A stretch of DNA of 50,796 bases. It comes from a virus. Its lineage: Duplodnaviria; Heunggongvirae; Uroviricota; Caudoviricetes. Where the stretch lies: positions 1-50,796 of IMG/VR virus record IMGVR_UViG_3300023210_000014; one strand, 5' to 3'. Positions 1 through 50,796 of the stretch are shown here, piece by piece. The notes below the pieces were generated by a model that was given only the letters and a program-made list of their open reading frames with translations, was not told the DNA's origin and made no database searches. Numbering within the stretch: the stretch's first letter is position 1; each line of letters begins with the position of its first letter. The position numbers were made by a program, and so were the translations under genes.

Positions 1-792
1 GATGTGGGTGCAACTTTACGATCTGAACCAATGGCATCGTTTATCTATACTATGCAAAGATATTGTTATGAGAATGACATGACAATTAGACTTTATGGTG
101 AGTTCTTCGGTCCTGGAATTCAAAAGGGTGTTGATTATGGTCAGGAAAAGAGAATTCTATTTTTTGACATGATGAAAGGCACTGTTGAAGCTGGATTTGA
201 AAATATGGAATATGTTTCTCAAGATGAATTCAAGTATTTCATGGAAGATCTTGGCTGTGGTGGATTTGGAAAATTAATTGTACCAACTGTTTGCTTTGTT
301 GATGGACTTGAAAATGCTCTTTTATTTGATGCAAAACGAAATTCATTACTAGGCCCAGACCTTGGCTTTGGCAATACAGATTCAGTCACAAACGTTATGG
401 AAGGCGTAGTAATTAAACCGTTCCATGATGTAAAGAGAGATCACTACGGTAGAATCTTTTACATCAAGTCAAAGAACAATGAATTTCTAGAAAAGGTGAA
501 AGCTAAAAAGAGAAAAGCGTATTCTCCAGAAGACCCAGTGATTGTTGAATTGCGATCTGAGTTTGAAAGTTACTTGACTGAAATGAGAATGCAAAGTGTG
601 TTCTCTAAAATGGGTCCTATCGAAGAAATGAATAAAATGGGTGAATATATTAAGGCGTTTAGTGCAGACGCAATTGAAGATTTCATGAAAGACTTTGGTG
701 AAAGAATGAAAGAACTGTCTCCAAGTGAACAACGTAAAATTACAGGTATCGTTGGGAAGATTGCTGCTCCAATGTTGAAAGCTGCAATGTAA
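1..792 (+). CDS. rnlB: RNA ligase 2 (Rnl2 family), 5'-truncated by window edge
   Basis: Nucleotidyltransferase motifs LYGEFFGPGIQKGVDY, FFD, EGVVIKP, YIKSKN plus Rnl2-like C-terminal domain (RMQSVFSKMG...DAIEDF). Confidence 0.85.
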   Translation, partial: DVGATLRSEPMASFIYTMQRYCYENDMTIRLYGEFFGPGIQKGVDYGQEKRILFFDMMKGTVEAGFENMEYVSQDEFKYFMEDLGCGGFGKLIVPTVCFVDGLENALLFDAKRNSLLGPDLGFGNTDSVTNVMEGVVIKPFHDVKRDHYGRIFYIKSKNNEFLEKVKAKKRKAYSPEDPVIVELRSEFESYLTEMRMQSVFSKMGPIEEMNKMGEYIKAFSADAIEDFMKDFGERMKELSPSEQRKITGIVGKIAAPMLKAAM

Positions 793-932
793 TGACCTGT
801 GGAGAATGTAAATTTTTTGATCCAGAAGACAAAACATGTGATGGAGATTACTTTAATGGATACGATACAATTGAAAGTAATGAGGCATGTGAAGACTTCG
901 AACCTCTAACCGATTGTAAACAAACGACTTAA
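792..932 (+). CDS. small Cys-rich hypothetical protein (46 aa)
   Basis: TAATG-coupled to ligase; MTCGECKFF...C...CEDFE. Confidence 0.6.
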   Translation: MTCGECKFFDPEDKTCDGDYFNGYDTIESNEACEDFEPLTDCKQTT

Positions 933-958
933 AAGTTTAATTATTTTCTCGTTTTTTG

Positions 959-987
959 TTTACATTTGGATTTGACTATGGTATAAT
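959..987 (+). promoter_or_regulatory. early sigma70-like promoter, copy 1
   Basis: TTTACA-N17-TATAAT with TGn extended -10 and upstream T-tract. Confidence 0.85.
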
Positions 988-1027
988 TGTATGACAGTTA
1001 AAAACCAACTCGATCTAGGAGATCAAG

Positions 1028-1113
1028 ATGCACTCGAGGATTTTTATACCCCCGATGATTATGCAATTGGGATTTCTTTGGAATGGCGTTTAGCCAAGAA
1101 AGCAGGAAAATAA
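1028..1113 (+). pseudogene. frameshifted small ORF remnant (MALEDFYTPDDY...AGK)
   Basis: AGGAG-spaced ATG is 1 nt out of frame with a coding-like frame whose TAA overlaps the next ATG. Confidence 0.35.
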
Positions 1114-1430
1114 TGGGTACACTCAAACGGAAAAAAATTAACACCTTGCTTTGCAATGTTGATTTTGATGGTTATTCATTGAAGGATATGATCGAAGAAA
1201 TTGATATTCTCGTTATGTCTTATGGTGAGGAAGCTTTCTTTGAAGCTAATTATGAATGTGAATCTTCAAGTTTCGAGTTGCGTATTGAAAAGTTGGAATC
1301 CGATAAAGCCTTTAAAGCTCGTCAGAAGTCACACGATCGATTCCTCGCTGCAGAATCTGAAAGAGAAAAACTAAAAGAAGCACACGAACGTAGGATGCTT
1401 GCTGAATTGAAATTGAAGTACGAGGATTGA
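1113..1430 (+). CDS. hypothetical protein
   Basis: TAATG start, typical phage composition. Confidence 0.7.
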   Translation: MGTLKRKKINTLLCNVDFDGYSLKDMIEEIDILVMSYGEEAFFEANYECESSSFELRIEKLESDKAFKARQKSHDRFLAAESEREKLKEAHERRMLAELKLKYED

Positions 1431-1431
1431 A

Positions 1432-2199
1432 ATGTCGAGAATTTTTATAACTGGTGATGTTCACGGAGAAGTGATGAGTCGTCTGTCAAATAAGAATTTT
1501 CCAATTGCCAAAGAGCTCAATAGAGAAGACCTGGTTTTTATAACTGGGGATTTTGGATCAATCTGGAACGCAGCTGAAGACCAAAGGGAAAAACATATCC
1601 TGAATTGGTTGAATGACTGTAAATTCACGACAATGATCATCGGTGGGAATCATGAAAATTGGGATCGCCTAAGAGATTTACCTCTGGTTGAGAAATTTGG
1701 GGTGGTCTTAGGTGAAATCAGACCGAATGTATTTTTTGTTCCCAATGGGACATTAATAGAGTATGCAGGAAAAAGAATTTTCTGCATGGGTGGTGCAATG
1801 TCAACTGACCAGCATCATCGTACTGAAGGTGTTTCATGGTGGGCTGGAGAGATTCCAACCTATGAAGAAATGGACTTCGGTACAAAGAATCTTGAACGGG
1901 TGGGTTATAAAGTTGATCTAATTCTTAGTCACACCATGCCAATCAGGAATATAACGATGTTTTGCATGGCAAATGGTTTTAATCACGAGAGGGTCACCGA
2001 TCCAACCGCGAACTACCTAAGCTTTATTGCAGAACACGCTAAATTCGACCAATGGTTTTGCGGACACTTTCACGAAAACCAAGTTTATGAAGATGTAATG
2101 GTTCTGTATGATTTTATCATCGATCCAGATGAATTCGAAAACATGGATCGCGGAGAATACCGTAATTATGGTCGAGAACACCTCAACCCTTTATGGTAG
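1432..2199 (+). CDS. calcineurin-like metallophosphoesterase
   Basis: GDVHG, GDFG, GNHEN, SHT and GHFH motifs. Confidence 0.9.
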   Translation: MSRIFITGDVHGEVMSRLSNKNFPIAKELNREDLVFITGDFGSIWNAAEDQREKHILNWLNDCKFTTMIIGGNHENWDRLRDLPLVEKFGVVLGEIRPNVFFVPNGTLIEYAGKRIFCMGGAMSTDQHHRTEGVSWWAGEIPTYEEMDFGTKNLERVGYKVDLILSHTMPIRNITMFCMANGFNHERVTDPTANYLSFIAEHAKFDQWFCGHFHENQVYEDVMVLYDFIIDPDEFENMDRGEYRNYGREHLNPLW

Positions 2200-2208
2200 G
2201 AGAAAAAA

Positions 2209-2442
2209 TTGATTCACATTGACACATGGGGAACTCAGCCAACGGCTCGGTTCATGAAAAATGGATTTCGTTTTATCGTTCGTCCAAATGACGTATTAGT
2301 TTACGAGCGACAATCCAATGGTTCAGATTATACTTTGAATCAAACCGCAACTGAAAATCGTAGGGCATATGATTCCAAACGTTATCAGATTGCAAAGAAT
2401 CGTACTGTAATCGATGCCCTGCAAACAGTTATGAACACTTAA
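2209..2442 (+). CDS. hypothetical protein
   Basis: AGGAG RBS then TTG start. Confidence 0.65.
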   Translation: MIHIDTWGTQPTARFMKNGFRFIVRPNDVLVYERQSNGSDYTLNQTATENRRAYDSKRYQIAKNRTVIDALQTVMNT

Positions 2443-2473
2443 AAATAAAATTTAATTAATTTTTGAGTTTTTA

Positions 2474-2502
2474 TTTACATTACAGGATAATTAGATTATA
2501 AT
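2474..2502 (+). promoter_or_regulatory. sigma70-like promoter of tRNA array, copy 2
   Basis: TTTACA-N17-TATAAT. Confidence 0.8.
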
Positions 2503-2559
2503 TCATTAACAATTAAATATTGACCTTGAGGGTGTAACGGTTAAACCCTCCCACTTCAT

Positions 2560-2633
2560 CGAGTGTTAGCTTAATGGAAAGCACCAAGTTTGGAACTTGG
2601 GGGATTTCAGTTCAACTCTGAAACATTCGACCA
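2560..2633 (+). tRNA. tRNA-Pro(TGG)
   Basis: Cloverleaf, CCAAG-TTTGGAA-CTTGG, C1-G72, A73, encoded CCA. Confidence 0.9.
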
Positions 2634-2638
2634 AACTT

Positions 2639-2714
2639 GGAGCATTAGTTCAATCGGGAGAACACTGGCCTGTCAAGCCAGAGGCAACGGGATCGAAACC
2701 CGTATGCTCCGCCA
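2639..2714 (+). tRNA. tRNA-Asp(GTC)
   Basis: CTGGC-CTGTCAA-GCCAG, G73, CCA; T-loop ATCGAAA. Confidence 0.9.
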
Positions 2715-2724
2715 AATATTCGAT

Positions 2725-2801
2725 GCCGGCGTATGCTAACTGGCAACGCACTTGGTTTTAGAAACCAAGGATTGTGGGTTCGACTCCCTCCGCCGGTACC
2801 A
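2725..2801 (+). tRNA. tRNA-Leu(TAG), short variable loop
   Basis: TTGGT-TTTAGAA-ACCAA, A73, CCA. Confidence 0.8.
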
Positions 2802-2852
2802 AATCGCGGAGTTTTGAGATTCTCGTTCACAGGTAAAAATCTCACATCTTAT

Positions 2853-2924
2853 GGGCCCAACATATGGGATGAACTTCCGCCTTGCACGCGGGATGAGAGG
2901 GATCGTTACCCTCTGGGTCCACCA
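2853..2924 (+). tRNA. tRNA-Ala(TGC)
   Basis: TCCGC-CTTGCAC-GCGGG, G3:U70, CCA; weak D arm. Confidence 0.8.
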
Positions 2925-2930
2925 AATCAA

Positions 2931-3007
2931 TGCTCCTTGGCGAAGCGGTCTAACGCATCAGGTTTTGATCCTGACATCCGTAGGTTCGAATCCTACAGGA
3001 GCATCCA
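2931..3007 (+). tRNA. tRNA-Gln(TTG)
   Basis: TCAGG-TTTTGAT-CCTGA, U1-A72, CCA. Confidence 0.9.
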
Positions 3008-3127
3008 AATTCACTGGGCCCACGAAATCATATACTTGATCTTAACCACATCGAGCTCTTTGATTTCCGGATTGTCCAGAGGCAAGATTCTCAGTGGGTG
3101 GTCCCTATTGCTTGCCTAAAATATTAT

Positions 3128-3212
3128 GCGTCATGAGGAAGCTGGGAAATCCACCGGGCTGTAAACCCGACCTCTAACGAGTTGCTTGGTTCGATTCCAA
3201 GATGGCGCACCA
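3128..3212 (+). tRNA. tRNA-Tyr(GTA)
   Basis: CTGTAAA anticodon loop, long variable arm, A73, CCA. Confidence 0.9.
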
Positions 3213-3328
3213 AATTAAATCGCTAAATTGCCATAACTGGCAACTTAACGCGCTAAACCTTGGTTAAGGTGACATAACTGGCAACTTAGCAAAAAGGTGA
3301 AAAAAGATCATTTATTTTCTGTTTTTTG

Positions 3329-3357
3329 TTTACAATTAGCAGGGAATAGGATATAAT
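3329..3357 (+). promoter_or_regulatory. sigma70-like promoter inside tRNA array, copy 3
   Basis: TTTACA-N17-TATAAT. Confidence 0.85.
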
Positions 3358-3362
3358 GCATC

Positions 3363-3530
3363 TATGGTTAAGAAGAACATCGGTTCAAGCTAACCAACGA
3401 TCTTTGAAAACGAAATTTTTGATTCTCTTGGATACGCCCACTGGTTTAAACTTCGGTTTGAAGATGAGGGTAACACTGAGAGGTCAAAATCAATCCCTGC
3501 CGGCAAAGGGATATAAAACACCCCGGAACA
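3363..3530 (+). ncRNA. structured ncRNA candidate
   Basis: Directly after promoter; stems 3417-3428/3479-3489, UUCG hairpin, terminal H-type pseudoknot. Confidence 0.45.
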
Positions 3531-3536
3531 AATTTT

Positions 3537-3613
3537 GGGTCATTAACTCATCAGGTTAGAGTATCGCCCTTTTAAGGCGAATGCGCTGGGTTCGAGTCCC
3601 AGATGACCCACCA
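3537..3613 (+). tRNA. tRNA-Lys(TTT)
   Basis: TCGCC-CTTTTAA-GGCGA, CCA. Confidence 0.95.
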
Positions 3614-3619
3614 AATTAT

Positions 3620-3696
3620 GGGTAGTTAGCTCAAATGAGTAGAGCGCGAAGCTGTTAACTTCGGAGATATGAGTTCGAGTCTCATACTGCCCTCCA
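3620..3696 (+). tRNA. tRNA-Asn(GTT)
   Basis: CGAAG-CTGTTAA-CTTCG, CCA. Confidence 0.95.
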
Positions 3697-3701
3697 AAAA
3701 A

Positions 3702-3776
3702 ATAATGTTAGTCCAAAGATTTAAATCTGTTGGAAAGTTTGATCAAATTTTGGTATTCAAAAACCACTAACATTAT
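3702..3776 (+). ncRNA. tRNA-sized cloverleaf RNA without CCA
   Basis: Perfect 11-bp closing stem ATAATGTTAGT/ACTAACATTAT enclosing three hairpins. Confidence 0.45.
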
Positions 3777-3836
3777 GAGTTGGATATTGAATGATCAATG
3801 GTTAGTCCCATCATCGACGTTCAACTCAATTTAAAA

Positions 3837-4240
3837 TTGTAGATGAAGAGCTGCCATTTCTTCGAAGAGTAGAGCCAGCAGAACAGTATGAGAAGTTGAT
3901 AGCTTCCTTCCGATTCTCCAGCGACGCTAGGCGTAGTAGACAGATTCTACAAAGGACAAAATCAAAGAGCGAACCTCTGGGTTTTGTCCGAACCAAATCG
4001 AGAATGAAAATTCTCAACGTTGATGCGTCAATACTGTCCGTGAGAGTATAAACTCACCGGGTAGAAATACTTACAGGGTGTTAACCGCATCCGGCAGGAA
4101 TTGACCGTGAGAGCAATTGAAGGTTGCAAACTTTGATTGAACAACTCTCAAAATATTAATGATGGCCGACGCGCAATTCCCTGTCGGTTCAAAAGCAGAT
4201 TTATAATTCTGTCATGCGGTGAAATACCGAAAGGGCTGCT
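3837..4240 (+). ncRNA. large multi-domain structured ncRNA candidate
   Basis: No + strand ORF; many hairpins, long-range pair 4084-4090/4214-4220 and 7-bp pseudoknot 4097-4103/4174-4180. Confidence 0.55.
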
Positions 4241-4247
4241 AAATTGT

Positions 4248-4325
4248 GCACACGTACTCAAGCCTGGTTAAGAGGCTGATCTGATACGTCAGTAGATGTA
4301 GGTTCGAACCCTACCGTGTGCACCA
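4248..4325 (+). tRNA. tRNA-Ile(GAT)
   Basis: CTGAT-CTGATAC-GTCAG, A73, CCA. Confidence 0.9.
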
Positions 4326-4425
4326 AACGAGTCGGTACGGTCTGAAACAAAACCGTCAATCATTTGAGAACTCGAGATATCTCATTTGGTTGTGTAGGCG
4401 AAATTCCTACTGCCAGCAGAATTGT

Positions 4426-4503
4426 GGCTCCGTGGAGTAATTGGCTAACTCGCCAGACTTTCAATCTGGAGATTTGCGGGTTCGATCCCCGTCGGAGCTA
4501 CCA
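4426..4503 (+). tRNA. tRNA-Glu(TTC)
   Basis: CCAGA-CTTTCAA-TCTGG, CCA. Confidence 0.95.
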
Positions 4504-4618
4504 AAAATTTGAGGGGTTGGTTTGTTGGGCAAGCCCAAACGTGTAAAAGCGACAACCTCTTGAAACAATATAGTGGGCTGACATTCCCCTGCTAAAATAA
4601 TAGAATGTCAAAAATTAT

Positions 4619-4699
4619 GGGTGGTCTGATATGGTATTATCGATGGGAGTTAAGCTGCCCGGTTGGTGAATCACGGTTCGAATCCGTAGCCCTCCACCA
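4619..4699 (+). tRNA. degenerate tRNA-Leu(TAA)
   Basis: D arm, T arm, long variable arm, G37, A73, CCA; anticodon stem needs a bulged G and acceptor has one mismatch. Confidence 0.55.
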
Positions 4700-4850
4700 A
4701 AAAATTGAATTGCTTTCACACTAGTCTCTGACTGCAATCAAGTAAGCGATGCCCCGGGAGGTCCTCATGGGGTAATGGAAACATCATCGCGGTATAAGCC
4801 CGAAAATAGAGGGGACTTGAAACAGAAGTTCTGGAGTACGCTCTGGAATA

Positions 4851-4930
4851 TTGGGAGTGGGAGACACAGGTTCAAATCCTGTATTGCCGACCGTAAGGAT
4901 AGCGATTCGTCTAATGGTAGGATACCCACG
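4851..4930 (+). ncRNA. circularly permuted tRNA-Pro-like gene (3' half then 5' half)
   Basis: TTGGGA-GTGGG-AGAC-T arm-ATTGCCG-A, then CC-GTAA-GG linker, then TAGCGAT-TC-D arm-A-CCCAC; cross-half pairing 6/7 bp (acceptor) and 5/5 bp (anticodon stem). Confidence 0.7.
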
Positions 4931-4937
4931 AGAAACT

Positions 4938-5013
4938 GCCCATATAGCTCAATTGGCTAGAGCAACTGACTTGTAATCAGAAGACCGGGGATCGTTACCT
5001 CGTATGGGCTCCA
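4938..5013 (+). tRNA. tRNA-Thr(TGT)
   Basis: CTTGTAA loop, CCA; T-loop ATCGTTA. Confidence 0.9.
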
Positions 5014-5125
5014 GTTTATTGCAAACCGTATTCAGTCGGTATAAATGGGGTTCATATAAAACCTGACTTGCAATATTTAAAATTGAAGTCGGCCAAAGCG
5101 CTCTATTGAGTCGTGCGGCTAACAG

Positions 5126-5217
5126 GGAACATTGACAGAGTGGAAATGTGCTGGCTTGCTAAGCCATGGCCATCGGTGAGAAACGTTGCATTGGTTCGAA
5201 TCCAATATGTTCCTCCA
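5126..5217 (+). tRNA. tRNA-Ser(GCT)
   Basis: TTGCTAA loop, long variable arm, CCA. Confidence 0.85.
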
Positions 5218-5234
5218 CAAGAAAGGGATTGAAT

Positions 5235-5510
5235 ATGACAATTAAGAATATTTATTTGGTCATACGAGATCAAATGCCACTGAAGAGATTCATTAGAAAT
5301 TTCTTCATCACCAGAAATGCTTGGGGTTTATTCCATGAGAATTCTCACATATCATTTGCTAGTGGTTTAGGTAAAGTGACTTACAATACCAAAGAGACTG
5401 CAATTAAATCTGCAGCTTCGATGAGTAAGAAACATAAGAAACATTTTTCTCCATATAAGTGCCTTCATTGCGATGGTTATCACATTGGGAAAAATAGAGA
5501 TAATAAGTAA
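5235..5510 (+). CDS. basic protein with C-terminal YxCxxCxxxH zinc-binding motif, inside the tRNA array
   Basis: AAGGGA RBS; YKCLHCDGYHIG. Confidence 0.7.
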   Translation: MTIKNIYLVIRDQMPLKRFIRNFFITRNAWGLFHENSHISFASGLGKVTYNTKETAIKSAASMSKKHKKHFSPYKCLHCDGYHIGKNRDNK

Positions 5511-5512
5511 TT

Positions 5513-5615
5513 GAGTATGATGGGGCGCCGATTGGATCGACTGGTCAAAATAAACGTTTGTGCCTGTCCCATGAATTCTGTATTGGATCGGACTAAGGGA
5601 TTCATTTTCATACTC
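5513..5615 (+). ncRNA. branched structured RNA candidate
   Basis: 8-bp closing stem GAGTATGA/TCATACTC with two arms each capped by ATTGGATCG. Confidence 0.4.
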
Positions 5616-5623
5616 TAACAATT

Positions 5624-5696
5624 TGCGGAGAGGGTCGGTACCCCATTTGGTCTCATAAGCCAAACTTACTTGATTCAACTTCAAGCTCCGCAACCA
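5624..5696 (+). tRNA. tRNA-Met(CAT), initiator-like acceptor stem
   Basis: TGCGGAG/CTCCGCA-A-CCA, CTCATAA loop; short D arm. Confidence 0.75.
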
Positions 5697-5702
5697 AATT
5701 TT

Positions 5703-5777
5703 GCGGTATTCGTATAACGGCTATTACCTCAGCCTTCCAAGCTGATGACGTGGGATCGTCCCCCACATACCGCTCCA
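5703..5777 (+). tRNA. tRNA-Gly(TCC)
   Basis: TCAGC-CTTCCAA-GCTGA, U73, CCA; T-loop ATCGTCC. Confidence 0.9.
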
Positions 5778-5831
5778 AATTGATTTACAGTTAATTGCAC
5801 TTTCTGTTGTTAATTGTAAACTGAATATTGT

Positions 5832-5908
5832 GCATCCGTAGTATAAATGGCAATTACAACAGCCTCCAAAACTGTTAGATGTGGGTTCAAATCCTACCGG
5901 GTGTGCCA
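5832..5908 (+). tRNA. tRNA-Trp(CCA)
   Basis: CTCCAAA loop, G73, CCA. Confidence 0.9.
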
Positions 5909-6187
5909 AATATCCACCAGCCATGAGATAAGTGCTGGATGGGATGAGAATTCCATTTGAGGATTCTCCATCGAATTGAAAGTTGCTGTTGCGTTTCCCC
6001 AGTTCGGGCGAAGGATGATAATAGCCTTGAGGGTGTTCATTAAGTTTTTAAGATGAGTGAGCTTACTTCTTTCAATTCAAAATAAAAACGCTTACAAAGG
6101 GAGTATTGAAAACGGTTATCTCCCCGTCTGACGAAACAAAACAAACCTGAGTGGAGTTTGAGGACGTTCTCCACTGTTAAAGATTTT

Positions 6188-6263
6188 GCCGCTTGGGTGT
6201 GAAAGGTACGCACGCAAGAGTGAAGCCCTTGAGGAACAGGTTCAATTCCTGTAGGCGGCGCCA
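6188..6263 (+). tRNA. atypical tRNA-Phe(GAA)
   Basis: Acceptor and T arm intact, GTGAAGC loop, A31-C39 mismatch, no U8. Confidence 0.6.
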
Positions 6264-6406
6264 ATATGTTGAGAGATGACGGTTCGAGCCCGTCTGCTGC
6301 TCCACCACTAATGGATTCAAAGGGTTCTTCGGTTTTGTGGTGAAACTGATTTATTCCAGAGATGAAGTTAAAGCAGTATGGTCTAATGGACTATGACGCT
6401 CATATT
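6264..6406 (+). ncRNA. second circularly permuted tRNA-like gene
   Basis: TTGAG-AGAT-T arm-TGCTGCT-CCACCA, ~65-nt linker, then AGCAGTA-TG-D arm-G-CTCAT; acceptor 7/7 bp and anticodon stem 4/5 bp across halves. Confidence 0.65.
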
Positions 6407-6413
6407 TTATTTT

Positions 6414-6492
6414 GGACGATTGGCCGAGCGGTCGAAGGCACTTCTTTTACATGGAAGTATTACCGTAGGTTCGAATCCTACATCGTCCACCA
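6414..6492 (+). tRNA. tRNA-Val(TAC)
   Basis: CTTCT-TTTACAT-GGAAG, A73, CCA. Confidence 0.85.
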
Positions 6493-6520
6493 AGATCGAG
6501 AACACAAGTTCTCAACAAGT

Positions 6521-6596
6521 GTGTCCATAGCTCAATTGGTTAGAGCCCCCGCCTGTGAAGCGGAAGACGAGGATTCAAATTCCTCTGGACACCCCA
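6521..6596 (+). tRNA. tRNA-His(GTG)
   Basis: CTGTGAA loop, C73, CCA; no genomic G-1. Confidence 0.9.
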
Positions 6597-6649
6597 ATCA
6601 TATTGACAGAAGAGTTACAAATTCGTAGTTTTTCTGTCAATATAAAAAT

Positions 6650-6735
6650 GGAGAGTACCGCCGAGGTGGCAAATCGGGTTTGAACCCCGAGGACACGTGC
6701 AAACGTGTGGGTTTCGATTACTCTATTCTCTTCCA
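6650..6735 (+). tRNA. tRNA-Ser(TGA)
   Basis: TCGGG-TTTGAAC-CCCGA, long variable arm, CCA. Confidence 0.85.
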
Positions 6736-6760
6736 CACCTGCCCAAACAAAAACTGAAGG

Positions 6761-6803
6761 GTGGTCTGATAGTTCGCTGTGAAGCGATGGGTTGACCACA
6801 CCA
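6761..6803 (+). ncRNA. armless tRNA-like minihelix ending in ACCA
   Basis: GTGGTC/GACCAC-A-CCA enclosing TCGC-TGTGAA-GCGA hairpin. Confidence 0.4.
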
Positions 6804-6809
6804 AATCGT

Positions 6810-6885
6810 ATCGGGATAGCATAGATGGATACGCACCACGCTCATAACGTGGATCAGGTGGGATCGTTACCCACTCCCGATACCA
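6810..6885 (+). tRNA. tRNA-Met/Ile2(CAT)
   Basis: CCACG-CTCATAA-CGTGG, A73, CCA; T-loop ATCGTTA. Confidence 0.85.
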
Positions 6886-6924
6886 ATTATTGAGAATGAA
6901 ATAACGTAAAAGTAGTTCTCAATC

Positions 6925-7030
6925 GCTAGGTTAATATTGTAGTTTCAGAGCTACAGCGATTTTATGGTTAAGTCATAAGTAAGTTTGGGTTCAAATCCAC
7001 AAACTGATCGTTCTGAAATATTAACCTAGC
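6925..7030 (+). ncRNA. tRNA-elbow-mimic RNA candidate
   Basis: Perfect 14-bp closing stem; inner D-loop-like (GGTTAAG) and T-loop-like (GG-TTCAAAT-CC) hairpins. Confidence 0.5.
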
Positions 7031-7040
7031 ACAAATTATT

Positions 7041-7118
7041 GTATGTGGGCTCTCCTAGGCGGGGACTTTTGGTTGCAACCCATTCGATTTTAGGGTTCGA
7101 ATCCCTACACATACTCCA
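7041..7118 (+). tRNA. tRNA-Cys(GCA)
   Basis: TTGCAAC loop, U73, CCA. Confidence 0.8.
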
Positions 7119-7139
7119 TTTATCTTTAAGGAGTTATTT

Positions 7140-7367
7140 ATGCTTAATCGATCGTCGGCACCTTCAACAATCAGTGGGTGCTATTTTTGTTTCAATTTAT
7201 TTACTAATGATGAAATTCGTTGTCAACATGGTATTCAATTTTGCCCTGTGTGCGAAATGGATTCAATAATGAAATTCTCCATGTGTTTAAGTAATGGCGA
7301 TATCTTAATTGCATTAGAAAACAAAGCAAAGCTAGCCTGGAGAATTCATGATGAAGATGAAATTTAA
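7140..7367 (+). CDS. small zinc-binding protein
   Basis: AAGGAG RBS; GCYFC...CPVCEMDS. Confidence 0.7.
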   Translation: MLNRSSAPSTISGCYFCFNLFTNDEIRCQHGIQFCPVCEMDSIMKFSMCLSNGDILIALENKAKLAWRIHDEDEI

Positions 7368-7397
7368 CTGGAGATCATTTGATGAAAAGGTTTAGAA

Positions 7398-7682
7398 ATG
7401 TGGCCATTTAAAAAGAAAAAAACAAATGAAGAACTTCTCAATTTAATCTCTTGGAAATATCAATATGCTGTAACTGGTGATCGTAGGATTCTAGTTGAAT
7501 GTGATTGGGATAATCTTACGATAGACGAATGTCATAGGGTTAAAGCTTTAATTCCAACGATCATTCCAAAAACAGATATGAAATGGAAGGATGAACCATG
7601 GGAGCTAGCAGAGAACAAATTGGGGACTTTAAAGCATATTGCAGATACAGAGGATACACTTCCAGATCCGGAAGGTGGATGA
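7398..7682 (+). CDS. hypothetical protein
   Basis: AAAGG RBS, MWPFKKK start. Confidence 0.7.
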   Translation: MWPFKKKKTNEELLNLISWKYQYAVTGDRRILVECDWDNLTIDECHRVKALIPTIIPKTDMKWKDEPWELAENKLGTLKHIADTEDTLPDPEGG

Positions 7683-7771
7683 AAAAACAAGTTATTAGAT
7701 ACTGGAGACGGTTGAATAAACAAGATCCAGAAAATGCACCAACCAAACGACCAATCAAAGGATATGACTGA
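7679..7771 (+). CDS. small hypothetical protein (30 aa)
   Basis: ATGA overlap at start and TGATG overlap at end. Confidence 0.5.
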   Translation: MKKQVIRYWRRLNKQDPENAPTKRPIKGYD

Positions 7772-8292
7772 TGACTCATGAAGAATTTGTATATCAAACA
7801 ACCTTAAATGATTTAGTAATGTTAGAGATAATATCTGACTTGAAAAAAGAAAGAGAAGATAAAGAAATGAAGAAAAAAGAAAACTGGCAAAAAGATCTAA
7901 CCGAAAAGATCAACAAGTCCCTTGAAGAAATGAATGGAATTAAGGAACAACCGGAATACGATAAAGAATTAGATATGACGACTGGATGGATATGCCCACG
8001 ATGTGGAAATTCAAACTCTCCCCAGATTTTAGTTTGTGTTTGTAGTCCTGACTTATGGAAAAATGATTTTCCTGAAGTTGAAGAAGAGAAAGAATCCACC
8101 CCAGTTAAAGATTGGGATTTCATTCCTCCAGCAGCTCCCCTTCCTTATCGGCCTTATGCCCCAATGCCACCTGCACAACCTTATCCATGGACCAATCCAG
8201 TTGATCCATGCATGCCATGGCCAACGATAACTTGGTATGATGGACCTGTTGCTTATGTAAGTGGAGGGTGGATGCAGGATGACGAGGAATGA
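7771..8292 (+). CDS. zinc-ribbon, proline-rich hypothetical protein
   Basis: GWICPRCG...CVC motif; Pro-rich C-terminus. Confidence 0.7.
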   Translation: MTHEEFVYQTTLNDLVMLEIISDLKKEREDKEMKKKENWQKDLTEKINKSLEEMNGIKEQPEYDKELDMTTGWICPRCGNSNSPQILVCVCSPDLWKNDFPEVEEEKESTPVKDWDFIPPAAPLPYRPYAPMPPAQPYPWTNPVDPCMPWPTITWYDGPVAYVSGGWMQDDEE

Positions 8293-8409
8293 TTATAACT
8301 ATTTGATCATTTTAGCAGATCATTTAATGTGGACTAAGATTTTTACTCATGCAGAGTGGAATGAGGAGCTTAAAAGCCTCCAGAAGCAATATTACAGCTA
8401 ATAACACGT

Positions 8410-8520
8410 TAGGGGCTCAATTTAAACGTTGGGCCCCTTATGTTAACCTTCCCAAACCCTTGCGTTGCTTACACGTACACACAGGCACTCTTAAAGTCAT
8501 TGTAAACAAACAACTTAGCA
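8410..8520. repeat. intergenic palindromic element family, copy A
   Basis: Hairpin with TTTAAACG loop, ATGTTAACC, TGCGTTGCTTACACGT, AACTTAGCA shared with 29999-30080. Confidence 0.7.
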
Positions 8521-8557
8521 TATTCCGATCTTTTTTCGATTAATTTTCCATTTTTTA

Positions 8558-8586
8558 TTTACATTTGGGGCATTCTATGGTATAAT
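8558..8586 (+). promoter_or_regulatory. early promoter, copy 4
   Basis: TTTACA-N17-TATAAT. Confidence 0.85.
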
Positions 8587-8626
8587 TGTATGACAGTTAA
8601 AAACCATACCGGATCAAGGAGATCAC

Positions 8627-8791
8627 ATGTTTGGAAACGCACACCTCGTATTTAAGATCATCAATCGTTGCACTAAAGAAACCGTCAGGACTTTTATGTT
8701 CCGCTCGGATGCACAAATCGCATTTGACAAATATCGCAATGGTCCTTATGGCCATGATTTTGAACTGATTGAAGTAATGGAGAAGAACTAA
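8627..8791 (+). CDS. small early hypothetical protein (54 aa)
   Basis: AAGGAG RBS after promoter; MFGNAHLVFKII. Confidence 0.7.
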   Translation: MFGNAHLVFKIINRCTKETVRTFMFRSDAQIAFDKYRNGPYGHDFELIEVMEKN

Positions 8792-8792
8792 A

Positions 8793-8981
8793 ATGCGCAC
8801 AATTTTCGTAGACCAAGTAGAATTGCTCAAACCTAATGCTTTCATTTTAACTGCCGACGGGCTCCTCCTTTGTATTGAAGACGGATATTGCAATGATTCC
8901 GGTACCATTCTTGCTTCGGATTCAACCGGCGAAATGCACGAACTAATTCTGAGTGAAATTTCAACAATTGAGGAAAACTAA
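8793..8981 (+). CDS. hypothetical protein
   Basis: Coupled ORF in early cassette. Confidence 0.6.
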   Translation: MRTIFVDQVELLKPNAFILTADGLLLCIEDGYCNDSGTILASDSTGEMHELILSEISTIEEN

Positions 8982-9070
8982 TGGATATTTTCATGATTAC
9001 AGTCCCACCGATTTGTGTACTTATTGGATTTGGTCTCGGATTCATTTTGGGTCGAAAGTGGAGAAGTTAA
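8981..9070 (+). CDS. small membrane protein (29 aa)
   Basis: TAATG coupling; single hydrophobic helix followed by RKWRS. Confidence 0.5.
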   Translation: MDIFMITVPPICVLIGFGLGFILGRKWRS

Positions 9071-9073
9071 GCA

Positions 9074-9265
9074 ATGAACATCTATAAAAACTTTGAACTT
9101 TATATTGCACCTGAAAATCAGGTTATGGTTGATGGAAAATGGTATCTAATTGAAAGTTACTTAGAAGAACATTTTGATTCTGTTGATTTATTTCAGGCGA
9201 CAGATATAGATGGAAAATATTTTGAATTCACTGTTAACGATATTGAAGAATTAGAGGTTATCTAA
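9074..9265 (+). CDS. hypothetical protein
   Basis: Acidic ORF, coupled. Confidence 0.6.
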   Translation: MNIYKNFELYIAPENQVMVDGKWYLIESYLEEHFDSVDLFQATDIDGKYFEFTVNDIEELEVI

Positions 9266-9588
9266 TGAAGCGCACTTCCCAAAATTATGTAATGACCCTC
9301 CAAACTGACGACCCTCGCTACGATGAAAAACTCGCACAGGTTCGCCATCAAGTAAAAGTTATGAATGGAATTCTCGCCCACGAATATGGGTGGATGAATA
9401 ACAAATATGTCAAAACTGAAAATCCCAGAAAATACCGCGTTGAAGTTAAGAATCGCAAACCAAAAGTAAAACATGAAGTTGTTCGCTACGATGGTTTTGT
9501 TCAGAAAATCGGGTATACCGATGGTGGTTCTGTTATTGGTGGATTCGCCAATGCAGGCGCAGTTGACATTTACATTTACGAACGATAG
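9265..9588 (+). CDS. hypothetical protein
   Basis: TAATG coupling. Confidence 0.7.
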   Translation: MKRTSQNYVMTLQTDDPRYDEKLAQVRHQVKVMNGILAHEYGWMNNKYVKTENPRKYRVEVKNRKPKVKHEVVRYDGFVQKIGYTDGGSVIGGFANAGAVDIYIYER

Positions 9589-9596
9589 GAAAAATC

Positions 9597-9806
9597 ATGG
9601 CCAAGAAAAAAGAATATGAATATCCGGAAACAATTGCTGGATATCCCTCGACGACAAGAAAGAAATGGTTGCAAGCCCAAAATACAAATTCAAGAAAGAA
9701 TGCCATTCGAGCAATGTGTTTACTTTGTCTCGGAGGATCCCCAAAAGAAGTGGCCGAATGTAGCTCACCTACGTGCCCACTTTTCAAATATCGGATAACA
9801 GGTTAA
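9597..9806 (+). CDS. small Cys4 zinc-binding protein
   Basis: AIRAMCLLCLGG...CSSPTCPLFKYR, a recurrent phage motif. Confidence 0.7.
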   Translation: MAKKKEYEYPETIAGYPSTTRKKWLQAQNTNSRKNAIRAMCLLCLGGSPKEVAECSSPTCPLFKYRITG

Positions 9807-9815
9807 GGAGAAAAA

Positions 9816-10052
9816 ATGAAAATACACTGGATGGAACTTTTTAAGGGAATGGGTATTGCAATAATGTTTTTCTTCATTATTGGTTCAATTATCGTTGGAC
9901 CCCTTTTGACAATTTGGGCAATTAATACCTTATTTGGATTTGGAATTGCTTATACACTTAAAACTTGGTTTGCCACATTAATTATGCATTCTGTTTTAGG
10001 TGGAACAAGCAGAGCAACCCAAGCATTCAAAGATGCGCAAGGCAAAGGATAA
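9816..10052 (+). CDS. membrane protein
   Basis: AAGGAG RBS; hydrophobic helices, WAINTLF motif. Confidence 0.7.
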   Translation: MKIHWMELFKGMGIAIMFFFIIGSIIVGPLLTIWAINTLFGFGIAYTLKTWFATLIMHSVLGGTSRATQAFKDAQGKG

Positions 10053-10054
10053 AA

Positions 10055-10363
10055 ATGTTCGACGATGAAAAACTTAAGGGCGAGGCAGTTGATCCTCGAG
10101 ACTTCCACAAACTAGCCCAAATATTTTCAGATTCAAATAATAGAGACTGGACTAGAGAAGAAGCCAATGGGGTTTATCAACATCTAGAAGAACTAATTCA
10201 TAAGCTTTATTTGGTTGAAATGTCAATTGAAGGATTCATCACGCTTAATTATGACGGTGAGAAAATCGTGTATGAAACAACTAAGCATGGTGAAGAAATT
10301 GTTGAACGTCAAATGAAAATAAAAGACAATAAAGCAATTGAAGATTTGATGAAGGGAATATAA
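10055..10363 (+). CDS. hypothetical protein
   Basis: AAAGGA RBS, start MFDDEK. Confidence 0.65.
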   Translation: MFDDEKLKGEAVDPRDFHKLAQIFSDSNNRDWTREEANGVYQHLEELIHKLYLVEMSIEGFITLNYDGEKIVYETTKHGEEIVERQMKIKDNKAIEDLMKGI

Positions 10364-10905
10364 TGGAAAAGATGAATTGGTATGACACAATTATATATGG
10401 ATGTGATCATGAATTGAATTGGTTTCAAAAATTGATTCGCCCACCCTTAGATCGTGTTGATGATATAAGTCACTGGTTTAAAAGAACCTTTATTTGGAAA
10501 TATCGAGAATTAAAATTGGCATATCAGAGAGCCCGTTATGGTCACGATGATAATGCTGTTTGGAATATGAATTCCTGGTTTATTCTGAATGCAATTCCTA
10601 TTTTAACACGATGGAGAAAGGAAGGTATCTCATATCCTGCGAATTTTTCATCCCGCGAAGAATGGGAAATCATTCTAGAAAAAATGAGCACAGGTTTCCA
10701 GCATTATTATGATTGTGAAATGGGAGATGGTAAAGTTGACGGGGAGGAACGTCTTTTACACTTCGAAACCCTTAAATTCGCTGAAGAAGATCGTAGCCAA
10801 TTCTATAAAACAGCCACTCGCTTTGAAATGACCCCTGAAGAAGAGGCCGAATTTCAAGAAGCTCTAATGTTGTTCACAAAATATTTTTACACACTTTGGG
10901 ACTGA
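10363..10905 (+). CDS. conserved phage hypothetical protein
   Basis: TAATG coupling; ends EALMLFTKYFYTLWD. Confidence 0.7.
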   Translation: MEKMNWYDTIIYGCDHELNWFQKLIRPPLDRVDDISHWFKRTFIWKYRELKLAYQRARYGHDDNAVWNMNSWFILNAIPILTRWRKEGISYPANFSSREEWEIILEKMSTGFQHYYDCEMGDGKVDGEERLLHFETLKFAEEDRSQFYKTATRFEMTPEEEAEFQEALMLFTKYFYTLWD

Positions 10906-10938
10906 TACAACAACACGGCGCTTATATTTATCCTAGTA

Positions 10939-10954
10939 GATATTTATCTATACA
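10939..10954 (+). promoter_or_regulatory. putative late promoter GATATTTATCTATACA
   Basis: Identical 16-mer precedes the neck gene at 42715. Confidence 0.55.
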
Positions 10955-10967
10955 ATGGAGGACAAAT

Positions 10968-11615
10968 ATGAGCGTAGTTTTTTATAGAGATTCAAGTGAA
11001 GACTTCAAATGTACCGTAAAAATCGAAGGTACAGAATATTCAAAAACAAAAACTCGTTTGATACTGGAATTTGCAGACAAAACTCTGATGTTTCCAGGAA
11101 CAATTGAACGTGGCAATATTACCATAAAGGTCCCTGCTTTATCTGAGATTAATGATTCCTCTGGTCAGGCAACCCTTGAAGTGATTGCAGATTCAACTTA
11201 TTTTGAAGCATGGACTTCAAAGTTTGATCTCAAACGTAAAAAGAATATCCAGATTTCAGAAGTTACGATCGGAAGTGATAAGCCTATGATTTCAGTTGAA
11301 ATTTTGGCCGATGCAATGCAAGATACAGTGCATAAAGAGGTTGACAAGCCTGGTAGAGCTGCGTATACAAATCGCCAGCCAAAACCGAAAAAGAAAACGA
11401 TATTTAAAGAGTCATGTTCACAAAAGAACATCGATTTGGTTACGAAATTATTTAAGAAGTTTAAAACTTTAAATGAGGTGGACACAAGGTCTACAAAAAA
11501 GGAATTGAAATCCTTTGAACCATCGAACATAGTTCAAAAGTGGGCTAATACGGTTTTCATCAATTCTAATTCATCGACAGCTAAATTTTGTATGATGAAT
11601 GTTCAAAGGTTATAA
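10968..11615 (+). CDS. late hypothetical protein, likely structural/assembly
   Basis: GGAGG RBS; beta-rich N-terminal domain (LEVIADSTYFEAW). Confidence 0.7.
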   Translation: MSVVFYRDSSEDFKCTVKIEGTEYSKTKTRLILEFADKTLMFPGTIERGNITIKVPALSEINDSSGQATLEVIADSTYFEAWTSKFDLKRKKNIQISEVTIGSDKPMISVEILADAMQDTVHKEVDKPGRAAYTNRQPKPKKKTIFKESCSQKNIDLVTKLFKKFKTLNEVDTRSTKKELKSFEPSNIVQKWANTVFINSNSSTAKFCMMNVQRL

Positions 11616-11618
11616 TAA

Positions 11619-12827
11619 ATGTCACATATATTTTCTAAAGGAATAGGGCCAATTTCAACTGATGGGGTTACAACCCATGCTGATTTATTTGGTCTCGATC
11701 AAAATGATCATCCCCAATATTCCTTAACTGCACATACTCATGATGATCGCTATTATAGCGAAGTTGAGCTTGATGCATTATTGAATACCAAATCAAATAC
11801 AGGTCACACGCACAATGATCTTTATTATAGTGAATCTGAAGTGGATACTTTATTAGATGGGAAGTCCAATACAGGCCATACTCATGATGATCGCTATTAC
11901 ACTGAAACTGAAACCGATTTATTATTAGATGATAAATCTGACACTGGACATACGCATTTTGCATCAAAAGTTGGTGGCGGTGCATCCGTTGCCGATTGTA
12001 CATTTGCAACAAATAGTCAAGGATATCATTTCTTTCCCGGCTCATTAACTGTTCAGGGAAATGAATTTTATATTGATGAAAATGGGGCTTCAAATGTTTC
12101 ATCATTATTATTTCATGCTGCTGATGCATTTATGACATATAATCATACTGGATCAACATATTCAATTGGCCCAGCATGGACAACAACTGAAATTCAAGGA
12201 GATATTCAAGTAAATGGATCTTCTTCTGGAATTGATCATGGTGATCTTGATGGTAGAGCTGATGATGATCACACTCAATATCATAATGATACACGTGGTG
12301 AAGAATGGTTAACTGGCACTACCCATGGTGATATTGAATTCGCTTCATTAACTGCTACAGTTCTAGAATTTTCTCCTGATGGTGAAATCTCATATGATTC
12401 AGGAACAACATTGTTTACTATGAATCAAGATTTAGCTGTTGAAGGAAATATCCATGGAATAGTTAAGGACACAATTGGATTTAGTTTTGCCGGGGGAGGA
12501 GATGTAATTGCAGCTGGATCAACAAGAGATTATCCAATAACTCATGCAATGACAATTATAGGATACACTTTAATTTCTCCAGTTTCCGGTTCAATTGCAA
12601 TTGACTTAGATTTATTTACTTATGCAAATTATCCAACTGGAGTCTCAACTGAAGTCGAAGGCACGGGAACAAAGCCAACAATTTCTTCTGCATATAAAAA
12701 CCAGGATACAACATTAACAAATTGGAATATAACACTTGCTGCAAATACAATTCTGAGGGCAACAGTTGATACTGTAACTGATATTGAAGATTGTACGTTG
12801 ATTATAGAAATTGAGAGGTCAATTTAA
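11619..12827 (+). CDS. fibre-like virion protein with His-rich repeats
   Basis: Three 24-aa HTHDDRYYxExE repeats, two HxDLxG...DHxQY motifs, beta-sandwich-like C-terminus. Confidence 0.65.
   Translation: MSHIFSKGIGPISTDGVTTHADLFGLDQNDHPQYSLTAHTHDDRYYSEVELDALLNTKSNTGHTHNDLYYSESEVDTLLDGKSNTGHTHDDRYYTETETDLLLDDKSDTGHTHFASKVGGGASVADCTFATNSQGYHFFPGSLTVQGNEFYIDENGASNVSSLLFHAADAFMTYNHTGSTYSIGPAWTTTEIQGDIQVNGSSSGIDHGDLDGRADDDHTQYHNDTRGEEWLTGTTHGDIEFASLTATVLEFSPDGEISYDSGTTLFTMNQDLAVEGNIHGIVKDTIGFSFAGGGDVIAAGSTRDYPITHAMTIIGYTLISPVSGSIAIDLDLFTYANYPTGVSTEVEGTGTKPTISSAYKNQDTTLTNWNITLAANTILRATVDTVTDIEDCTLIIEIERSI
11733..11957 (+). repeat. 3x 72-bp coding tandem repeat
   Basis: HTHDDRYYSEVELDALLNTKSNTG / HTHNDLYYSESEVDTLLDGKSNTG / HTHDDRYYTETETDLLLDDKSDTG. 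Confidence 0.85.
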
Positions 12828-14251
12828 TGGGCGCATATATGAATGGCAATGATCTGGAAATAACCGGCTCAACTAACACGCTTGCTTCAATAACAACCGA
12901 CATTGGGAATACTGCAATCATCGAAGACCTTGGCTTAGGTGTTTATGAATTCAAATGCACCACTGCCAGATTTTTGAAAATTAAAAGTGGTGGGGTTTTA
13001 ACTATTGGGGATGTTGGAGATTTTAGTGTTTCCGAAACTTTGAATATGAGTTCAACTGCTCATTCAAATACTAGATTTAGAATAGATGATGGCGGGTTGT
13101 TGAATATGTATGGAAATACAAAATTAGATTTTTGTTCAACTCCTACATATTATTCGTATTACATTTATTTTTACGGTGGAGTTCATATTGAGGGTGATGC
13201 AACATATCGTCCAATTTTACAAAATCAAAGATGGATTGGATTTAGAAAAGAATCAAGTATAGATGATGACCTTTATATTGATAAATGCATTATTGGTTCA
13301 TCTTCTTATACTTCAACTTGGGATGCATTTGGATTAAAAATTCATGGACCCGAAATGTTTACTAGATCAAATGTTCATTTGAATGAAATTGAATTTAATG
13401 CAACTTATGGACAGAATAAAAATACAACTGGAATTAATATCGAATATGGTGGAAGAGGAACTGAAAAATACATCTTCACTAATTGTAAATTTAGTAACTT
13501 ATATCGTGCATTTGATTCTGAATGTGGTGCTGGAGCAATAATTAATGCTACTTTTGATAACATAGCAAATTATCATTTCATGACAACTCGATCAGCCCCA
13601 AATTTTGGAGATCAAAATTACTATAATTACGATCAACCAACTGAAAAAATATATGGGCAAACATATACGGTATGCTCGGGAAATACATTTGATAATTCAG
13701 GACACAATAATAAAGTTTACGGATATTATGGAGCAAATATTTTACTTGCCGATTGTGATTTTCAAGAATTATCATCCAATAACATCTACGCTACATGGCA
13801 AGGTACAATTTTATTTTACACTGGCAACACATTTGCTGCAAGCGATTATTTTAACGTGTATAGCGGCGGACATATTAAGTACGTTAATCAATTTAATTGG
13901 ACAGTTGAAGATGAAGCTTCAAATCCACTAGAAGGTGTATCAATTTTTGTTAGACAGAATGAGGGAAAAGAGCGATTCTTATTTGAAACTGGAGCTAATG
14001 GTCAACCGTATGCTATTTTAGATACTGGTGCTGTTTATTTAACTCATACTCAACAAAGAGGCGGAAACACATCTGGAGATACTGCATATCAAATAACTTG
14101 GTCGTCAAGTGGGAATTCAACATATCACTCGGTTGTATTTTCAAAAGAGGGATATCGATCAGTTACAAAGACCTATGCGGTTAAAGAAGCAGGGGATACA
14201 GTAGAAACAATTACAATGCGAAGATTAGATTCTTATTCATCGGTTTGTTAG
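12827..14251 (+). CDS. parallel beta-helix protein (spike/depolymerase-like) with C-terminal Ig-like domain
   Basis: Periodic FTNCKFSN, NATFDN, GNTFDN, DCDFQE, GNTFAA strands; VVFSKEGY in C-terminal domain. Confidence 0.6.
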   Translation: MGAYMNGNDLEITGSTNTLASITTDIGNTAIIEDLGLGVYEFKCTTARFLKIKSGGVLTIGDVGDFSVSETLNMSSTAHSNTRFRIDDGGLLNMYGNTKLDFCSTPTYYSYYIYFYGGVHIEGDATYRPILQNQRWIGFRKESSIDDDLYIDKCIIGSSSYTSTWDAFGLKIHGPEMFTRSNVHLNEIEFNATYGQNKNTTGINIEYGGRGTEKYIFTNCKFSNLYRAFDSECGAGAIINATFDNIANYHFMTTRSAPNFGDQNYYNYDQPTEKIYGQTYTVCSGNTFDNSGHNNKVYGYYGANILLADCDFQELSSNNIYATWQGTILFYTGNTFAASDYFNVYSGGHIKYVNQFNWTVEDEASNPLEGVSIFVRQNEGKERFLFETGANGQPYAILDTGAVYLTHTQQRGGNTSGDTAYQITWSSSGNSTYHSVVFSKEGYRSVTKTYAVKEAGDTVETITMRRLDSYSSVC

Positions 14252-14263
14252 AAAGGTTTTATA

Positions 14264-14809
14264 GTGGCGATTTTAAAATGTGTGGTTGCAGTCGGTTCAG
14301 ACGATTGGGACGCGGCAGATTCAACAGACGATAAGATAACAACTAGAGCGTTGCGTGATGTGGGTGGTACCCCAAGTGTTATTGAAGAGTCATATGTAGA
14401 TATTGACACTTCCACAATTGATGAAAGTTGGACAATAAATTCTGTAACTTTAAACTTTTATACCATATCAAATTTGGTGTCTCCAAAAGGGGAATTATAT
14501 CACACTAGAATTTACATGGATGCCACTGGGTTTCAACTTATAGATAGTTCCACTGTCCAGAGAACCACCGACAGTTGGGGATTAATTACATTAACAACAG
14601 AAGAAATTGGTTGGCTGAATTTAGCTGGAAAGTCCAGTTTTCGATTCACAGCACCCCTCTCGGATTCATGGGGCTCATCAAACTCTTGGATCATCCGTTC
14701 ATTTGAAAATATAACAGATGGACAACCAGAAGGGTATTGGTCTGTGTATCTTGAAATTGATTACACAGCACCCCCAACCATAATGAATAGAATTATTATA
14801 ACTGGATAG
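14264..14809 (+). CDS. putative virion beta-sandwich protein
   Basis: AAAGG RBS, GTG start; ends YLEIDYT. Confidence 0.6.
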   Translation: MAILKCVVAVGSDDWDAADSTDDKITTRALRDVGGTPSVIEESYVDIDTSTIDESWTINSVTLNFYTISNLVSPKGELYHTRIYMDATGFQLIDSSTVQRTTDSWGLITLTTEEIGWLNLAGKSSFRFTAPLSDSWGSSNSWIIRSFENITDGQPEGYWSVYLEIDYTAPPTIMNRIIITG

Positions 14810-14816
14810 GATTAAA

Positions 14817-15290
14817 ATGAAATTAACAATTACACTCACTAGTTCAGGAGTACCAGCAATTGGAAAAAACCCAATAATTAATGGTTGGACTCATGATGGA
14901 ACTCCAGTGATTACAGCTCAAGCAATGACTGAAATTGCCGGCGGATTTTACACTTATGATTTTGTTGGATATAATTTTACTGAAGATTATGTTTTTAGTG
15001 CATTCGAATCAACTCTCCCTATTGGGGAACAATATGTGTACATGTCTAATGATTCAGATTCACAAAATACGCAAGGTGTTATGAAACAGATTCTTGGAAT
15101 GGTTCAATCAAATTTCAAAATGACAAATCAGTCCTATGATCCAAATGGAAATTTGGAAAATGCAATCATTCACACATACGAAGATGCAGCAAATACAAAT
15201 GCAGATACAAATCGTTTGCATACATATTCTATAGCAGCATCATACAATGCTGAAGGTCAACTGACCGATTATAAGGTGACTGATGTCTAA
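14817..15290 (+). CDS. putative structural protein
   Basis: AMTEIAGGFYTYDF motif; coupled in late island. Confidence 0.6.
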   Translation: MKLTITLTSSGVPAIGKNPIINGWTHDGTPVITAQAMTEIAGGFYTYDFVGYNFTEDYVFSAFESTLPIGEQYVYMSNDSDSQNTQGVMKQILGMVQSNFKMTNQSYDPNGNLENAIIHTYEDAANTNADTNRLHTYSIAASYNAEGQLTDYKVTDV

Positions 15291-15595
15291 TGATCCCACA
15301 CGCAACACAAATTGCAACTAAAGGGTTTCTTGGTGCAACTATTGGATTAAGTTCCAAGGGTTACATCATTAGAATTACTGAAGTTCCAATTCTAATTGAA
15401 AAGGAATATACTGCTGGACGAAAATCTTTTGAGGAAGCCAGGAAAAAGAAAGTTAAAATATGTGTTGAAGCCTATGGCAAAAAGTTTTGTCAGGAAAAAA
15501 TTATAAGCTTCGACCATAAAATCACAGTTAAGGACCTTGAAATCATAGAACTTGGAGATGAAGAGATTTCTATTATCGTGAAAGGCCCAAAATAA
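15290..15595 (+). CDS. hypothetical protein
   Basis: TAATG coupling. Confidence 0.6.
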   Translation: MIPHATQIATKGFLGATIGLSSKGYIIRITEVPILIEKEYTAGRKSFEEARKKKVKICVEAYGKKFCQEKIISFDHKITVKDLEIIELGDEEISIIVKGPK

Positions 15596-15627
15596 TCCTA
15601 CAGACCCCCATTTTATCGTCCTTTTTT

Positions 15628-15651
15628 GGGCCTAGTTTAAACGCTAGGCCC
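15628..15651. terminator. hairpin GGGCCTAG-TTTAAACG-CTAGGCCC ending late island
   Basis: Perfect 8-bp stem, T-tract upstream, same loop as 8421. Confidence 0.55.
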
Positions 15652-15671
15652 TCTTAGCATACTAACATATG

Positions 15672-15689
15672 GTGTACCCACAGGTACAC
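15672..15689. repeat. GTGTACC-N4-GGTACAC palindrome
   Basis: Four copies upstream of early promoters. Confidence 0.75.
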
Positions 15690-15730
15690 AAATAAAAGCA
15701 AAAAAGATTGGTTTATTTTCTGGTTTTTTG

Positions 15731-15759
15731 TTTACAATTTGGGGCCATTATGATATAAT
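15731..15759 (+). promoter_or_regulatory. early promoter, copy 5
   Basis: TTTACA-N17-TATAAT-GTACTTAAGTTAAAAAAC. Confidence 0.9.
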
Positions 15760-15801
15760 GTACTTAAGTTAAAAAACAAACCTGATCAAGGAGATCAAAC
15801 C

Positions 15802-15966
15802 ATGGCTAAGTTCCAAATCGACAAATCGAATCGCTTCATCTCCCTCTTTGACGTTTCTTCGAACAAGATTCTGAAATCGGTTCCTCTCCCATCGTCCGGT
15901 GATTCAACTATCGCCAAAGCCATTCTCCGCACTTTCGCCAAACGTCAAGGAATTGAGGTAGGATAA
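15802..15966 (+). CDS. small early hypothetical protein (54 aa)
   Basis: AAGGAG RBS; MAKFQIDKSNRFISLFD. Confidence 0.7.
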   Translation: MAKFQIDKSNRFISLFDVSSNKILKSVPLPSSGDSTIAKAILRTFAKRQGIEVG

Positions 15967-16170
15967 TGTTATCACTTACTTTGGCATTGGTCTCTAGAAT
16001 CAATCGAAAATATGTTTTCGGTAATGCTTGGCCAATCATCGCAATTGTTTTTGATATGTTTCTTTTCTGGGAGATTTTAACATGATGGAATTGACAATAG
16101 TTGGGATTTCATTTTTTGGCCTCCTTGGTCGGAAGGTAATTGTTGACATATTCTTCACTGGAGATAGAAA

Positions 16171-16458
16171 ATGAAAATCAATACACTCGAAGGAATCTGT
16201 AATGCTTGTGGAAAAGAAATTGTTGGAATCGAAATAGCAGGTAAAGAACATTGGCATCACAAGGACGGTAAACTTTATCGTCACATCATTATTCCTCGGG
16301 ATGAAAAATACTATCAACGGTCTGATTTTGAAGAGATGAGAGACGACAGAGATAAGTGGATTGGTGAATGCACCCGATTACAGGGAGAAATCAATCGACT
16401 TAAAAAAGAAAATAGTGACTTAGGTTGGGCAGTTAATCCAGAAAGAATGGGGCGATAA
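16171..16458 (+). CDS. hypothetical protein
   Basis: GGAG RBS; CxxC and coiled-coil tail. Confidence 0.65.
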   Translation: MKINTLEGICNACGKEIVGIEIAGKEHWHHKDGKLYRHIIIPRDEKYYQRSDFEEMRDDRDKWIGECTRLQGEINRLKKENSDLGWAVNPERMGR

Positions 16459-16459
16459 A

Positions 16460-16840
16460 ATGTTTAAATTCGAAATTGGCCAAGTTGTTTATATTCAAGA
16501 TGGCGATAAAATCAAAAGAGGAAAAATTATTGGGCGAATGCTCAAAGAATGTCCCCATGCATCACCTCAAATAAGTATGCACCTTGCAAATATTCATGAG
16601 GTCGGAAATAAGCTTGGGATTTCGAAACATTCTTATGAAATTCAATATGATGAGAATTATTCGACAACACAACCACCTGAAAATATTTTTACAACTTGGG
16701 AGGAATTCCAAACAAAATATCACAGTGAATTTTCTAAGGTTACTGGTCCTGAATATGTAACGTTAAATTGCCCATGTGGTCGAAGGGTCATTATGACTTC
16801 GGGCCATGCATTCTGTGGTCGATGTCAGAAGGGATTATAA
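16460..16840 (+). CDS. SH3-like/zinc-ribbon hypothetical protein
   Basis: MFKFEIGQVVY start; C-terminal CPCG...CGRC. Confidence 0.65.
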   Translation: MFKFEIGQVVYIQDGDKIKRGKIIGRMLKECPHASPQISMHLANIHEVGNKLGISKHSYEIQYDENYSTTQPPENIFTTWEEFQTKYHSEFSKVTGPEYVTLNCPCGRRVIMTSGHAFCGRCQKGL

Positions 16841-16841
16841 A

Positions 16842-17045
16842 ATGATAGGCCAAAGAGTTTTTATTACACCTCATTCCCAAAAGGGTCACAATCGATGTCT
16901 GGAACATGGACAGATTTGGGTAATTCGAAAAGTTTGGGGTGCTAAAGTTTTAGTTGAAGCTCCAGCGACTGGTGGTTTACGTTGGATTGAAGGACCAGAT
17001 GATTGCGATTTCGCTTATGAAATACTTTATGAAGGAGAAAAATAA
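16842..17045 (+). CDS. hypothetical protein
   Basis: Coupled ORF. Confidence 0.6.
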   Translation: MIGQRVFITPHSQKGHNRCLEHGQIWVIRKVWGAKVLVEAPATGGLRWIEGPDDCDFAYEILYEGEK

Positions 17046-18184
17046 TGCAGTTCGAAACATTCTATTGCACAAAGATTTTTGCAAAAGCATCAACAGGAAA
17101 ACCAAAAGAATGGCAAGTATCTGTTGTGGATAATGGTGATGAAACATGCACGCTTATTCGTACCCATGGATACATTGGTCAAAAAATTCAAAAACTAAAA
17201 AAAGTTATCCGCAAGGGTAAGAATATTGGTCGTTCAAATGAGACCACATATTGGACTCAAGCAATTGCCGATGCAAAATCACTTCATCAACGACAAGTTG
17301 ATCGTGGCTATGTAACCAATCTTGCTGATTGGGTAGTTCCTGAATTTCCAATGCTTGCAAATAAATTTACTGAACGCAAGAAACATTTGAACTGGCCAAT
17401 CTATGGCCAAAAGAAATTGGACGGGGTTCGATGCTTTGCCAAGAGGGTTTCCGAAACTGAAATGACTTATATGTCAAGGTCGGGGAAATTCTATCATACT
17501 TTGGATCACCTTACCCCTTTGTTTTTGGAATCAATTGAAGTTGGCGATATTGTAGACGGAGAAGTCTACATTCACGGAGAAACTTTCCAAGAGATTATTC
17601 GGCGAGTGAAAAAACTTCGTCCTGAATCCATTACTCTCCAATTCAATTCTTATGATTTCCTTCCTGTCAACGATAGGGAAATGGATCAAATGACAAGGCT
17701 TGCAACTCTGGAAAGTATCTTTGGAAAAACAGGAGAAGAAAAATATCCTGAAATCTTGGTTACTGAAACAGTGATTTTGGAATCTGAAAAACAACTTCAA
17801 GAATACCACGACAAATATGTTATGGAAGGCTTTGAGGGAATCATGCTAAGGAATTTTCACGGTAAGTATCTGTTTAGTGATGGAAAAGGTCCACGCTCAA
17901 ATGATCTTCAAAAGTACAAGGAATTTATTGATGATGAATTCGAAATCGTAGGAGCAGTTGAAGCTGATGAAGGCATGCATAAAGGATGCGTAAAGTTCAT
18001 TTGCGATGCTCGTAACGGTGAAACATTCACCTCATATCCAAAGGGAACCCTCGAGGAACGCAGACAGATGTTTATTGACCGGGAAAAATATATCGGAAAA
18101 GAACTGACTGTTCGCTACCAAGCAACCAGTGAAAATGGAACTCCAACCTTCAATGTAGGAATTGCGGTTAGAGATTATGAGTAG
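17045..18184 (+). CDS. lig: ATP-dependent DNA ligase
   Basis: KKLDGVRC (motif I), DGEVY, YD, EGIMLR, LQKYK and OB-fold ELTVRYQ. Confidence 0.93.
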   Translation: MQFETFYCTKIFAKASTGKPKEWQVSVVDNGDETCTLIRTHGYIGQKIQKLKKVIRKGKNIGRSNETTYWTQAIADAKSLHQRQVDRGYVTNLADWVVPEFPMLANKFTERKKHLNWPIYGQKKLDGVRCFAKRVSETEMTYMSRSGKFYHTLDHLTPLFLESIEVGDIVDGEVYIHGETFQEIIRRVKKLRPESITLQFNSYDFLPVNDREMDQMTRLATLESIFGKTGEEKYPEILVTETVILESEKQLQEYHDKYVMEGFEGIMLRNFHGKYLFSDGKGPRSNDLQKYKEFIDDEFEIVGAVEADEGMHKGCVKFICDARNGETFTSYPKGTLEERRQMFIDREKYIGKELTVRYQATSENGTPTFNVGIAVRDYE

Positions 18185-18341
18185 CATTATTGGTTTACTT
18201 TATTTTGGAGGATTGGCAATTGTATCTGGAGTTATTCTTTTGATTCTAGAAATCAAAGAAAACAATTGGAATTCCAATTACAAATATACTGTAGAGAAAA
18301 TATCGAAGAAGCATTATGAGGATAACGATATTTATTCATGA
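18177..18341 (+). CDS. small membrane protein (54 aa)
   Basis: ATGA overlap; N-terminal hydrophobic helix. Confidence 0.5.
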   Translation: MSSIIGLLYFGGLAIVSGVILLILEIKENNWNSNYKYTVEKISKKHYEDNDIYS

Positions 18342-18349
18342 GGTAAAAC

Positions 18350-18673
18350 ATGAAAAGATATCTGATACTTGCTCTATTGATTTTAGGAGGGTGCACAACT
18401 CCCCCACATCCATGCGACGATTACAGCGGGCCCCCACCCAAAGTAATGGCCACATGGACTGCACCCTCCGAACAGGTTGCTTATTACATTTTAGAACTTT
18501 CAACTAATGGACAATCATATATTGAAATAGCAACAATTGAAGAAGAATTCTACCGTTTTAAAGGGGAAGTAGAATTCTGTGAAACATATAAATGTCGAGT
18601 GATAGCAGTTGGTTTGAATGGACAAAAAAGTGATCCATCTAGACCCTCACTACGATATGACCCAATTCCTTAA
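18350..18673 (+). CDS. lipoprotein with fibronectin type III-like domain
   Basis: Lipobox LGGC; TWTAP...YYILE...Y..RVIAVG..G..S.PS pattern. Confidence 0.7.
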   Translation: MKRYLILALLILGGCTTPPHPCDDYSGPPPKVMATWTAPSEQVAYYILELSTNGQSYIEIATIEEEFYRFKGEVEFCETYKCRVIAVGLNGQKSDPSRPSLRYDPIP

Positions 18674-18683
18674 GGAGAATTAA

Positions 18684-19037
18684 ATGAAGAAAATTTTAAT
18701 TACACTGATACTGGTTTTTATGGCATCAACAGCTATGTCGGCAACTGTGCCAGAAGTAACTTATGTGTGGACTGCACCAACAACTGGATCTGCAGTTGAT
18801 CATTATGTTGTTCAATTGAAGGTTGGAGAATTGGATTGGATTCAATTTGAAGGTACTGAATTGGTTGGATATACATTTGAAAATCTATTCGAATATGATC
18901 AAACTTATATTGTAAGGGTTGCAGGTGTAGATGTCCAATCTAGGCAGGGATTGTGGTCAGATCAATCAATTCCATATACTCCAGATGCAGGAGCACCCGG
19001 AATTCCAGGGGCCCCAATATTCATAGATGTCCCATAG
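18684..19037 (+). CDS. secreted fibronectin type III-like protein
   Basis: Signal peptide ending AMSA; VWTAP...HYVVQ...YIVRVAGVD...G.WS. Confidence 0.7.
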   Translation: MKKILITLILVFMASTAMSATVPEVTYVWTAPTTGSAVDHYVVQLKVGELDWIQFEGTELVGYTFENLFEYDQTYIVRVAGVDVQSRQGLWSDQSIPYTPDAGAPGIPGAPIFIDVP

Positions 19038-19061
19038 AAACATCATTTAACAATCAATTAG

Positions 19062-19090
19062 GAGTGTACCTCAGGGTACACTCTTTTTTT
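19062..19090 (+). terminator. intrinsic terminator containing GTGTACC-TCAG-GGTACAC
   Basis: 9-bp stem followed by T7. Confidence 0.7.
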
Positions 19091-19110
19091 ATCTTTTTTC
19101 TTGGTTTTTG

Positions 19111-19139
19111 TTTACATTTCGATTGGAATTTGGTATAAT
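19111..19139 (+). promoter_or_regulatory. early promoter, copy 6
   Basis: TTTACA-N17-TATAAT-GTACTTAGGTTAAAAAAC. Confidence 0.9.
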
Positions 19140-19178
19140 GTACTTAGGTTAAAAAACTAACACGATCTAGGAGATCCG

Positions 19179-19493
19179 ATGACTTACGTTAACAAATTCG
19201 AAGATGCTAATTGGATCCGGGAAAATGCCTCACAGGATGAAACCGGAGCTTGGTTCTGGCATTCCAATGAGAATTATCTTTTCAATGATTGCCTTGAAAA
19301 AGCAGGAATCGATTTTGATTCTGAAGCACAGGATTCCGCAAGGTCAAAGGCCAATGAAAAATTCATTTCTGAATATCGTGAATTCATGGAAACCTATGAA
19401 TATTCGGATGAAGAAAAAGCCGGTATGCGCGCAGCTTTTGGAGAAGGCGCAGAAGTAGTTAATATTGTAACAGGAAAAAAGATTCAATTATAA
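19179..19493 (+). CDS. early hypothetical protein
   Basis: AGGAG RBS after promoter. Confidence 0.75.
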   Translation: MTYVNKFEDANWIRENASQDETGAWFWHSNENYLFNDCLEKAGIDFDSEAQDSARSKANEKFISEYREFMETYEYSDEEKAGMRAAFGEGAEVVNIVTGKKIQL

Positions 19494-19505
19494 TTGGGTT
19501 TTTTG

Positions 19506-19534
19506 TTTACAATTATGCCTAGATTTGGTATAAT
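19506..19534 (+). promoter_or_regulatory. early promoter, copy 7
   Basis: TTTACA-N17-TATAAT-GTACTTAGGTTAAAAAA. Confidence 0.9.
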
Positions 19535-19575
19535 GTACTTAGGTTAAAAAATCACTCTGTCTTAGGAGACAAACG

Positions 19576-19968
19576 ATGAACAAGAACGAAGCAAATACTA
19601 TCCTCGCCGCAGTCAACGAATTGATGGCTGAAAATTTCCCAAACTTCGAATGCAAAATGAGCGTCCGACGTTACGTTGAAACTGGTCAAGTCTCTTTCAA
19701 AATGGAAATGACTGATGAGAGTGTTTCTGAAACTATGGCAAACCATGAAACTGAAATTGGAATGGCCAAGAATCGTTGTCACCCAAAAACTTTGGGTTTT
19801 GAATTCTCTACCGACAGAGGTCGCTTCATTGTTGAAAGTGTAAAATCTCGGAAATGTAAAATGCCGGTTTTGGCACGATGTGACGATGGAAAACTCTATA
19901 AATTTCCCTCCCAATATATCACTGACCGCATCAACCGTGATGCACACCTCGCAGCTTTGAAAGGATAA
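19576..19968 (+). CDS. early hypothetical protein
   Basis: AGGAG RBS after promoter. Confidence 0.75.
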   Translation: MNKNEANTILAAVNELMAENFPNFECKMSVRRYVETGQVSFKMEMTDESVSETMANHETEIGMAKNRCHPKTLGFEFSTDRGRFIVESVKSRKCKMPVLARCDDGKLYKFPSQYITDRINRDAHLAALKG

Positions 19969-19972
19969 GAAA

Positions 19973-20152
19973 ATGAAGCAGCGTAAAACTGATGATGAAA
20001 TCAATGAACAACTCAATCGCGAAATGATCCGGAAAGCGCGCCGTAAGGCACAAATTGAACATGGTGGAAATACTCCCACGGGAACACAGCCACACAAAAA
20101 CAAAAAAGCTTACAATCGTAAACCAAAACATAAGGTGAGTTATGCCATTTAA
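19973..20152 (+). CDS. small basic protein (59 aa)
   Basis: KKAYNRKPKHK C-terminal motif. Confidence 0.6.
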   Translation: MKQRKTDDEINEQLNREMIRKARRKAQIEHGGNTPTGTQPHKNKKAYNRKPKHKVSYAI

Positions 20153-20438
20153 TCAACAAATGATGATCGATGCTGCTGAATCACATCGAATGGATGCAGT
20201 GATTGCATTAGAAAAACACCTTGGAAAATATTCTGAGGTTCCACCACGATTCAACGTAAAAATACAAGAAGAATTTGATGTGGTTTCCCCACGTCGACCC
20301 GGATTGGTTTCAGAGGGAAATATTCATTTTTTCCTTGATTCAATTGAGTATGCTGGAAAATATGAAATTCACGCTCCCATGCACTCAGGTGCAGATGATT
20401 TCCATTATGTAACGGTTGTTGAAAGGTTCTACCAGTGA
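20142..20438 (+). CDS. hypothetical protein
   Basis: AAGGTGAG RBS. Confidence 0.65.
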   Translation: MPFNQQMMIDAAESHRMDAVIALEKHLGKYSEVPPRFNVKIQEEFDVVSPRRPGLVSEGNIHFFLDSIEYAGKYEIHAPMHSGADDFHYVTVVERFYQ

Positions 20439-20839
20439 AATACGCATTTGACTTTCATGGAGTAGCTCAGAAATATCCAAGCCTCTTTAAACCCATGATG
20501 GCAGATTTGCTCAAGGGTGGGAATAAGGTTTCAATTCTTTCCGGTCCTAAAAAAGAACAAATTGAATGGGAACTCGAACAAGCTGGCTATGAAAGAGACG
20601 TGCATTACAATCACATTCTTTCAATTGTTGATTGGCTCCACCACCAGATTGATTATCGAGATGCAAAGTTTGAATTGACAAAAGACGAAAAGGGAATGTG
20701 GTGGACAGACGATGATACATGGTGGAGCTCAAAATCCAAAATCTGTCATGAGTTTGGAATTGAAGTTATGTATGACGATCAATTGAAATACTCCGAGTAT
20801 ATCATTGATGAACGTCCACTATTCTTACACGTGAAATAG
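20435..20839 (+). CDS. HAD-superfamily-like protein
   Basis: AFDFHGV (DxxGV), ILSG, MYDD motifs. Confidence 0.6.
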   Translation: MKYAFDFHGVAQKYPSLFKPMMADLLKGGNKVSILSGPKKEQIEWELEQAGYERDVHYNHILSIVDWLHHQIDYRDAKFELTKDEKGMWWTDDDTWWSSKSKICHEFGIEVMYDDQLKYSEYIIDERPLFLHVK

Positions 20840-20848
20840 GAGAATCAA

Positions 20849-21211
20849 ATGAAGGTTTATTATAAAATTAGAGATAAAAGTAATGGTCTTTTTAGCCAAG
20901 GCGGATCCTATGGTTGGACTAAAAAAGGTAAGGTTTGGAAAGAGGTTGGGCATCTCAGAAATCATTTAAATCATTCAGGCGACCGATATGATCGATTGGA
21001 TGTGGAATTAGTTGAATATGAAGTTACTGAACGTGAAGTTTCAAGTAGTAATTTCCATGAATTCATCGAAGAAACCAACCGACGAAAAGCAATAAAAGAG
21101 AAAGAAAGAGACATAGCCAGTGCACATTGGGCCCTAGAAAGCGCTAAACGACGTGCTAAAGAGGCCTTAGCTAACCTTGAAAAGTTGCAAAATAAAGCAA
21201 ATAAATCCTAG
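20849..21211 (+). CDS. hypothetical protein
   Basis: AGGAG RBS; YKIRDK...GG...KKGKVW family-like N-terminus. Confidence 0.7.
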   Translation: MKVYYKIRDKSNGLFSQGGSYGWTKKGKVWKEVGHLRNHLNHSGDRYDRLDVELVEYEVTEREVSSSNFHEFIEETNRRKAIKEKERDIASAHWALESAKRRAKEALANLEKLQNKANKS

Positions 21212-21217
21212 TTTTTG

Positions 21218-21246
21218 TTTACATTTCAATTAGAATTTGGTATAAT
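21218..21246 (+). promoter_or_regulatory. early promoter, copy 8
   Basis: TTTACA-N17-TATAAT-GTACTTGAGTTAAAAAAC. Confidence 0.9.
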
Positions 21247-21286
21247 GTACTTGAGTTAAAAAACAACACCTTCTAAGGAGACCAGA

Positions 21287-22699
21287 ATGAGAACAAACCC
21301 CCTCCTGAATACGGACAGCTACAAAGTTGGTATGTTCAAACAATATCCCGCCAAAACAGAATTCGTCAGCTCATATATTGAATCCCGAGGTGGAAAATGG
21401 AATCAAACCGTTTTCTTTGGAATGCAAATGTTCATTGACGAATATATGATGACTCCATTTACTCAAGCTGATATTGAAGAAGCTGATGAGATGTGGACTG
21501 CTCATGGAGAGCCTTTCAATCGAGAAGGTTTTCAATATATCCTCGACGTCCACAAAGGATTCTTCCCTGTAAAAATTGAAGCACTAGATGAAGGAACTAT
21601 TCTTCCTACCCGGAATGCCATGGTTCAGATTCAGAATTTAGATCCTAAGGTTCCTTGGGTTACGACTTGGATTGAAACTGCATTGCTTCGAGCAATTTGG
21701 TATCCAACCACTGTAGCTACAAATTCCTACATGTGCAAGAAAAAAATTCACGCTGGACTGGTTCGCACAGGTTCTCCAGAACAAATCGGATTCAAGCTTC
21801 ATGATTTTGGAGCACGTGGAGTTTCCTCACAGGAATCTGCAATGATCGGTGGAGCAGCTCACTTGGTTAATTTCATGGGAACTGACACCATGGCTGGAGT
21901 CCGAATGATCCGGGAATATTATGACGAAGCAATAGCAGGATTTTCAATTCCTGCAAGTGAACATTCTACAATTACAACTTGGGGTGGACCTGAATTTGAA
22001 ATTGAAGCTTTTGAAAATATGCTCGATCAATTTGGTGGGGAAGGAAAAATCGTAGCTTGCGTTTCCGATTCATACAACATCTGGGAATCAGTAGAGAAAT
22101 GGAAATCTCTTGAACCTAAAATTCTCGAAAAGAAAATGACCTTGGTGGTTCGTCCTGATTCCGGAGATCCGCTAACCGTTCCAGTTAGATTAATTCAAAA
22201 ATTAATGAAGGCATTTGGATACACAACTAATTCAATGGGCTTCAAGGTTCTGCCAGATCACATTCGAGTTATTCAAGGTGACGGAATCACGCACGATTCA
22301 ATTGGAGTAATCATTGCTAACATGTTATCATATGGATTGAGTCTTGACAACATTGCATTTGGAATGGGTGGAGGAATGTTACAACAACTTAATAGGGACA
22401 CACTCCGATTTGCAATGAAGGCTTCTGCAATCAAAGTCAATGGAGAATGGAGAGACGTTTACAAGGACCCAGTTGATGATCACGGTAAGGGCTCCAAACG
22501 AGGAGTTCAACAAACTCGCAAAACAGATTTTGGAACTTGGGAAACAACTAGAGTAAAAGATCCTGATAATGTTACTGATTCAACTTCTGCACCTTATGGA
22601 AATAAACTGAAGATTAGGTATCTGAATGGTCAAACATTCAATCGGACAACCTTCACTGAAATCAGGGAACGTGCAAACGAAGGATTTGAAAATGGATAG
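21287..22699 (+). CDS. nadV: nicotinamide phosphoribosyltransferase (Nampt)
   Basis: TDSYK, LHDFGARG, PASEHS, VSDSY, VRPDSGDP, IQGDG, FGMGG motifs. Confidence 0.95.
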   Translation: MRTNPLLNTDSYKVGMFKQYPAKTEFVSSYIESRGGKWNQTVFFGMQMFIDEYMMTPFTQADIEEADEMWTAHGEPFNREGFQYILDVHKGFFPVKIEALDEGTILPTRNAMVQIQNLDPKVPWVTTWIETALLRAIWYPTTVATNSYMCKKKIHAGLVRTGSPEQIGFKLHDFGARGVSSQESAMIGGAAHLVNFMGTDTMAGVRMIREYYDEAIAGFSIPASEHSTITTWGGPEFEIEAFENMLDQFGGEGKIVACVSDSYNIWESVEKWKSLEPKILEKKMTLVVRPDSGDPLTVPVRLIQKLMKAFGYTTNSMGFKVLPDHIRVIQGDGITHDSIGVIIANMLSYGLSLDNIAFGMGGGMLQQLNRDTLRFAMKASAIKVNGEWRDVYKDPVDDHGKGSKRGVQQTRKTDFGTWETTRVKDPDNVTDSTSAPYGNKLKIRYLNGQTFNRTTFTEIRERANEGFENG

Positions 22700-23255
22700 A
22701 CCAATTGGCGTATTCGTTGGACGGTGTCAACCTCTCCATAATGGACACAGGGAAATCATCAACCGAATGATTGAAGATTGCGGGATTGAAAACTCAATAG
22801 TAATTTTAGGATCAATGAATGCGCCCAACACTGCTCACAATCCATTTAGTTTTGATCAAAGACGAGCAATGATAAAGAAAGTTTGGCCCCATCTGGTTGT
22901 TACTGGAGTTGAAGATTATCCAACTGATGAGGAATGGATTAAGGTTTTAGGAATGTGTTTGAACTTTGTCTTCGTAGATGAAGATTGGGATGAGTTTACG
23001 GGTTATCATTTGTACTGTGGTGACGATTCATACGTTGGAAAGTTATTCAAAAGAATAGGTAAAGTTAAAGAAGTTTTGAATCGTGATGATCTTGATATTT
23101 CGGGAACAGAGGTTAGATTGGAATTATTGCAACCTAGAAAATTACCATTCTTATTGCAAATGGTTCCAGCTCAAATTCACGAAGGCTTACAGGAAATGTT
23201 TGATGAACAATTGAATGAAAGACTCAATCGAGAATTAAGAGGAGAGATGATTTAA
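22692..23255 (+). CDS. NMN adenylyltransferase (cytidylyltransferase superfamily)
   Basis: GVFVGRCQPLHNGH (HxGH), NPFSFDQR, ISGTEVR. Confidence 0.85.
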   Translation: MDRPIGVFVGRCQPLHNGHREIINRMIEDCGIENSIVILGSMNAPNTAHNPFSFDQRRAMIKKVWPHLVVTGVEDYPTDEEWIKVLGMCLNFVFVDEDWDEFTGYHLYCGDDSYVGKLFKRIGKVKEVLNRDDLDISGTEVRLELLQPRKLPFLLQMVPAQIHEGLQEMFDEQLNERLNRELRGEMI

Positions 23256-23256
23256 A

Positions 23257-23493
23257 ATGCAGTACCTACTAACTGAAGAAGAATATGAAGAATTAAAGGA
23301 CAAGAAAAACACTGGACCAATTCGAAGTGCCATGAGTGTTCTTTGTTTCAAATATTTGAGAGATATGGGATTGGAATCCTGTGTTTATATGGGACCGACA
23401 GATCGAACAAATTGTAATCGTTGCCCCATTCGAGGTGCATGTGTTATGGATAAGAAATTTTCAGATCCAAAAAAAGAGGTTAGAAATGGATAA
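23257..23493 (+). CDS. small Cys-rich hypothetical protein
   Basis: MQYLLTEEEY start; C...CNRCP...C. Confidence 0.65.
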   Translation: MQYLLTEEEYEELKDKKNTGPIRSAMSVLCFKYLRDMGLESCVYMGPTDRTNCNRCPIRGACVMDKKFSDPKKEVRNG

Positions 23494-24043
23494 GATTGTA
23501 TATGAAGGCCAATGGTTAAATTGTCTAATGAGTCCGAATGGTTGGGAATATGTTTCTCGAAAACCATTTGCAACTTACAAAGATGGGAACACAAAGCCAG
23601 ATGCTGTGGTTATTGTCCCAATGAAAATTGGCCAGTTTGGTGAAAATGAATTGGTGATGATAAAAGAATATCGGAGTCCGATTGGAGATTTCACTTATGG
23701 ATTTCCAGCAGGATTAATTGACCACGATGAAACAGCTGAAGAAGCTGCAATCAGGGAATTGAAAGAGGAAACTGGATTAACGGTTAAAAATGTTTTTGGG
23801 ATTACCCCTCCAATATTTTCCTCTGAAGGTCTAACTGATGAGTGCGTCTCAATTGTGTATGTCACAGTTGAAGGTGAAGTCTCAACTAAATTCCAAGAGG
23901 AAAATGAGGATATTAAAACACTTGTTCTAAATGAGACTGGTGTTCAAAAACTTCTGTCAAATCCAGACCTAAAATTCAGCAAAATTGCCTGGATGGCAGC
24001 AACAGTTTTTGCAAATACAGGGTCCCTCGACAGCCTATCCTAG
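23486..24043 (+). CDS. Nudix hydrolase (ADP-ribose pyrophosphatase-like)
   Basis: FPAGLID...EEAAIRELKEETG Nudix box; EYRSPIG; SEGLTDE. Confidence 0.9.
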   Translation: MDKIVYEGQWLNCLMSPNGWEYVSRKPFATYKDGNTKPDAVVIVPMKIGQFGENELVMIKEYRSPIGDFTYGFPAGLIDHDETAEEAAIRELKEETGLTVKNVFGITPPIFSSEGLTDECVSIVYVTVEGEVSTKFQEENEDIKTLVLNETGVQKLLSNPDLKFSKIAWMAATVFANTGSLDSLS

Positions 24044-24153
24044 CACGCTCGCTAAGCGATCTAATCTATTTGCTCATATCATAGGATGTAGGCTCAGATT
24101 AGATCGCTTAGACGGACAGCCAGGCACTCCAATATGTGTACCTCAGGGTACAC
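24041..24153. repeat. intergenic palindromic element, copy C
   Basis: Perfect 16-bp inverted repeat 24052-24067/24096-24111, TAGCACGCTC box, GTGTACC-TCAG-GGTACAC. Confidence 0.75.
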
Positions 24154-24192
24154 TATTTTTGTGATCTTTTTTCGATTAATTTTTAGATTTTG

Positions 24193-24221
24193 TTTACAAT
24201 TAGGCCCAACTATGATATAAT
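24193..24221 (+). promoter_or_regulatory. early promoter, copy 9
   Basis: TTTACA-N17-TATAAT; about 54 bp identical to copy 11. Confidence 0.9.
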
Positions 24222-24261
24222 GTACTTAAGTTAAAAAACAAACTCGATTCAGGAGGCCAAA

Positions 24262-24516
24262 ATGGCTCGCAAACTTACAACCGCAAACGATTTTCTTAGG
24301 GAAATTAACCGCATCGAACGCATGCTCCTCGATCCTGAAAGGGCCCGGAATCAGGCCTTGATCGCAAAATGGGATGCAGAAGATGCTGCTAACCGCCTCG
24401 AAAATCATGCAACTGGTAAGAAAATTAACGATGAGCCTGCACCTGTTAAACCAAAAACACTCCAAGAAATCTTGGCCTCAGCCGCTAAAATGGGCAAAAA
24501 AGATTTAAAAAAGTAA
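24262..24516 (+). CDS. early hypothetical protein
   Basis: AGGAGG RBS after promoter. Confidence 0.75.
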   Translation: MARKLTTANDFLREINRIERMLLDPERARNQALIAKWDAEDAANRLENHATGKKINDEPAPVKPKTLQEILASAAKMGKKDLKK

Positions 24517-24526
24517 TTGGTTTTTG

Positions 24527-24555
24527 TTTACATTTGTCACCGACTATGATATAAT
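24527..24555 (+). promoter_or_regulatory. early promoter, copy 10
   Basis: TTTACA-N17-TATAAT-GTACTTAAGTTAAAAAAG. Confidence 0.9.
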
Positions 24556-24601
24556 GTACTTAAGTTAAAAAAGAAGAGAACATTTCCAAAGGGGAAATCA
24601 G

Positions 24602-25558
24602 ATGAATACAGTAACAATCAAATCCGGCCTTTTCTACTCTCAAAAGATCAAAGGATCTTTCCCCATGGCCAAAGGTTATGTGAACTGTCACACTTCAAAA
24701 CGCACCGGATATATCTGGATCATGCGTGATGAGAAGAAAATCAAGGTTCACGTAAACCAAAAGGATATCACAGTTGAGACTGCGGATTCACTGAAGACTG
24801 ATTCTCAGATTTCTAAGGAAATCGAAAATCGTTTTACCGTAATGGAAACTTTGGTTGATGGAGTTATCTCCCGCTCAATCAAATCCATGATTATCTCCGG
24901 AGCACCCGGAATTGGTAAATCCTTCACTGTTGATGAAAAACTCAACTCTGCTGAAAAAGCTGGGAAGATTAAGTTTTCTCAACTCACAGGTTCTTGCACA
25001 CCTATCGGACTCTACATGCAACTTTGGAATCACCAAAACGAAGGCGATGTTCTCGTCCTCGACGATATTGATTCCATCTTCAACGATATTGAATCCCTTA
25101 ACCTTCTGAAAGGTGCACTGGATACCGGTCGCACTCGTCAGATTTCTTGGATGTCCGCTTCGTCTTACCTTCGGGAAAACGATATTGACAACACTTTCGA
25201 ATTCAAGGGAACTGTGGTTTTTATCACCAACATGAACTTTGATAAAATGATTGAGAAGGCTTCAAAAATGTCTCCTCACTTCGCGGCTTTGGTTAACCGA
25301 TGCGTCTACCTTGACCTTGGAATTCACACCACTCGCGAAATCATGATTCGGATAAACCAAGTTATCCGCAACACTTCGATCCTCAAAGATCTGGGTGTTT
25401 CAATGAAGCACGCTGATGAAATCGTCAACTGGATGGTCACTAACAAAGATGATCTCCGCAGTCTGTCCATCCGGACTCTGCTCCAATTGGCTTCCTTCAT
25501 CAAGACTTCTGAATCAAGCTGGAAAATGATTGCTACAGCAACCATGCTCAAACGCTAA
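24602..25558 (+). CDS. AAA+ family ATPase
   Basis: Walker A GAPGIGKS, Walker B VLVLDDID, LLKGALD, sensor FITN, arginine finger ALVNR. Confidence 0.85.
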   Translation: MNTVTIKSGLFYSQKIKGSFPMAKGYVNCHTSKRTGYIWIMRDEKKIKVHVNQKDITVETADSLKTDSQISKEIENRFTVMETLVDGVISRSIKSMIISGAPGIGKSFTVDEKLNSAEKAGKIKFSQLTGSCTPIGLYMQLWNHQNEGDVLVLDDIDSIFNDIESLNLLKGALDTGRTRQISWMSASSYLRENDIDNTFEFKGTVVFITNMNFDKMIEKASKMSPHFAALVNRCVYLDLGIHTTREIMIRINQVIRNTSILKDLGVSMKHADEIVNWMVTNKDDLRSLSIRTLLQLASFIKTSESSWKMIATATMLKR

Positions 25559-25568
25559 GGAGAACTTA

Positions 25569-25736
25569 ATGTTTCGGGTTATTCAAAACGACAGAATGTT
25601 TAGGAAGCAAAAGATTTTGGCTGACAATCTCACACTTGAAGAGGCAAGCTGGATCCAAATGATCAATTATGGATTTTCAAAAGATCAATGGATCCAATTC
25701 GCAATTGAATCTAAACCGAGGGAAACTTGGAAATGA
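25569..25736 (+). CDS. small hypothetical protein
   Basis: AAGGAG RBS. Confidence 0.6.
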   Translation: MFRVIQNDRMFRKQKILADNLTLEEASWIQMINYGFSKDQWIQFAIESKPRETWK

Positions 25737-25939
25737 ATCGACAAGAAATGTTTACGCAGGAATTAAAGGAGTTGCTTAAGAAATACAAAGCAACGTTGAC
25801 AATGGAAACAGAAAACCCCAATTCGTGGCCTGAATTTCAAAGAGAACGAATGATCGTTGAATTTGATTGGGTTGAAGGTGAACTTCATGACACAGATGTA
25901 GTTTTGGGATCTTACTTTGATGGAGGAGAAAATGAGTAA
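25733..25939 (+). CDS. hypothetical protein
   Basis: ATGA overlap. Confidence 0.6.
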   Translation: MNRQEMFTQELKELLKKYKATLTMETENPNSWPEFQRERMIVEFDWVEGELHDTDVVLGSYFDGGENE

Positions 25940-26126
25940 TTCAAGTAGCAGTAGTGGTGGCGTAGGTCTTGGTGGCTTATTGACCGTCTTATTCGTAGGA
26001 TTGAAATTGACAGGTCATATTACTTGGCCATGGATTTGGGTTTTATCCCCAATTTGGATTAGCTTTGGATTGGTAATTCTTATTGCCCTCATTGCTTTCA
26101 TTTTCATAATGATTGCGAAGGGTTAA
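25932..26126 (+). CDS. small two-helix membrane protein
   Basis: SSSSGGVG..GLLTVLFVGLKLTG.I.W.W.WVLSPIW, a widespread phage motif. Confidence 0.8.
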   Translation: MSNSSSSSGGVGLGGLLTVLFVGLKLTGHITWPWIWVLSPIWISFGLVILIALIAFIFIMIAKG

Positions 26127-26127
26127 A

Positions 26128-26496
26128 ATGTATCAACGATTAGTTCGCTGGAGTTGGAATGCAGATTCCATATCGGAAACTCAAGATGCAATTTACAGTT
26201 TAGTCGGCCTTGCGGCTGAGCTTACTGCAATGGCAGAATTCCAAAAAAATCCAGGTTATGCAAATCAATGGAATGGGGACTGGGAAGTTCCTGCAGAAAT
26301 GACTGATGAATGGGATTGGCTAGAGTGGGCAGAAGTTCGAGTTGCAAAACTTGGTCACACTGTCACTTGGCAAGAACACAATAACAAAGATCGAGGAACC
26401 TGCACAGTAGAATTAAGTGGTCATGTAAAATTTCCACTACTCTTAGGTCGGGATTCTCAGCAATGGATAGAAACAAACTTGAAGGAGATTAAATAA
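26128..26496 (+). CDS. hypothetical protein
   Basis: Trp-rich ORF, coupled. Confidence 0.65.
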   Translation: MYQRLVRWSWNADSISETQDAIYSLVGLAAELTAMAEFQKNPGYANQWNGDWEVPAEMTDEWDWLEWAEVRVAKLGHTVTWQEHNNKDRGTCTVELSGHVKFPLLLGRDSQQWIETNLKEIK

Positions 26497-26774
26497 TGGC
26501 ACACGGATTCACACCACTTGAGGCCAAACCAGTCGGCGACAAACCACGAACCATCAGTATGATCAAGCTCCATATTTTCTATAAGATGATTGAGAATCAT
26601 TTTGAATATTGGGCGGATATTAATTACAAGAAAAATTCGATTGTAACGTTGACAGAAATCTCACAGCAATCAAACGCACATAAAATCCTTTTTGAAAAGA
26701 TGGTAACTTGGTTTGAAGCTGGTGGAGAAAAAAGCGATTTGGAAAAACCAAATCGTCCAAAATTCATTCAGTAA
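26496..26774 (+). CDS. hypothetical protein
   Basis: AAGGAG RBS, TAATG coupling. Confidence 0.65.
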   Translation: MAHGFTPLEAKPVGDKPRTISMIKLHIFYKMIENHFEYWADINYKKNSIVTLTEISQQSNAHKILFEKMVTWFEAGGEKSDLEKPNRPKFIQ

Positions 26775-26783
26775 GGAAATAAA

Positions 26784-27317
26784 ATGAGTAAGAAATGGTA
26801 CACAAGTGATTTTCATTTTAATCACCACAACATTCTAAAATATTGTTCTCGTCCATTTGAAACAATGGATGAAATGCACGATGCAATCATTTATGGAATT
26901 AATTCCACGATCGCACCCAATGATGAATTGTTTATTTTGGGCGATGTATCATTTGATGGTTTTACCAAGATTCAGCATCTGTTGGAACGGATCAAAGGTC
27001 AAAAACATTTAATCATTGGGAATCACGATGCGAAGAATCTTGGAAAGTGGTCAGGATGGAAAAGTGTAAGTCACTATAAGGAAATTAAGGACTCAAAACA
27101 AAAAGTTGTCCTCATGCATTACCCAATTGAGTCTTGGAATGGAATGGCACATGGGGCAATTCATCTTCACGGCCATCGTCATGGAGTTGAAGGAAGATAT
27201 GATGGAATGCCATCCAGACATTTTAGGGAAGACGTTGGAGTTGATCCCTGGAAATTTCAACCAGTGAATCTGGATATGCTAACGACCAAATGGTTGAAAG
27301 AAGGTAAATTGGTATGA
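26784..27317 (+). CDS. calcineurin-like phosphoesterase
   Basis: TSDFHFNH, LGDV, IGNHD, HYP, HLHGHRH, DVGVD. Confidence 0.9.
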   Translation: MSKKWYTSDFHFNHHNILKYCSRPFETMDEMHDAIIYGINSTIAPNDELFILGDVSFDGFTKIQHLLERIKGQKHLIIGNHDAKNLGKWSGWKSVSHYKEIKDSKQKVVLMHYPIESWNGMAHGAIHLHGHRHGVEGRYDGMPSRHFREDVGVDPWKFQPVNLDMLTTKWLKEGKLV

Positions 27318-28441
27318 CTTGGAAAACAAATAAACCATATAAAATTTTTGCCGATATGAAAACACTAGAACAAGGGGCTTTAGATCAATTTACTGAGGCC
27401 ATGGATATCCCGTGGGTAATTACCGGGGCTTTGATGCCAGATGCTCACGTTGGATATACTTTACCTATTGGGGGAGTTATTGCTACAAAAGACATGATTG
27501 TGCCAAGTTACTGCGGTGTTGATATTGGGTGTGGAATGTGTGCAGCAAAATTTGACGGATTAAAACGTGAAGATATTGAAGATCGTAAAGATGAAATATT
27601 TGATGGAATATATCGTGCAATTCCAGTTGGATTCAATCACCACAAAAAAGATGAAAAATGGTTGACACCAGCAATGAAGAATTACAAGATTTATTCGAAC
27701 ACTGATATTATGGCTCGTGCAATTGAATTGCGAAATCCATTGAAACAAATTGGGACACTTGGTGGAGGCAACCATTTCATAGAAATAGGTTATGATGAAG
27801 ATGATGATGTGTGGGCAATCTTACATTCGGGTTCTCGTGGATTTGGATATTACATTGCGAATGAATATGTTAAACTTGCGCATCCAGAAGGTAAAGTCAA
27901 AGATGGTCATTATGGGTTCCACATTGATTCAAAGAATGGTGAAGATTATTATTGTGATATGAACATTGCGTTGGACTTTGCATTGGCAAATAGAATGCAC
28001 ATGTTGGCCGCAATCTCTGGTGTTATTGGATGTGGATATATTGAAGATTCGTTCATTAATAGAAATCACAACCATGCCGAATTGGCTCACAATATGATCA
28101 TCCACCGTAAAGGTGCAACTCATGCTGAAGAAGGAATGATGGGAGTTATTCCGGGTAACATGCGTGACGGTTCTTTTATTGTCAAAGGTAAAGGAAATCC
28201 AGACGCACTTTGGTCCAGTTCTCATGGAGCAGGAAGAGTGTTAGGTCGTAAGGCTGCTAAGAAAGCTTTGGATATGGAAACATTCAAAAACGATATGGTC
28301 GGCATCAAGGCAAAGGTTGTAAAAGATACTTTGGATGAATCTGCCGGAGCATACAAGGATATTTTTGAGGTTATGGAACTTCAAAAGGACTTGGTTGAAA
28401 TTATTCACCACGTCAAACCTCTAATAAATATAAAAGCATAA
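27314..28441 (+). CDS. rtcB: RtcB-family RNA-splicing/repair ligase
   Basis: MPDAHVG, GVDIGCGM, GTLGGGNHFIE, HSGSRG, NRNHN, HRKGA, IPGNM, SSSHGAGR, DESAGAYK. Confidence 0.95.
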   Translation: MTWKTNKPYKIFADMKTLEQGALDQFTEAMDIPWVITGALMPDAHVGYTLPIGGVIATKDMIVPSYCGVDIGCGMCAAKFDGLKREDIEDRKDEIFDGIYRAIPVGFNHHKKDEKWLTPAMKNYKIYSNTDIMARAIELRNPLKQIGTLGGGNHFIEIGYDEDDDVWAILHSGSRGFGYYIANEYVKLAHPEGKVKDGHYGFHIDSKNGEDYYCDMNIALDFALANRMHMLAAISGVIGCGYIEDSFINRNHNHAELAHNMIIHRKGATHAEEGMMGVIPGNMRDGSFIVKGKGNPDALWSSSHGAGRVLGRKAAKKALDMETFKNDMVGIKAKVVKDTLDESAGAYKDIFEVMELQKDLVEIIHHVKPLINIKA

Positions 28442-28492
28442 AACCATTGATCAATATAAAATTTTACATATTTATTATTGAAGGAGAAATCA

Positions 28493-29068
28493 ATGAAAAT
28501 ATATAAAACAACAAATTTGATAAATGGTAAAATTTATGTAGGTCAAACGCGGAGAGAATTTAGAAATTATCTCGGGTCTGGTACACTATTGAAACGGGCA
28601 ATTGAAAAATACGGTAAAGAAAATTTCGAAAGCGTTATCTTAAGTTCATGTTCAACCCAAATCGAACTTAATAAAATGGAACGATATTGGATCAGTGAAT
28701 TAAACTCAACCAATTTGGCCATTGGGTACAATTTGGAAACAGGAGGAAATTCGCATTCAAACCATTCACATGGATTGAAAGGGAAAACCCGTCCTGCGTT
28801 TTCTAAAGAATGGAAGAATAAATTATCACAGTCTCATATTGGAAAGAAAGCTTCAGACGAGACTAAACGAAAGATGAGTGAATCACAAAAAGTGTCTTAC
28901 GCAAATGGAACTAGAAAAAAGAGAATCCCAAATGATCAATCAGGTTCAAAAAACCCCAATGCTAAAGAGATAATAATTGATGGAATTAAATTTGCGACAA
29001 TACAAGAAGCAATTGATCACCTTGGAATAACGAGATCGAAATTGAAGTGGAAAATCCACAAAGGATAA
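28493..29068 (+). mobile_element. free-standing GIY-YIG homing endonuclease with NUMOD-type repeats
   Basis: IYKTTNLINGKIYVGQT, YLGSG, E.YWI, GYNL; SDETKRKMSES, GSKNPNAK. Confidence 0.88.
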
Positions 29069-29127
29069 CTATAATAAATGGGACATCCAGTTCCATGTAG
29101 TTGATTTAAATTAATAAGGAGAACAAG

Positions 29128-29454
29128 ATGAAGAAAATGCTATTGGGAATTATGATGTTAGGTTTGCTCACAACTACTGCGTGTGCAGATACACCAACCC
29201 ACATTGAGGATGAGAATTGTGTAATGACTGTAACAGGCCAACCAACCTTAGATGGATGGTGGATGGCATTGCATCAGGAGCCAGGAGAAGAACTTGGTAT
29301 CGGATGGCACGAAAGTAATTTAACTGGAACTCTGATTGAATTAAGTGGAACAGAAATGATTTTTAATTTAACTGATATGGGTTTCAATTGTGACAGTGGT
29401 CTGGTTGGAAATGATGAAGTCAGTTTTGATACAGTTAAAAGTTTATACCGATGA
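29128..29454 (+). CDS. putative lipoprotein/exported protein
   Basis: AAGGAG RBS; signal peptide ending TTTACADT. Confidence 0.6.
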   Translation: MKKMLLGIMMLGLLTTTACADTPTHIEDENCVMTVTGQPTLDGWWMALHQEPGEELGIGWHESNLTGTLIELSGTEMIFNLTDMGFNCDSGLVGNDEVSFDTVKSLYR

Positions 29455-29885
29455 TGCGGTTTGAAACCGTAGAAGACTTTTATAGATATAGAATGAAAGA
29501 AGGTTATATGGATCCCTCACAACACCCAGAACGTAGACACTGCCACAATGATCAAGTTGGAAGAATTGAATTTCACGATACCAAATCTCAAAAGGAAGTT
29601 TTCGAACATCTTGAAAAGATTTGCAAAGTAGAAGAAGCAGATATGGTGAATCACCCCCCACATTACAATTCCAGATCTATGGAAGCTGCAGATATTATTG
29701 AGATATGCTTGGAAGGCGAAACCAATACTGCAGTGGCATATCCAATGTCAAACGTTTTGAAATATATTCTTCGATTCAGGGGAAAAAATGGAGTTCAGGA
29801 TTTGGAAAAATCTCTTTGGTATTTTGAGCGAATGATTCAAAAATACAAGGATGAACTTGAAGCAAGAGGGCCTGAAATAGGCTAA
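29451..29885 (+). CDS. DUF3310-family protein (T7 gp1.7-like)
   Basis: MVNHPPHY, NVLKYILR..GKNG.QDLEKS.WY. Confidence 0.8.
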   Translation: MMRFETVEDFYRYRMKEGYMDPSQHPERRHCHNDQVGRIEFHDTKSQKEVFEHLEKICKVEEADMVNHPPHYNSRSMEAADIIEICLEGETNTAVAYPMSNVLKYILRFRGKNGVQDLEKSLWYFERMIQKYKDELEARGPEIG

Positions 29886-30080
29886 TGTACCCACAGGTAC
29901 ACTCGGGAGGGCTTAACGGTCCTCCCTTTCTCGTATGGCCCCTGGACCCCTAAAAGGACGCTATAGCACGCTCTGTACGAGCTTTTAAGCCATTATCCAT
30001 GTTAACCTATGCCAAAATATTGCGTTGCTTACACGTCCATATAGGCAGTCTCTAAGTCCTTGTTATATAATAACTTAGCA
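29886..30080. repeat. intergenic palindromic element, copy D
   Basis: TGTACC-CACA-GGTACA, terminator hairpin 29905-29926, TAGCACGCTC, TGCGTTGCTTACACGT, AACTTAGCA. Confidence 0.75.
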
Positions 30081-30138
30081 CATATGGTAAAGGGCCCCAA
30101 AAAAGATGAGGTTTTTGTGATTAATTTTTGGTTTTTTG

Positions 30139-30167
30139 TTTACAATTAGGCCCAACTATGATATAAT
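30139..30167 (+). promoter_or_regulatory. early promoter, copy 11
   Basis: TTTACA-N17-TATAAT-GTACTTAAGTTAAAAAAC. Confidence 0.9.
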
Positions 30168-30208
30168 GTACTTAAGTTAAAAAACAAACTTGATCTTAGG
30201 AGATCCAA

Positions 30209-30421
30209 ATGACTACATTCGAACGAAATATGCGCACAGACATCCAACCTGGTAACGTTGCTTTAATCTGCGATGACGATTATAGCCAACTTCACTTGAT
30301 TCTCACCGCATGCAACGACGAAGGTTATTTCTATTGCATGGACCCCGGTGGCCACGAATGGATGTATCACTGGGATGCTGTTAAATCTGTTACTTGCAAT
30401 ATGAAATTGGAGATCAAATAA
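30209..30421 (+). CDS. early hypothetical protein
   Basis: AGGAG RBS after promoter. Confidence 0.7.
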   Translation: MTTFERNMRTDIQPGNVALICDDDYSQLHLILTACNDEGYFYCMDPGGHEWMYHWDAVKSVTCNMKLEIK

Positions 30422-30690
30422 TGCATCCTGGAATTATGGTTTTAAACAACCAACGTTACATTGTACCATATTGGATTCCAGTTGGAACTGAAGTTACAAT
30501 GGACAATATTTTAGATCACGTCCCAGCTGAATTAATTCCAATGAAGCCAAAAGTTGAGGTTTATCAGGTCACAAATAAACCTTACGTGATTAAAGTTATG
30601 TTTGGAAAAGTAAGTTGTGACTGCCCTGGATTTCAATTCCGCAGAAAATGTAAGCACGTTACAATGTTTTTAGAAACTGGAGAAGTTTGA
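30421..30690 (+). CDS. SWIM zinc-finger protein
   Basis: SCDCPGFQFRRKCKHV. Confidence 0.8.
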   Translation: MHPGIMVLNNQRYIVPYWIPVGTEVTMDNILDHVPAELIPMKPKVEVYQVTNKPYVIKVMFGKVSCDCPGFQFRRKCKHVTMFLETGEV

Positions 30691-30938
30691 TGAGATACGC
30701 ATACACAAAAGAGGTTTATTTTTCTAGTGATGAAGAAACCATTATTAAAATTGAAGAATATGCTTGTGAATTTGGGATTTCTCATGTTTTAAGTAATCAA
30801 TCCAAAATCAGACTAATGATCATTGGAGTCGAGGATTGCAATCACAGTTTCTTGAATGATGACCTCAAGGAATTTCTAGAAGACGAATTTCAAGGTTTGA
30901 AACTTCGCGATGTTCAATATGTCAATATTAGGTATTAG
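30687..30938 (+). CDS. hypothetical protein
   Basis: Overlap-coupled. Confidence 0.6.
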   Translation: MMRYAYTKEVYFSSDEETIIKIEEYACEFGISHVLSNQSKIRLMIIGVEDCNHSFLNDDLKEFLEDEFQGLKLRDVQYVNIRY

Positions 30939-30947
30939 GGAGTAATA

Positions 30948-31076
30948 ATGTTTGTTTTAGAATTGATGGCCCGAGGAATGAAAGCTATGTTTTGGATTGT
31001 TGCTTTGATAGTTTCAATTCCATTTCTATTCTTAAGTTTAATTGTCAAAGCATTCTCTTGCGATAATTATAGGTAA
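30948..31076 (+). CDS. small membrane protein (42 aa)
   Basis: GGGAG RBS; one hydrophobic helix. Confidence 0.5.
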   Translation: MFVLELMARGMKAMFWIVALIVSIPFLFLSLIVKAFSCDNYR

Positions 31077-31091
31077 CACGAGGAGACCAAC

Positions 31092-31403
31092 ATGGAAAGA
31101 CTTGAATTACTAAATGCTCCACCCATTTTATCAAAGTGGACTGTAAAATATGACACCCTTTTTAACATGCCAATGTATATCCAAGGGGTATTAATTAATG
31201 ATTATGATGAATTGGTTGCGGGCGACAACGTTGTTTTGGACGATATTTTGGCCTTGGATCTCAAACAGAAGAAAGTTCATACGTATAGCGATGAGATTTT
31301 CTTATTGGTTGGGCCTGGCCAGCAGATGATTTTAATTGATGAGGAAGCACCAGGTAAAGGTATTATCTGGGAAGCTCACGAGGACTTAATTCCGGAGAAC
31401 TAA
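31092..31403 (+). CDS. hypothetical protein
   Basis: GAGGAG RBS. Confidence 0.7.
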   Translation: MERLELLNAPPILSKWTVKYDTLFNMPMYIQGVLINDYDELVAGDNVVLDDILALDLKQKKVHTYSDEIFLLVGPGQQMILIDEEAPGKGIIWEAHEDLIPEN

Positions 31404-31404
31404 A

Positions 31405-31959
31405 ATGATTAACACAATTCGGATTAATGGTGTGACACGGGAACGTAGTTCTAAAGCTATGTTCACAGGTGACCACGATGATATTGAAATCCAATGCTTT
31501 GAATGTGGAAGTTGGAAAGATATCAAAAAACTCACCAATGACCATATAATCAAAAAATATCTCTGTCGTAGCTGTAAAATGAAAGCTACAATGGCTAAGA
31601 AAAAGAAGACTAAAAAGAAGGTCAAGAAAAAAGCAGTCAAAAAAGGGCCAAAGAAATTCAAACCATATTGGCCAGACGATTGCCCACATCGACCTTTTTT
31701 CAAATGCAAAACCCCAACAGGCTGTCAAGGATGTTACCACAATCCAGAGAAAAAAATAGCTCTGATGCCTAAACGTGGCCATGAGGACGACAAAGAAAAG
31801 AAAACAGCCAAAATACATTGGTTCTATGGAGTTAAGTCACATGTTAAGAAATCTTTGGGTCTATTAGATGATATCAAAAATGGTCGGGGTTTGCATCCTG
31901 GTGGAACTAGATCATATTTCAAATACGCCAGGAAAATAGAAGAAGACGACGAATATTAG
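31405..31959 (+). CDS. Cys-rich, Lys-rich putative nucleic-acid-binding protein
   Basis: CFEC...CRSC, KKKKTKKKVKKK tract, second C..C...C..C cluster. Confidence 0.65.
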   Translation: MINTIRINGVTRERSSKAMFTGDHDDIEIQCFECGSWKDIKKLTNDHIIKKYLCRSCKMKATMAKKKKTKKKVKKKAVKKGPKKFKPYWPDDCPHRPFFKCKTPTGCQGCYHNPEKKIALMPKRGHEDDKEKKTAKIHWFYGVKSHVKKSLGLLDDIKNGRGLHPGGTRSYFKYARKIEEDDEY

Positions 31960-31967
31960 GTTTTTTA

Positions 31968-31996
31968 TTTACATTTACGCTAAAATAGTGTATAAT
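31968..31996 (+). promoter_or_regulatory. early promoter, copy 12
   Basis: TTTACA-N17-TATAAT. Confidence 0.8.
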
Positions 31997-32038
31997 AAAT
32001 AAGAACGAATCAAAAACCATTCATTTGGAGGTTACAAA

Positions 32039-32929
32039 ATGAAGACTGAAATTATCACAGCTGAAGAAACTGAAATCGTAGAACCTATTATAAACATGGG
32101 TGAACGAGGCGAACCAACTGAACACACCGAACCATACCAGTTTGATGTTGTTGAGGAACCTGTTACTGCAGGTGGACTTATTGTTCCAAATATGCGAGCA
32201 ATCATCAATGGAAGTACCCAAGAAGTAATAGGAACTGTAGGTTCTCATTATAAGGTATTGAGTCATTCCGCGGCTCTTGATCCACTTTTAAAACGCTTAA
32301 ATGACAAAGGTGTTAAAACCTTTAAGCGAATCAACATGACAAATGGCGGAGCACGTATGTATGCTAACGTCTATTTTCCAGGCAATGAACTTGCAATTGG
32401 AGATCAAGGATCCAAAGATAATGTTTGGCCTGGAATCACAGTTGTTAACTCCCTTGATGGAGCTTTGAAATTCTCTGCCGAAGCAACTCTCTATCGTTTG
32501 GCTTGTACAAATGGTATGAGAATTCCTACTAAAATGGCTGCATTCTCTGCACGTCACTCTAAGAACCAAGATTTCGATTCCATGGTAGAACACATTCTGG
32601 AATTCGTTGCTGATGGTTCACAATTCTCTACATTCCAGCGTCTTGCTAATCATGGCATGAAGGTTGATGGGATCGAATCTATCATTGATGGAATCCTCAA
32701 AGACAAAGCTTCTACTTTCCCAGCACGTTACAAGGATATGGTCATGGGTGAAATCATGAAGACTGATACTTCCTTCAACACTGTTACAGCATGGGACCTT
32801 TACAATGCTTTCCAGTCCGTGATTGAACATCACCTGATTCGGGAAAAAGGTAAATTGAACCGAGGACGTACCCTGGAAGATAATCTCTTCAAGTACTTCT
32901 CTAATAATTATGGAAAGGTGATTGCATAA
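32039..32929 (+). CDS. DUF932-family protein
   Basis: VIGTVGSHYKVLSH, NSLDG, YRLACTNGM, RHSK, TAWDLYNA. Confidence 0.8.
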   Translation: MKTEIITAEETEIVEPIINMGERGEPTEHTEPYQFDVVEEPVTAGGLIVPNMRAIINGSTQEVIGTVGSHYKVLSHSAALDPLLKRLNDKGVKTFKRINMTNGGARMYANVYFPGNELAIGDQGSKDNVWPGITVVNSLDGALKFSAEATLYRLACTNGMRIPTKMAAFSARHSKNQDFDSMVEHILEFVADGSQFSTFQRLANHGMKVDGIESIIDGILKDKASTFPARYKDMVMGEIMKTDTSFNTVTAWDLYNAFQSVIEHHLIREKGKLNRGRTLEDNLFKYFSNNYGKVIA

Positions 32930-33219
32930 TGAAGTTATCCAATGAAGAAGCAAACGATGTTGTTTGGGAAGAGCATCCAGGTTGGGAAATGGTTCAAGGC
33001 TCCTTAGAAAAGGATGATGAAATCTATAAACAAATGCAAGGGATGTGTGCAGTTTTTGAACATAAGCCAAGTGGTAAATTTTATTCTTTAGCTTGGACCC
33101 ATCACCACAATGATTATGGGTGCGATCCTTATGAATATGAGGACCCAGATCCAATTGAGGTTGTTAAAAAAGTGGTCACCCGAACTATAACAGAGGATGT
33201 TTGGGAAAAGGTGACTTAA
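32929..33219 (+). CDS. hypothetical protein
   Basis: TAATG coupling. Confidence 0.7.
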   Translation: MKLSNEEANDVVWEEHPGWEMVQGSLEKDDEIYKQMQGMCAVFEHKPSGKFYSLAWTHHHNDYGCDPYEYEDPDPIEVVKKVVTRTITEDVWEKVT

Positions 33220-33245
33220 CACCATATAAACAAATCACTTATATC

Positions 33246-33274
33246 GGCCCTAGGAGCAATTCTAGGGCCTTTTT
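33246..33274 (+). terminator. intrinsic terminator ending early region
   Basis: GGCCCTAG/CTAGGGCC stem plus T5. Confidence 0.75.
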
Positions 33275-33313
33275 GTGTGTATGACCTAAATGATTGGTAC
33301 ATATACACTTAGC

Positions 33314-33407
33314 GACGTCCTGTACGTGCGTCTAAGCAACGCTAGATTTTGGCATATATTAGCCTTACTAGCTCATGAAAGTTGCTTAGGCACGCATATA
33401 GGACGCC
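33314..33407. repeat. intergenic palindromic element, copy E (27-bp imperfect inverted repeat)
   Basis: 33314-33340 vs 33381-33407, 21/27 matches; left arm is the reverse complement of the 30008-30036 box. Confidence 0.75.
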
Positions 33408-33454
33408 TTAGTATGGGCCCTGCACTATAGAAATGGATCAATTATCACTAAAGG

Positions 33455-33466
33455 GATATTTATAGT
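33455..33466 (+). promoter_or_regulatory. putative late promoter GATATTTATAGT
   Basis: Motif precedes the terminase RBS (AAGGAG). Confidence 0.5.
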
Positions 33467-33482
33467 GAAGGAGTTTAAATCT

Positions 33483-35213
33483 ATGGCAAAACGCAAACAA
33501 AGAATTACCAAACAGGAAATGATGGAAGAGATCGTAAAATGTACGAAATCTGTTTCTTACTATTTGGAAAATTACGGAGAGGTATATAATTCCCAAAAAG
33601 GGTATGTACCTTTTGCCCTCTATGGTTATCAAAAAGACGCACTAGAAGATTTTGAAAATTATCGCTACAACATTACATTGAAATCAAGGCAAACTGGATT
33701 GTCAACCCTCTCAGCAGGATATATTGCTTGGATGGTGTGCTTCTTCCAGGCCAAAGAAATTGTCATTGTAGCTGACAAACAAGAAAATGCTCAAGGTTTT
33801 ATTCGCAAGGTTAAAACCTTTATTGATAGATCTCCAAAATGGATGGTCCCCACCATCGTTTCAAATAACAAGAAAAGCTTACAATTCGGAAATGGTTCAA
33901 GAGTATCTGCCCAAGCAACAACAAAAAATACTGGTAGATCTGAATCACTTTCCTTGTTGGTAATTGATGAAGCTGGGATTATTGATTCTGGTAAGGTTGA
34001 TGAGCTATGGGAAGCAGCTTTTCCCACACTTTCTATGGGTGGGAAGGCAATCATTATTTCAACACCAAAAGGCGTTGGTAATTTTTATCATAGACAATGG
34101 CAATCCGCCATTAATAAAGAATCAGATTTCAATCCAATCACAATTCACTGGACACAAAATCCAATATATGGAAAAGATGTTGAGTGGTTCTGTTCGGATA
34201 AAGAGTGTGGTAAGAAACAAGAACATGATAAAGAATGGGGTAGCAAATGTGAGTACTGTGGTACAACTGTCAAACCAACTTCCCCATGGTATAGAAAAGC
34301 GTGCAAGCAATTAGGTGATCCTAGAAAAGTTGCACAGGAATACGATATGGATTTCCTTGGCTCTGGTGATAATGTGATCTTGAATGAATATATTATTGCT
34401 ATGGAATCAAAACATGTAACTACACCAATGACAATTGGAGGATTCGATAATAATTTCTGGATTTGGGAAGATCCAATCCCAGGAGAAGAATATTTAATAT
34501 CAGCTGATGTCGCTAGAGGAGACGGACAAGATTTTTCCGCTGCTCACGTTATAAAACTTTCCAACCGTGAACAAGTTGCCGAATATAGAGGAAAACTACC
34601 ACCAGATATGTATGCCAATATGCTTATGGGTATAGGTGAGAAGTATAACACTGCCCTTATTGCTGTGGAAGCAAACTCAATTGGGTATGCAACATGTCTG
34701 AAACTTGTTGAAAGCAAATATAAAAATATCTATTATTCTATGAAAGGTCAATTTAATTCTAGAAATAGAAAAAGGATTGAACAAGCTTTCAAGAACAAAG
34801 ATGCAATGGTTCCTGGATTCCAAACTACAACTGCTAGCAGACCTTTACTTATGTCTCAACTTGAAGAGGAAGTTCGAACAATGAGTGTTATCATTCATTC
34901 AGTCCGAACAACTCAGGAGCTCAGAACCTTAATTTGGAAAAATGGACGTCCAGAGGCAACGGCAGGATATCATGATGATCTCAGTATGGCGCTGGGAATT
35001 GGAATGTTGATTATTGCAACAACGCTAAAAGAAATTGCAGCATCAAAACAAATATTACATGAAACACTAAAAGGTATTTCAAGTAATTATAATGATGCAG
35101 AGGAAAGTATCGCACAACTTAATTTATCCAATAAAAAGAATAACGATTCAAATCCTTGGGTCATGACTGATATGCAAGGGAATGAAGAAGATATCTCTTG
35201 GCTAATAAAATAA
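33483..35213 (+). CDS. gp17: large terminase subunit
   Basis: LKSRQTGLST Walker A, LVIDEAG Walker B, IISTPKG, AQEYDMDF, ADVARGDGQDFSA, HDDLSMA. Confidence 0.95.
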   Translation: MAKRKQRITKQEMMEEIVKCTKSVSYYLENYGEVYNSQKGYVPFALYGYQKDALEDFENYRYNITLKSRQTGLSTLSAGYIAWMVCFFQAKEIVIVADKQENAQGFIRKVKTFIDRSPKWMVPTIVSNNKKSLQFGNGSRVSAQATTKNTGRSESLSLLVIDEAGIIDSGKVDELWEAAFPTLSMGGKAIIISTPKGVGNFYHRQWQSAINKESDFNPITIHWTQNPIYGKDVEWFCSDKECGKKQEHDKEWGSKCEYCGTTVKPTSPWYRKACKQLGDPRKVAQEYDMDFLGSGDNVILNEYIIAMESKHVTTPMTIGGFDNNFWIWEDPIPGEEYLISADVARGDGQDFSAAHVIKLSNREQVAEYRGKLPPDMYANMLMGIGEKYNTALIAVEANSIGYATCLKLVESKYKNIYYSMKGQFNSRNRKRIEQAFKNKDAMVPGFQTTTASRPLLMSQLEEEVRTMSVIIHSVRTTQELRTLIWKNGRPEATAGYHDDLSMALGIGMLIIATTLKEIAASKQILHETLKGISSNYNDAEESIAQLNLSNKKNNDSNPWVMTDMQGNEEDISWLIK

Positions 35214-35225
35214 AAAGGAATTAGA

Positions 35226-37013
35226 ATGGCAAGAACTACTGGACTGTTATCCAACAGCCAAAGAGCAAAAGAAATTTTCGATCCGGGTTCAGAGAAACTA
35301 GGGGATCAGAGTGTTGACCTTCCGGGAAAACTAACTACTTTTTTCAAGCGTGGATTAGGTCGGAAATATATTACTGATCCAACTAAACTTGATGCTCCAA
35401 CAAAGAAGAAACATACAGCATATCTACAAGGTCAATTTGAAAAGGTAGCATACGACAAATATGTTAAGGCTTTGATGATTGACATTGATCGTAAGAAGTC
35501 ATTCTCTGATTTTTCCAATATGGAATACACACCTGAAATTTCTTCAGCATTGGATATTTTTGCAGATGAGTGTACAGTTAAGGATGGGGAAGAACAAATC
35601 CTGTCTATAACAACTGACAATCCAAAGATTAAAATGGTCTTGGAAAATCTCTTCAACGATATTCTAGATGTTGATCACAATCTATGGCATTGGATTCGTT
35701 CAATGTGTAAATATGGAGATCACTTTGGAGTACTGGATATTCAAGAGGGCAAGGGAATCACAGGAATCCTCGATCTTCCCGTTGATGAAATTAGACGTGA
35801 GGAAGCTTACGATGGAGTTAATTCAGTCAAGTATACTTGGGACCAATATGATACACAATTTGCTGCGTGGCAAGTTGCTCACTTTCGTTTAACCAGTAAT
35901 CAAAAAAGATTGCCTTATGGAACTTCTTCCCTAGAGTCAGCAAGACTGATTTGGAAACAACTTTCATTGGCAGAAGATGCAATGAATATTTACCGTATTG
36001 CACGAGCACCAGAACGTAGAGTATTTTACGTTGATGTTGGAAATATTGATCCTGCTGATGTTGGTGAGTATATCCAGAACATCAAAAACGCTATTAAACG
36101 TAGTCCTCAAATGGACCAAGGTAATGGCAATATGGAATACAGATATAATGCCATGGCGATTGACGAAGATATTTTCATTCCAAGACGTAACGAAAAGAAC
36201 TCAGAAGTTGACACATTGGCCGGGGCATCAAATCTTGATGACATTGCAGATATTGAATATATGCAAAAGAAACTCTTTGCTGCATTGAAGGTTCCAAAAG
36301 CATTCCTTACCTATGATGAAGACATCGATGCTCAATCAGGTTTAGCAAATCAAGATGCTCGCTTCGCGCGGACGATCAATAGAATACAACAGGCTGCAAT
36401 AGTTACACTTACCCAAATGGCAGTGATTCATTTATTCTCATTAGGTATGCGTGACAAAGATCAACTAATGGGATTCAATTTGGAACTCACAAATCCATCC
36501 ACAAAAAATGAATTGGAAAAGATTGAAATCCTATCAGAAAAGGCTTCAGTGTTTAATGACCTATGGGATGAATCATCTCTGTCGCCAATCTCATGGACTT
36601 GGGGTATGAAAAACATCTTTGGATTTACTGAAGGTGAAATGAAATTAATATTACGTCAACAATTCCTTGAAGGAAAAATGAAATTGGATATTGAAACAGC
36701 CAGTACCGCAGAAGAACCTGCAATGGATGCTGAAGGTGGAATGGATGTTGGTGGATTTGAGACTCCAGACGGACAAGAACTACCGGAAACACCACCAGAA
36801 GGATATGAATATCAGGACGCTGAACCAGGTTCAGTTGAAGAACAATTGATCGATTCATACAAGAAAATAAAACCATTAATTACCGAAACAAGAATAACTG
36901 AAAATCAGATGCTGATTCGAGATCGATTTAATCCTGGTAATCCAATAAATTACTTAGATAAATTCGCTATCGCATTAAAAGAAGGCATCAAATTGAACTT
37001 AAAGAAAAAGTAG
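35226..37013 (+). CDS. gp20: portal protein
   Basis: PEISSALDIFADE, YGTSSLE, EDAMNIYRIARAPERRVFYVDVGN, DIEYMQKKLFAALKVP. Confidence 0.95.
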   Translation: MARTTGLLSNSQRAKEIFDPGSEKLGDQSVDLPGKLTTFFKRGLGRKYITDPTKLDAPTKKKHTAYLQGQFEKVAYDKYVKALMIDIDRKKSFSDFSNMEYTPEISSALDIFADECTVKDGEEQILSITTDNPKIKMVLENLFNDILDVDHNLWHWIRSMCKYGDHFGVLDIQEGKGITGILDLPVDEIRREEAYDGVNSVKYTWDQYDTQFAAWQVAHFRLTSNQKRLPYGTSSLESARLIWKQLSLAEDAMNIYRIARAPERRVFYVDVGNIDPADVGEYIQNIKNAIKRSPQMDQGNGNMEYRYNAMAIDEDIFIPRRNEKNSEVDTLAGASNLDDIADIEYMQKKLFAALKVPKAFLTYDEDIDAQSGLANQDARFARTINRIQQAAIVTLTQMAVIHLFSLGMRDKDQLMGFNLELTNPSTKNELEKIEILSEKASVFNDLWDESSLSPISWTWGMKNIFGFTEGEMKLILRQQFLEGKMKLDIETASTAEEPAMDAEGGMDVGGFETPDGQELPETPPEGYEYQDAEPGSVEEQLIDSYKKIKPLITETRITENQMLIRDRFNPGNPINYLDKFAIALKEGIKLNLKKK

Positions 37014-37062
37014 TTAATATTTTATTATATAGGGATTTATCAATACTAAGGAGACGAATCTA

Positions 37063-37854
37063 GTGAATTTTGGAACAATACTAAACGCGATGACAAAACA
37101 TTGTGTCAAACTGGTGATGGAAGGTGCGGAGAGTAATTCGAAAACTCTTGCCAAGGACTTTACCAGATACATTCAAATTAAGGATGTACTGAATACTCAA
37201 TTTAAGGTGTATCATAGTCTGAACACTTCTTATGTGAAGAATTCAGAAGATGCAAGATTGTTTGTTTCTGAAACAATCAACACATTGAAACCATATTCTT
37301 TTTCTGATATTAAGGGCTACAATGCGTTATTAGAAACTAGGTTCCATCCACCTAAAATGAAATCGACCGAACTGAACACTCACATTGGGAATTTAATACG
37401 TTTTGCCACGTCAGATTCATCCAATGTGAGTTCTTATGTTGAATCATTGGCTTTTGTAACTGAACATGTGAAGGAAATAAAAGAACCGGTTAATCAATTA
37501 AGAGAAGTAGATAATAAACTTGCAAATAGTTCTTTGAAATTTTTAGAACCAAAACACGTTGTACGTATTGCGGTTAAGAGTTTCAATAACGAGTTTAAAA
37601 CTATGTCAGAAGGTGACAGAAACATCTTCAATATTTTACGATCAAAAAACGAAAAAGAAATTCAAACATTATTCGAGTCACAATTAGCTGAATTGGATAA
37701 TTTATTGGATAATATGACTTTTATGGATCATATTGGTGAAGATTTATCCAATAAAATAAATGAAAGCATGAAAATTCTTAGAAATGAATGCTCTCAGAAA
37801 AATATTCTAAATGGATATGAGCTATTAGACGAACTAAAGGAATTGAATAAATGA
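37063..37854 (+). CDS. helical hypothetical head-module protein
   Basis: AAGGAG RBS, GTG start; located between portal and protease. Confidence 0.7.
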   Translation: MNFGTILNAMTKHCVKLVMEGAESNSKTLAKDFTRYIQIKDVLNTQFKVYHSLNTSYVKNSEDARLFVSETINTLKPYSFSDIKGYNALLETRFHPPKMKSTELNTHIGNLIRFATSDSSNVSSYVESLAFVTEHVKEIKEPVNQLREVDNKLANSSLKFLEPKHVVRIAVKSFNNEFKTMSEGDRNIFNILRSKNEKEIQTLFESQLAELDNLLDNMTFMDHIGEDLSNKINESMKILRNECSQKNILNGYELLDELKELNK

Positions 37855-38810
37855 AAAGATCTGAACTAAAAACCTTAATCAAAGAAATGATTTTGGAAAC
37901 CAATATCATCCAGGAACAACGCGATGAAATGATGCTTCAAGAAGGATTCAAAGAAATCTTCAAGAAGGTTAAGGACAAGCTGATGGATATTCCTGGATTG
38001 AGTAACAAAAAAGAAGTTGATGCTGCTAACAAGAAGAAATACACTGCTCTTATTGCCGAACTAGAGAAATTTGTTGCAGACAATGCTTTTAAAAAGTATG
38101 CAAAAGATCGTGCAATGGTTGCTAAAAATGTTAAGGTGATTAAAGCAAATGTAAAAAAAGAAGATTGGGCATTAGTTTCAAAGAATCTTAATTGGTTCAA
38201 AAAATACTTTGCAAAGCTTCCAGATATGAAGAAATATCAAACTGAAGGTGTTATTGTTGAAGGCGACTTTGGACCTGGTACAACAAAGAATCTTACTTTG
38301 AAAAGCAAAGCATGGAAAGCTTCAGTTGGTGCAATTGAAAACAAGAAGCGTCCAGAGTCTCTTTATATTACATTCTCAACATGGGTAAAACCAAAGATGA
38401 GTGTTATGAAAGCAAAGGCAAGTGCAACTAGTGACCCTGAAATTCTTGCTGTTAAAACTATGGCAGAGTTCAAATCGAGTCTGAATAGAATCAATCGTCA
38501 ACTTTCTTCAATGTTTGATGATTCGATGTTTGATGCTTCCAGCATTATATTCACTTATGATTTTGCTGAAGGTCAGGCTAAACCAGGTAAACGTCAATTT
38601 GTTGAATTTGAGATCAACATCGATACTGTAAATGAAATTGACTACGATGGTAATGCTGTACCAAATAAGAAAACAGGAAAATATGAGGAAATTCCATTTA
38701 CTGATTTTGTTAAACCAGTTGAAGCAACCCTCAATAAGATTTTAAAATTGGAAGTATTCAGCGAGAAAAAGAATATCGTTGACTTCGCAAAAGTAAAGGG
38801 TGCCAAATAA
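37851..38810 (+). CDS. putative internal head protein with MKRSELK leader
   Basis: Shared leader, Lys-rich, several [ILV]xE sites. Confidence 0.7.
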   Translation: MKRSELKTLIKEMILETNIIQEQRDEMMLQEGFKEIFKKVKDKLMDIPGLSNKKEVDAANKKKYTALIAELEKFVADNAFKKYAKDRAMVAKNVKVIKANVKKEDWALVSKNLNWFKKYFAKLPDMKKYQTEGVIVEGDFGPGTTKNLTLKSKAWKASVGAIENKKRPESLYITFSTWVKPKMSVMKAKASATSDPEILAVKTMAEFKSSLNRINRQLSSMFDDSMFDASSIIFTYDFAEGQAKPGKRQFVEFEINIDTVNEIDYDGNAVPNKKTGKYEEIPFTDFVKPVEATLNKILKLEVFSEKKNIVDFAKVKGAK

Positions 38811-39055
38811 TGAAAAAATCTGAACTGAAAGCACTTATTATGGAGTGTATATTAGAAGAAGGAAAAGAATTTAGCGACTCAGTTGAAGCAACTGAATTCA
38901 TCGAAGAGCTAGAATACAAATTGGCATCTAAACAATTGGCCTCATATTTAAGAGAGACAGATTCAAATTTTGGATCCAAAACTATTGCTCGTCTACGCGA
39001 TGTTAATAAAGCAATGGATAAATTCATAGAAGAATTCTACCAAGCAGGCATGTAA
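38810..39055 (+). CDS. putative internal head protein with MKKSELK leader
   Basis: MKKSELKALIMECILEEG. Confidence 0.7.
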   Translation: MKKSELKALIMECILEEGKEFSDSVEATEFIEELEYKLASKQLASYLRETDSNFGSKTIARLRDVNKAMDKFIEEFYQAGM

Positions 39056-39268
39056 ATGAAGAAATCAGAATTGAAAACGTTGATCAAAGAATGCATGCTT
39101 GAAGAAGGTATGCGCCAAGGAGCAAAAGATTTTTATGATACAGTTGATATTGCCAAAGGTGAAAATGATACACTCATAAAATACCTTGAAGATAATCCAA
39201 AGGTCGACACTGCTTTGAGTAAACATGCACTTGCAATACAAAAGATAATGAAAAAGGCAGGGGTTTAA
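39056..39268 (+). CDS. putative internal head protein with MKKSELK leader
   Basis: MKKSELKTLIKECMLEEG. Confidence 0.7.
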   Translation: MKKSELKTLIKECMLEEGMRQGAKDFYDTVDIAKGENDTLIKYLEDNPKVDTALSKHALAIQKIMKKAGV

Positions 39269-39861
39269 TGAGTAAACGTTTAGTAATTTCCGAATATTAT
39301 GTTATGGATATTGATCCTAAGATTTTAGAGGAAGCAGCTACCGAGCCAAATAAACCATTACTACTACAGGATAAACTTCTGCAAAAGGCAAACACTCAAA
39401 ATGCTAATGGAAGAATTTATCCAAAAAAGGTATTAAACCGCGAGACCAACAAATATGCCGAGAAGGTTAAATTACGTATGGCAATGGGTGAATTAGATCA
39501 TCCAGATTCTCCAATTGTAGAGTTAAAAAATGTTTCACATTTGATAACTGATATTTATATGGAAGGTGACGAGGTTCGAGGTAATTTAGAAATCCTAAAT
39601 ACTCCACCTGGACAAATTTTAAAAAGTTTAATCCAACAAGGCGTCAAAATAGGGGTTAGTTCCAGAGGAATTGGTTCCTTACAAAATGAAGGTGGAAAAA
39701 ATATCGTACAAGACGATTTCGAATTGATCGCATTTGATGCAGTCTCTTCGCCATCAACACCTGGTGCATTCTTAGTTGAAAACATGCAGGCAAACATAGA
39801 CCAACACAATAATCTACGAAATATCGTCCATGGAATACTTGGCGATTCGTATTTTAAATAA
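39268..39861 (+). CDS. gp21: prohead core protease
   Basis: NANGRIYP, GELDHP, NVSH, GVSSRGIGS, DAVSSPSTPGA. Confidence 0.95.
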   Translation: MSKRLVISEYYVMDIDPKILEEAATEPNKPLLLQDKLLQKANTQNANGRIYPKKVLNRETNKYAEKVKLRMAMGELDHPDSPIVELKNVSHLITDIYMEGDEVRGNLEILNTPPGQILKSLIQQGVKIGVSSRGIGSLQNEGGKNIVQDDFELIAFDAVSSPSTPGAFLVENMQANIDQHNNLRNIVHGILGDSYFK

Positions 39862-39872
39862 GGAGAGGCTCA

Positions 39873-41132
39873 ATGAGCAAAAAGAATATAATTGAAAACG
39901 CCTTAATCAGTGCTGAAGAGCTTGAAGAAGCAGCAATGGATAATGCAAAGGAAGTAATGCTTGAGGCATTCTCCCCTGAATTTACTAGCTTTTTCAAAAG
40001 TATCTTATCTGAAGGGGAAGAAGTTTCAGATGACGAAGACGAATTTGAAGTTGATGAAATTCCAGATGGAGAGTTAGAAGAAGGCAGTGAACATGATTCA
40101 GGTAAAGATCCTGATGCTGGTCGCGATTCAACTGACCCATCTGAAGAAGCTCAAAATGAGGGCGATGATTTTGAATTTGGTGACGATGATGAAAAAGAAG
40201 AAATTGATGAACAAGAAGACGATGGTCTTCCTGGAAATCAAGAGAAGATTGATATTGATGATGACGGTGATGTTGATGCAAAAGATCTTGCTGCATTACG
40301 TGCCGGTAAAAAAGATGACGATGTAGTTAATGAAGAATTCCCTCCTAAGAAGGACGACGAAGAAGAATCTTCAGATGAACCTGCACCGGAGAAAAAGGAA
40401 GCACCTGCACCTGAAAAGGAAGAAGCTCCAGAAGAAAAATCCGAGGAACCTGCTCCAGAATCTTCAGACGAAGAAGATGAAGGTGATGAAGAAATGGAAG
40501 TTCCAGAAGAATTGTTCGACGACGAAGAAGATGAAGCAGAAGAATCTTCAGAAGACGGCGAAGATGATATAAAACTCAGTGACGATTTAGACGAGGACGA
40601 TGAAGAACTCGATTTTGATATCCAGGATGATTCAGATGAATCAGAAGTTACTGACACAGATGAGTTTGATGTTGAAGGTGAAGATGATGAGATCGAAGAA
40701 GGTCTCTATATTCGCAAAGAAGGCGAATTTACAAAGATTACTCCTGCTGAGTATTTGAACATCAGAAAATCCGAACTCGAAGAAGAGAATGCTAAATTGG
40801 GTGTAGCAATTAGTGCACTTGAAGGACAACTGTCTGAAAGCAACCTCTTTAATGCAAAATTAGCTAATGTGAATAAACTCTTTGAAAGCGGAATTGCTAC
40901 AAAGAATCAAAAAGCTACTTTTGTCCAAAAGATCGATGAATGTGATTCAATCGACGAAACTAATACTTTGTATGAATCAACAATGAAGGATATGAAAGCA
41001 GATTATAATCCGCTGGATAGCTTCAATGAACTTCTTGCAGAGACTAGAAACAAAAAAGCACCAGAAAATATCTTCGAATCTGACGAAATGATCAGAATGA
41101 AGCGTATGGCTGGTATTGATACTAAATCTTAA
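39873..41132 (+). CDS. gp22: prohead core/scaffolding protein
   Basis: Highly acidic, coiled-coil NLFNAKL..VNKLF, RMKRMAGI C-terminus; between protease and capsid genes. Confidence 0.8.
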   Translation: MSKKNIIENALISAEELEEAAMDNAKEVMLEAFSPEFTSFFKSILSEGEEVSDDEDEFEVDEIPDGELEEGSEHDSGKDPDAGRDSTDPSEEAQNEGDDFEFGDDDEKEEIDEQEDDGLPGNQEKIDIDDDGDVDAKDLAALRAGKKDDDVVNEEFPPKKDDEEESSDEPAPEKKEAPAPEKEEAPEEKSEEPAPESSDEEDEGDEEMEVPEELFDDEEDEAEESSEDGEDDIKLSDDLDEDDEELDFDIQDDSDESEVTDTDEFDVEGEDDEIEEGLYIRKEGEFTKITPAEYLNIRKSELEEENAKLGVAISALEGQLSESNLFNAKLANVNKLFESGIATKNQKATFVQKIDECDSIDETNTLYESTMKDMKADYNPLDSFNELLAETRNKKAPENIFESDEMIRMKRMAGIDTKS

Positions 41133-41142
41133 GGAGATTTAA

Positions 41143-42663
41143 ATGAGTGAACTATTGAAAAGTGGCCAAGTTGGAAATATCCAAATTAAGCAACTTCAAG
41201 AACAACGCGAAACAGTGATTAGTCGCTGGGAGCAAACTGGACTGCTTGAAGGTCTGTCCGGTTCAAGAAAGAGCACAATTGCTCAACTGATGGAAAATGA
41301 AGCAGGATATCTGCTTTCTGAAGCTCATAATGATATGGGTAACATTGCTGGATTTGATATTGCAGCATTCCCAATGGTACGTAGAGTATTCTCTCGCCTG
41401 TTGGCAAACGACCTTGTTAGCGTTCAGCCTCTGAACCTGCCTTCCGGTCTGCTGTTCTATATGGATCACGAAGTTGGTTCAGCTGACAATCGTCAAAATG
41501 GTTCAATGGCTAACGTATATGATGCTCACTATGATAATGGTGGATTTGATTATTCTCGCGGTCCAAAAAGTACAGTTACTGGAGTTACTTCAACCGCAAC
41601 AACTGGTGCGACTGAAATTACTCTTGCTGGTAACGCTACCACTGATCAAGGTATTTCAGTTGAAGCTTTGTCTTCACTGCAAGTTGTTGTTATTGGTGGA
41701 ACTGCTGGATGCATTGGTCAATACGTTGATTATGCCATTAGCAAACAAAATTGGACTGGCGACATGTTTGCTGCAAACACTATCGCCCTGACTGTACCCG
41801 GAGAAACTGTTGATGGAGTATCCTTTGGTACTGGTGTAACCTTGGCTATTAGCTATGGTGTGTACACGACTCTTGAAGAATCATCCCATATGGCCGAAGT
41901 TAAATTGACAGTTACTAGCACAACCGTGCACGTGACTTCAAGAAAAATGAAAGCTCACTGGACTCCAGAACTGGCTCAGGATCTTGCTGCATATCACAGT
42001 GTTGATGCTGAAGCAGAACTGACAGGACTGCTTTCTGAGGAACTGGCACTTGAAATTGACCGTGAAATTATTCGCGATCTTATTAATGGCGCTGCATTCC
42101 ACGACACTTGGGTATATAACCGTGCACAAACTGGTGTAACTCGCGTTGATGGAAGTGTAATTACTCCTGATCCTGCAAGTGGCTATGTTACGCAAAAAGA
42201 ATGGAACCAAACTCTTATCACTAAAATCAACAAGGTTTCAGCAGCTATCCATAAAGCAACACTTCGCGGTGGAGCTAACTGGATTGTTTGCTCAACTGAA
42301 ATTGGTTCAGTGCTTGAGGATATGGAAAAATTCCACGCTGTCAACGAAGTTGATGCGGAACAATTCAATATGGGTATTGAGCAAATTGGATCACTTGGTT
42401 CACGTTACACCGTGTACAAAGATCCTTACCTGCCTCAAGGCGTATTGCTGATGGGTCACAAGGGAACTTCATTTATGGATACAGGCTATGTCTACGCTCC
42501 ATATATTCCTTTCCAACTGACTCCAGTTGTATTGCACCCTGATAACTTCACACCAAGAAAAGGTATCATGACACGTTACGCTAAGAAATTAGTGAATAAC
42601 CGTTATTACGGTCGTGTTAATGTTGTCTTCCCTAGTGATTATGATGTAATCGGCGCAGTCTAA
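41143..42663 (+). CDS. gp23: major capsid protein
   Basis: FPMVRRVF, VSVQPLNLPSGLLFY, RKMKAHWTPELAQDL..YHSVDAEAEL, EIDREII, GYVYAPY, GIMTRYA. Confidence 0.97.
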   Translation: MSELLKSGQVGNIQIKQLQEQRETVISRWEQTGLLEGLSGSRKSTIAQLMENEAGYLLSEAHNDMGNIAGFDIAAFPMVRRVFSRLLANDLVSVQPLNLPSGLLFYMDHEVGSADNRQNGSMANVYDAHYDNGGFDYSRGPKSTVTGVTSTATTGATEITLAGNATTDQGISVEALSSLQVVVIGGTAGCIGQYVDYAISKQNWTGDMFAANTIALTVPGETVDGVSFGTGVTLAISYGVYTTLEESSHMAEVKLTVTSTTVHVTSRKMKAHWTPELAQDLAAYHSVDAEAELTGLLSEELALEIDREIIRDLINGAAFHDTWVYNRAQTGVTRVDGSVITPDPASGYVTQKEWNQTLITKINKVSAAIHKATLRGGANWIVCSTEIGSVLEDMEKFHAVNEVDAEQFNMGIEQIGSLGSRYTVYKDPYLPQGVLLMGHKGTSFMDTGYVYAPYIPFQLTPVVLHPDNFTPRKGIMTRYAKKLVNNRYYGRVNVVFPSDYDVIGAV

Positions 42664-42690
42664 ACTAAGAAATTAGTTTGATAAAAATTA

Positions 42691-42714
42691 GGGGAGCTTC
42701 GGCTCCCCTTTTTT
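42691..42714 (+). terminator. intrinsic terminator after capsid gene
   Basis: GGGGAGC-TTCG-GCTCCCC plus T6. Confidence 0.9.
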
Positions 42715-42730
42715 GATATTTATCTATACA
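42715..42730 (+). promoter_or_regulatory. putative late promoter GATATTTATCTATACA
   Basis: Immediately after terminator and before neck gene; identical to 10939-10954. Confidence 0.6.
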
Positions 42731-42750
42731 GCAAAAGATTGGAGGCCACA

Positions 42751-43860
42751 ATGGCCCAGTATACTATAAATGACAGTGAAGTTATTTCTATCAAAGATTA
42801 TGTTGATGCAATGTTTGGTGCACCTGTTGTAAGTGTAGAACTACACGACAATCATTACGTACATGCATTTAACTCGTCTATTGAAGAATATAGCAATTAC
42901 ATTAACCAATGGGCAGTAAAATCCCATATTGCAAACGCATTAGGTTTACCATCATCTCAAGATTTTACACTGAGATGGGTATCACAAAACTTTGAATTTG
43001 CAAAATCATTCTCCAAAGCATACTCTGAACAAGTAAATGTTGGTGGACAAGTACCAGTACGTAAAGATTATATTGATCTCGTAACTGGAAAACAAAATTA
43101 TTATTTACCAGACAATATTGAAATCATTGATGTAATGTGGCAAGAACCCGCATCAATTAATCGTTACCTTATGGATCCAAACACAAATCCTACATGGGTA
43201 AATCAAGAGTTTGGTTGGGGATATCATGTCGGGGACAATTATATGTCCCTTCAATATGTAGCCCCAGTGTCATTTACTATTCAATTAGCAAATGCAAACG
43301 AAGTTCGATTTAGAACTTTACGAGGAGATTATTCATATTCAGTTCGTCCCGCTGCAGCTGACCCAACACGTTCAGCTCCTGATTATGTAGGACAAACAGA
43401 AAACAACGTTACAATATACCCTCCACCCGGACCAGAACATCAAGGAACAAAAGTTTGGTATTTCTATAAACTCAAAGACGATTTGAATGCTTATGCAAAT
43501 CAAGAAACAGGTGACTTGGTTTCAAACCCAGGCACAATGAGAATAGATGAAATACCATATGACGAATTTAATTCAATCTCACAACGATGGATTAAGCAAT
43601 ATTCTCTTGCAACATGTAAAGAGATTTTAGGTCGAATCAGATCTAAATTTAGTGAACTACCAATTCCAGATGCAACCGTAACTTTAGACGGTGAATCTCT
43701 AATTGATGAAGCTCACACAAAACAAGAACAATTGAAGGAACAACTTCTACTTGATCTAGAGGAAATGGATATCGGGAAATTAATTGAGGCGGATGCAGAA
43801 GCAGCCGAGAATATTAATCGATCATTAAGTTTTACTCCAGGTGGAATTTATTTCTTATAA
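42751..43860 (+). CDS. gp13: neck protein (gp13-like)
   Basis: FGAPVVSVEL, WIKQYSLATCKEILGRIRSKF..LP.P..VTLDG. Confidence 0.85.
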   Translation: MAQYTINDSEVISIKDYVDAMFGAPVVSVELHDNHYVHAFNSSIEEYSNYINQWAVKSHIANALGLPSSQDFTLRWVSQNFEFAKSFSKAYSEQVNVGGQVPVRKDYIDLVTGKQNYYLPDNIEIIDVMWQEPASINRYLMDPNTNPTWVNQEFGWGYHVGDNYMSLQYVAPVSFTIQLANANEVRFRTLRGDYSYSVRPAAADPTRSAPDYVGQTENNVTIYPPPGPEHQGTKVWYFYKLKDDLNAYANQETGDLVSNPGTMRIDEIPYDEFNSISQRWIKQYSLATCKEILGRIRSKFSELPIPDATVTLDGESLIDEAHTKQEQLKEQLLLDLEEMDIGKLIEADAEAAENINRSLSFTPGGIYFL

Positions 43861-43882
43861 GTTATTTTGAAAGGATAATAAA

Positions 43883-44200
43883 ATGCCAGTTTGTAAAAAA
43901 TGTTTTAAAGTATTCAAGACTATCACGCCATCACACGTTAGAGTAAAACATGGTTATGATTCATTGGAAGCTTACACGAAAGACACGGTTGATATTGAAA
44001 TCCCAGCAGAAATGCAAAAAGAGGACGATATTTTGAGAGAAGAGCTTAGAAAAAAAAGATCAGAAAAAATGCTTAAACGCAATCCAAATTATGACCCCAA
44101 TATAACATCTGAGGAAGATGAAACGATTGATTCTATAGATGAAAAAAGCACTTTAGCTGGGGCCTTACAGGCAGGATTTAAGAGAACAAGGAGACAATAA
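43883..44200 (+). CDS. C2H2-like zinc-finger small protein
   Basis: CKKC...ITPSHVRVKHG...Y. Confidence 0.6.
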   Translation: MPVCKKCFKVFKTITPSHVRVKHGYDSLEAYTKDTVDIEIPAEMQKEDDILREELRKKRSEKMLKRNPNYDPNITSEEDETIDSIDEKSTLAGALQAGFKRTRRQ

Positions 44201-44518
44201 ATGAAATCAATTAGAGAAATGATGGAACTGGTTGAAAAACCTGTTTTACAGGAAGCAAAATATGACATGTCTGATCCAGAAGAAGTATCCGATATGGCTA
44301 GGAAAACAAATGTTTATAAAAAGCTATTTGGAAAAGATTTTGTTACTACTGATGAAACCAGAGAAAATGGAATTGGTAGTGCCAAAGAAAAAAAATTAAT
44401 TAAGTGGCTTAAATCTGTATCAACTTTACCCAAGGACGATCGATATGTGAAAAACTGGGATGATTTCATATCTCATTTCCTCGAAGATTTTTTCTATAGA
44501 CAAGATCCGGAGATGTAA
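44201..44518 (+). CDS. putative internal head protein with MKSIREMM leader
   Basis: Leader shared with 44999. Confidence 0.65.
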   Translation: MKSIREMMELVEKPVLQEAKYDMSDPEEVSDMARKTNVYKKLFGKDFVTTDETRENGIGSAKEKKLIKWLKSVSTLPKDDRYVKNWDDFISHFLEDFFYRQDPEM

Positions 44519-45012
44519 TGGCTGACGGACTACCAATCTTCTTTGGCGATGCAGAAGAGAAATTCTTTAACAATGCTGGTCGCGAATTAATCGAGAGATT
44601 TATCAATCAGCATTTGGTTTTGTATTCTATCAGTTCTAAAGAAACTGAGTCCAATTTCTATGGTGAAGCTAAAAATAAAATGTATGACAAATACACTGAT
44701 TTAAAAGCTAGAATCAGAATTGAAGATCAAGACGTGTTTGCCCAAGGTGGGGTTCGTCGAGTTGCGAAAAGCGATATGACGTGCTGGATCTATAATGAAC
44801 ACTTGAAAGAAGAAGGTGTCAAACCAAGAATTGGTGATTTCATCGGCTATGCAGGTAAATTTTACGAGATTTATGATGCAGGGATTGAAAAAGATTCACT
44901 CGAACGTAAATTCGCAGGTGATAGAGAATACTTTACAGAAATCAGGGCAAAAGTAACAAGTCCAGATATTTTTAAATCAATAGAAGGGAATTTAGAAAAT
45001 GAAAACAATTAG
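44518..45012 (+). CDS. gp14: neck/head-closure protein (gp14-like)
   Basis: ELIERFINQ..VLY, NFYGEA, PRIGDFI.YAG..YEI. Confidence 0.75.
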   Translation: MADGLPIFFGDAEEKFFNNAGRELIERFINQHLVLYSISSKETESNFYGEAKNKMYDKYTDLKARIRIEDQDVFAQGGVRRVAKSDMTCWIYNEHLKEEGVKPRIGDFIGYAGKFYEIYDAGIEKDSLERKFAGDREYFTEIRAKVTSPDIFKSIEGNLENENN

Positions 45013-45328
45013 AGAAATGATGGATTTGGTTGATAAACCAATGTTAACAGAAACAAAAGCTGAAGATGCTGCTACAAACTATGGCTATGAACTAGTTAAA
45101 GATGCACACACATTGAAAGATGTTCAGAAAGAATTCAAATCTGCAAAAATATATAGTGATGACGGCATAAATGTTTGGGTTAGTTTGGGAGTAGGGGTTA
45201 AACGTAGAAAGCTGTTTGTTCGATTTACATATCGAAAGAAAGCTGGCGTAAAGGGCAATAGCTGGGATCTAGAACCAAGTGATTTCGATAAGTCGAAATT
45301 TGATTATGCAGCTATTGAGTTTAGATAG
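44999..45328 (+). CDS. putative internal head protein with MKTIREMM leader
   Basis: Leader shared with 44201. Confidence 0.65.
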   Translation: MKTIREMMDLVDKPMLTETKAEDAATNYGYELVKDAHTLKDVQKEFKSAKIYSDDGINVWVSLGVGVKRRKLFVRFTYRKKAGVKGNSWDLEPSDFDKSKFDYAAIEFR

Positions 45329-45331
45329 AAC

Positions 45332-45778
45332 ATGTATCAACTTGATATAAATAAGGGCGACATTATGCTCAAAGGCAAATATCGCAACAAAAAAGAAGTT
45401 GTGAAAACTTTTGGACACGATGAAAAAGGTCAACCAACTATAAATGGCAAACGTATTTGCAATTTCAATATTGAAAAACTATTACCAAAGAAAGAGATCA
45501 AAGAGACAATGAAAAAATCAGAACTGAAAGAAATCATCAAAGAATGCATTCAAGAAGTTGGAATTGGAAGTCAAGGCTTTTCAGATCGTGAAGAGTCAGA
45601 CGATACTATTGAAGAAATGTCAGATCCAGAAAATGACAAGAAAGCTGCAAAGTTTTTGCGTGATGCTTTATCTGGATTGAACAACGCTGCCCGGGCGGCA
45701 AACAAAAATACAATTGATGGAAAAGAAATCAGAAAATTATATGCACAAGCGAAAAAGATTTACGACGGGATGAAGTAA
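45332..45778 (+). CDS. hypothetical protein with internal MKKSELK leader
   Basis: N-domain DINKGD..L.GKYRNKK..V...G.DEKGQPTING, then MKKSELKEIIKECIQE at 45509. Confidence 0.7.
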   Translation: MYQLDINKGDIMLKGKYRNKKEVVKTFGHDEKGQPTINGKRICNFNIEKLLPKKEIKETMKKSELKEIIKECIQEVGIGSQGFSDREESDDTIEEMSDPENDKKAAKFLRDALSGLNNAARAANKNTIDGKEIRKLYAQAKKIYDGMK

Positions 45779-46272
45779 TGAAAAAATCGGAATTGAAACA
45801 ATTAATTTCAGAGTGTATTTCTGAAATCTTGACAGAAGATAAAACTGCAGAGATTAAAAAAGAATATGCAGCTCTCAAGAAAATGAAAAAGTCAGCACTT
45901 GATGCTGAGTATCAGAGACACTTTAGAGTTTCAACGCCAAAAGGTGAACCCAAGGATGTATTAATATCTGATATTCTCGGAGAGAAATTTAATTCAAAAG
46001 ACATAGAAAAAGCGTTTGGATTAACGGAGGGCAATCTTACTGAGGGTCGTATGTCAGCTAAAAAACAGGCTGAAAGTATTGCTAGCGATCTAACAACTGA
46101 CACATGGGGTTACGGTTATGATGAATATAAATATGTCGATGATGAAATGGGCATTGATATTTCAGATGCATACTTAGCGTTAAAAATGGCATGGTCAGCG
46201 GGTTGGGATGGTTTTGAAACTGCAGTCGCAAAAGAACTAACAAAACGGTTTAAAAGTGCTGGGATGAAGTAA
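45778..46272 (+). CDS. putative internal head protein with MKKSELK leader
   Basis: MKKSELKQLISECISEILTE; internal LTEGNLTEG. Confidence 0.7.
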   Translation: MKKSELKQLISECISEILTEDKTAEIKKEYAALKKMKKSALDAEYQRHFRVSTPKGEPKDVLISDILGEKFNSKDIEKAFGLTEGNLTEGRMSAKKQAESIASDLTTDTWGYGYDEYKYVDDEMGIDISDAYLALKMAWSAGWDGFETAVAKELTKRFKSAGMK

Positions 46273-46994
46273 TGTCAAAATTTCCACCTGGATATGTTCC
46301 AGCACCATTTGAAAAAACAGAATGGCCATTTGAGAAAAATCAACTAGAGGAACAACAAACGTTCTTTCCTAGGTCGATTACCTTTGAAGATATTGATAAG
46401 GGTATGATGAAATGGTTTAGCGATGGAAAAATATCGATTGAAGGAAAAGATGTTCCTGTATTTTATTTGACTCCAGAAAAATGGGCCGAATTTAAACATA
46501 CTTGGTCTTATAGTGATGGGAATCACAATATCAAGTTTCCATATATTACAATTAGAAGATCTCTTGCACCAAAATTAGGTGAAAGAGGTAGGGTTTTTCC
46601 AGGAAAGACTTTTACAACTTATCGATTGCCTTATTATGACAATGGCACAGTAACACATAAGCTATACAAGGTTCCACAACCAATAAGAGTGGACTTAGAA
46701 TATGAGATTAGATGTTTAACTCACTATGTTAGTGATATAAATATCATCAATGAAGCACTTTTGCGGCATTTTGCGAGTCTACAGTCGTATTTAGAGATAC
46801 CAGACAAACATTACATGCCAATGAAGATCGAGGGAATTAGTGATGAATCTGATTTCGAAGATCTTGAGGACGAACGCGTGATTCACACTTTGTACTCAAT
46901 TGTTGTACAGGGTTATATTATTAATGAAGACGAATTCGAAGAAAAATTAGGAATTGGTTCGTTGAAAACAACGATTACCGAGGAACTAAGTTAA
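46272..46994 (+). CDS. gp15: tail terminator/sheath stabiliser (gp15-like)
   Basis: ITFEDIDKG, VPVFYLTPEKWA, FPYITIRR, PQPIRVDLEYEI. Confidence 0.75.
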   Translation: MSKFPPGYVPAPFEKTEWPFEKNQLEEQQTFFPRSITFEDIDKGMMKWFSDGKISIEGKDVPVFYLTPEKWAEFKHTWSYSDGNHNIKFPYITIRRSLAPKLGERGRVFPGKTFTTYRLPYYDNGTVTHKLYKVPQPIRVDLEYEIRCLTHYVSDINIINEALLRHFASLQSYLEIPDKHYMPMKIEGISDESDFEDLEDERVIHTLYSIVVQGYIINEDEFEEKLGIGSLKTTITEELS

Positions 46995-47013
46995 TGACAA
47001 GAGAGGATAATTA

Positions 47014-49311
47014 ATGTCAGAAATTTTCATTTCACCAGGCGTCTACACGAGAGAATATGACTATTCATATTACGTATCAAGTGTAAGCACATCATCTCTT
47101 GCAATTGTAGGAGAGACTGAAGCTGGCCCAGCATTTAAGCCAACTAAGATCTCCAACATTGCAGAGTTTAAAGAAAAATTTGGTCCACTTAGTACATCTA
47201 AGTTGGCTGGATATTGCGCGAGAAGCTATTTTAAATATGCTAATCAAGCATACATTGTTAGAGTATTAGGTTCAGATTCCCTTCGTGGAGCAAATAACCT
47301 GATCGCTATCAAATCAGATGCAGATGCAACTCTTGCAGTTTTACTAGTTGAATCAACTGTAGATTCAATCGCAGTTACTAATACAGCTTCAACTGATATT
47401 GCTGCAGCATCAACCTCTGACCTATGGTTAGAATTAGGAACAACTGCATCACCAACTTCAGTTTATGAAGGATGGGTAAACCTTTACAATGAAAACTCAC
47501 CAGTTTATATCGGTGCAGTTTTCCCAAGAGAGAGTGAATGTCTTGCAGCTTCAGGAACAACTGCTGCTGGAGCTCACCAAGCCGGTGCAGCACTTCAGTT
47601 TGTATTCCCAAAAGCTATGGGCGATGCAGTTATGCTAGATCCAGATAGTGGATCAACTCATACATTCTCTGCCCCAATCGATACTTTCATCGTTTCAGGA
47701 TATACTGGATCTCAATCTCCACAAATTGTTGGGGAAGAGTCCGGTGGACGTGGTAAACCACTGTTCACAGTATATTCACAATCCGATGGAGAATATGCAA
47801 ATAAATCAATCAAGGTTGAAATTGCAGATATCGATGATACTGAATTTACTTTCTCTCTACTTGTTAGAGATTTTAGTGACACAAATGCTCAACCAATCAT
47901 ATTGGAAAAATTCACTAAGCTTTCATTAACTAAAAATTCTGATAGCTATATTGAACGAGCAATTGGTGACAATGTAGATGAAGAAATTGCTTCCTATACA
48001 TTGATTTCAAATTACATTTATGTGCAATGTGCACAAAATGATACAGGTCAACTGAGTAACAATCTTCCATATGGTTTTAATGACCATGTTGGATCTGCTA
48101 CTGAGTTTGGCAATTTCCCTGAATTGGGAATGAACACAACTTATGGCTCTGCATCTATTCGTAGACAATCACTTGGACTGAGTGTTGAAGACACTAATCT
48201 CGATTCTCTTATGGTTAATCATGGCTCACAACGTAACATTGGCTCAACTGGAGATACTTTGATTAAGGGATTCCACCTAAACAGTGGTGCTTTTGCAACT
48301 TATTATCAAACTGGACCAAGTGCATTGGGTAGCACAGGATATACAAAATTCAATTCGAAATTTGTTGTTCCTATGATTGGCGGAAATGATGGTTGGGCAA
48401 ATGATGATACAGTAAGAGAACTTCTAAATCCAGATAACGCTCCTTCCACGGGTAGCACTGGTATTGCATATCAACGTGCATTTAATACTATTGCCTCAAC
48501 AGAGGAATATGATATTAATTTACTGGCTGTGCCTGGTGTGGCTATCTCATCTGGAATTGGTGAAGCTGCTATTGATCTTGTACAAGCTCGTTAAGATTGC
48601 TTCTATGTTGGAGATATGCCGAACACTGCAGATTCTGCAGAAAGTGCAGTAACTAAGATTTCCTCATTGGATTCAAATTATGCTGCTACTTACTGGCCAT
48701 ATGTTAAAATCTATGATTCTGACACACGTGAAGAAGTGCTAATCCCACCAACACCACAAGTGCTTGAATCTATTGCATATACAGATCAGAATTCATATCC
48801 ATGGTTTGCACCAGCAGGTATGAACAGAGGGCTCCTGAGTGATGTTATTCGTACTGAATATAAATTGACTCAGGATGACCGCGATACTTTGTATGCAAGT
48901 AAGATTAATCCTATTGCCACTTTGCCTGGCCAAGGCTATGCAATTTGGGGTCAAAAGACTCTTCAGACAAGAACAACTGCACTTGATAGAATCAACGTTC
49001 GTAGAATGATGATCTATGTAGAAAAGATTATTGCTGGTGTTACTTTGTATCTCGTATTCGAACAAAATGATGCTAAGACTAGAGATCGTTTCCTGAATAT
49101 GGTTCAGCCTATTCTTGATCGAGTTAAAATTAAGCAAGGTCTTTATGACTTTAGAGTTATCTGTGATGAAACTAATAACTCACCTGACATGGTAGATCGA
49201 GGACAAATGAACGGTGACATCTGGCTGAAACCAACTAAGAGTGCGGAAGCAATCAAAATTGGATTTAACTTGATGAGCACAGGAGCTTCATTCGACGAAG
49301 TCGAAGGTTAA
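47014..49311 (+). CDS. gp18: tail sheath protein interrupted by in-frame TAA at 48592-48594
   Basis: ISPGVYTREYD N-terminus; R*DCFYVGD across the stop; SNYAATYWP, PWFAPAG..RG, WGQKTLQ...ALDRINVRR. Confidence 0.9.
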
Positions 49312-49319
49312 ATAAATTT

Positions 49320-49339
49320 GGGGGATCGCAAGGTCCCCC
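49320..49339 (+). terminator. GC-rich hairpin after sheath gene
   Basis: GGGGGATC-GCAA-GGTCCCCC; no T-tract. Confidence 0.55.
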
Positions 49340-49373
49340 AATTCAATAAGCTAACAATTGAAAGGAATGAGAA

Positions 49374-49574
49374 ATGAAAAAATCAGAACTGAAAGAGATC
49401 ATTAAAGAGGTAATTCAAGAAGAAGTTTCTCCAAAAAGAGAAAAACTAGCTGAAAAATTGTATGAAACTTTTCTGAAATCATTGGCGAAAAATAAAATGT
49501 ATTATGATTCACATCATGGAGAACTCACAATAAAAGATGAAGAAACTGGTGATGAATTATATTGGATAAGTTAA
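49374..49574 (+). CDS. small protein with MKKSELK leader
   Basis: MKKSELKEIIKEVIQEEV. Confidence 0.7.
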   Translation: MKKSELKEIIKEVIQEEVSPKREKLAEKLYETFLKSLAKNKMYYDSHHGELTIKDEETGDELYWIS

Positions 49575-49602
49575 CAAAAATAACACCTGAAAGGTTATAT
49601 AA

Positions 49603-50406
49603 ATGAACGATCAAAACAACATAGCAAATATTAGACCGGTGAGCTCCTCAACTGAATTCGAAATTCCATTCGATATAGTTGAGTTGCCTTCAAAAGGTTT
49701 AGTTTATCCAAAAGGTTCAAAGTTACATGGTAAAGACTCTCTAGAGGTTCAATATCTTACCGCGACACAAGAAGACATCTTAACGTCTCCGAATTTAATT
49801 CAAACCGGTAAAATGATTCCTGCACTTATCAAAAGTGTAATGAGGGATAGAACAATCGATGTTAATGAATTGATTCTAGGAGATAGAAACACAATTCTGA
49901 TTTGGCTTCGGTCAACCGGATATGGTGCAGATTATCCCGTTCGATTGCAATGCAGTGAATGCAATGCACAATATGAATATGAATTTGACTTGTCAGCTTT
50001 TGATATCAAAACATTAGCTGTAACACCAGATGAAAATGGATATTTTTCATTCACTCTTCCAGTTACAAAAAAAGAGATTAAATTTAGATTTATGACTGGG
50101 AAAGATGAGTCTGAAATTGCAAATGCTATTTCCTCTCGTAGAAAGAAACTTAAGAGTCAGATAGATCCATCCCTTACAATGAAGATGCAAAAGCTAATTC
50201 AATCAATTGATGGTAACGAAGACAAAGGCGACATTCGTAAATTTATTGCAATGATGCCAGTTAAAGATTCAAAAGCATTTCGTCAATATCTATTAGAGAT
50301 TGAACCTGGTGTAGAAATGAAACAAGATGCTGTATGTTCTTCATGTGGGGAAGTAACCGAGGAGGTTGTGCCTATCCAGCCCAACTTTTTTTGGCCTGAC
50401 TCCTGA
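49603..50406 (+). CDS. T4 gp26-like baseplate hub/tail assembly chaperone
   Basis: VELPSKGLVYP, TATQEDIL, GDRNTILIWLRSTGYG, two CxxC, ends NFFWPDS. Confidence 0.8.
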   Translation: MNDQNNIANIRPVSSSTEFEIPFDIVELPSKGLVYPKGSKLHGKDSLEVQYLTATQEDILTSPNLIQTGKMIPALIKSVMRDRTIDVNELILGDRNTILIWLRSTGYGADYPVRLQCSECNAQYEYEFDLSAFDIKTLAVTPDENGYFSFTLPVTKKEIKFRFMTGKDESEIANAISSRRKKLKSQIDPSLTMKMQKLIQSIDGNEDKGDIRKFIAMMPVKDSKAFRQYLLEIEPGVEMKQDAVCSSCGEVTEEVVPIQPNFFWPDS

Positions 50407-50578
50407 ACATAAACAATATTTATTAGAAGAATTATTTCAATTGGCCTTCCATGGGAAAATAAGTATGGGAGAAGCACAACGACTTCCAGTTTATCACCGA
50501 AAATGGTTAATCAATCGAATAATAAAAGAATACAAATCAATCAATGAAAAACAAAGACTTGCTATGAAAGGAAAATAA
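50387..50578 (+). CDS. gp51-like chaperone extension, probably reached by +1 frameshift
   Basis: FFGLT...LEELFQLAFHG...LPVYHRKWLI; no own RBS/ATG; opens on a T7 run. Confidence 0.6.
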   Translation, partial: FFGLTPEHKQYLLEELFQLAFHGKISMGEAQRLPVYHRKWLINRIIKEYKSINEKQRLAMKGK

Positions 50579-50580
50579 TA

Positions 50581-50796
50581 ATGGCAGAAGGAATTTATAG
50601 CTCACATATGAGTTGTTGGGAAAGAAATAAAAAGGGACTGAAAGCAGATAATGCTGGTCCAACAACAATCAAAGAGGATGTTGAACAGCCAGTTGCACCT
50701 ACGGTAATTGGTGAAGTTGTTCATGCTCCATTGGTACCCGTACTTAATGAGGTTGATGAGTCAGAAGAAGATTCAGAAGAAGCTCCTATAGTTTAT
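50581..50796 (+). CDS. hypothetical protein, 3'-truncated by window edge
   Basis: AAAGGA RBS; open to window end. Confidence 0.6.
   Translation, partial: MAEGIYSSHMSCWERNKKGLKADNAGPTTIKEDVEQPVAPTVIGEVVHAPLVPVLNEVDESEEDSEEAPIVY

What the first reader, a model, noticed from the sequence alone, without database searches (positions are those of the whole stretch)
4851..4930. Circularly permuted tRNA-Pro-like gene with a GNRA-capped acceptor stem
Seen: the 3' half of a tRNA comes first (TT-TGG-GA Pro loop, GTGGG 4857-4861, AGAC, ACAGG-TTCAAAT-CCTGT, ATTGCCG 4883-4889, A73). A 5' half follows (TAGCGAT 4900-4906, TC, GTCT-AATGGTA-GGAT, A, CCCAC 4925-4929). The halves pair with canonical spacing: anticodon stem 5/5, acceptor 6/7. 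The linker CC-GTAA-GG caps the acceptor helix with a GNRA tetraloop, so the RNA is opened at the anticodon instead of the acceptor end. Known: permuted tRNA genes are described in some algae and Thermofilum, and bacterial YrlA Y RNAs use the same T-arm/closed-acceptor/D-arm order. Inference: either a permuted phage tRNA matured by ligation, or a non-chargeable tRNA mimic/decoy. No Ro60 gene is present in this window.
Basis: partly seen in the sequence, partly recalled or inferred. Interest (0 to 1): 0.92.

Follow-up and report, generated by a model that had tools for sequence, protein, structure and literature searches.

The report
Phage Y-RNA-like tRNA mimic
The "back-to-front tRNA" is real, but it is most likely a non-chargeable tRNA look-alike of the YrlA/Y-RNA kind, already known from bacteria and phages, here sitting in a marine T4-like phage's tRNA gene array with no partner protein gene on the recovered DNA.

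Summary
At 4857-4929 a T arm, a loop-closed 7-bp acceptor helix and a D arm lie in permuted order inside a 5-bp outer stem. Joined in silico, the halves are called tRNA-Pro(UGG); 0 of 1000 shuffles are.

It is probably not a tRNA gene. The order V loop, T arm, closed acceptor, D arm is that of YrlA Y RNAs. A covariance model built from three phage elements lying 0.8-4.6 kb from Ro60 (TROVE) genes scores it 54.7 bits (next best in the genome 20.7). In 25 such elements all seven closed-acceptor pairs covary, and UUCG or GNRA caps recur. A relative from a hydrothermal-vent metagenome keeps the element with two compensatory T-stem changes.

It differs from typical members. It gets no Rfam YrlA hit. 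It has no long basal stem, because tRNA-Thr starts 8 nt downstream. The 114.8-kb contig, a fragment, has no Ro60, DUF2828/DUF7788 or DUF7873 gene. It does carry RtcB, an Rnl2-like ligase and RlaP.

This scan has noted the same kind of element in at least 743 other genomes. I rate it a new variant of a known kind, of moderate interest. Expression, RNA ends and partner are untested.

The parts
4828..4849 (+). Leader hairpin: 9 bp (three of them G-U) capped by the UACG tetraloop 4837-4840. The GAGUAC...UCUGG letters resemble the G(A/U)UUAC(A/U)UC motif upstream of other phage members.
   Evidence: Predicted in constrained and unconstrained folds. Positions 4816-4851 are identical in the vent-metagenome relative, where 4829-4851 occurs twice. 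Motif comparison from the family flanks.
4850..4856 (+). It is open, not closed by a stem on its 5' side.
   Evidence: Sequence. The relative has one T fewer here.
4857..4861 (+). 5' strand of the outer stem (GUGGG), equivalent to the 3' strand of a tRNA anticodon stem. Pairs 5/5 with 4925-4929.
   Evidence: In the family this helix is only 68% paired.
4862..4865 (+). Four-base variable loop AGAC (family: mostly AGAU, AAAU, CGAU).
4866..4882 (+). T arm ACAGG-UUCAAAU-CCUGU.
   Evidence: Rfam tRNA partial match, 15.6 bits. The relative has GCUGG...CCAGC, two compensatory pairs. Family covariation.
4883..4906 (+). Closed acceptor-like helix: AUUGCCG / UAGCGAU (6 of 7 paired), an A-A mismatch, a CC/GG extension and the GUAA (GNRA) tetraloop 4893-4896.
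   Evidence: In 25 family members all 7 pairs show changes on both sides, 91.5% of cells are paired, and caps are UUCG or GNRA in 8.
4907..4924 (+). U8-C9, D arm GUCU-AAUGGUA-GGAU, and A26. This is the same D arm as the 'GTCT-type' phage elements beside Ro60 genes.
4925..4929 (+). 3' strand of the outer stem (CCCAC).
4930..4937 (+). Eight-base tail GAGAAACU that ends where tRNA-Thr begins (4938). The RNase P cut of tRNA-Thr would make the 3' end. The tail could pair with AGUUCU 4827-4832, in competition with the leader hairpin.
   Evidence: tRNA-Thr coordinates. The pairing was read from the sequence and is inferred.
4745..4790 (+). Upstream hairpin that may belong to the same RNA. The stem is GCGAUG / CAUCGC.
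   Evidence: Two compensatory double changes in the relative: 4748 G>C with 4788 C>G, and 4749 A>U with 4787 U>A. Folds.
4801..4804 (+). CGAA in a predicted single-stranded stretch, unchanged in the relative. It is the core of the Ro60-binding motif of Y RNAs, but the full GNCGAAN0-1G motif is not matched.
   Evidence: Sequence, and the motif as defined in PMC4201824 and PMC12135203.
4578..4606 (+). Promoter-like site (CTGACA, 17 bases, TAGAAT). No terminator-like site follows on the + strand before 6694.
   Evidence: These are consensus matches only.

Best explanation
The element is the gene for a small non-coding RNA that mimics tRNA, of the YrlA / Y-RNA-like class. It is not a gene for a chargeable tRNA.

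What the sequence and comparisons show: a T arm, a loop-closed acceptor-like helix and a D arm, in YrlA order, enclosed by a short outer stem. It is homologous to a large family of phage elements, many of which lie beside Ro60 (TROVE) or Ro-like genes.

What is inferred:
- It is transcribed with the tRNA array, and its 3' end is made by the RNase P cut at tRNA-Thr.
- It folds into a tRNA-like L shape whose acceptor end is sealed by a GNRA cap, so it cannot be aminoacylated.
- It serves as the RNA subunit or platform of a Ro-type RNA surveillance and repair particle. The protein would be encoded on the missing part of the phage genome or by the host. The particle would act alongside the phage's RtcB, Rnl2-like ligase and RlaP.
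- Because its acceptor helix has 7 bp followed by A-C-C, RNase P may also cut it at 4899/4900, as happens to M. smegmatis YrlA.
For: - Topology and tRNA signature.
- YrlA has the order V, T arm, closed acceptor stem-loop, D arm (PMC4201824; Rfam RF02553 consensus).
- Rfam YrlA matches two of my scanner's hits in other phages: L017 at 40.5 bits over the full model length, and L115 at 27.8 bits.
- Model R1 was built from three phage elements 0.8-4.6 kb from TROVE genes on the same strand. It scores the window element 54.7 bits, E about 1e-17, against 20.7 bits for the next best in the genome.
- Family alignment of 25 elements: 88.9% of cells paired against 63.6% in shuffles; covariation score 0.635 against at most 0.146 with slid partners; all 7 closed-acceptor pairs covary. 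UUCG or GNRA caps occur in 8 of 25.
- Partner genes lie beside family members: TROVE in 8 records, DUF2828+DUF7788, DUF7873 and RtcB in one each. TROVE is in 0 of 8 control records without an element.
- The vent-metagenome relative keeps the element with two compensatory T-stem pairs and an identical 36-nt leader.
- RNA-repair genes on the contig: RtcB at 27386-28435, an RNA ligase, and RlaP at genome positions 94494-95315.
- In Salmonella, YrlA is encoded in the rsr-yrlBA-rtcBA operon (PMC7790460).
- A phage Ro60 binds two phage Y-like RNAs and the host PNPase (PMC12135203).
Against: - No RF02553 match even at E<=10 in a 141-nt search.
- The exact GNCGAAN0-1G motif is absent.
- There is no room for the long 5'/3' basal stem seen in Ro60-adjacent members, because tRNA-Thr starts 8 nt downstream.
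- No TROVE, DUF2828, DUF7788 or DUF7873 gene is found on the 114.8-kb contig.
- The R1 score is inflated by ascertainment. The training loci were fetched with a T-loop and D-arm pattern taken from this element, and ordinary tandem-tRNA junctions with that D arm reach 30-45 bits.
- The 15-48 Levitt pair would be A-C here.
- No transcript, RNA ends or binding data exist.
Confidence: 0.65

Rival explanations
1. It is a partner-independent tRNA decoy. The sealed tRNA look-alike is made in quantity from the tRNA operon. It soaks up or misdirects host factors that recognise the tRNA elbow or acceptor arm, such as tRNA-targeting defence nucleases, modification enzymes or RNase P. No Ro-type protein is needed.
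For: - No partner gene is found on 114.8 kb.
- There is no basal stem for Ro binding.
- Two complete phage records with a family member lack TROVE. G013 has the element 0.65 kb upstream of RtcB, and G010 has it beside DUF7873.
- The element is embedded in the tRNA array, so tRNA processing enzymes would release it.
Against: - The contig is a fragment of a T4-like genome. Both ends cut genes and CheckV estimates 50% completeness, so absence of a partner is not shown.
- The closest relatives by model score lie beside Ro60 genes.
- An open anticodon end makes it a poor decoy for anticodon nucleases.
Confidence: 0.18
2. It is a true permuted or split tRNA gene. RNase P cuts at 4899/4900, the 3' trailer is trimmed to A-C-C and completed to CCA, and the two halves stay paired. 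The phage RtcB or Rnl2 then seals the anticodon loop to give a working tRNA-Pro(UGG).
For: - The swapped halves are called tRNA-Pro(tgg).
- The acceptor has 7 bp followed by A-C-C.
- M. smegmatis YrlA, which has a 7-bp stem, is cut by RNase P and receives CCA in vivo (PMC4201824).
- The phage has RtcB, an RNA ligase, phosphoesterases and RlaP.
Against: - Family members close the acceptor directly with UUCG or GNRA loops, without discriminator or CCA.
- The anticodon-stem equivalent is only 68% paired across the family.
- In Ro60-adjacent members the flanks run on into long basal stems, not an anticodon loop.
- Nothing known would make the exact ends at positions 31/32 and 38/39: no bulge-helix-bulge motif is seen and no ribozyme is found by Rfam.
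- In the relative, position 33 would be A.
- A canonical tRNA-Pro(UGG) is already present at 2560-2633.
Confidence: 0.07
3. It is a dead remnant: two tandem tRNA-Pro copies that lost the outer halves, with no function.
For: The spacing between the halves (about 9 nt) is like the spacing between neighbouring tRNAs in this array. Y-like RNAs are thought to derive from tRNAs (PMC4201824).
Against: - The same topology recurs in many unrelated phages with covarying stems.
- The relative keeps the element with compensatory changes and an invariant leader.
- Both break points fall at the same tRNA position.
- A stable tetraloop caps the junction.
- A second element of the same topology lies in the same array.
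Confidence: 0.03

Closest known systems
YrlA (Y RNA-like A; Rfam RF02553), the tRNA-mimicking Y RNA bound by Ro60/Rsr in bacteria and mycobacteriophages (Chen et al. 2014, PMC4201824; Wang et al. 2018, bioRxiv 10.1101/312249)
   Same: The order is the same: variable region, T arm, loop-closed acceptor-like stem, D arm. It has tRNA-like T and D loops able to form the elbow and no free CCA end. It is opened at the anticodon side. It is linked in genomes with RtcB-type RNA repair genes.
   Different: There is no RF02553 match and no exact GNCGAAN0-1G motif. There is no long basal stem and no Ro60 gene within reach on the contig. The acceptor helix is longer (7 bp plus 2 bp plus a GNRA cap). It lies inside a tRNA array with tRNA-Thr 8 nt downstream.
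Phage Y-like RNAs beside phage Ro60: Yrl1/Yrl2 of Thermus phage phiLo (PMC12135203), and the suggestion that some 'tRNA genes' next to the Ro60-like gp130 of phage Bas63 are Y RNAs (bioRxiv 10.1101/2024.10.10.617714)
   Same: It is phage-encoded and lies next to or inside tRNA gene clusters. In the related contig it appears in two tandem copies, as in the Ro60-bearing phage records, which carry two elements each.
   Different: Those RNAs sit directly beside their Ro60 gene. phiLo Ro60 was shown to bind its Yrls and the host PNPase. Here no such protein gene is seen and nothing has been tested.
Permuted tRNA genes of Cyanidioschyzon merolae and other algae, and of Thermofilum
   Same: The 3' half is encoded upstream of the 5' half of one cloverleaf.
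   Different: Those genes are matured through a bulge-helix-bulge cut, circularisation and removal of the linker, giving a normal chargeable tRNA. Here no such motif or enzyme is apparent, and the family conserves the linker as a stable cap.
Two-piece tmRNA from circularly permuted ssrA genes (alpha-proteobacteria and others; from my own knowledge)
   Same: It is a bacterial-type precedent for a T arm and 3' acceptor strand encoded ahead of the 5' acceptor strand.
   Different: There is no tag reading frame or pseudoknots. ARAGORN finds no tmRNA. Only 8 nt follow the element.
tRNA-mimic RNAs next to DUF7873 or DUF2828/DUF7788 genes, noted many times by this scan and seen here in L048 and L116
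   Same: The permuted head is the same, and the setting in phage tRNA clusters is the same. The related contig seems to carry two heads about 208 nt apart.
   Different: Neither protein family is on this contig. The leader and upstream domain have no detectable likeness to those loci.

Membership tests
YrlA (RF02553) | Order: variable region, T arm, closed acceptor-like stem-loop, D arm, all enclosed by a stem | tested here: met
   Compared with the RF02553 consensus structure shown and with the text of PMC4201824.
YrlA (RF02553) | Score at or above Rfam's gathering threshold (69 bits) | tested here: not met
   No YrlA match at E<=10 in searches of 631 nt and 141 nt. The L037 element, which one search places beside a Ro60 gene, also got no RF02553 match, and L017 reached only 40.5 bits. 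The model is therefore insensitive to phage members.
YrlA (RF02553) | GNCGAAN0-1G motif near the 5' end (the likely Ro60 contact) | tested here: inconclusive
   There is no exact match. GCCCGAA lies at 4798-4804, and its CGAA core is unchanged in the relative.
YrlA (RF02553) | Encoded within about 4 kb of a Ro60 (TROVE) gene on the same strand | tested here: not met
   No TROVE by six-frame HMM search or by tblastn with four phage Ro60 proteins anywhere on the contig. The contig starts only 4.85 kb upstream of the element and is a fragment.
YrlA (RF02553) | Binding by Ro60/Rsr; pseudouridine 55 and dihydrouridine made by TruB and DusA | not testable with these tools
   Needs RNA from infected cells or in vitro assays.
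Phage 'GTCT-type' Y-like RNAs beside Ro60 genes (defined here) | Match to covariance model R1, built from the elements in L037, L120 and L064 | tested here: met
   54.7 bits, E about 1e-17. Other elements without an overlapping tRNA call score 46-84 bits, and ordinary tRNA junctions score 45 bits or less. Caveat: the training loci were fetched with a pattern taken from this element.
Phage 'GTCT-type' Y-like RNAs beside Ro60 genes (defined here) | Long imperfect basal stem formed by the 5' and 3' flanks | tested here: not met
   The flanks of Ro60-adjacent members pair over 6-30 bp. Here 8 nt are followed by tRNA-Thr, so at most a 6-bp pairing is possible, and it competes with the leader hairpin.
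Permuted tRNA genes (algae, Thermofilum) | Swapped halves give a canonical cloverleaf with a 7-base anticodon loop | tested here: met
   ARAGORN calls tRNA-Pro(tgg) on the swapped sequence, and 0 of 1000 shuffles are called.
Permuted tRNA genes (algae, Thermofilum) | Bulge-helix-bulge motif at the paired termini, and a removable linker carrying the discriminator | tested here: not met
   The flanks give only a 3-bp CUC/GAG pairing with a 13-nt bulge (read). Across the family the linker is a conserved tetraloop cap with no discriminator.
Two-piece (permuted) tmRNA | Tag reading frame and pseudoknots after the 5' acceptor strand | tested here: not met
   ARAGORN tmRNA search is negative. Only 8 nt lie before tRNA-Thr.

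The most novel reading that the evidence does not exclude
The element is a stripped-down Y-like RNA that has lost the Ro-binding basal stem and works without Ro60. tRNA-processing enzymes release it from the tRNA operon. RNase P may cut it and it may receive CCA. It would then act directly with the phage's RtcB / Rnl2 / RlaP repair enzymes, or against a host tRNA-directed defence. That would make it a Ro-independent tRNA-mimic cofactor or decoy carried in phage tRNA arrays.
Probability: 0.18. Interest if true: 0.7.

Novelty: new variant of a known kind. Interest (0 to 1): 0.4.

Why it matters
Phage tRNA arrays are usually annotated only for tRNAs. This case shows that gaps in them can hold sealed tRNA look-alikes that standard tools miss: ARAGORN, Rfam tRNA and Rfam YrlA are all silent here.

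They lay beside at least four different neighbours: Ro60, DUF2828/DUF7788, DUF7873 and RtcB. This suggests a modular family of RNA-protein systems for RNA repair or counter-defence.

For this phage the value is mostly in annotation. The element should not be counted as a tRNA-Pro or as evidence for tRNA splicing in phages. If a Ro-free mode of action were shown, it would bear on the long-open question of what the tRNA-like domain of Y RNAs does.

Tried and rejected
- **Near relatives in phage GenBank records:** only short tRNA matches were found.
- **Fixed-spacing pattern in IMG/VR:** no match.
- **Strict pattern in JGI metagenomes:** five ordinary tandem-tRNA junctions and one element (L134); no orthologue.
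- **Leader pattern in IMG/VR:** one chance match inside a coding region (L142).
- **Relatives via the upstream phosphoesterase:** the contigs keep the Pro-Asp-Leu tRNA order but end before the element's position.
- **Relatives via the 91-aa protein downstream:** L143 and L144 are identical to the window. More distant homologues are not syntenic, and one had no DNA available.
- **blastn-short and nhmmer of the leader and upstream domain against all fetched loci:** nothing.
- **Free-energy test:** the 91-nt fold is no better than shuffles (z = -0.45), which is uninformative for tRNA-like RNAs.
- **Circular closure of the contig:** rejected. The RNA ligase frame does not continue into the contig end, and both ends cut genes.
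- **Hidden Ro-like protein:** the 401-aa orphan near RlaP has distant homologues carrying PF14885 (which I recall as the glycosyl-hydrolase-like family GHL15), not Ro-like domains. Pfam and PHROG scans of about 60 ORFs found none.
- **P0092 (phosphoesterase N-terminus joined to DUF7788):** probably a chimera; not pursued.
- **RNA evidence:** no RNA holder was listed among the public runs. The single read-laying run used DNA contigs only.
- **GGGGACTTG at 4811-4819 as the family's 5' motif:** dropped, because it is not conserved in the relative.

Full report
**Setting.** The window is the first 50.8 kb of a 114,796-bp viral contig. The contig comes from seawater metagenomes, and relatives occur in hydrothermal-vent samples. 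It is a T4-like phage, with a gp20 portal, gp23 capsid protein and gp18-type sheath. It is a fragment. The first ORF is an RNA ligase lacking about 90 N-terminal profile positions. The last ORF runs off the end, and the two ends do not join. CheckV estimates 50% completeness. A tRNA array runs from 2560 to 6885 on the + strand: 17 ARAGORN calls, plus some non-canonical tRNAs that default settings miss. The finding lies between tRNA-Glu (4426-4503) and tRNA-Thr (4938-5013).

**Observation.** The only corrections are minor. The seven bases before GTGGG read ATTGGGA. The 6/7 acceptor pairs include two G-U pairs, alongside one A-C mismatch.

- In the native order neither ARAGORN nor Rfam calls a gene. 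Rfam sees only the T arm, at 15.6 bits.
- With the halves swapped, ARAGORN calls tRNA-Pro(tgg). None of 1000 shuffles of the same 71-mer is called.
- No other tRNA of the array offers a 5' half that fits both stems as well.
- A scanner I wrote for this topology (T arm, 3' acceptor strand, linker, 5' acceptor strand, D arm, closing stem) finds only this element (score 21) and one more at 6269-6403 (score 20) in the whole contig.
- Forty simulated genomes gave no hit of 20 or more.

The thing is real and is not chance.

**What it resembles.** The order variable loop, T arm, closed acceptor stem-loop, D arm is the defining layout of YrlA. YrlA is the tRNA-mimicking Y RNA bound by the bacterial Ro60 orthologue Rsr (PMC4201824; RF02553 consensus).

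To find relatives I scanned IMG/VR with a loose pattern taken from the element's T loop and D arm. I then ran my scanner on the loci that came back.

- About twenty further permuted elements appeared that overlap no ARAGORN tRNA. Their acceptor helices are closed by very short loops, several of them UUCG or GNRA tetraloops.
- Rfam's YrlA model matches two of them below threshold: L017 at 40.5 bits over the full model, and L115 at 27.8 bits.
- Six-frame searches found TROVE (Ro60) genes in the records of L017, L037, L066, L051, L120, L064 and L010. A Pfam scan of the ORF beside the L012 element found one more.
- Where located, the element lies 0.2-4.6 kb from the Ro60 gene on the same strand. 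In the four Ro60 loci fetched there are two elements each.
- Eight control records whose fetched tRNA-array loci held no such element had no TROVE gene.
- Other members sit beside a DUF2828+DUF7788 protein (L116), a DUF7873 protein (L048, in a complete 176-kb record without TROVE) or RtcB (L084, in a complete 45.5-kb record without TROVE).

**Membership of the window element.** I built a covariance model (R1) from three elements whose records carry Ro60 genes 0.8-4.6 kb away (L037, L120, L064). The window sequence was left out.

- R1 scores 4857-4929 at 54.7 bits, E about 1e-17. The next best match in the whole contig is 20.7 bits, an ordinary tRNA junction.
- This score is partly built in. 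The training loci were fetched with a pattern derived from this element, and ordinary tandem tRNAs with the same D arm reach 30-45 bits. Elements with no overlapping tRNA call score 46-84 bits, and the window element lies within that range.
- Beyond the pattern, it shares the 4-base variable loop (AGAC against AGAU), U8-C9, and GGAU-A/G.
- Upstream it shares GAGUAC..UCUGG, which resembles the G(A/U)UUAC(A/U)UC motif of the family.

**Covariation.** In the model-guided alignment of 25 elements, 88.9% of cells pair against 63.6% in shuffles. The covariation score is 0.635, against at most 0.146 when partners are slid. All seven pairs of the closed acceptor helix change on both sides, with 91.5% paired. 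Three of five T-stem pairs covary. The outer stem is only 68% paired. The alignment is fitted to the model, which favours it, but the slid controls share that bias.

Eight of the 25 acceptor caps are UUCG or GNRA.

**Orthologue.** Laying contigs of four other runs on 4500-5100 showed one relative, a 1637-nt contig from a vent run.

- It matches 4618-4851 with 26 differences and 6 gaps, but is identical over 4816-4851.
- It continues with GGGAAGGGGAGACGCTGGTTCAAATCCAGC. This is the same element with two compensatory T-stem pairs (A-U to G-C and A-U to U-A).
- The 23 bases 4829-4851 occur twice in that contig, about 208 nt apart. The relative therefore probably has two heads in tandem.
- An upstream hairpin (4745-4790) also shows two compensatory double changes.

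This argues against decay. Only 30 bases of the orthologous head could be read.

**How this element departs from typical members.**

- It gets no RF02553 match even at E<=10.
- The exact GNCGAAN0-1G motif is missing. Only a conserved CGAA lies at 4801-4804.
- Ro60-adjacent members have flanks that pair into long imperfect basal stems. Here tRNA-Thr begins 8 nt after the element.
- The leader instead folds on itself into a 9-bp hairpin capped by UACG (4828-4849).
- The acceptor helix is extended by an A-A mismatch, two C-G pairs and the GUAA loop.
- The contig has no TROVE, DUF2828, DUF7788 or DUF7873 gene.
- An orphan 401-aa ORF near RlaP has distant homologues carrying PF14885, which I recall as the glycosyl-hydrolase-like family GHL15.
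- The contig does carry RtcB (27386-28435), an Rnl2-like ligase and a phosphoesterase at the array's edge, and an RlaP nucleotidyltransferase at genome positions 94494-95315. This is the RNA-repair gene set that the literature links with Ro/TROVE and its tRNA-like partner (PMC7824862; PMC7790460).

**Likely mechanism.** Shown: a conserved, structured, sealed tRNA look-alike that is homologous to phage elements next to Ro60 genes. The rest is inferred.

- Transcription would be with the array. A promoter-like site lies at 4578-4606 and no + strand terminator-like site is seen before 6694.
- The RNase P cut at tRNA-Thr would set the 3' end.
- The RNA would fold into an L shape. It cannot be charged while the cap is intact.
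- It would act as the RNA part of a Ro-type particle that steers exonucleases or repair enzymes. In Thermus phage phiLo, Ro60 binds two phage Y-like RNAs and the host PNPase (PMC12135203). In phage Bas63, a Ro60-like protein encoded just upstream of the tRNA genes counters the ppl defence (bioRxiv 10.1101/2024.10.10.617714).
- M. smegmatis YrlA has a 7-bp acceptor stem and is cut by RNase P and given CCA in vivo. The same could happen here at 4899/4900.

**Rivals.**

- A true permuted tRNA sealed by RtcB or Rnl2 is not excluded but is unlikely. The reasons are the family's tetraloop caps, the weak outer stem, the lack of any route to exact anticodon-loop ends, and a normal tRNA-Pro(UGG) already present at 2560-2633.
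- A Ro-free decoy or cofactor is the most interesting reading still open. Two complete phage records carry family members without TROVE.
- A dead duplication remnant is disfavoured by covariation and conservation.

**Comparison with earlier notes of this scan.** The same design has been noted in at least 743 other genomes, often beside Ro60-like, DUF2828 or DUF7873 genes. I tested those leads here. All three proteins are absent from this contig. RlaP and RtcB are present. The partner pairings are reproduced in L116, L048 and L012.

**Verdict.** The element is best read as an orphan variant of the YrlA / phage Y-like tRNA mimics, not as a new kind of tRNA gene. Interest is moderate (0.4). Expression, RNA ends and the partner protein remain untested.

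Noticed in passing
window 6269-6403 (+): A second permuted tRNA-like element lies right after tRNA-Phe and 10 nt before tRNA-Val. It has a T arm, TGCTGCT / AGCAGTA pairing 7/7, a 70-nt linker containing a CACCAC...GTGGTG hairpin, a 3-bp D stem and an outer stem paired 4/5. Model R1 sees only its T arm (16.8 bits). Similar long-linker elements lie in contigs of related phages (L005 8999-9090, L001 4777-4879).
   Followed up: partly
window 4619-4699 (+): A tRNA-like gene with a long variable arm, an encoded CCA and an irregular anticodon loop around TTAA. ARAGORN calls it only with relaxed settings, as 'tRNA-?'. It is preceded by a promoter-like site and is identical in the vent-metagenome relative. 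Related contigs carry a tRNA with anticodon TTA (L002 11759-11834). It may be an ochre-suppressor-type tRNA or another mimic.
   Followed up: partly
window 2853-2924 and about 6650-6735 (+): Non-canonical tRNAs missed by default ARAGORN and Rfam: a tRNA-Ala(tgc) with a reduced D arm, syntenic with tRNA-Ala in relatives, and a tRNA-Ser(tga)-like gene.
   Followed up: partly
window 5235-5507 (+): A 91-aa protein with a CxxC..H motif has no Pfam family. It has at least 348 homologues, and the 120 best listed are at 61-82% identity, some on phage-size contigs up to 431 kb. That is unusually strong conservation for a small phage ORF. Here it sits inside the tRNA array.
   Followed up: partly
window 4745-4790 (+): A hairpin upstream of the element shows two compensatory double substitutions in the vent relative. 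The region 4704-4815 may be a 5' domain of the same RNA or a separate small RNA.
   Followed up: partly
genome 93311-95315 (L150 5312-7316); window 27386-29068: An RlaP-type nucleotidyltransferase lies next to a Band-7/SPFH protein. RtcB is followed directly by a GIY-YIG homing-endonuclease-like ORF.
   Followed up: partly
L084 11530-13013: In a 45.5-kb phage record rated 99% complete and without TROVE, a family member lies 0.65 kb upstream of an RtcB gene.
   Followed up: no
L152 84-647 (protein P0092): A 187-aa product joins the first 60 residues of the array-flanking phosphoesterase (52% identity) to a DUF7788 (Ro-like vWA) C-terminus. It is either an assembly chimera or a sign that these genes are neighbours in some relative.
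   Followed up: no

What the first reader, a model, noticed from the sequence alone, without database searches (positions are those of the whole stretch)
6264..6406. Second, independent permuted tRNA-like gene between tRNA-Phe and tRNA-Val
Seen: the 3' half (TTGAG 6269-6273, AGAT, GACGG-TTCGAGC-CCGTC, TGCTGCT 6295-6301, CCACCA) starts right after the Phe CCA. About 65 nt later comes a 5' half (AGCAGTA 6372-6378, TG, GTC-TAATGGACTAT-GAC, G, CTCAT). The acceptor pairs 7/7 and the anticodon stem 4/5. The termini can extend as a 3-nt bulge plus a 4-bp helix (AATA/TATT), and the CCA end can be sequestered by GTGGTG (6337-6342). The D-loop has A20, an Arg identity element, and Arg is the only amino acid missing from the array. 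Inference: two unrelated sequences with the same permuted topology argue for a selected RNA class rather than one rearrangement accident; processing of the flanking tRNAs would release it.
Basis: partly seen in the sequence, partly recalled or inferred. Interest (0 to 1): 0.85.

Follow-up and report, generated by a model that had tools for sequence, protein, structure and literature searches.

The report
Rearranged tRNA look-alike in phage array
Between two ordinary tRNA genes of an uncultured marine phage lies a complete tRNA whose two halves are in swapped order; it most likely makes a small tRNA-shaped RNA that mimics a tRNA and does not decode, but this could not be tested for lack of RNA data and of readable relatives.

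Summary
At 6269-6410, between tRNA-Phe and tRNA-Val, all parts of one tRNA occur in circularly permuted order. Put back in normal order, ARAGORN calls it a tRNA (anticodon UUU); shuffled-half controls fail. A second, unrelated element (E1, 4850-4937) has the same layout. A third sits behind its own promoter in a distant relative.

Best reading (about 0.5): a tRNA-shaped non-coding RNA, released when the flanking tRNAs are processed. Its ends sit where the anticodon loop would be, and its acceptor arm is closed by a 70-nt linker (CCACCA plus 64 nt) or cut there by RNase P. This is the layout of the tRNA-like module of bacterial and phage YrlA Y RNAs. It is not a YrlA member: no Rfam match, no Ro60-binding motif, no Ro60-like gene in the 114.8-kb record.

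The tRNA-Arg idea is not supported. The loop-like tail reads UUU. Relatives keep their Arg tRNAs in a second cluster, which here would lie beyond the contig start. An archaeal or algal-type permuted-tRNA pathway is not supported either.

A decaying relic of a tandem tRNA pair remains a serious rival (about 0.27). Diverged relatives in one vent metagenome keep E2 at almost the same length.

This scan has noted permuted tRNA-like modules in other phages. The ACAGCAA handle and DUF2828 gene reported for those are absent here.

The parts
6188..6263 (+). Upstream tRNA-Phe with encoded CCA; its 3' maturation would set the 5' side of the element
   Evidence: Rfam tRNA 38.8 bits at 6188-6260; CCA at 6261-6263 read
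6264..6268 (+). 5-nt spacer ATATG between the Phe CCA and the element
6269..6273 (+). Anticodon-stem 3' strand (positions 39-43), TTGAG
   Evidence: pairs 4/5 with CTCAT 6399-6403
6274..6277 (+). 4-nt variable region AGAT (A44, G45, A46, U48)
   Evidence: same length and AGAY form as in E1
6278..6294 (+). T arm, 5-bp stem and TTCGAGC loop
6295..6301 (+). Acceptor 3' strand TGCTGCT
   Evidence: 7/7 with AGCAGTA 6372-6378
6302..6307 (+). CCACCA tail; not a canonical discriminator plus CCA; can pair with GTGGTG 6337-6342
6308..6371 (+). 64-nt linker closing the acceptor stem. It folds into one or two hairpins and begins with CTAATGGA, the same 8-mer as in the D loop of the 5' half.
6372..6378 (+). 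Acceptor 5' strand AGCAGTA; predicted RNase P site just before it (6371/6372)
   Evidence: pairing; the cleavage site is inferred from the 7-bp acceptor plus T arm and from M. smegmatis YrlA (PMC4201824)
6379..6398 (+). U8 G9, D arm (GTC, 11-nt loop with A14, G18, G19, A21, then GAC) and G26
6399..6403 (+). Anticodon-stem 5' strand CTCAT (positions 27-31)
6404..6413 (+). 3' tail: anticodon-loop-like ATTTTAT (6404-6410), then TTT up to the RNase P site of Val
   Evidence: ARAGORN reads the anticodon as ttt in the un-permuted construct
6414..6492 (+). Downstream tRNA-Val(tac); RNase P cleavage at its 5' end would make the 3' end of the element
4850..4937 (+). Sister element E1, in this order: loop-like ATTGGGA, GTGGG, AGAC, T arm, ATTGCCG, 10-nt linker, TAGCGAT, TC, D arm, A, CCCAC, 8-nt tail, then tRNA-Thr
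   Evidence: T-stem compensatory changes in the X5 relative

Best explanation
E2 is a tRNA-derived gene for a small non-coding RNA that keeps the tRNA shape but has a rearranged backbone. It is transcribed as part of the polycistronic tRNA precursor.

Proposed steps:
1. RNase P cutting at the 5' end of tRNA-Val makes its 3' end.
2. 3' maturation of tRNA-Phe frees its 5' end.
3. The RNA folds into a four-way junction with a normal T arm, D arm and elbow. Its two ends form the helix that corresponds to the anticodon stem. Its acceptor stem is closed by a structured 70-nt linker (CCACCA plus 64 nt).
4. Because the acceptor stem has 7 bp next to a T arm, RNase P may also cut at 6371/6372. That would give a two-piece tRNA-shaped complex with a CCA-like 3' end, as reported for Mycobacterium smegmatis YrlA.

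It cannot decode, because the anticodon loop is open. Most likely it acts as a tRNA mimic that binds or titrates a protein which recognises the tRNA body. Candidates are a host tRNA-targeting nuclease, a processing or modification enzyme, or an RNA-repair factor.

Shown: the anatomy, its non-chance nature, its recurrence, and its retention in relatives.
Inferred: the processing steps, the fold in vivo, and the mimic function.
For: - All tRNA parts and tertiary-contact bases are present in permuted order.
- ARAGORN calls the un-permuted construct a tRNA, and shuffled halves fail.
- A chance partner arose in 0.2% of shuffles.
- E1, unrelated in sequence, has the same layout and also sits directly upstream of a tRNA.
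- L003 4774-4882 has the same order of arms, an 8-bp terminal helix and a closed, extended acceptor arm. It lies between a terminator-like site and its own promoter-like site on one side and the next gene's promoter on the other. Closer relatives lack this insert.
- Two diverged contigs from a vent metagenome cover E2: 6266-6500 with 26 substitutions and 1 gap, and 6322-6500 with 33 substitutions and 1 gap. Neighbouring spacers in the same contigs carry 6 and 13 gaps. The only change shared by both contigs inside E2 is at unpaired position 26.
- In the same relative, the T stem of E1 changed ACAGG/CCTGT to GCTGG/CCAGC, which is two compensatory pairs. Its loop-like tail lost a T. This fits selection on shape and not on decoding.
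- Published precedent: the YrlA tRNA-like domain has the order V, T arm, acceptor-like stem-loop, D arm. It is modified by TruB and DusA. The M. smegmatis form, with a 7-bp acceptor stem, is cut by RNase P and receives CCA (PMC4201824).
Against: - No RNA data exist for this phage.
- I could not read the relatives' E2 sequences, so covariation in E2 itself is untested.
- More distant relatives with a syntenic array lack it: in L029, Phe is followed directly by Tyr.
- The permuted cloverleaf is 5.4 kcal/mol less stable than the minimum-energy fold, and the fold z-score is only -1.1.
- The anticodon stem has a T-T mismatch and is only 4 bp.
- Up to 23 of the 26 substitutions of the closer relative may lie in the 148 nt of E2, so its sequence is not strongly conserved.
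- No partner protein is known. No Ro60-like gene was found in the record.
Confidence: 0.5

Rival explanations
1. Decaying relic. An ancestral tandem pair of identical tRNA genes lost the outer half of each copy. This left the 3' half of copy 1, the spacer and the 5' half of copy 2. The transcript is processed away and has no role.
For: - E1's linker (A, CCG, TAAGGA) looks like a discriminator base, a decayed CCA and a normal inter-tRNA spacer.
- E2's linker begins with an 8-mer copy of its own D loop, which suggests a duplication history.
- Junctions of adjacent tRNAs with matching acceptor stems give the same pattern in unrelated phages: L017, L019.
- E2 is absent from more distant relatives.
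- The array holds several other tRNA-like fragments.
- Anticodon stem mismatch, odd CCACCA tail, weak thermodynamic signal.
Against: - Two independent deletions must each stop at the edge of the anticodon loop, in two separate elements, leaving neither a gap nor an overlap.
- All four helices and all tertiary-contact bases are intact in E2.
- The block is kept at nearly constant length in relatives 11-18% diverged, whereas the two other compared stretches of the same contigs gain 6 and 13 gaps.
- E1 shows compensatory T-stem changes.
- A third such element has its own promoter.
Confidence: 0.27
2. True circularly permuted tRNA gene. The ends are trimmed and joined across the anticodon loop by a phage RNA ligase (Rnl2 or RtcB). 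The circle is then opened by RNase P and 3' trimming, which gives a working tRNA.
For: - Full tRNA content, including a loop-like 7-mer with T33 and A37.
- Rnl2 (1-792) and RtcB (27314-28441) are encoded in the window.
- RNase P and RNase E products carry the 3'-OH and 5'-P ends that Rnl2-type ligases use (established enzymology).
Against: - Joining the natural ends would give a 15-nt loop. Nothing defines exact trimming of TTT and ATATG.
- No bulge-helix-bulge and no splicing endonuclease.
- No ribozyme or other Rfam family flanks it.
- The tail is CCACCA, without a proper discriminator plus CCA.
- The anticodons UUU (E2) and UGG (E1) are already served by canonical tRNAs at 3537 and 2560.
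- The E1 orthologue in the relative has lost a base of its loop.
- The Arg assignment has no anticodon support.
Confidence: 0.07
3. Cis-acting structured spacer. The tRNA-like fold serves only to guide or pace RNase P and RNase E processing of the neighbouring tRNAs (Phe, Val; Thr for E1), or to protect the precursor. It is degraded afterwards.
For: - Both elements end 8-10 nt before a tRNA 5' end.
- E2 begins 5 nt after a CCA end.
- Being tRNA-like, it would recruit RNase P locally (inference).
Against: - Most tRNAs in this array are separated by only 5-10 nt and need no such element.
- The L003 element is a separate transcription unit that is not next to a tRNA.
Confidence: 0.08

Closest known systems
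tRNA-like domain of YrlA Y RNAs of bacteria and mycobacteriophages (Rfam RF02553; Chen et al. 2014, PMC4201824)
   Same: - Same backbone order: variable region, T arm, acceptor-like stem closed by a loop, D arm, with the RNA ends forming the helix in place of the anticodon arm.
- The tRNA tertiary-contact bases are kept, including the A15-U48 form of the Levitt pair.
- M. smegmatis YrlA has a 7-bp acceptor stem, is cut by RNase P and gains CCA. E2 has a 7-bp stem and an encoded CCA-like tail.
   Different: - No match to the Rfam model, even at E up to 10.
- No GNCGAAN0-1G Ro60-binding motif and no room for a long terminal stem.
- No TROVE or DUF2828 gene in the 114.8-kb record.
- It lies inside a tRNA operon between two tRNAs, not beside a Ro60 gene.
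- It keeps a loop-like single-stranded tail.
Circularly permuted tRNA genes of the red alga Cyanidioschyzon merolae and other algae and archaea (from my own knowledge; reviewed in PMC4090602 and PMC3400036, found but not read)
   Same: The 3' half lies upstream of the 5' half on one strand with a linker between the acceptor strands. The break lies at the anticodon loop.
   Different: - Those precursors end in a bulge-helix-bulge that is cut by the splicing endonuclease and then ligated into a circle.
- Here there is a single bulge, no endonuclease gene, a bacterial-virus setting and a non-canonical 3' tail.
Two-piece (circularly permuted) tmRNA genes of alphaproteobacteria and cyanobacteria (from my own knowledge)
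   Same: The gene is permuted so that the T arm, the 3' acceptor strand and CCA precede the 5' acceptor strand. The linker is removed by processing to give a two-piece RNA.
   Different: - ARAGORN, which detects permuted tmRNA, reports none.
- There is a full D arm and an anticodon-stem equivalent.
- There is no room for a tag reading frame, because tRNA-Val starts 10 nt after the 5' half.
ACAGCAA-handle small RNAs beside Ro60-like DUF2828 genes in phages
   Same: These are small RNAs in phage tRNA arrays. Some of them display permuted tRNA-like parts.
   Different: - No ACAGCAA on the + strand of the array.
- No closing stem around E1 or E2.
- No DUF2828 gene in the record.

Membership tests
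Circularly permuted tRNA gene (algal/archaeal type) | 3' half upstream of the 5' half on the same strand, with acceptor strands complementary | tested here: met
   Acceptor 7/7; order confirmed
Circularly permuted tRNA gene (algal/archaeal type) | The halves rebuild a canonical cloverleaf with a 7-nt anticodon loop and a discriminator plus CCA (or a site for CCA addition) | tested here: inconclusive
   ARAGORN calls tRNA-Lys(ttt) when 6372-6410 is joined to 6269-6307. This ignores 3 + 5 extra nt at the natural ends, and the tail is CCACCA.
Circularly permuted tRNA gene (algal/archaeal type) | Bulge-helix-bulge at the precursor termini, and a splicing endonuclease to cut it | tested here: not met
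   Only one 3-nt bulge, and the outer AATA/TATT helix uses A76 of Phe. PF01974 is absent from the record.
Circularly permuted tRNA gene (algal/archaeal type) | Circular intermediate and a mature, chargeable tRNA | not testable with these tools
   No RNA runs are listed for this DNA
YrlA Y RNA (RF02553) | Order T arm, acceptor-like stem-loop, D arm, with the ends paired in place of the anticodon arm | tested here: met
   compared with PMC4201824
YrlA Y RNA (RF02553) | Match to the Rfam covariance model | tested here: not met
   No RF02553 match on E2 or E1 at E up to 10. The only weak RF02553 matches lie at junctions of adjacent tRNAs.
YrlA Y RNA (RF02553) | GNCGAAN0-1G Ro60-binding motif near the 5' end | tested here: not met
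   Read directly: tRNA-Phe ends 5 nt upstream of E2, and no such motif lies in 6255-6275 or upstream of E1
YrlA Y RNA (RF02553) | Ro60/TROVE gene within about 4 kb on the same strand | tested here: not met
   PF05731 and PF11443 are absent from the 114.8-kb record. The record is estimated to be about 50% complete, so absence from the whole phage is not shown.
Two-piece tmRNA | Permuted tRNA-like domain joined to a tag reading frame and pseudoknots | tested here: not met
   ARAGORN finds no tmRNA. tRNA-Val starts 10 nt after the 5' half.
tRNA-Arg | Arg anticodon (NCG, NCU) with C35; A20 is secondary | tested here: not met
   A20 is present, but the only loop-like segment reads TTT
ACAGCAA-handle RNAs (notes of this scan) | 7-9 bp closing stem followed by unpaired ACAGCAA, with a DUF2828 gene nearby | tested here: not met

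The most novel reading that the evidence does not exclude
E2 (and E1) are true circularly permuted tRNA genes of a bacteriophage. The precursor ends, held together by the anticodon stem, are sealed by the phage's own Rnl2 or RtcB. RNase P then opens the circle at the acceptor stem. This would be the first permuted tRNA maturation pathway outside algae and archaea, and a constructive role for phage RNA-repair ligases.
Probability: 0.06. Interest if true: 0.9.

Novelty: new variant of a known kind. Interest (0 to 1): 0.5.

Why it matters
Large phages carry tRNA arrays whose 'spacers' are rarely annotated. This element shows that such spacers can hold complete tRNA bodies with a rearranged backbone, which standard tRNA finders and Rfam do not report.

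If it is a working mimic, the YrlA-type design would extend to phages that appear to lack Ro60. That design is a tRNA shape with its ends at the anticodon side. It would then point to an unknown partner, possibly in the conflict between host tRNA-cutting defences and phage RNA repair.

If it is a relic, it records how tRNA mimics can arise from tandem tRNA pairs.

Tried and rejected
Searches for relatives:
- INPHARED phages, blastn with 5900-6700: no match.
- IMG/VR exact and degenerate patterns for E2, E1 and the L003 element returned only ordinary tRNAs, tandem tRNAs or the same contig.
- Flanking proteins gave only distant relatives (45-76% identity) whose arrays lack E2.
- Capsid relatives are 60-73% identical. 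Only one further record among them (G004) holds tRNAs, and my scan found no such element in its tRNA region L012.
- I tried to reach the vent-metagenome contigs through a spurious ORF over E2. Only an identical copy is on record.

RNA evidence: no RNA holder is listed for this DNA.

Models and folds:
- A covariance model built from E1 alone does not separate E2 from junctions of adjacent tRNAs. E2 scored 11 bits; the junctions scored 12-18 bits.
- MAFFT cannot align the three elements beyond the T arm, so no joint model was built.
- Minimum-energy folding does not recover the cloverleaf. This is weak evidence either way, because tertiary contacts are not modelled.

Readings considered and rejected: tmRNA, a ribozyme-flanked circle, an intron-split tRNA with Phe as the insert, and pairing of the 3' half with any upstream 5' strand.

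No CCA-adding enzyme gene was found in the record.

Full report
**What the window is.** The window is the first 50.8 kb of a 114.8-kb linear IMG/VR virus record, estimated to be about half complete.
- It encodes a terminase, portal, T4-type major head protein and tail sheath.
- The nearest cultured capsids are those of Microcystis phage Mel-JY01 (about 50% identity) and Flavobacterium phage immuto (about 45%).
- Identical DNA occurs in several seawater metagenomes.
- All tRNA genes of the record lie at 2560-7115 on the + strand. ARAGORN. Rfam adds Phe at 6188, and weak Cys and Ala.

**The observation.**
- Five nt after the CCA of tRNA-Phe come, in order:
  - the 3' strand of an anticodon stem (6269-6273);
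  - a 4-nt variable region;
  - a perfect T arm (6278-6294);
  - a 7-nt acceptor 3' strand (6295-6301);
  - CCACCA;
  - a 64-nt linker;
  - the acceptor 5' strand (6372-6378);
  - U8 G9;
  - a 3-bp D arm with an 11-nt loop;
  - G26;
  - the 5' strand of the anticodon stem (6399-6403).
- The next 7 nt (ATTTTAT) have the form of an anticodon loop, with T33 and A37. Three T follow, and tRNA-Val starts at 6414. The element is therefore one complete tRNA opened between positions 38 and 39.
- The bases of the standard tertiary contacts are all present (read directly): U8-A14-A21, A15-U48, G18/G19 with T55/C56, G26-A44, T54-A58, G53-C61.
- Put back in normal order, it is called tRNA-Lys(ttt) by ARAGORN. 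Shuffling either half abolishes the call (1/500 and 0/500).
- A chance partner of this quality in the 112 nt downstream arises in 0.2% of shuffles.
- No other 7/7 partner for the acceptor 3' strand makes a normal tRNA with it.

**The sister element.** E1 (4850-4937) has the same order of parts:
- a loop-like ATTGGGA, GTGGG, AGAC, a T arm and ATTGCCG;
- a 10-nt linker that looks like a discriminator base, a decayed CCA and a spacer;
- then TAGCGAT, TC, a D arm, A and CCCAC;
- eight nt later, tRNA-Thr.

E1 is opened between positions 31 and 32. Un-permuted, it is called tRNA-Pro(tgg). E1 and E2 share no sequence beyond general tRNA features.

**A control that matters.** My descriptor scan also hits junctions of adjacent complete tRNAs whose acceptor stems match, in unrelated phages (L017, L019, L021, L024). 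Chen et al. warned of exactly this artefact for YrlA searches. E1 and E2 differ because neither half belongs to a complete tRNA.

**Relatives.**
- No homologue of E2 was found in INPHARED or IMG/VR.
- Relatives reached through the neighbouring phosphoesterase (45-76% identity) have a syntenic array start (Pro, Asp, Leu, Ala...) but no E2. In L029, Phe is followed directly by Tyr.
- These relatives carry a second tRNA cluster, with two or three Arg tRNAs, upstream of the phosphoesterase gene. In this record that position lies beyond the contig start. This accounts for the 'missing' Arg without invoking E2.
- Contigs of one hydrothermal vent metagenome (X5) do hold diverged relatives:
  - One contig covers 6266-6500 with 26 substitutions and 1 gap.
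  - A second contig covers 6322-6500 with 33 substitutions and 1 gap.
  - The Phe region is replaced by 92 other letters.
  - Neighbouring spacers carry 6 and 13 gaps.
  - The only change inside E2 shared by both contigs is at unpaired position 26.
- I could not see the other letters. Covariation within E2 therefore stays untested.
- For E1, the same run shows ACAGG/CCTGT changed to GCTGG/CCAGC, which is two compensatory pairs. It also shows loss of one T from the loop-like tail.

**A third example.** In the distant relative L003 (phosphoesterase 45% identical), positions 4774-4882 carry the following:
- an 8-bp terminal helix;
- a 4-nt variable region;
- a canonical T arm;
- an A/U-rich acceptor-like stem extended by a closed hairpin;
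- U8 and a 4-bp D arm with A14, G18 and G19.

It lies after a terminator-like hairpin and a promoter-like site (TTGACT, 17 nt, TATGCT), and before the promoter of the next gene. Closer relatives have only that promoter in the same gap. It is therefore a separate small-RNA gene with the same rearranged tRNA layout.

**What it works like.** The layout is that of the tRNA-like domain of YrlA Y RNAs: V region, T arm, acceptor-like stem-loop and D arm, with the ends paired where the anticodon arm would be (PMC4201824).
- YrlA is modified by tRNA enzymes.
- The M. smegmatis form, the one with a 7-bp acceptor stem, is cut by RNase P and receives CCA.
- E2 has a 7-bp stem, an encoded CCA-like tail and a long linker. 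A similar two-piece product is therefore plausible.

Membership in YrlA fails on every other defining feature:
- no Rfam match, even at E up to 10;
- no GNCGAA motif;
- no TROVE or DUF2828 gene in the record.

The ACAGCAA-handle RNAs noted elsewhere by this scan are not present either.

**Why not a working permuted tRNA.**
- The natural ends would give a 15-nt loop.
- There is one bulge and not a bulge-helix-bulge.
- No splicing endonuclease and no flanking ribozyme was found.
- The 3' tail lacks a proper discriminator plus CCA.
- The anticodons UUU and UGG are already served by canonical tRNAs at 3537 and 2560.
- Rnl2 (1-792) and RtcB (27314-28441) are present. These are common phage RNA-repair genes (PMC7824862) and give no specific link to E2.

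**Why a relic is not excluded.**
- E2 is restricted to a narrow lineage.
- Its linker begins with a copy of its own D-loop 8-mer.
- Its predicted cloverleaf is 5.4 kcal/mol above the minimum-energy fold.
- Its sequence may have diverged as fast as the spacers.

**Verdict.**
- The idea of a recurrent, probably selected RNA layout is partly supported.
- The tRNA-Arg and bulge-helix-bulge ideas are not supported.
- Best reading: a tRNA mimic of the YrlA type without the Ro60 parts (0.5).
- Rivals: a relic of a tandem tRNA pair (0.27), a processing spacer (0.08), a true permuted tRNA (0.07).

Noticed in passing
window 6925-7030: A perfect 14-bp inverted repeat (GCTAGGTTAATATT / AATATTAACCTAGC) clamps a 78-nt insert. 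The insert holds a small hairpin, a possible 7-bp acceptor-like stem (AGCGATT/GATCGTT) and a T-loop-like TGGGTTCAAATCC. It looks like another unannotated structured RNA between Met/Ile2 and Cys.
   Followed up: partly
window 4619-4700 and 6759-6808: Two elements start with the same GGGTGGTCTGATA and end in ACCA after an acceptor-like 3' strand. The first has a T arm; the second is a mini-helix of about 50 nt. Neither is called by ARAGORN or Rfam.
   Followed up: no
L003 4774-4882 (same phage as L016 3289-3397): A stand-alone permuted tRNA-like small-RNA gene with its own promoter-like site, inserted upstream of a DUF2958 gene. It is absent from the same gap in L025, L027 and L029.
   Followed up: partly
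L025 7467-9311, L027 7288-9909, L029 5126-9347: Relatives carry a second tRNA cluster (Arg x2-3, Ile-tat, Lys, Gln, plus Glu-ctc in L025 and L027) upstream of the phosphoesterase gene. In this record that region lies beyond the contig start, and Rnl2 sits there instead.
   Followed up: partly
window 2899-2910, 4988-4999, 6860-6871: Ala, Thr and the second Met-type tRNA share an unusual T arm, GGGATCGTTACC, with A at position 54 and T at position 58 in place of the usual T54-A58. Gly and Asp have related variants.
   Followed up: no
window 3997-4018 and 6495-6516: Similar hairpins (GAGAAT...ATTCTC and GAGAAC...GTTCTC) follow CCAAATC / CCAAGATC ends. The first one suggests that another RNA with a CCA-like end stops near 3995, in a stretch with no called tRNA.
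   Followed up: no
window 5236-5510: A small ORF inside the tRNA array, between Ser and Met, ends with a C-x2-C...H motif. In the X5 relative it is replaced by 169 other letters.
   Followed up: no
window 6308-6315 vs 6383-6390: The linker of E2 starts with CTAATGGA, identical to the D-loop 8-mer of its own 5' half. This may be a trace of a duplication history.
   Followed up: no
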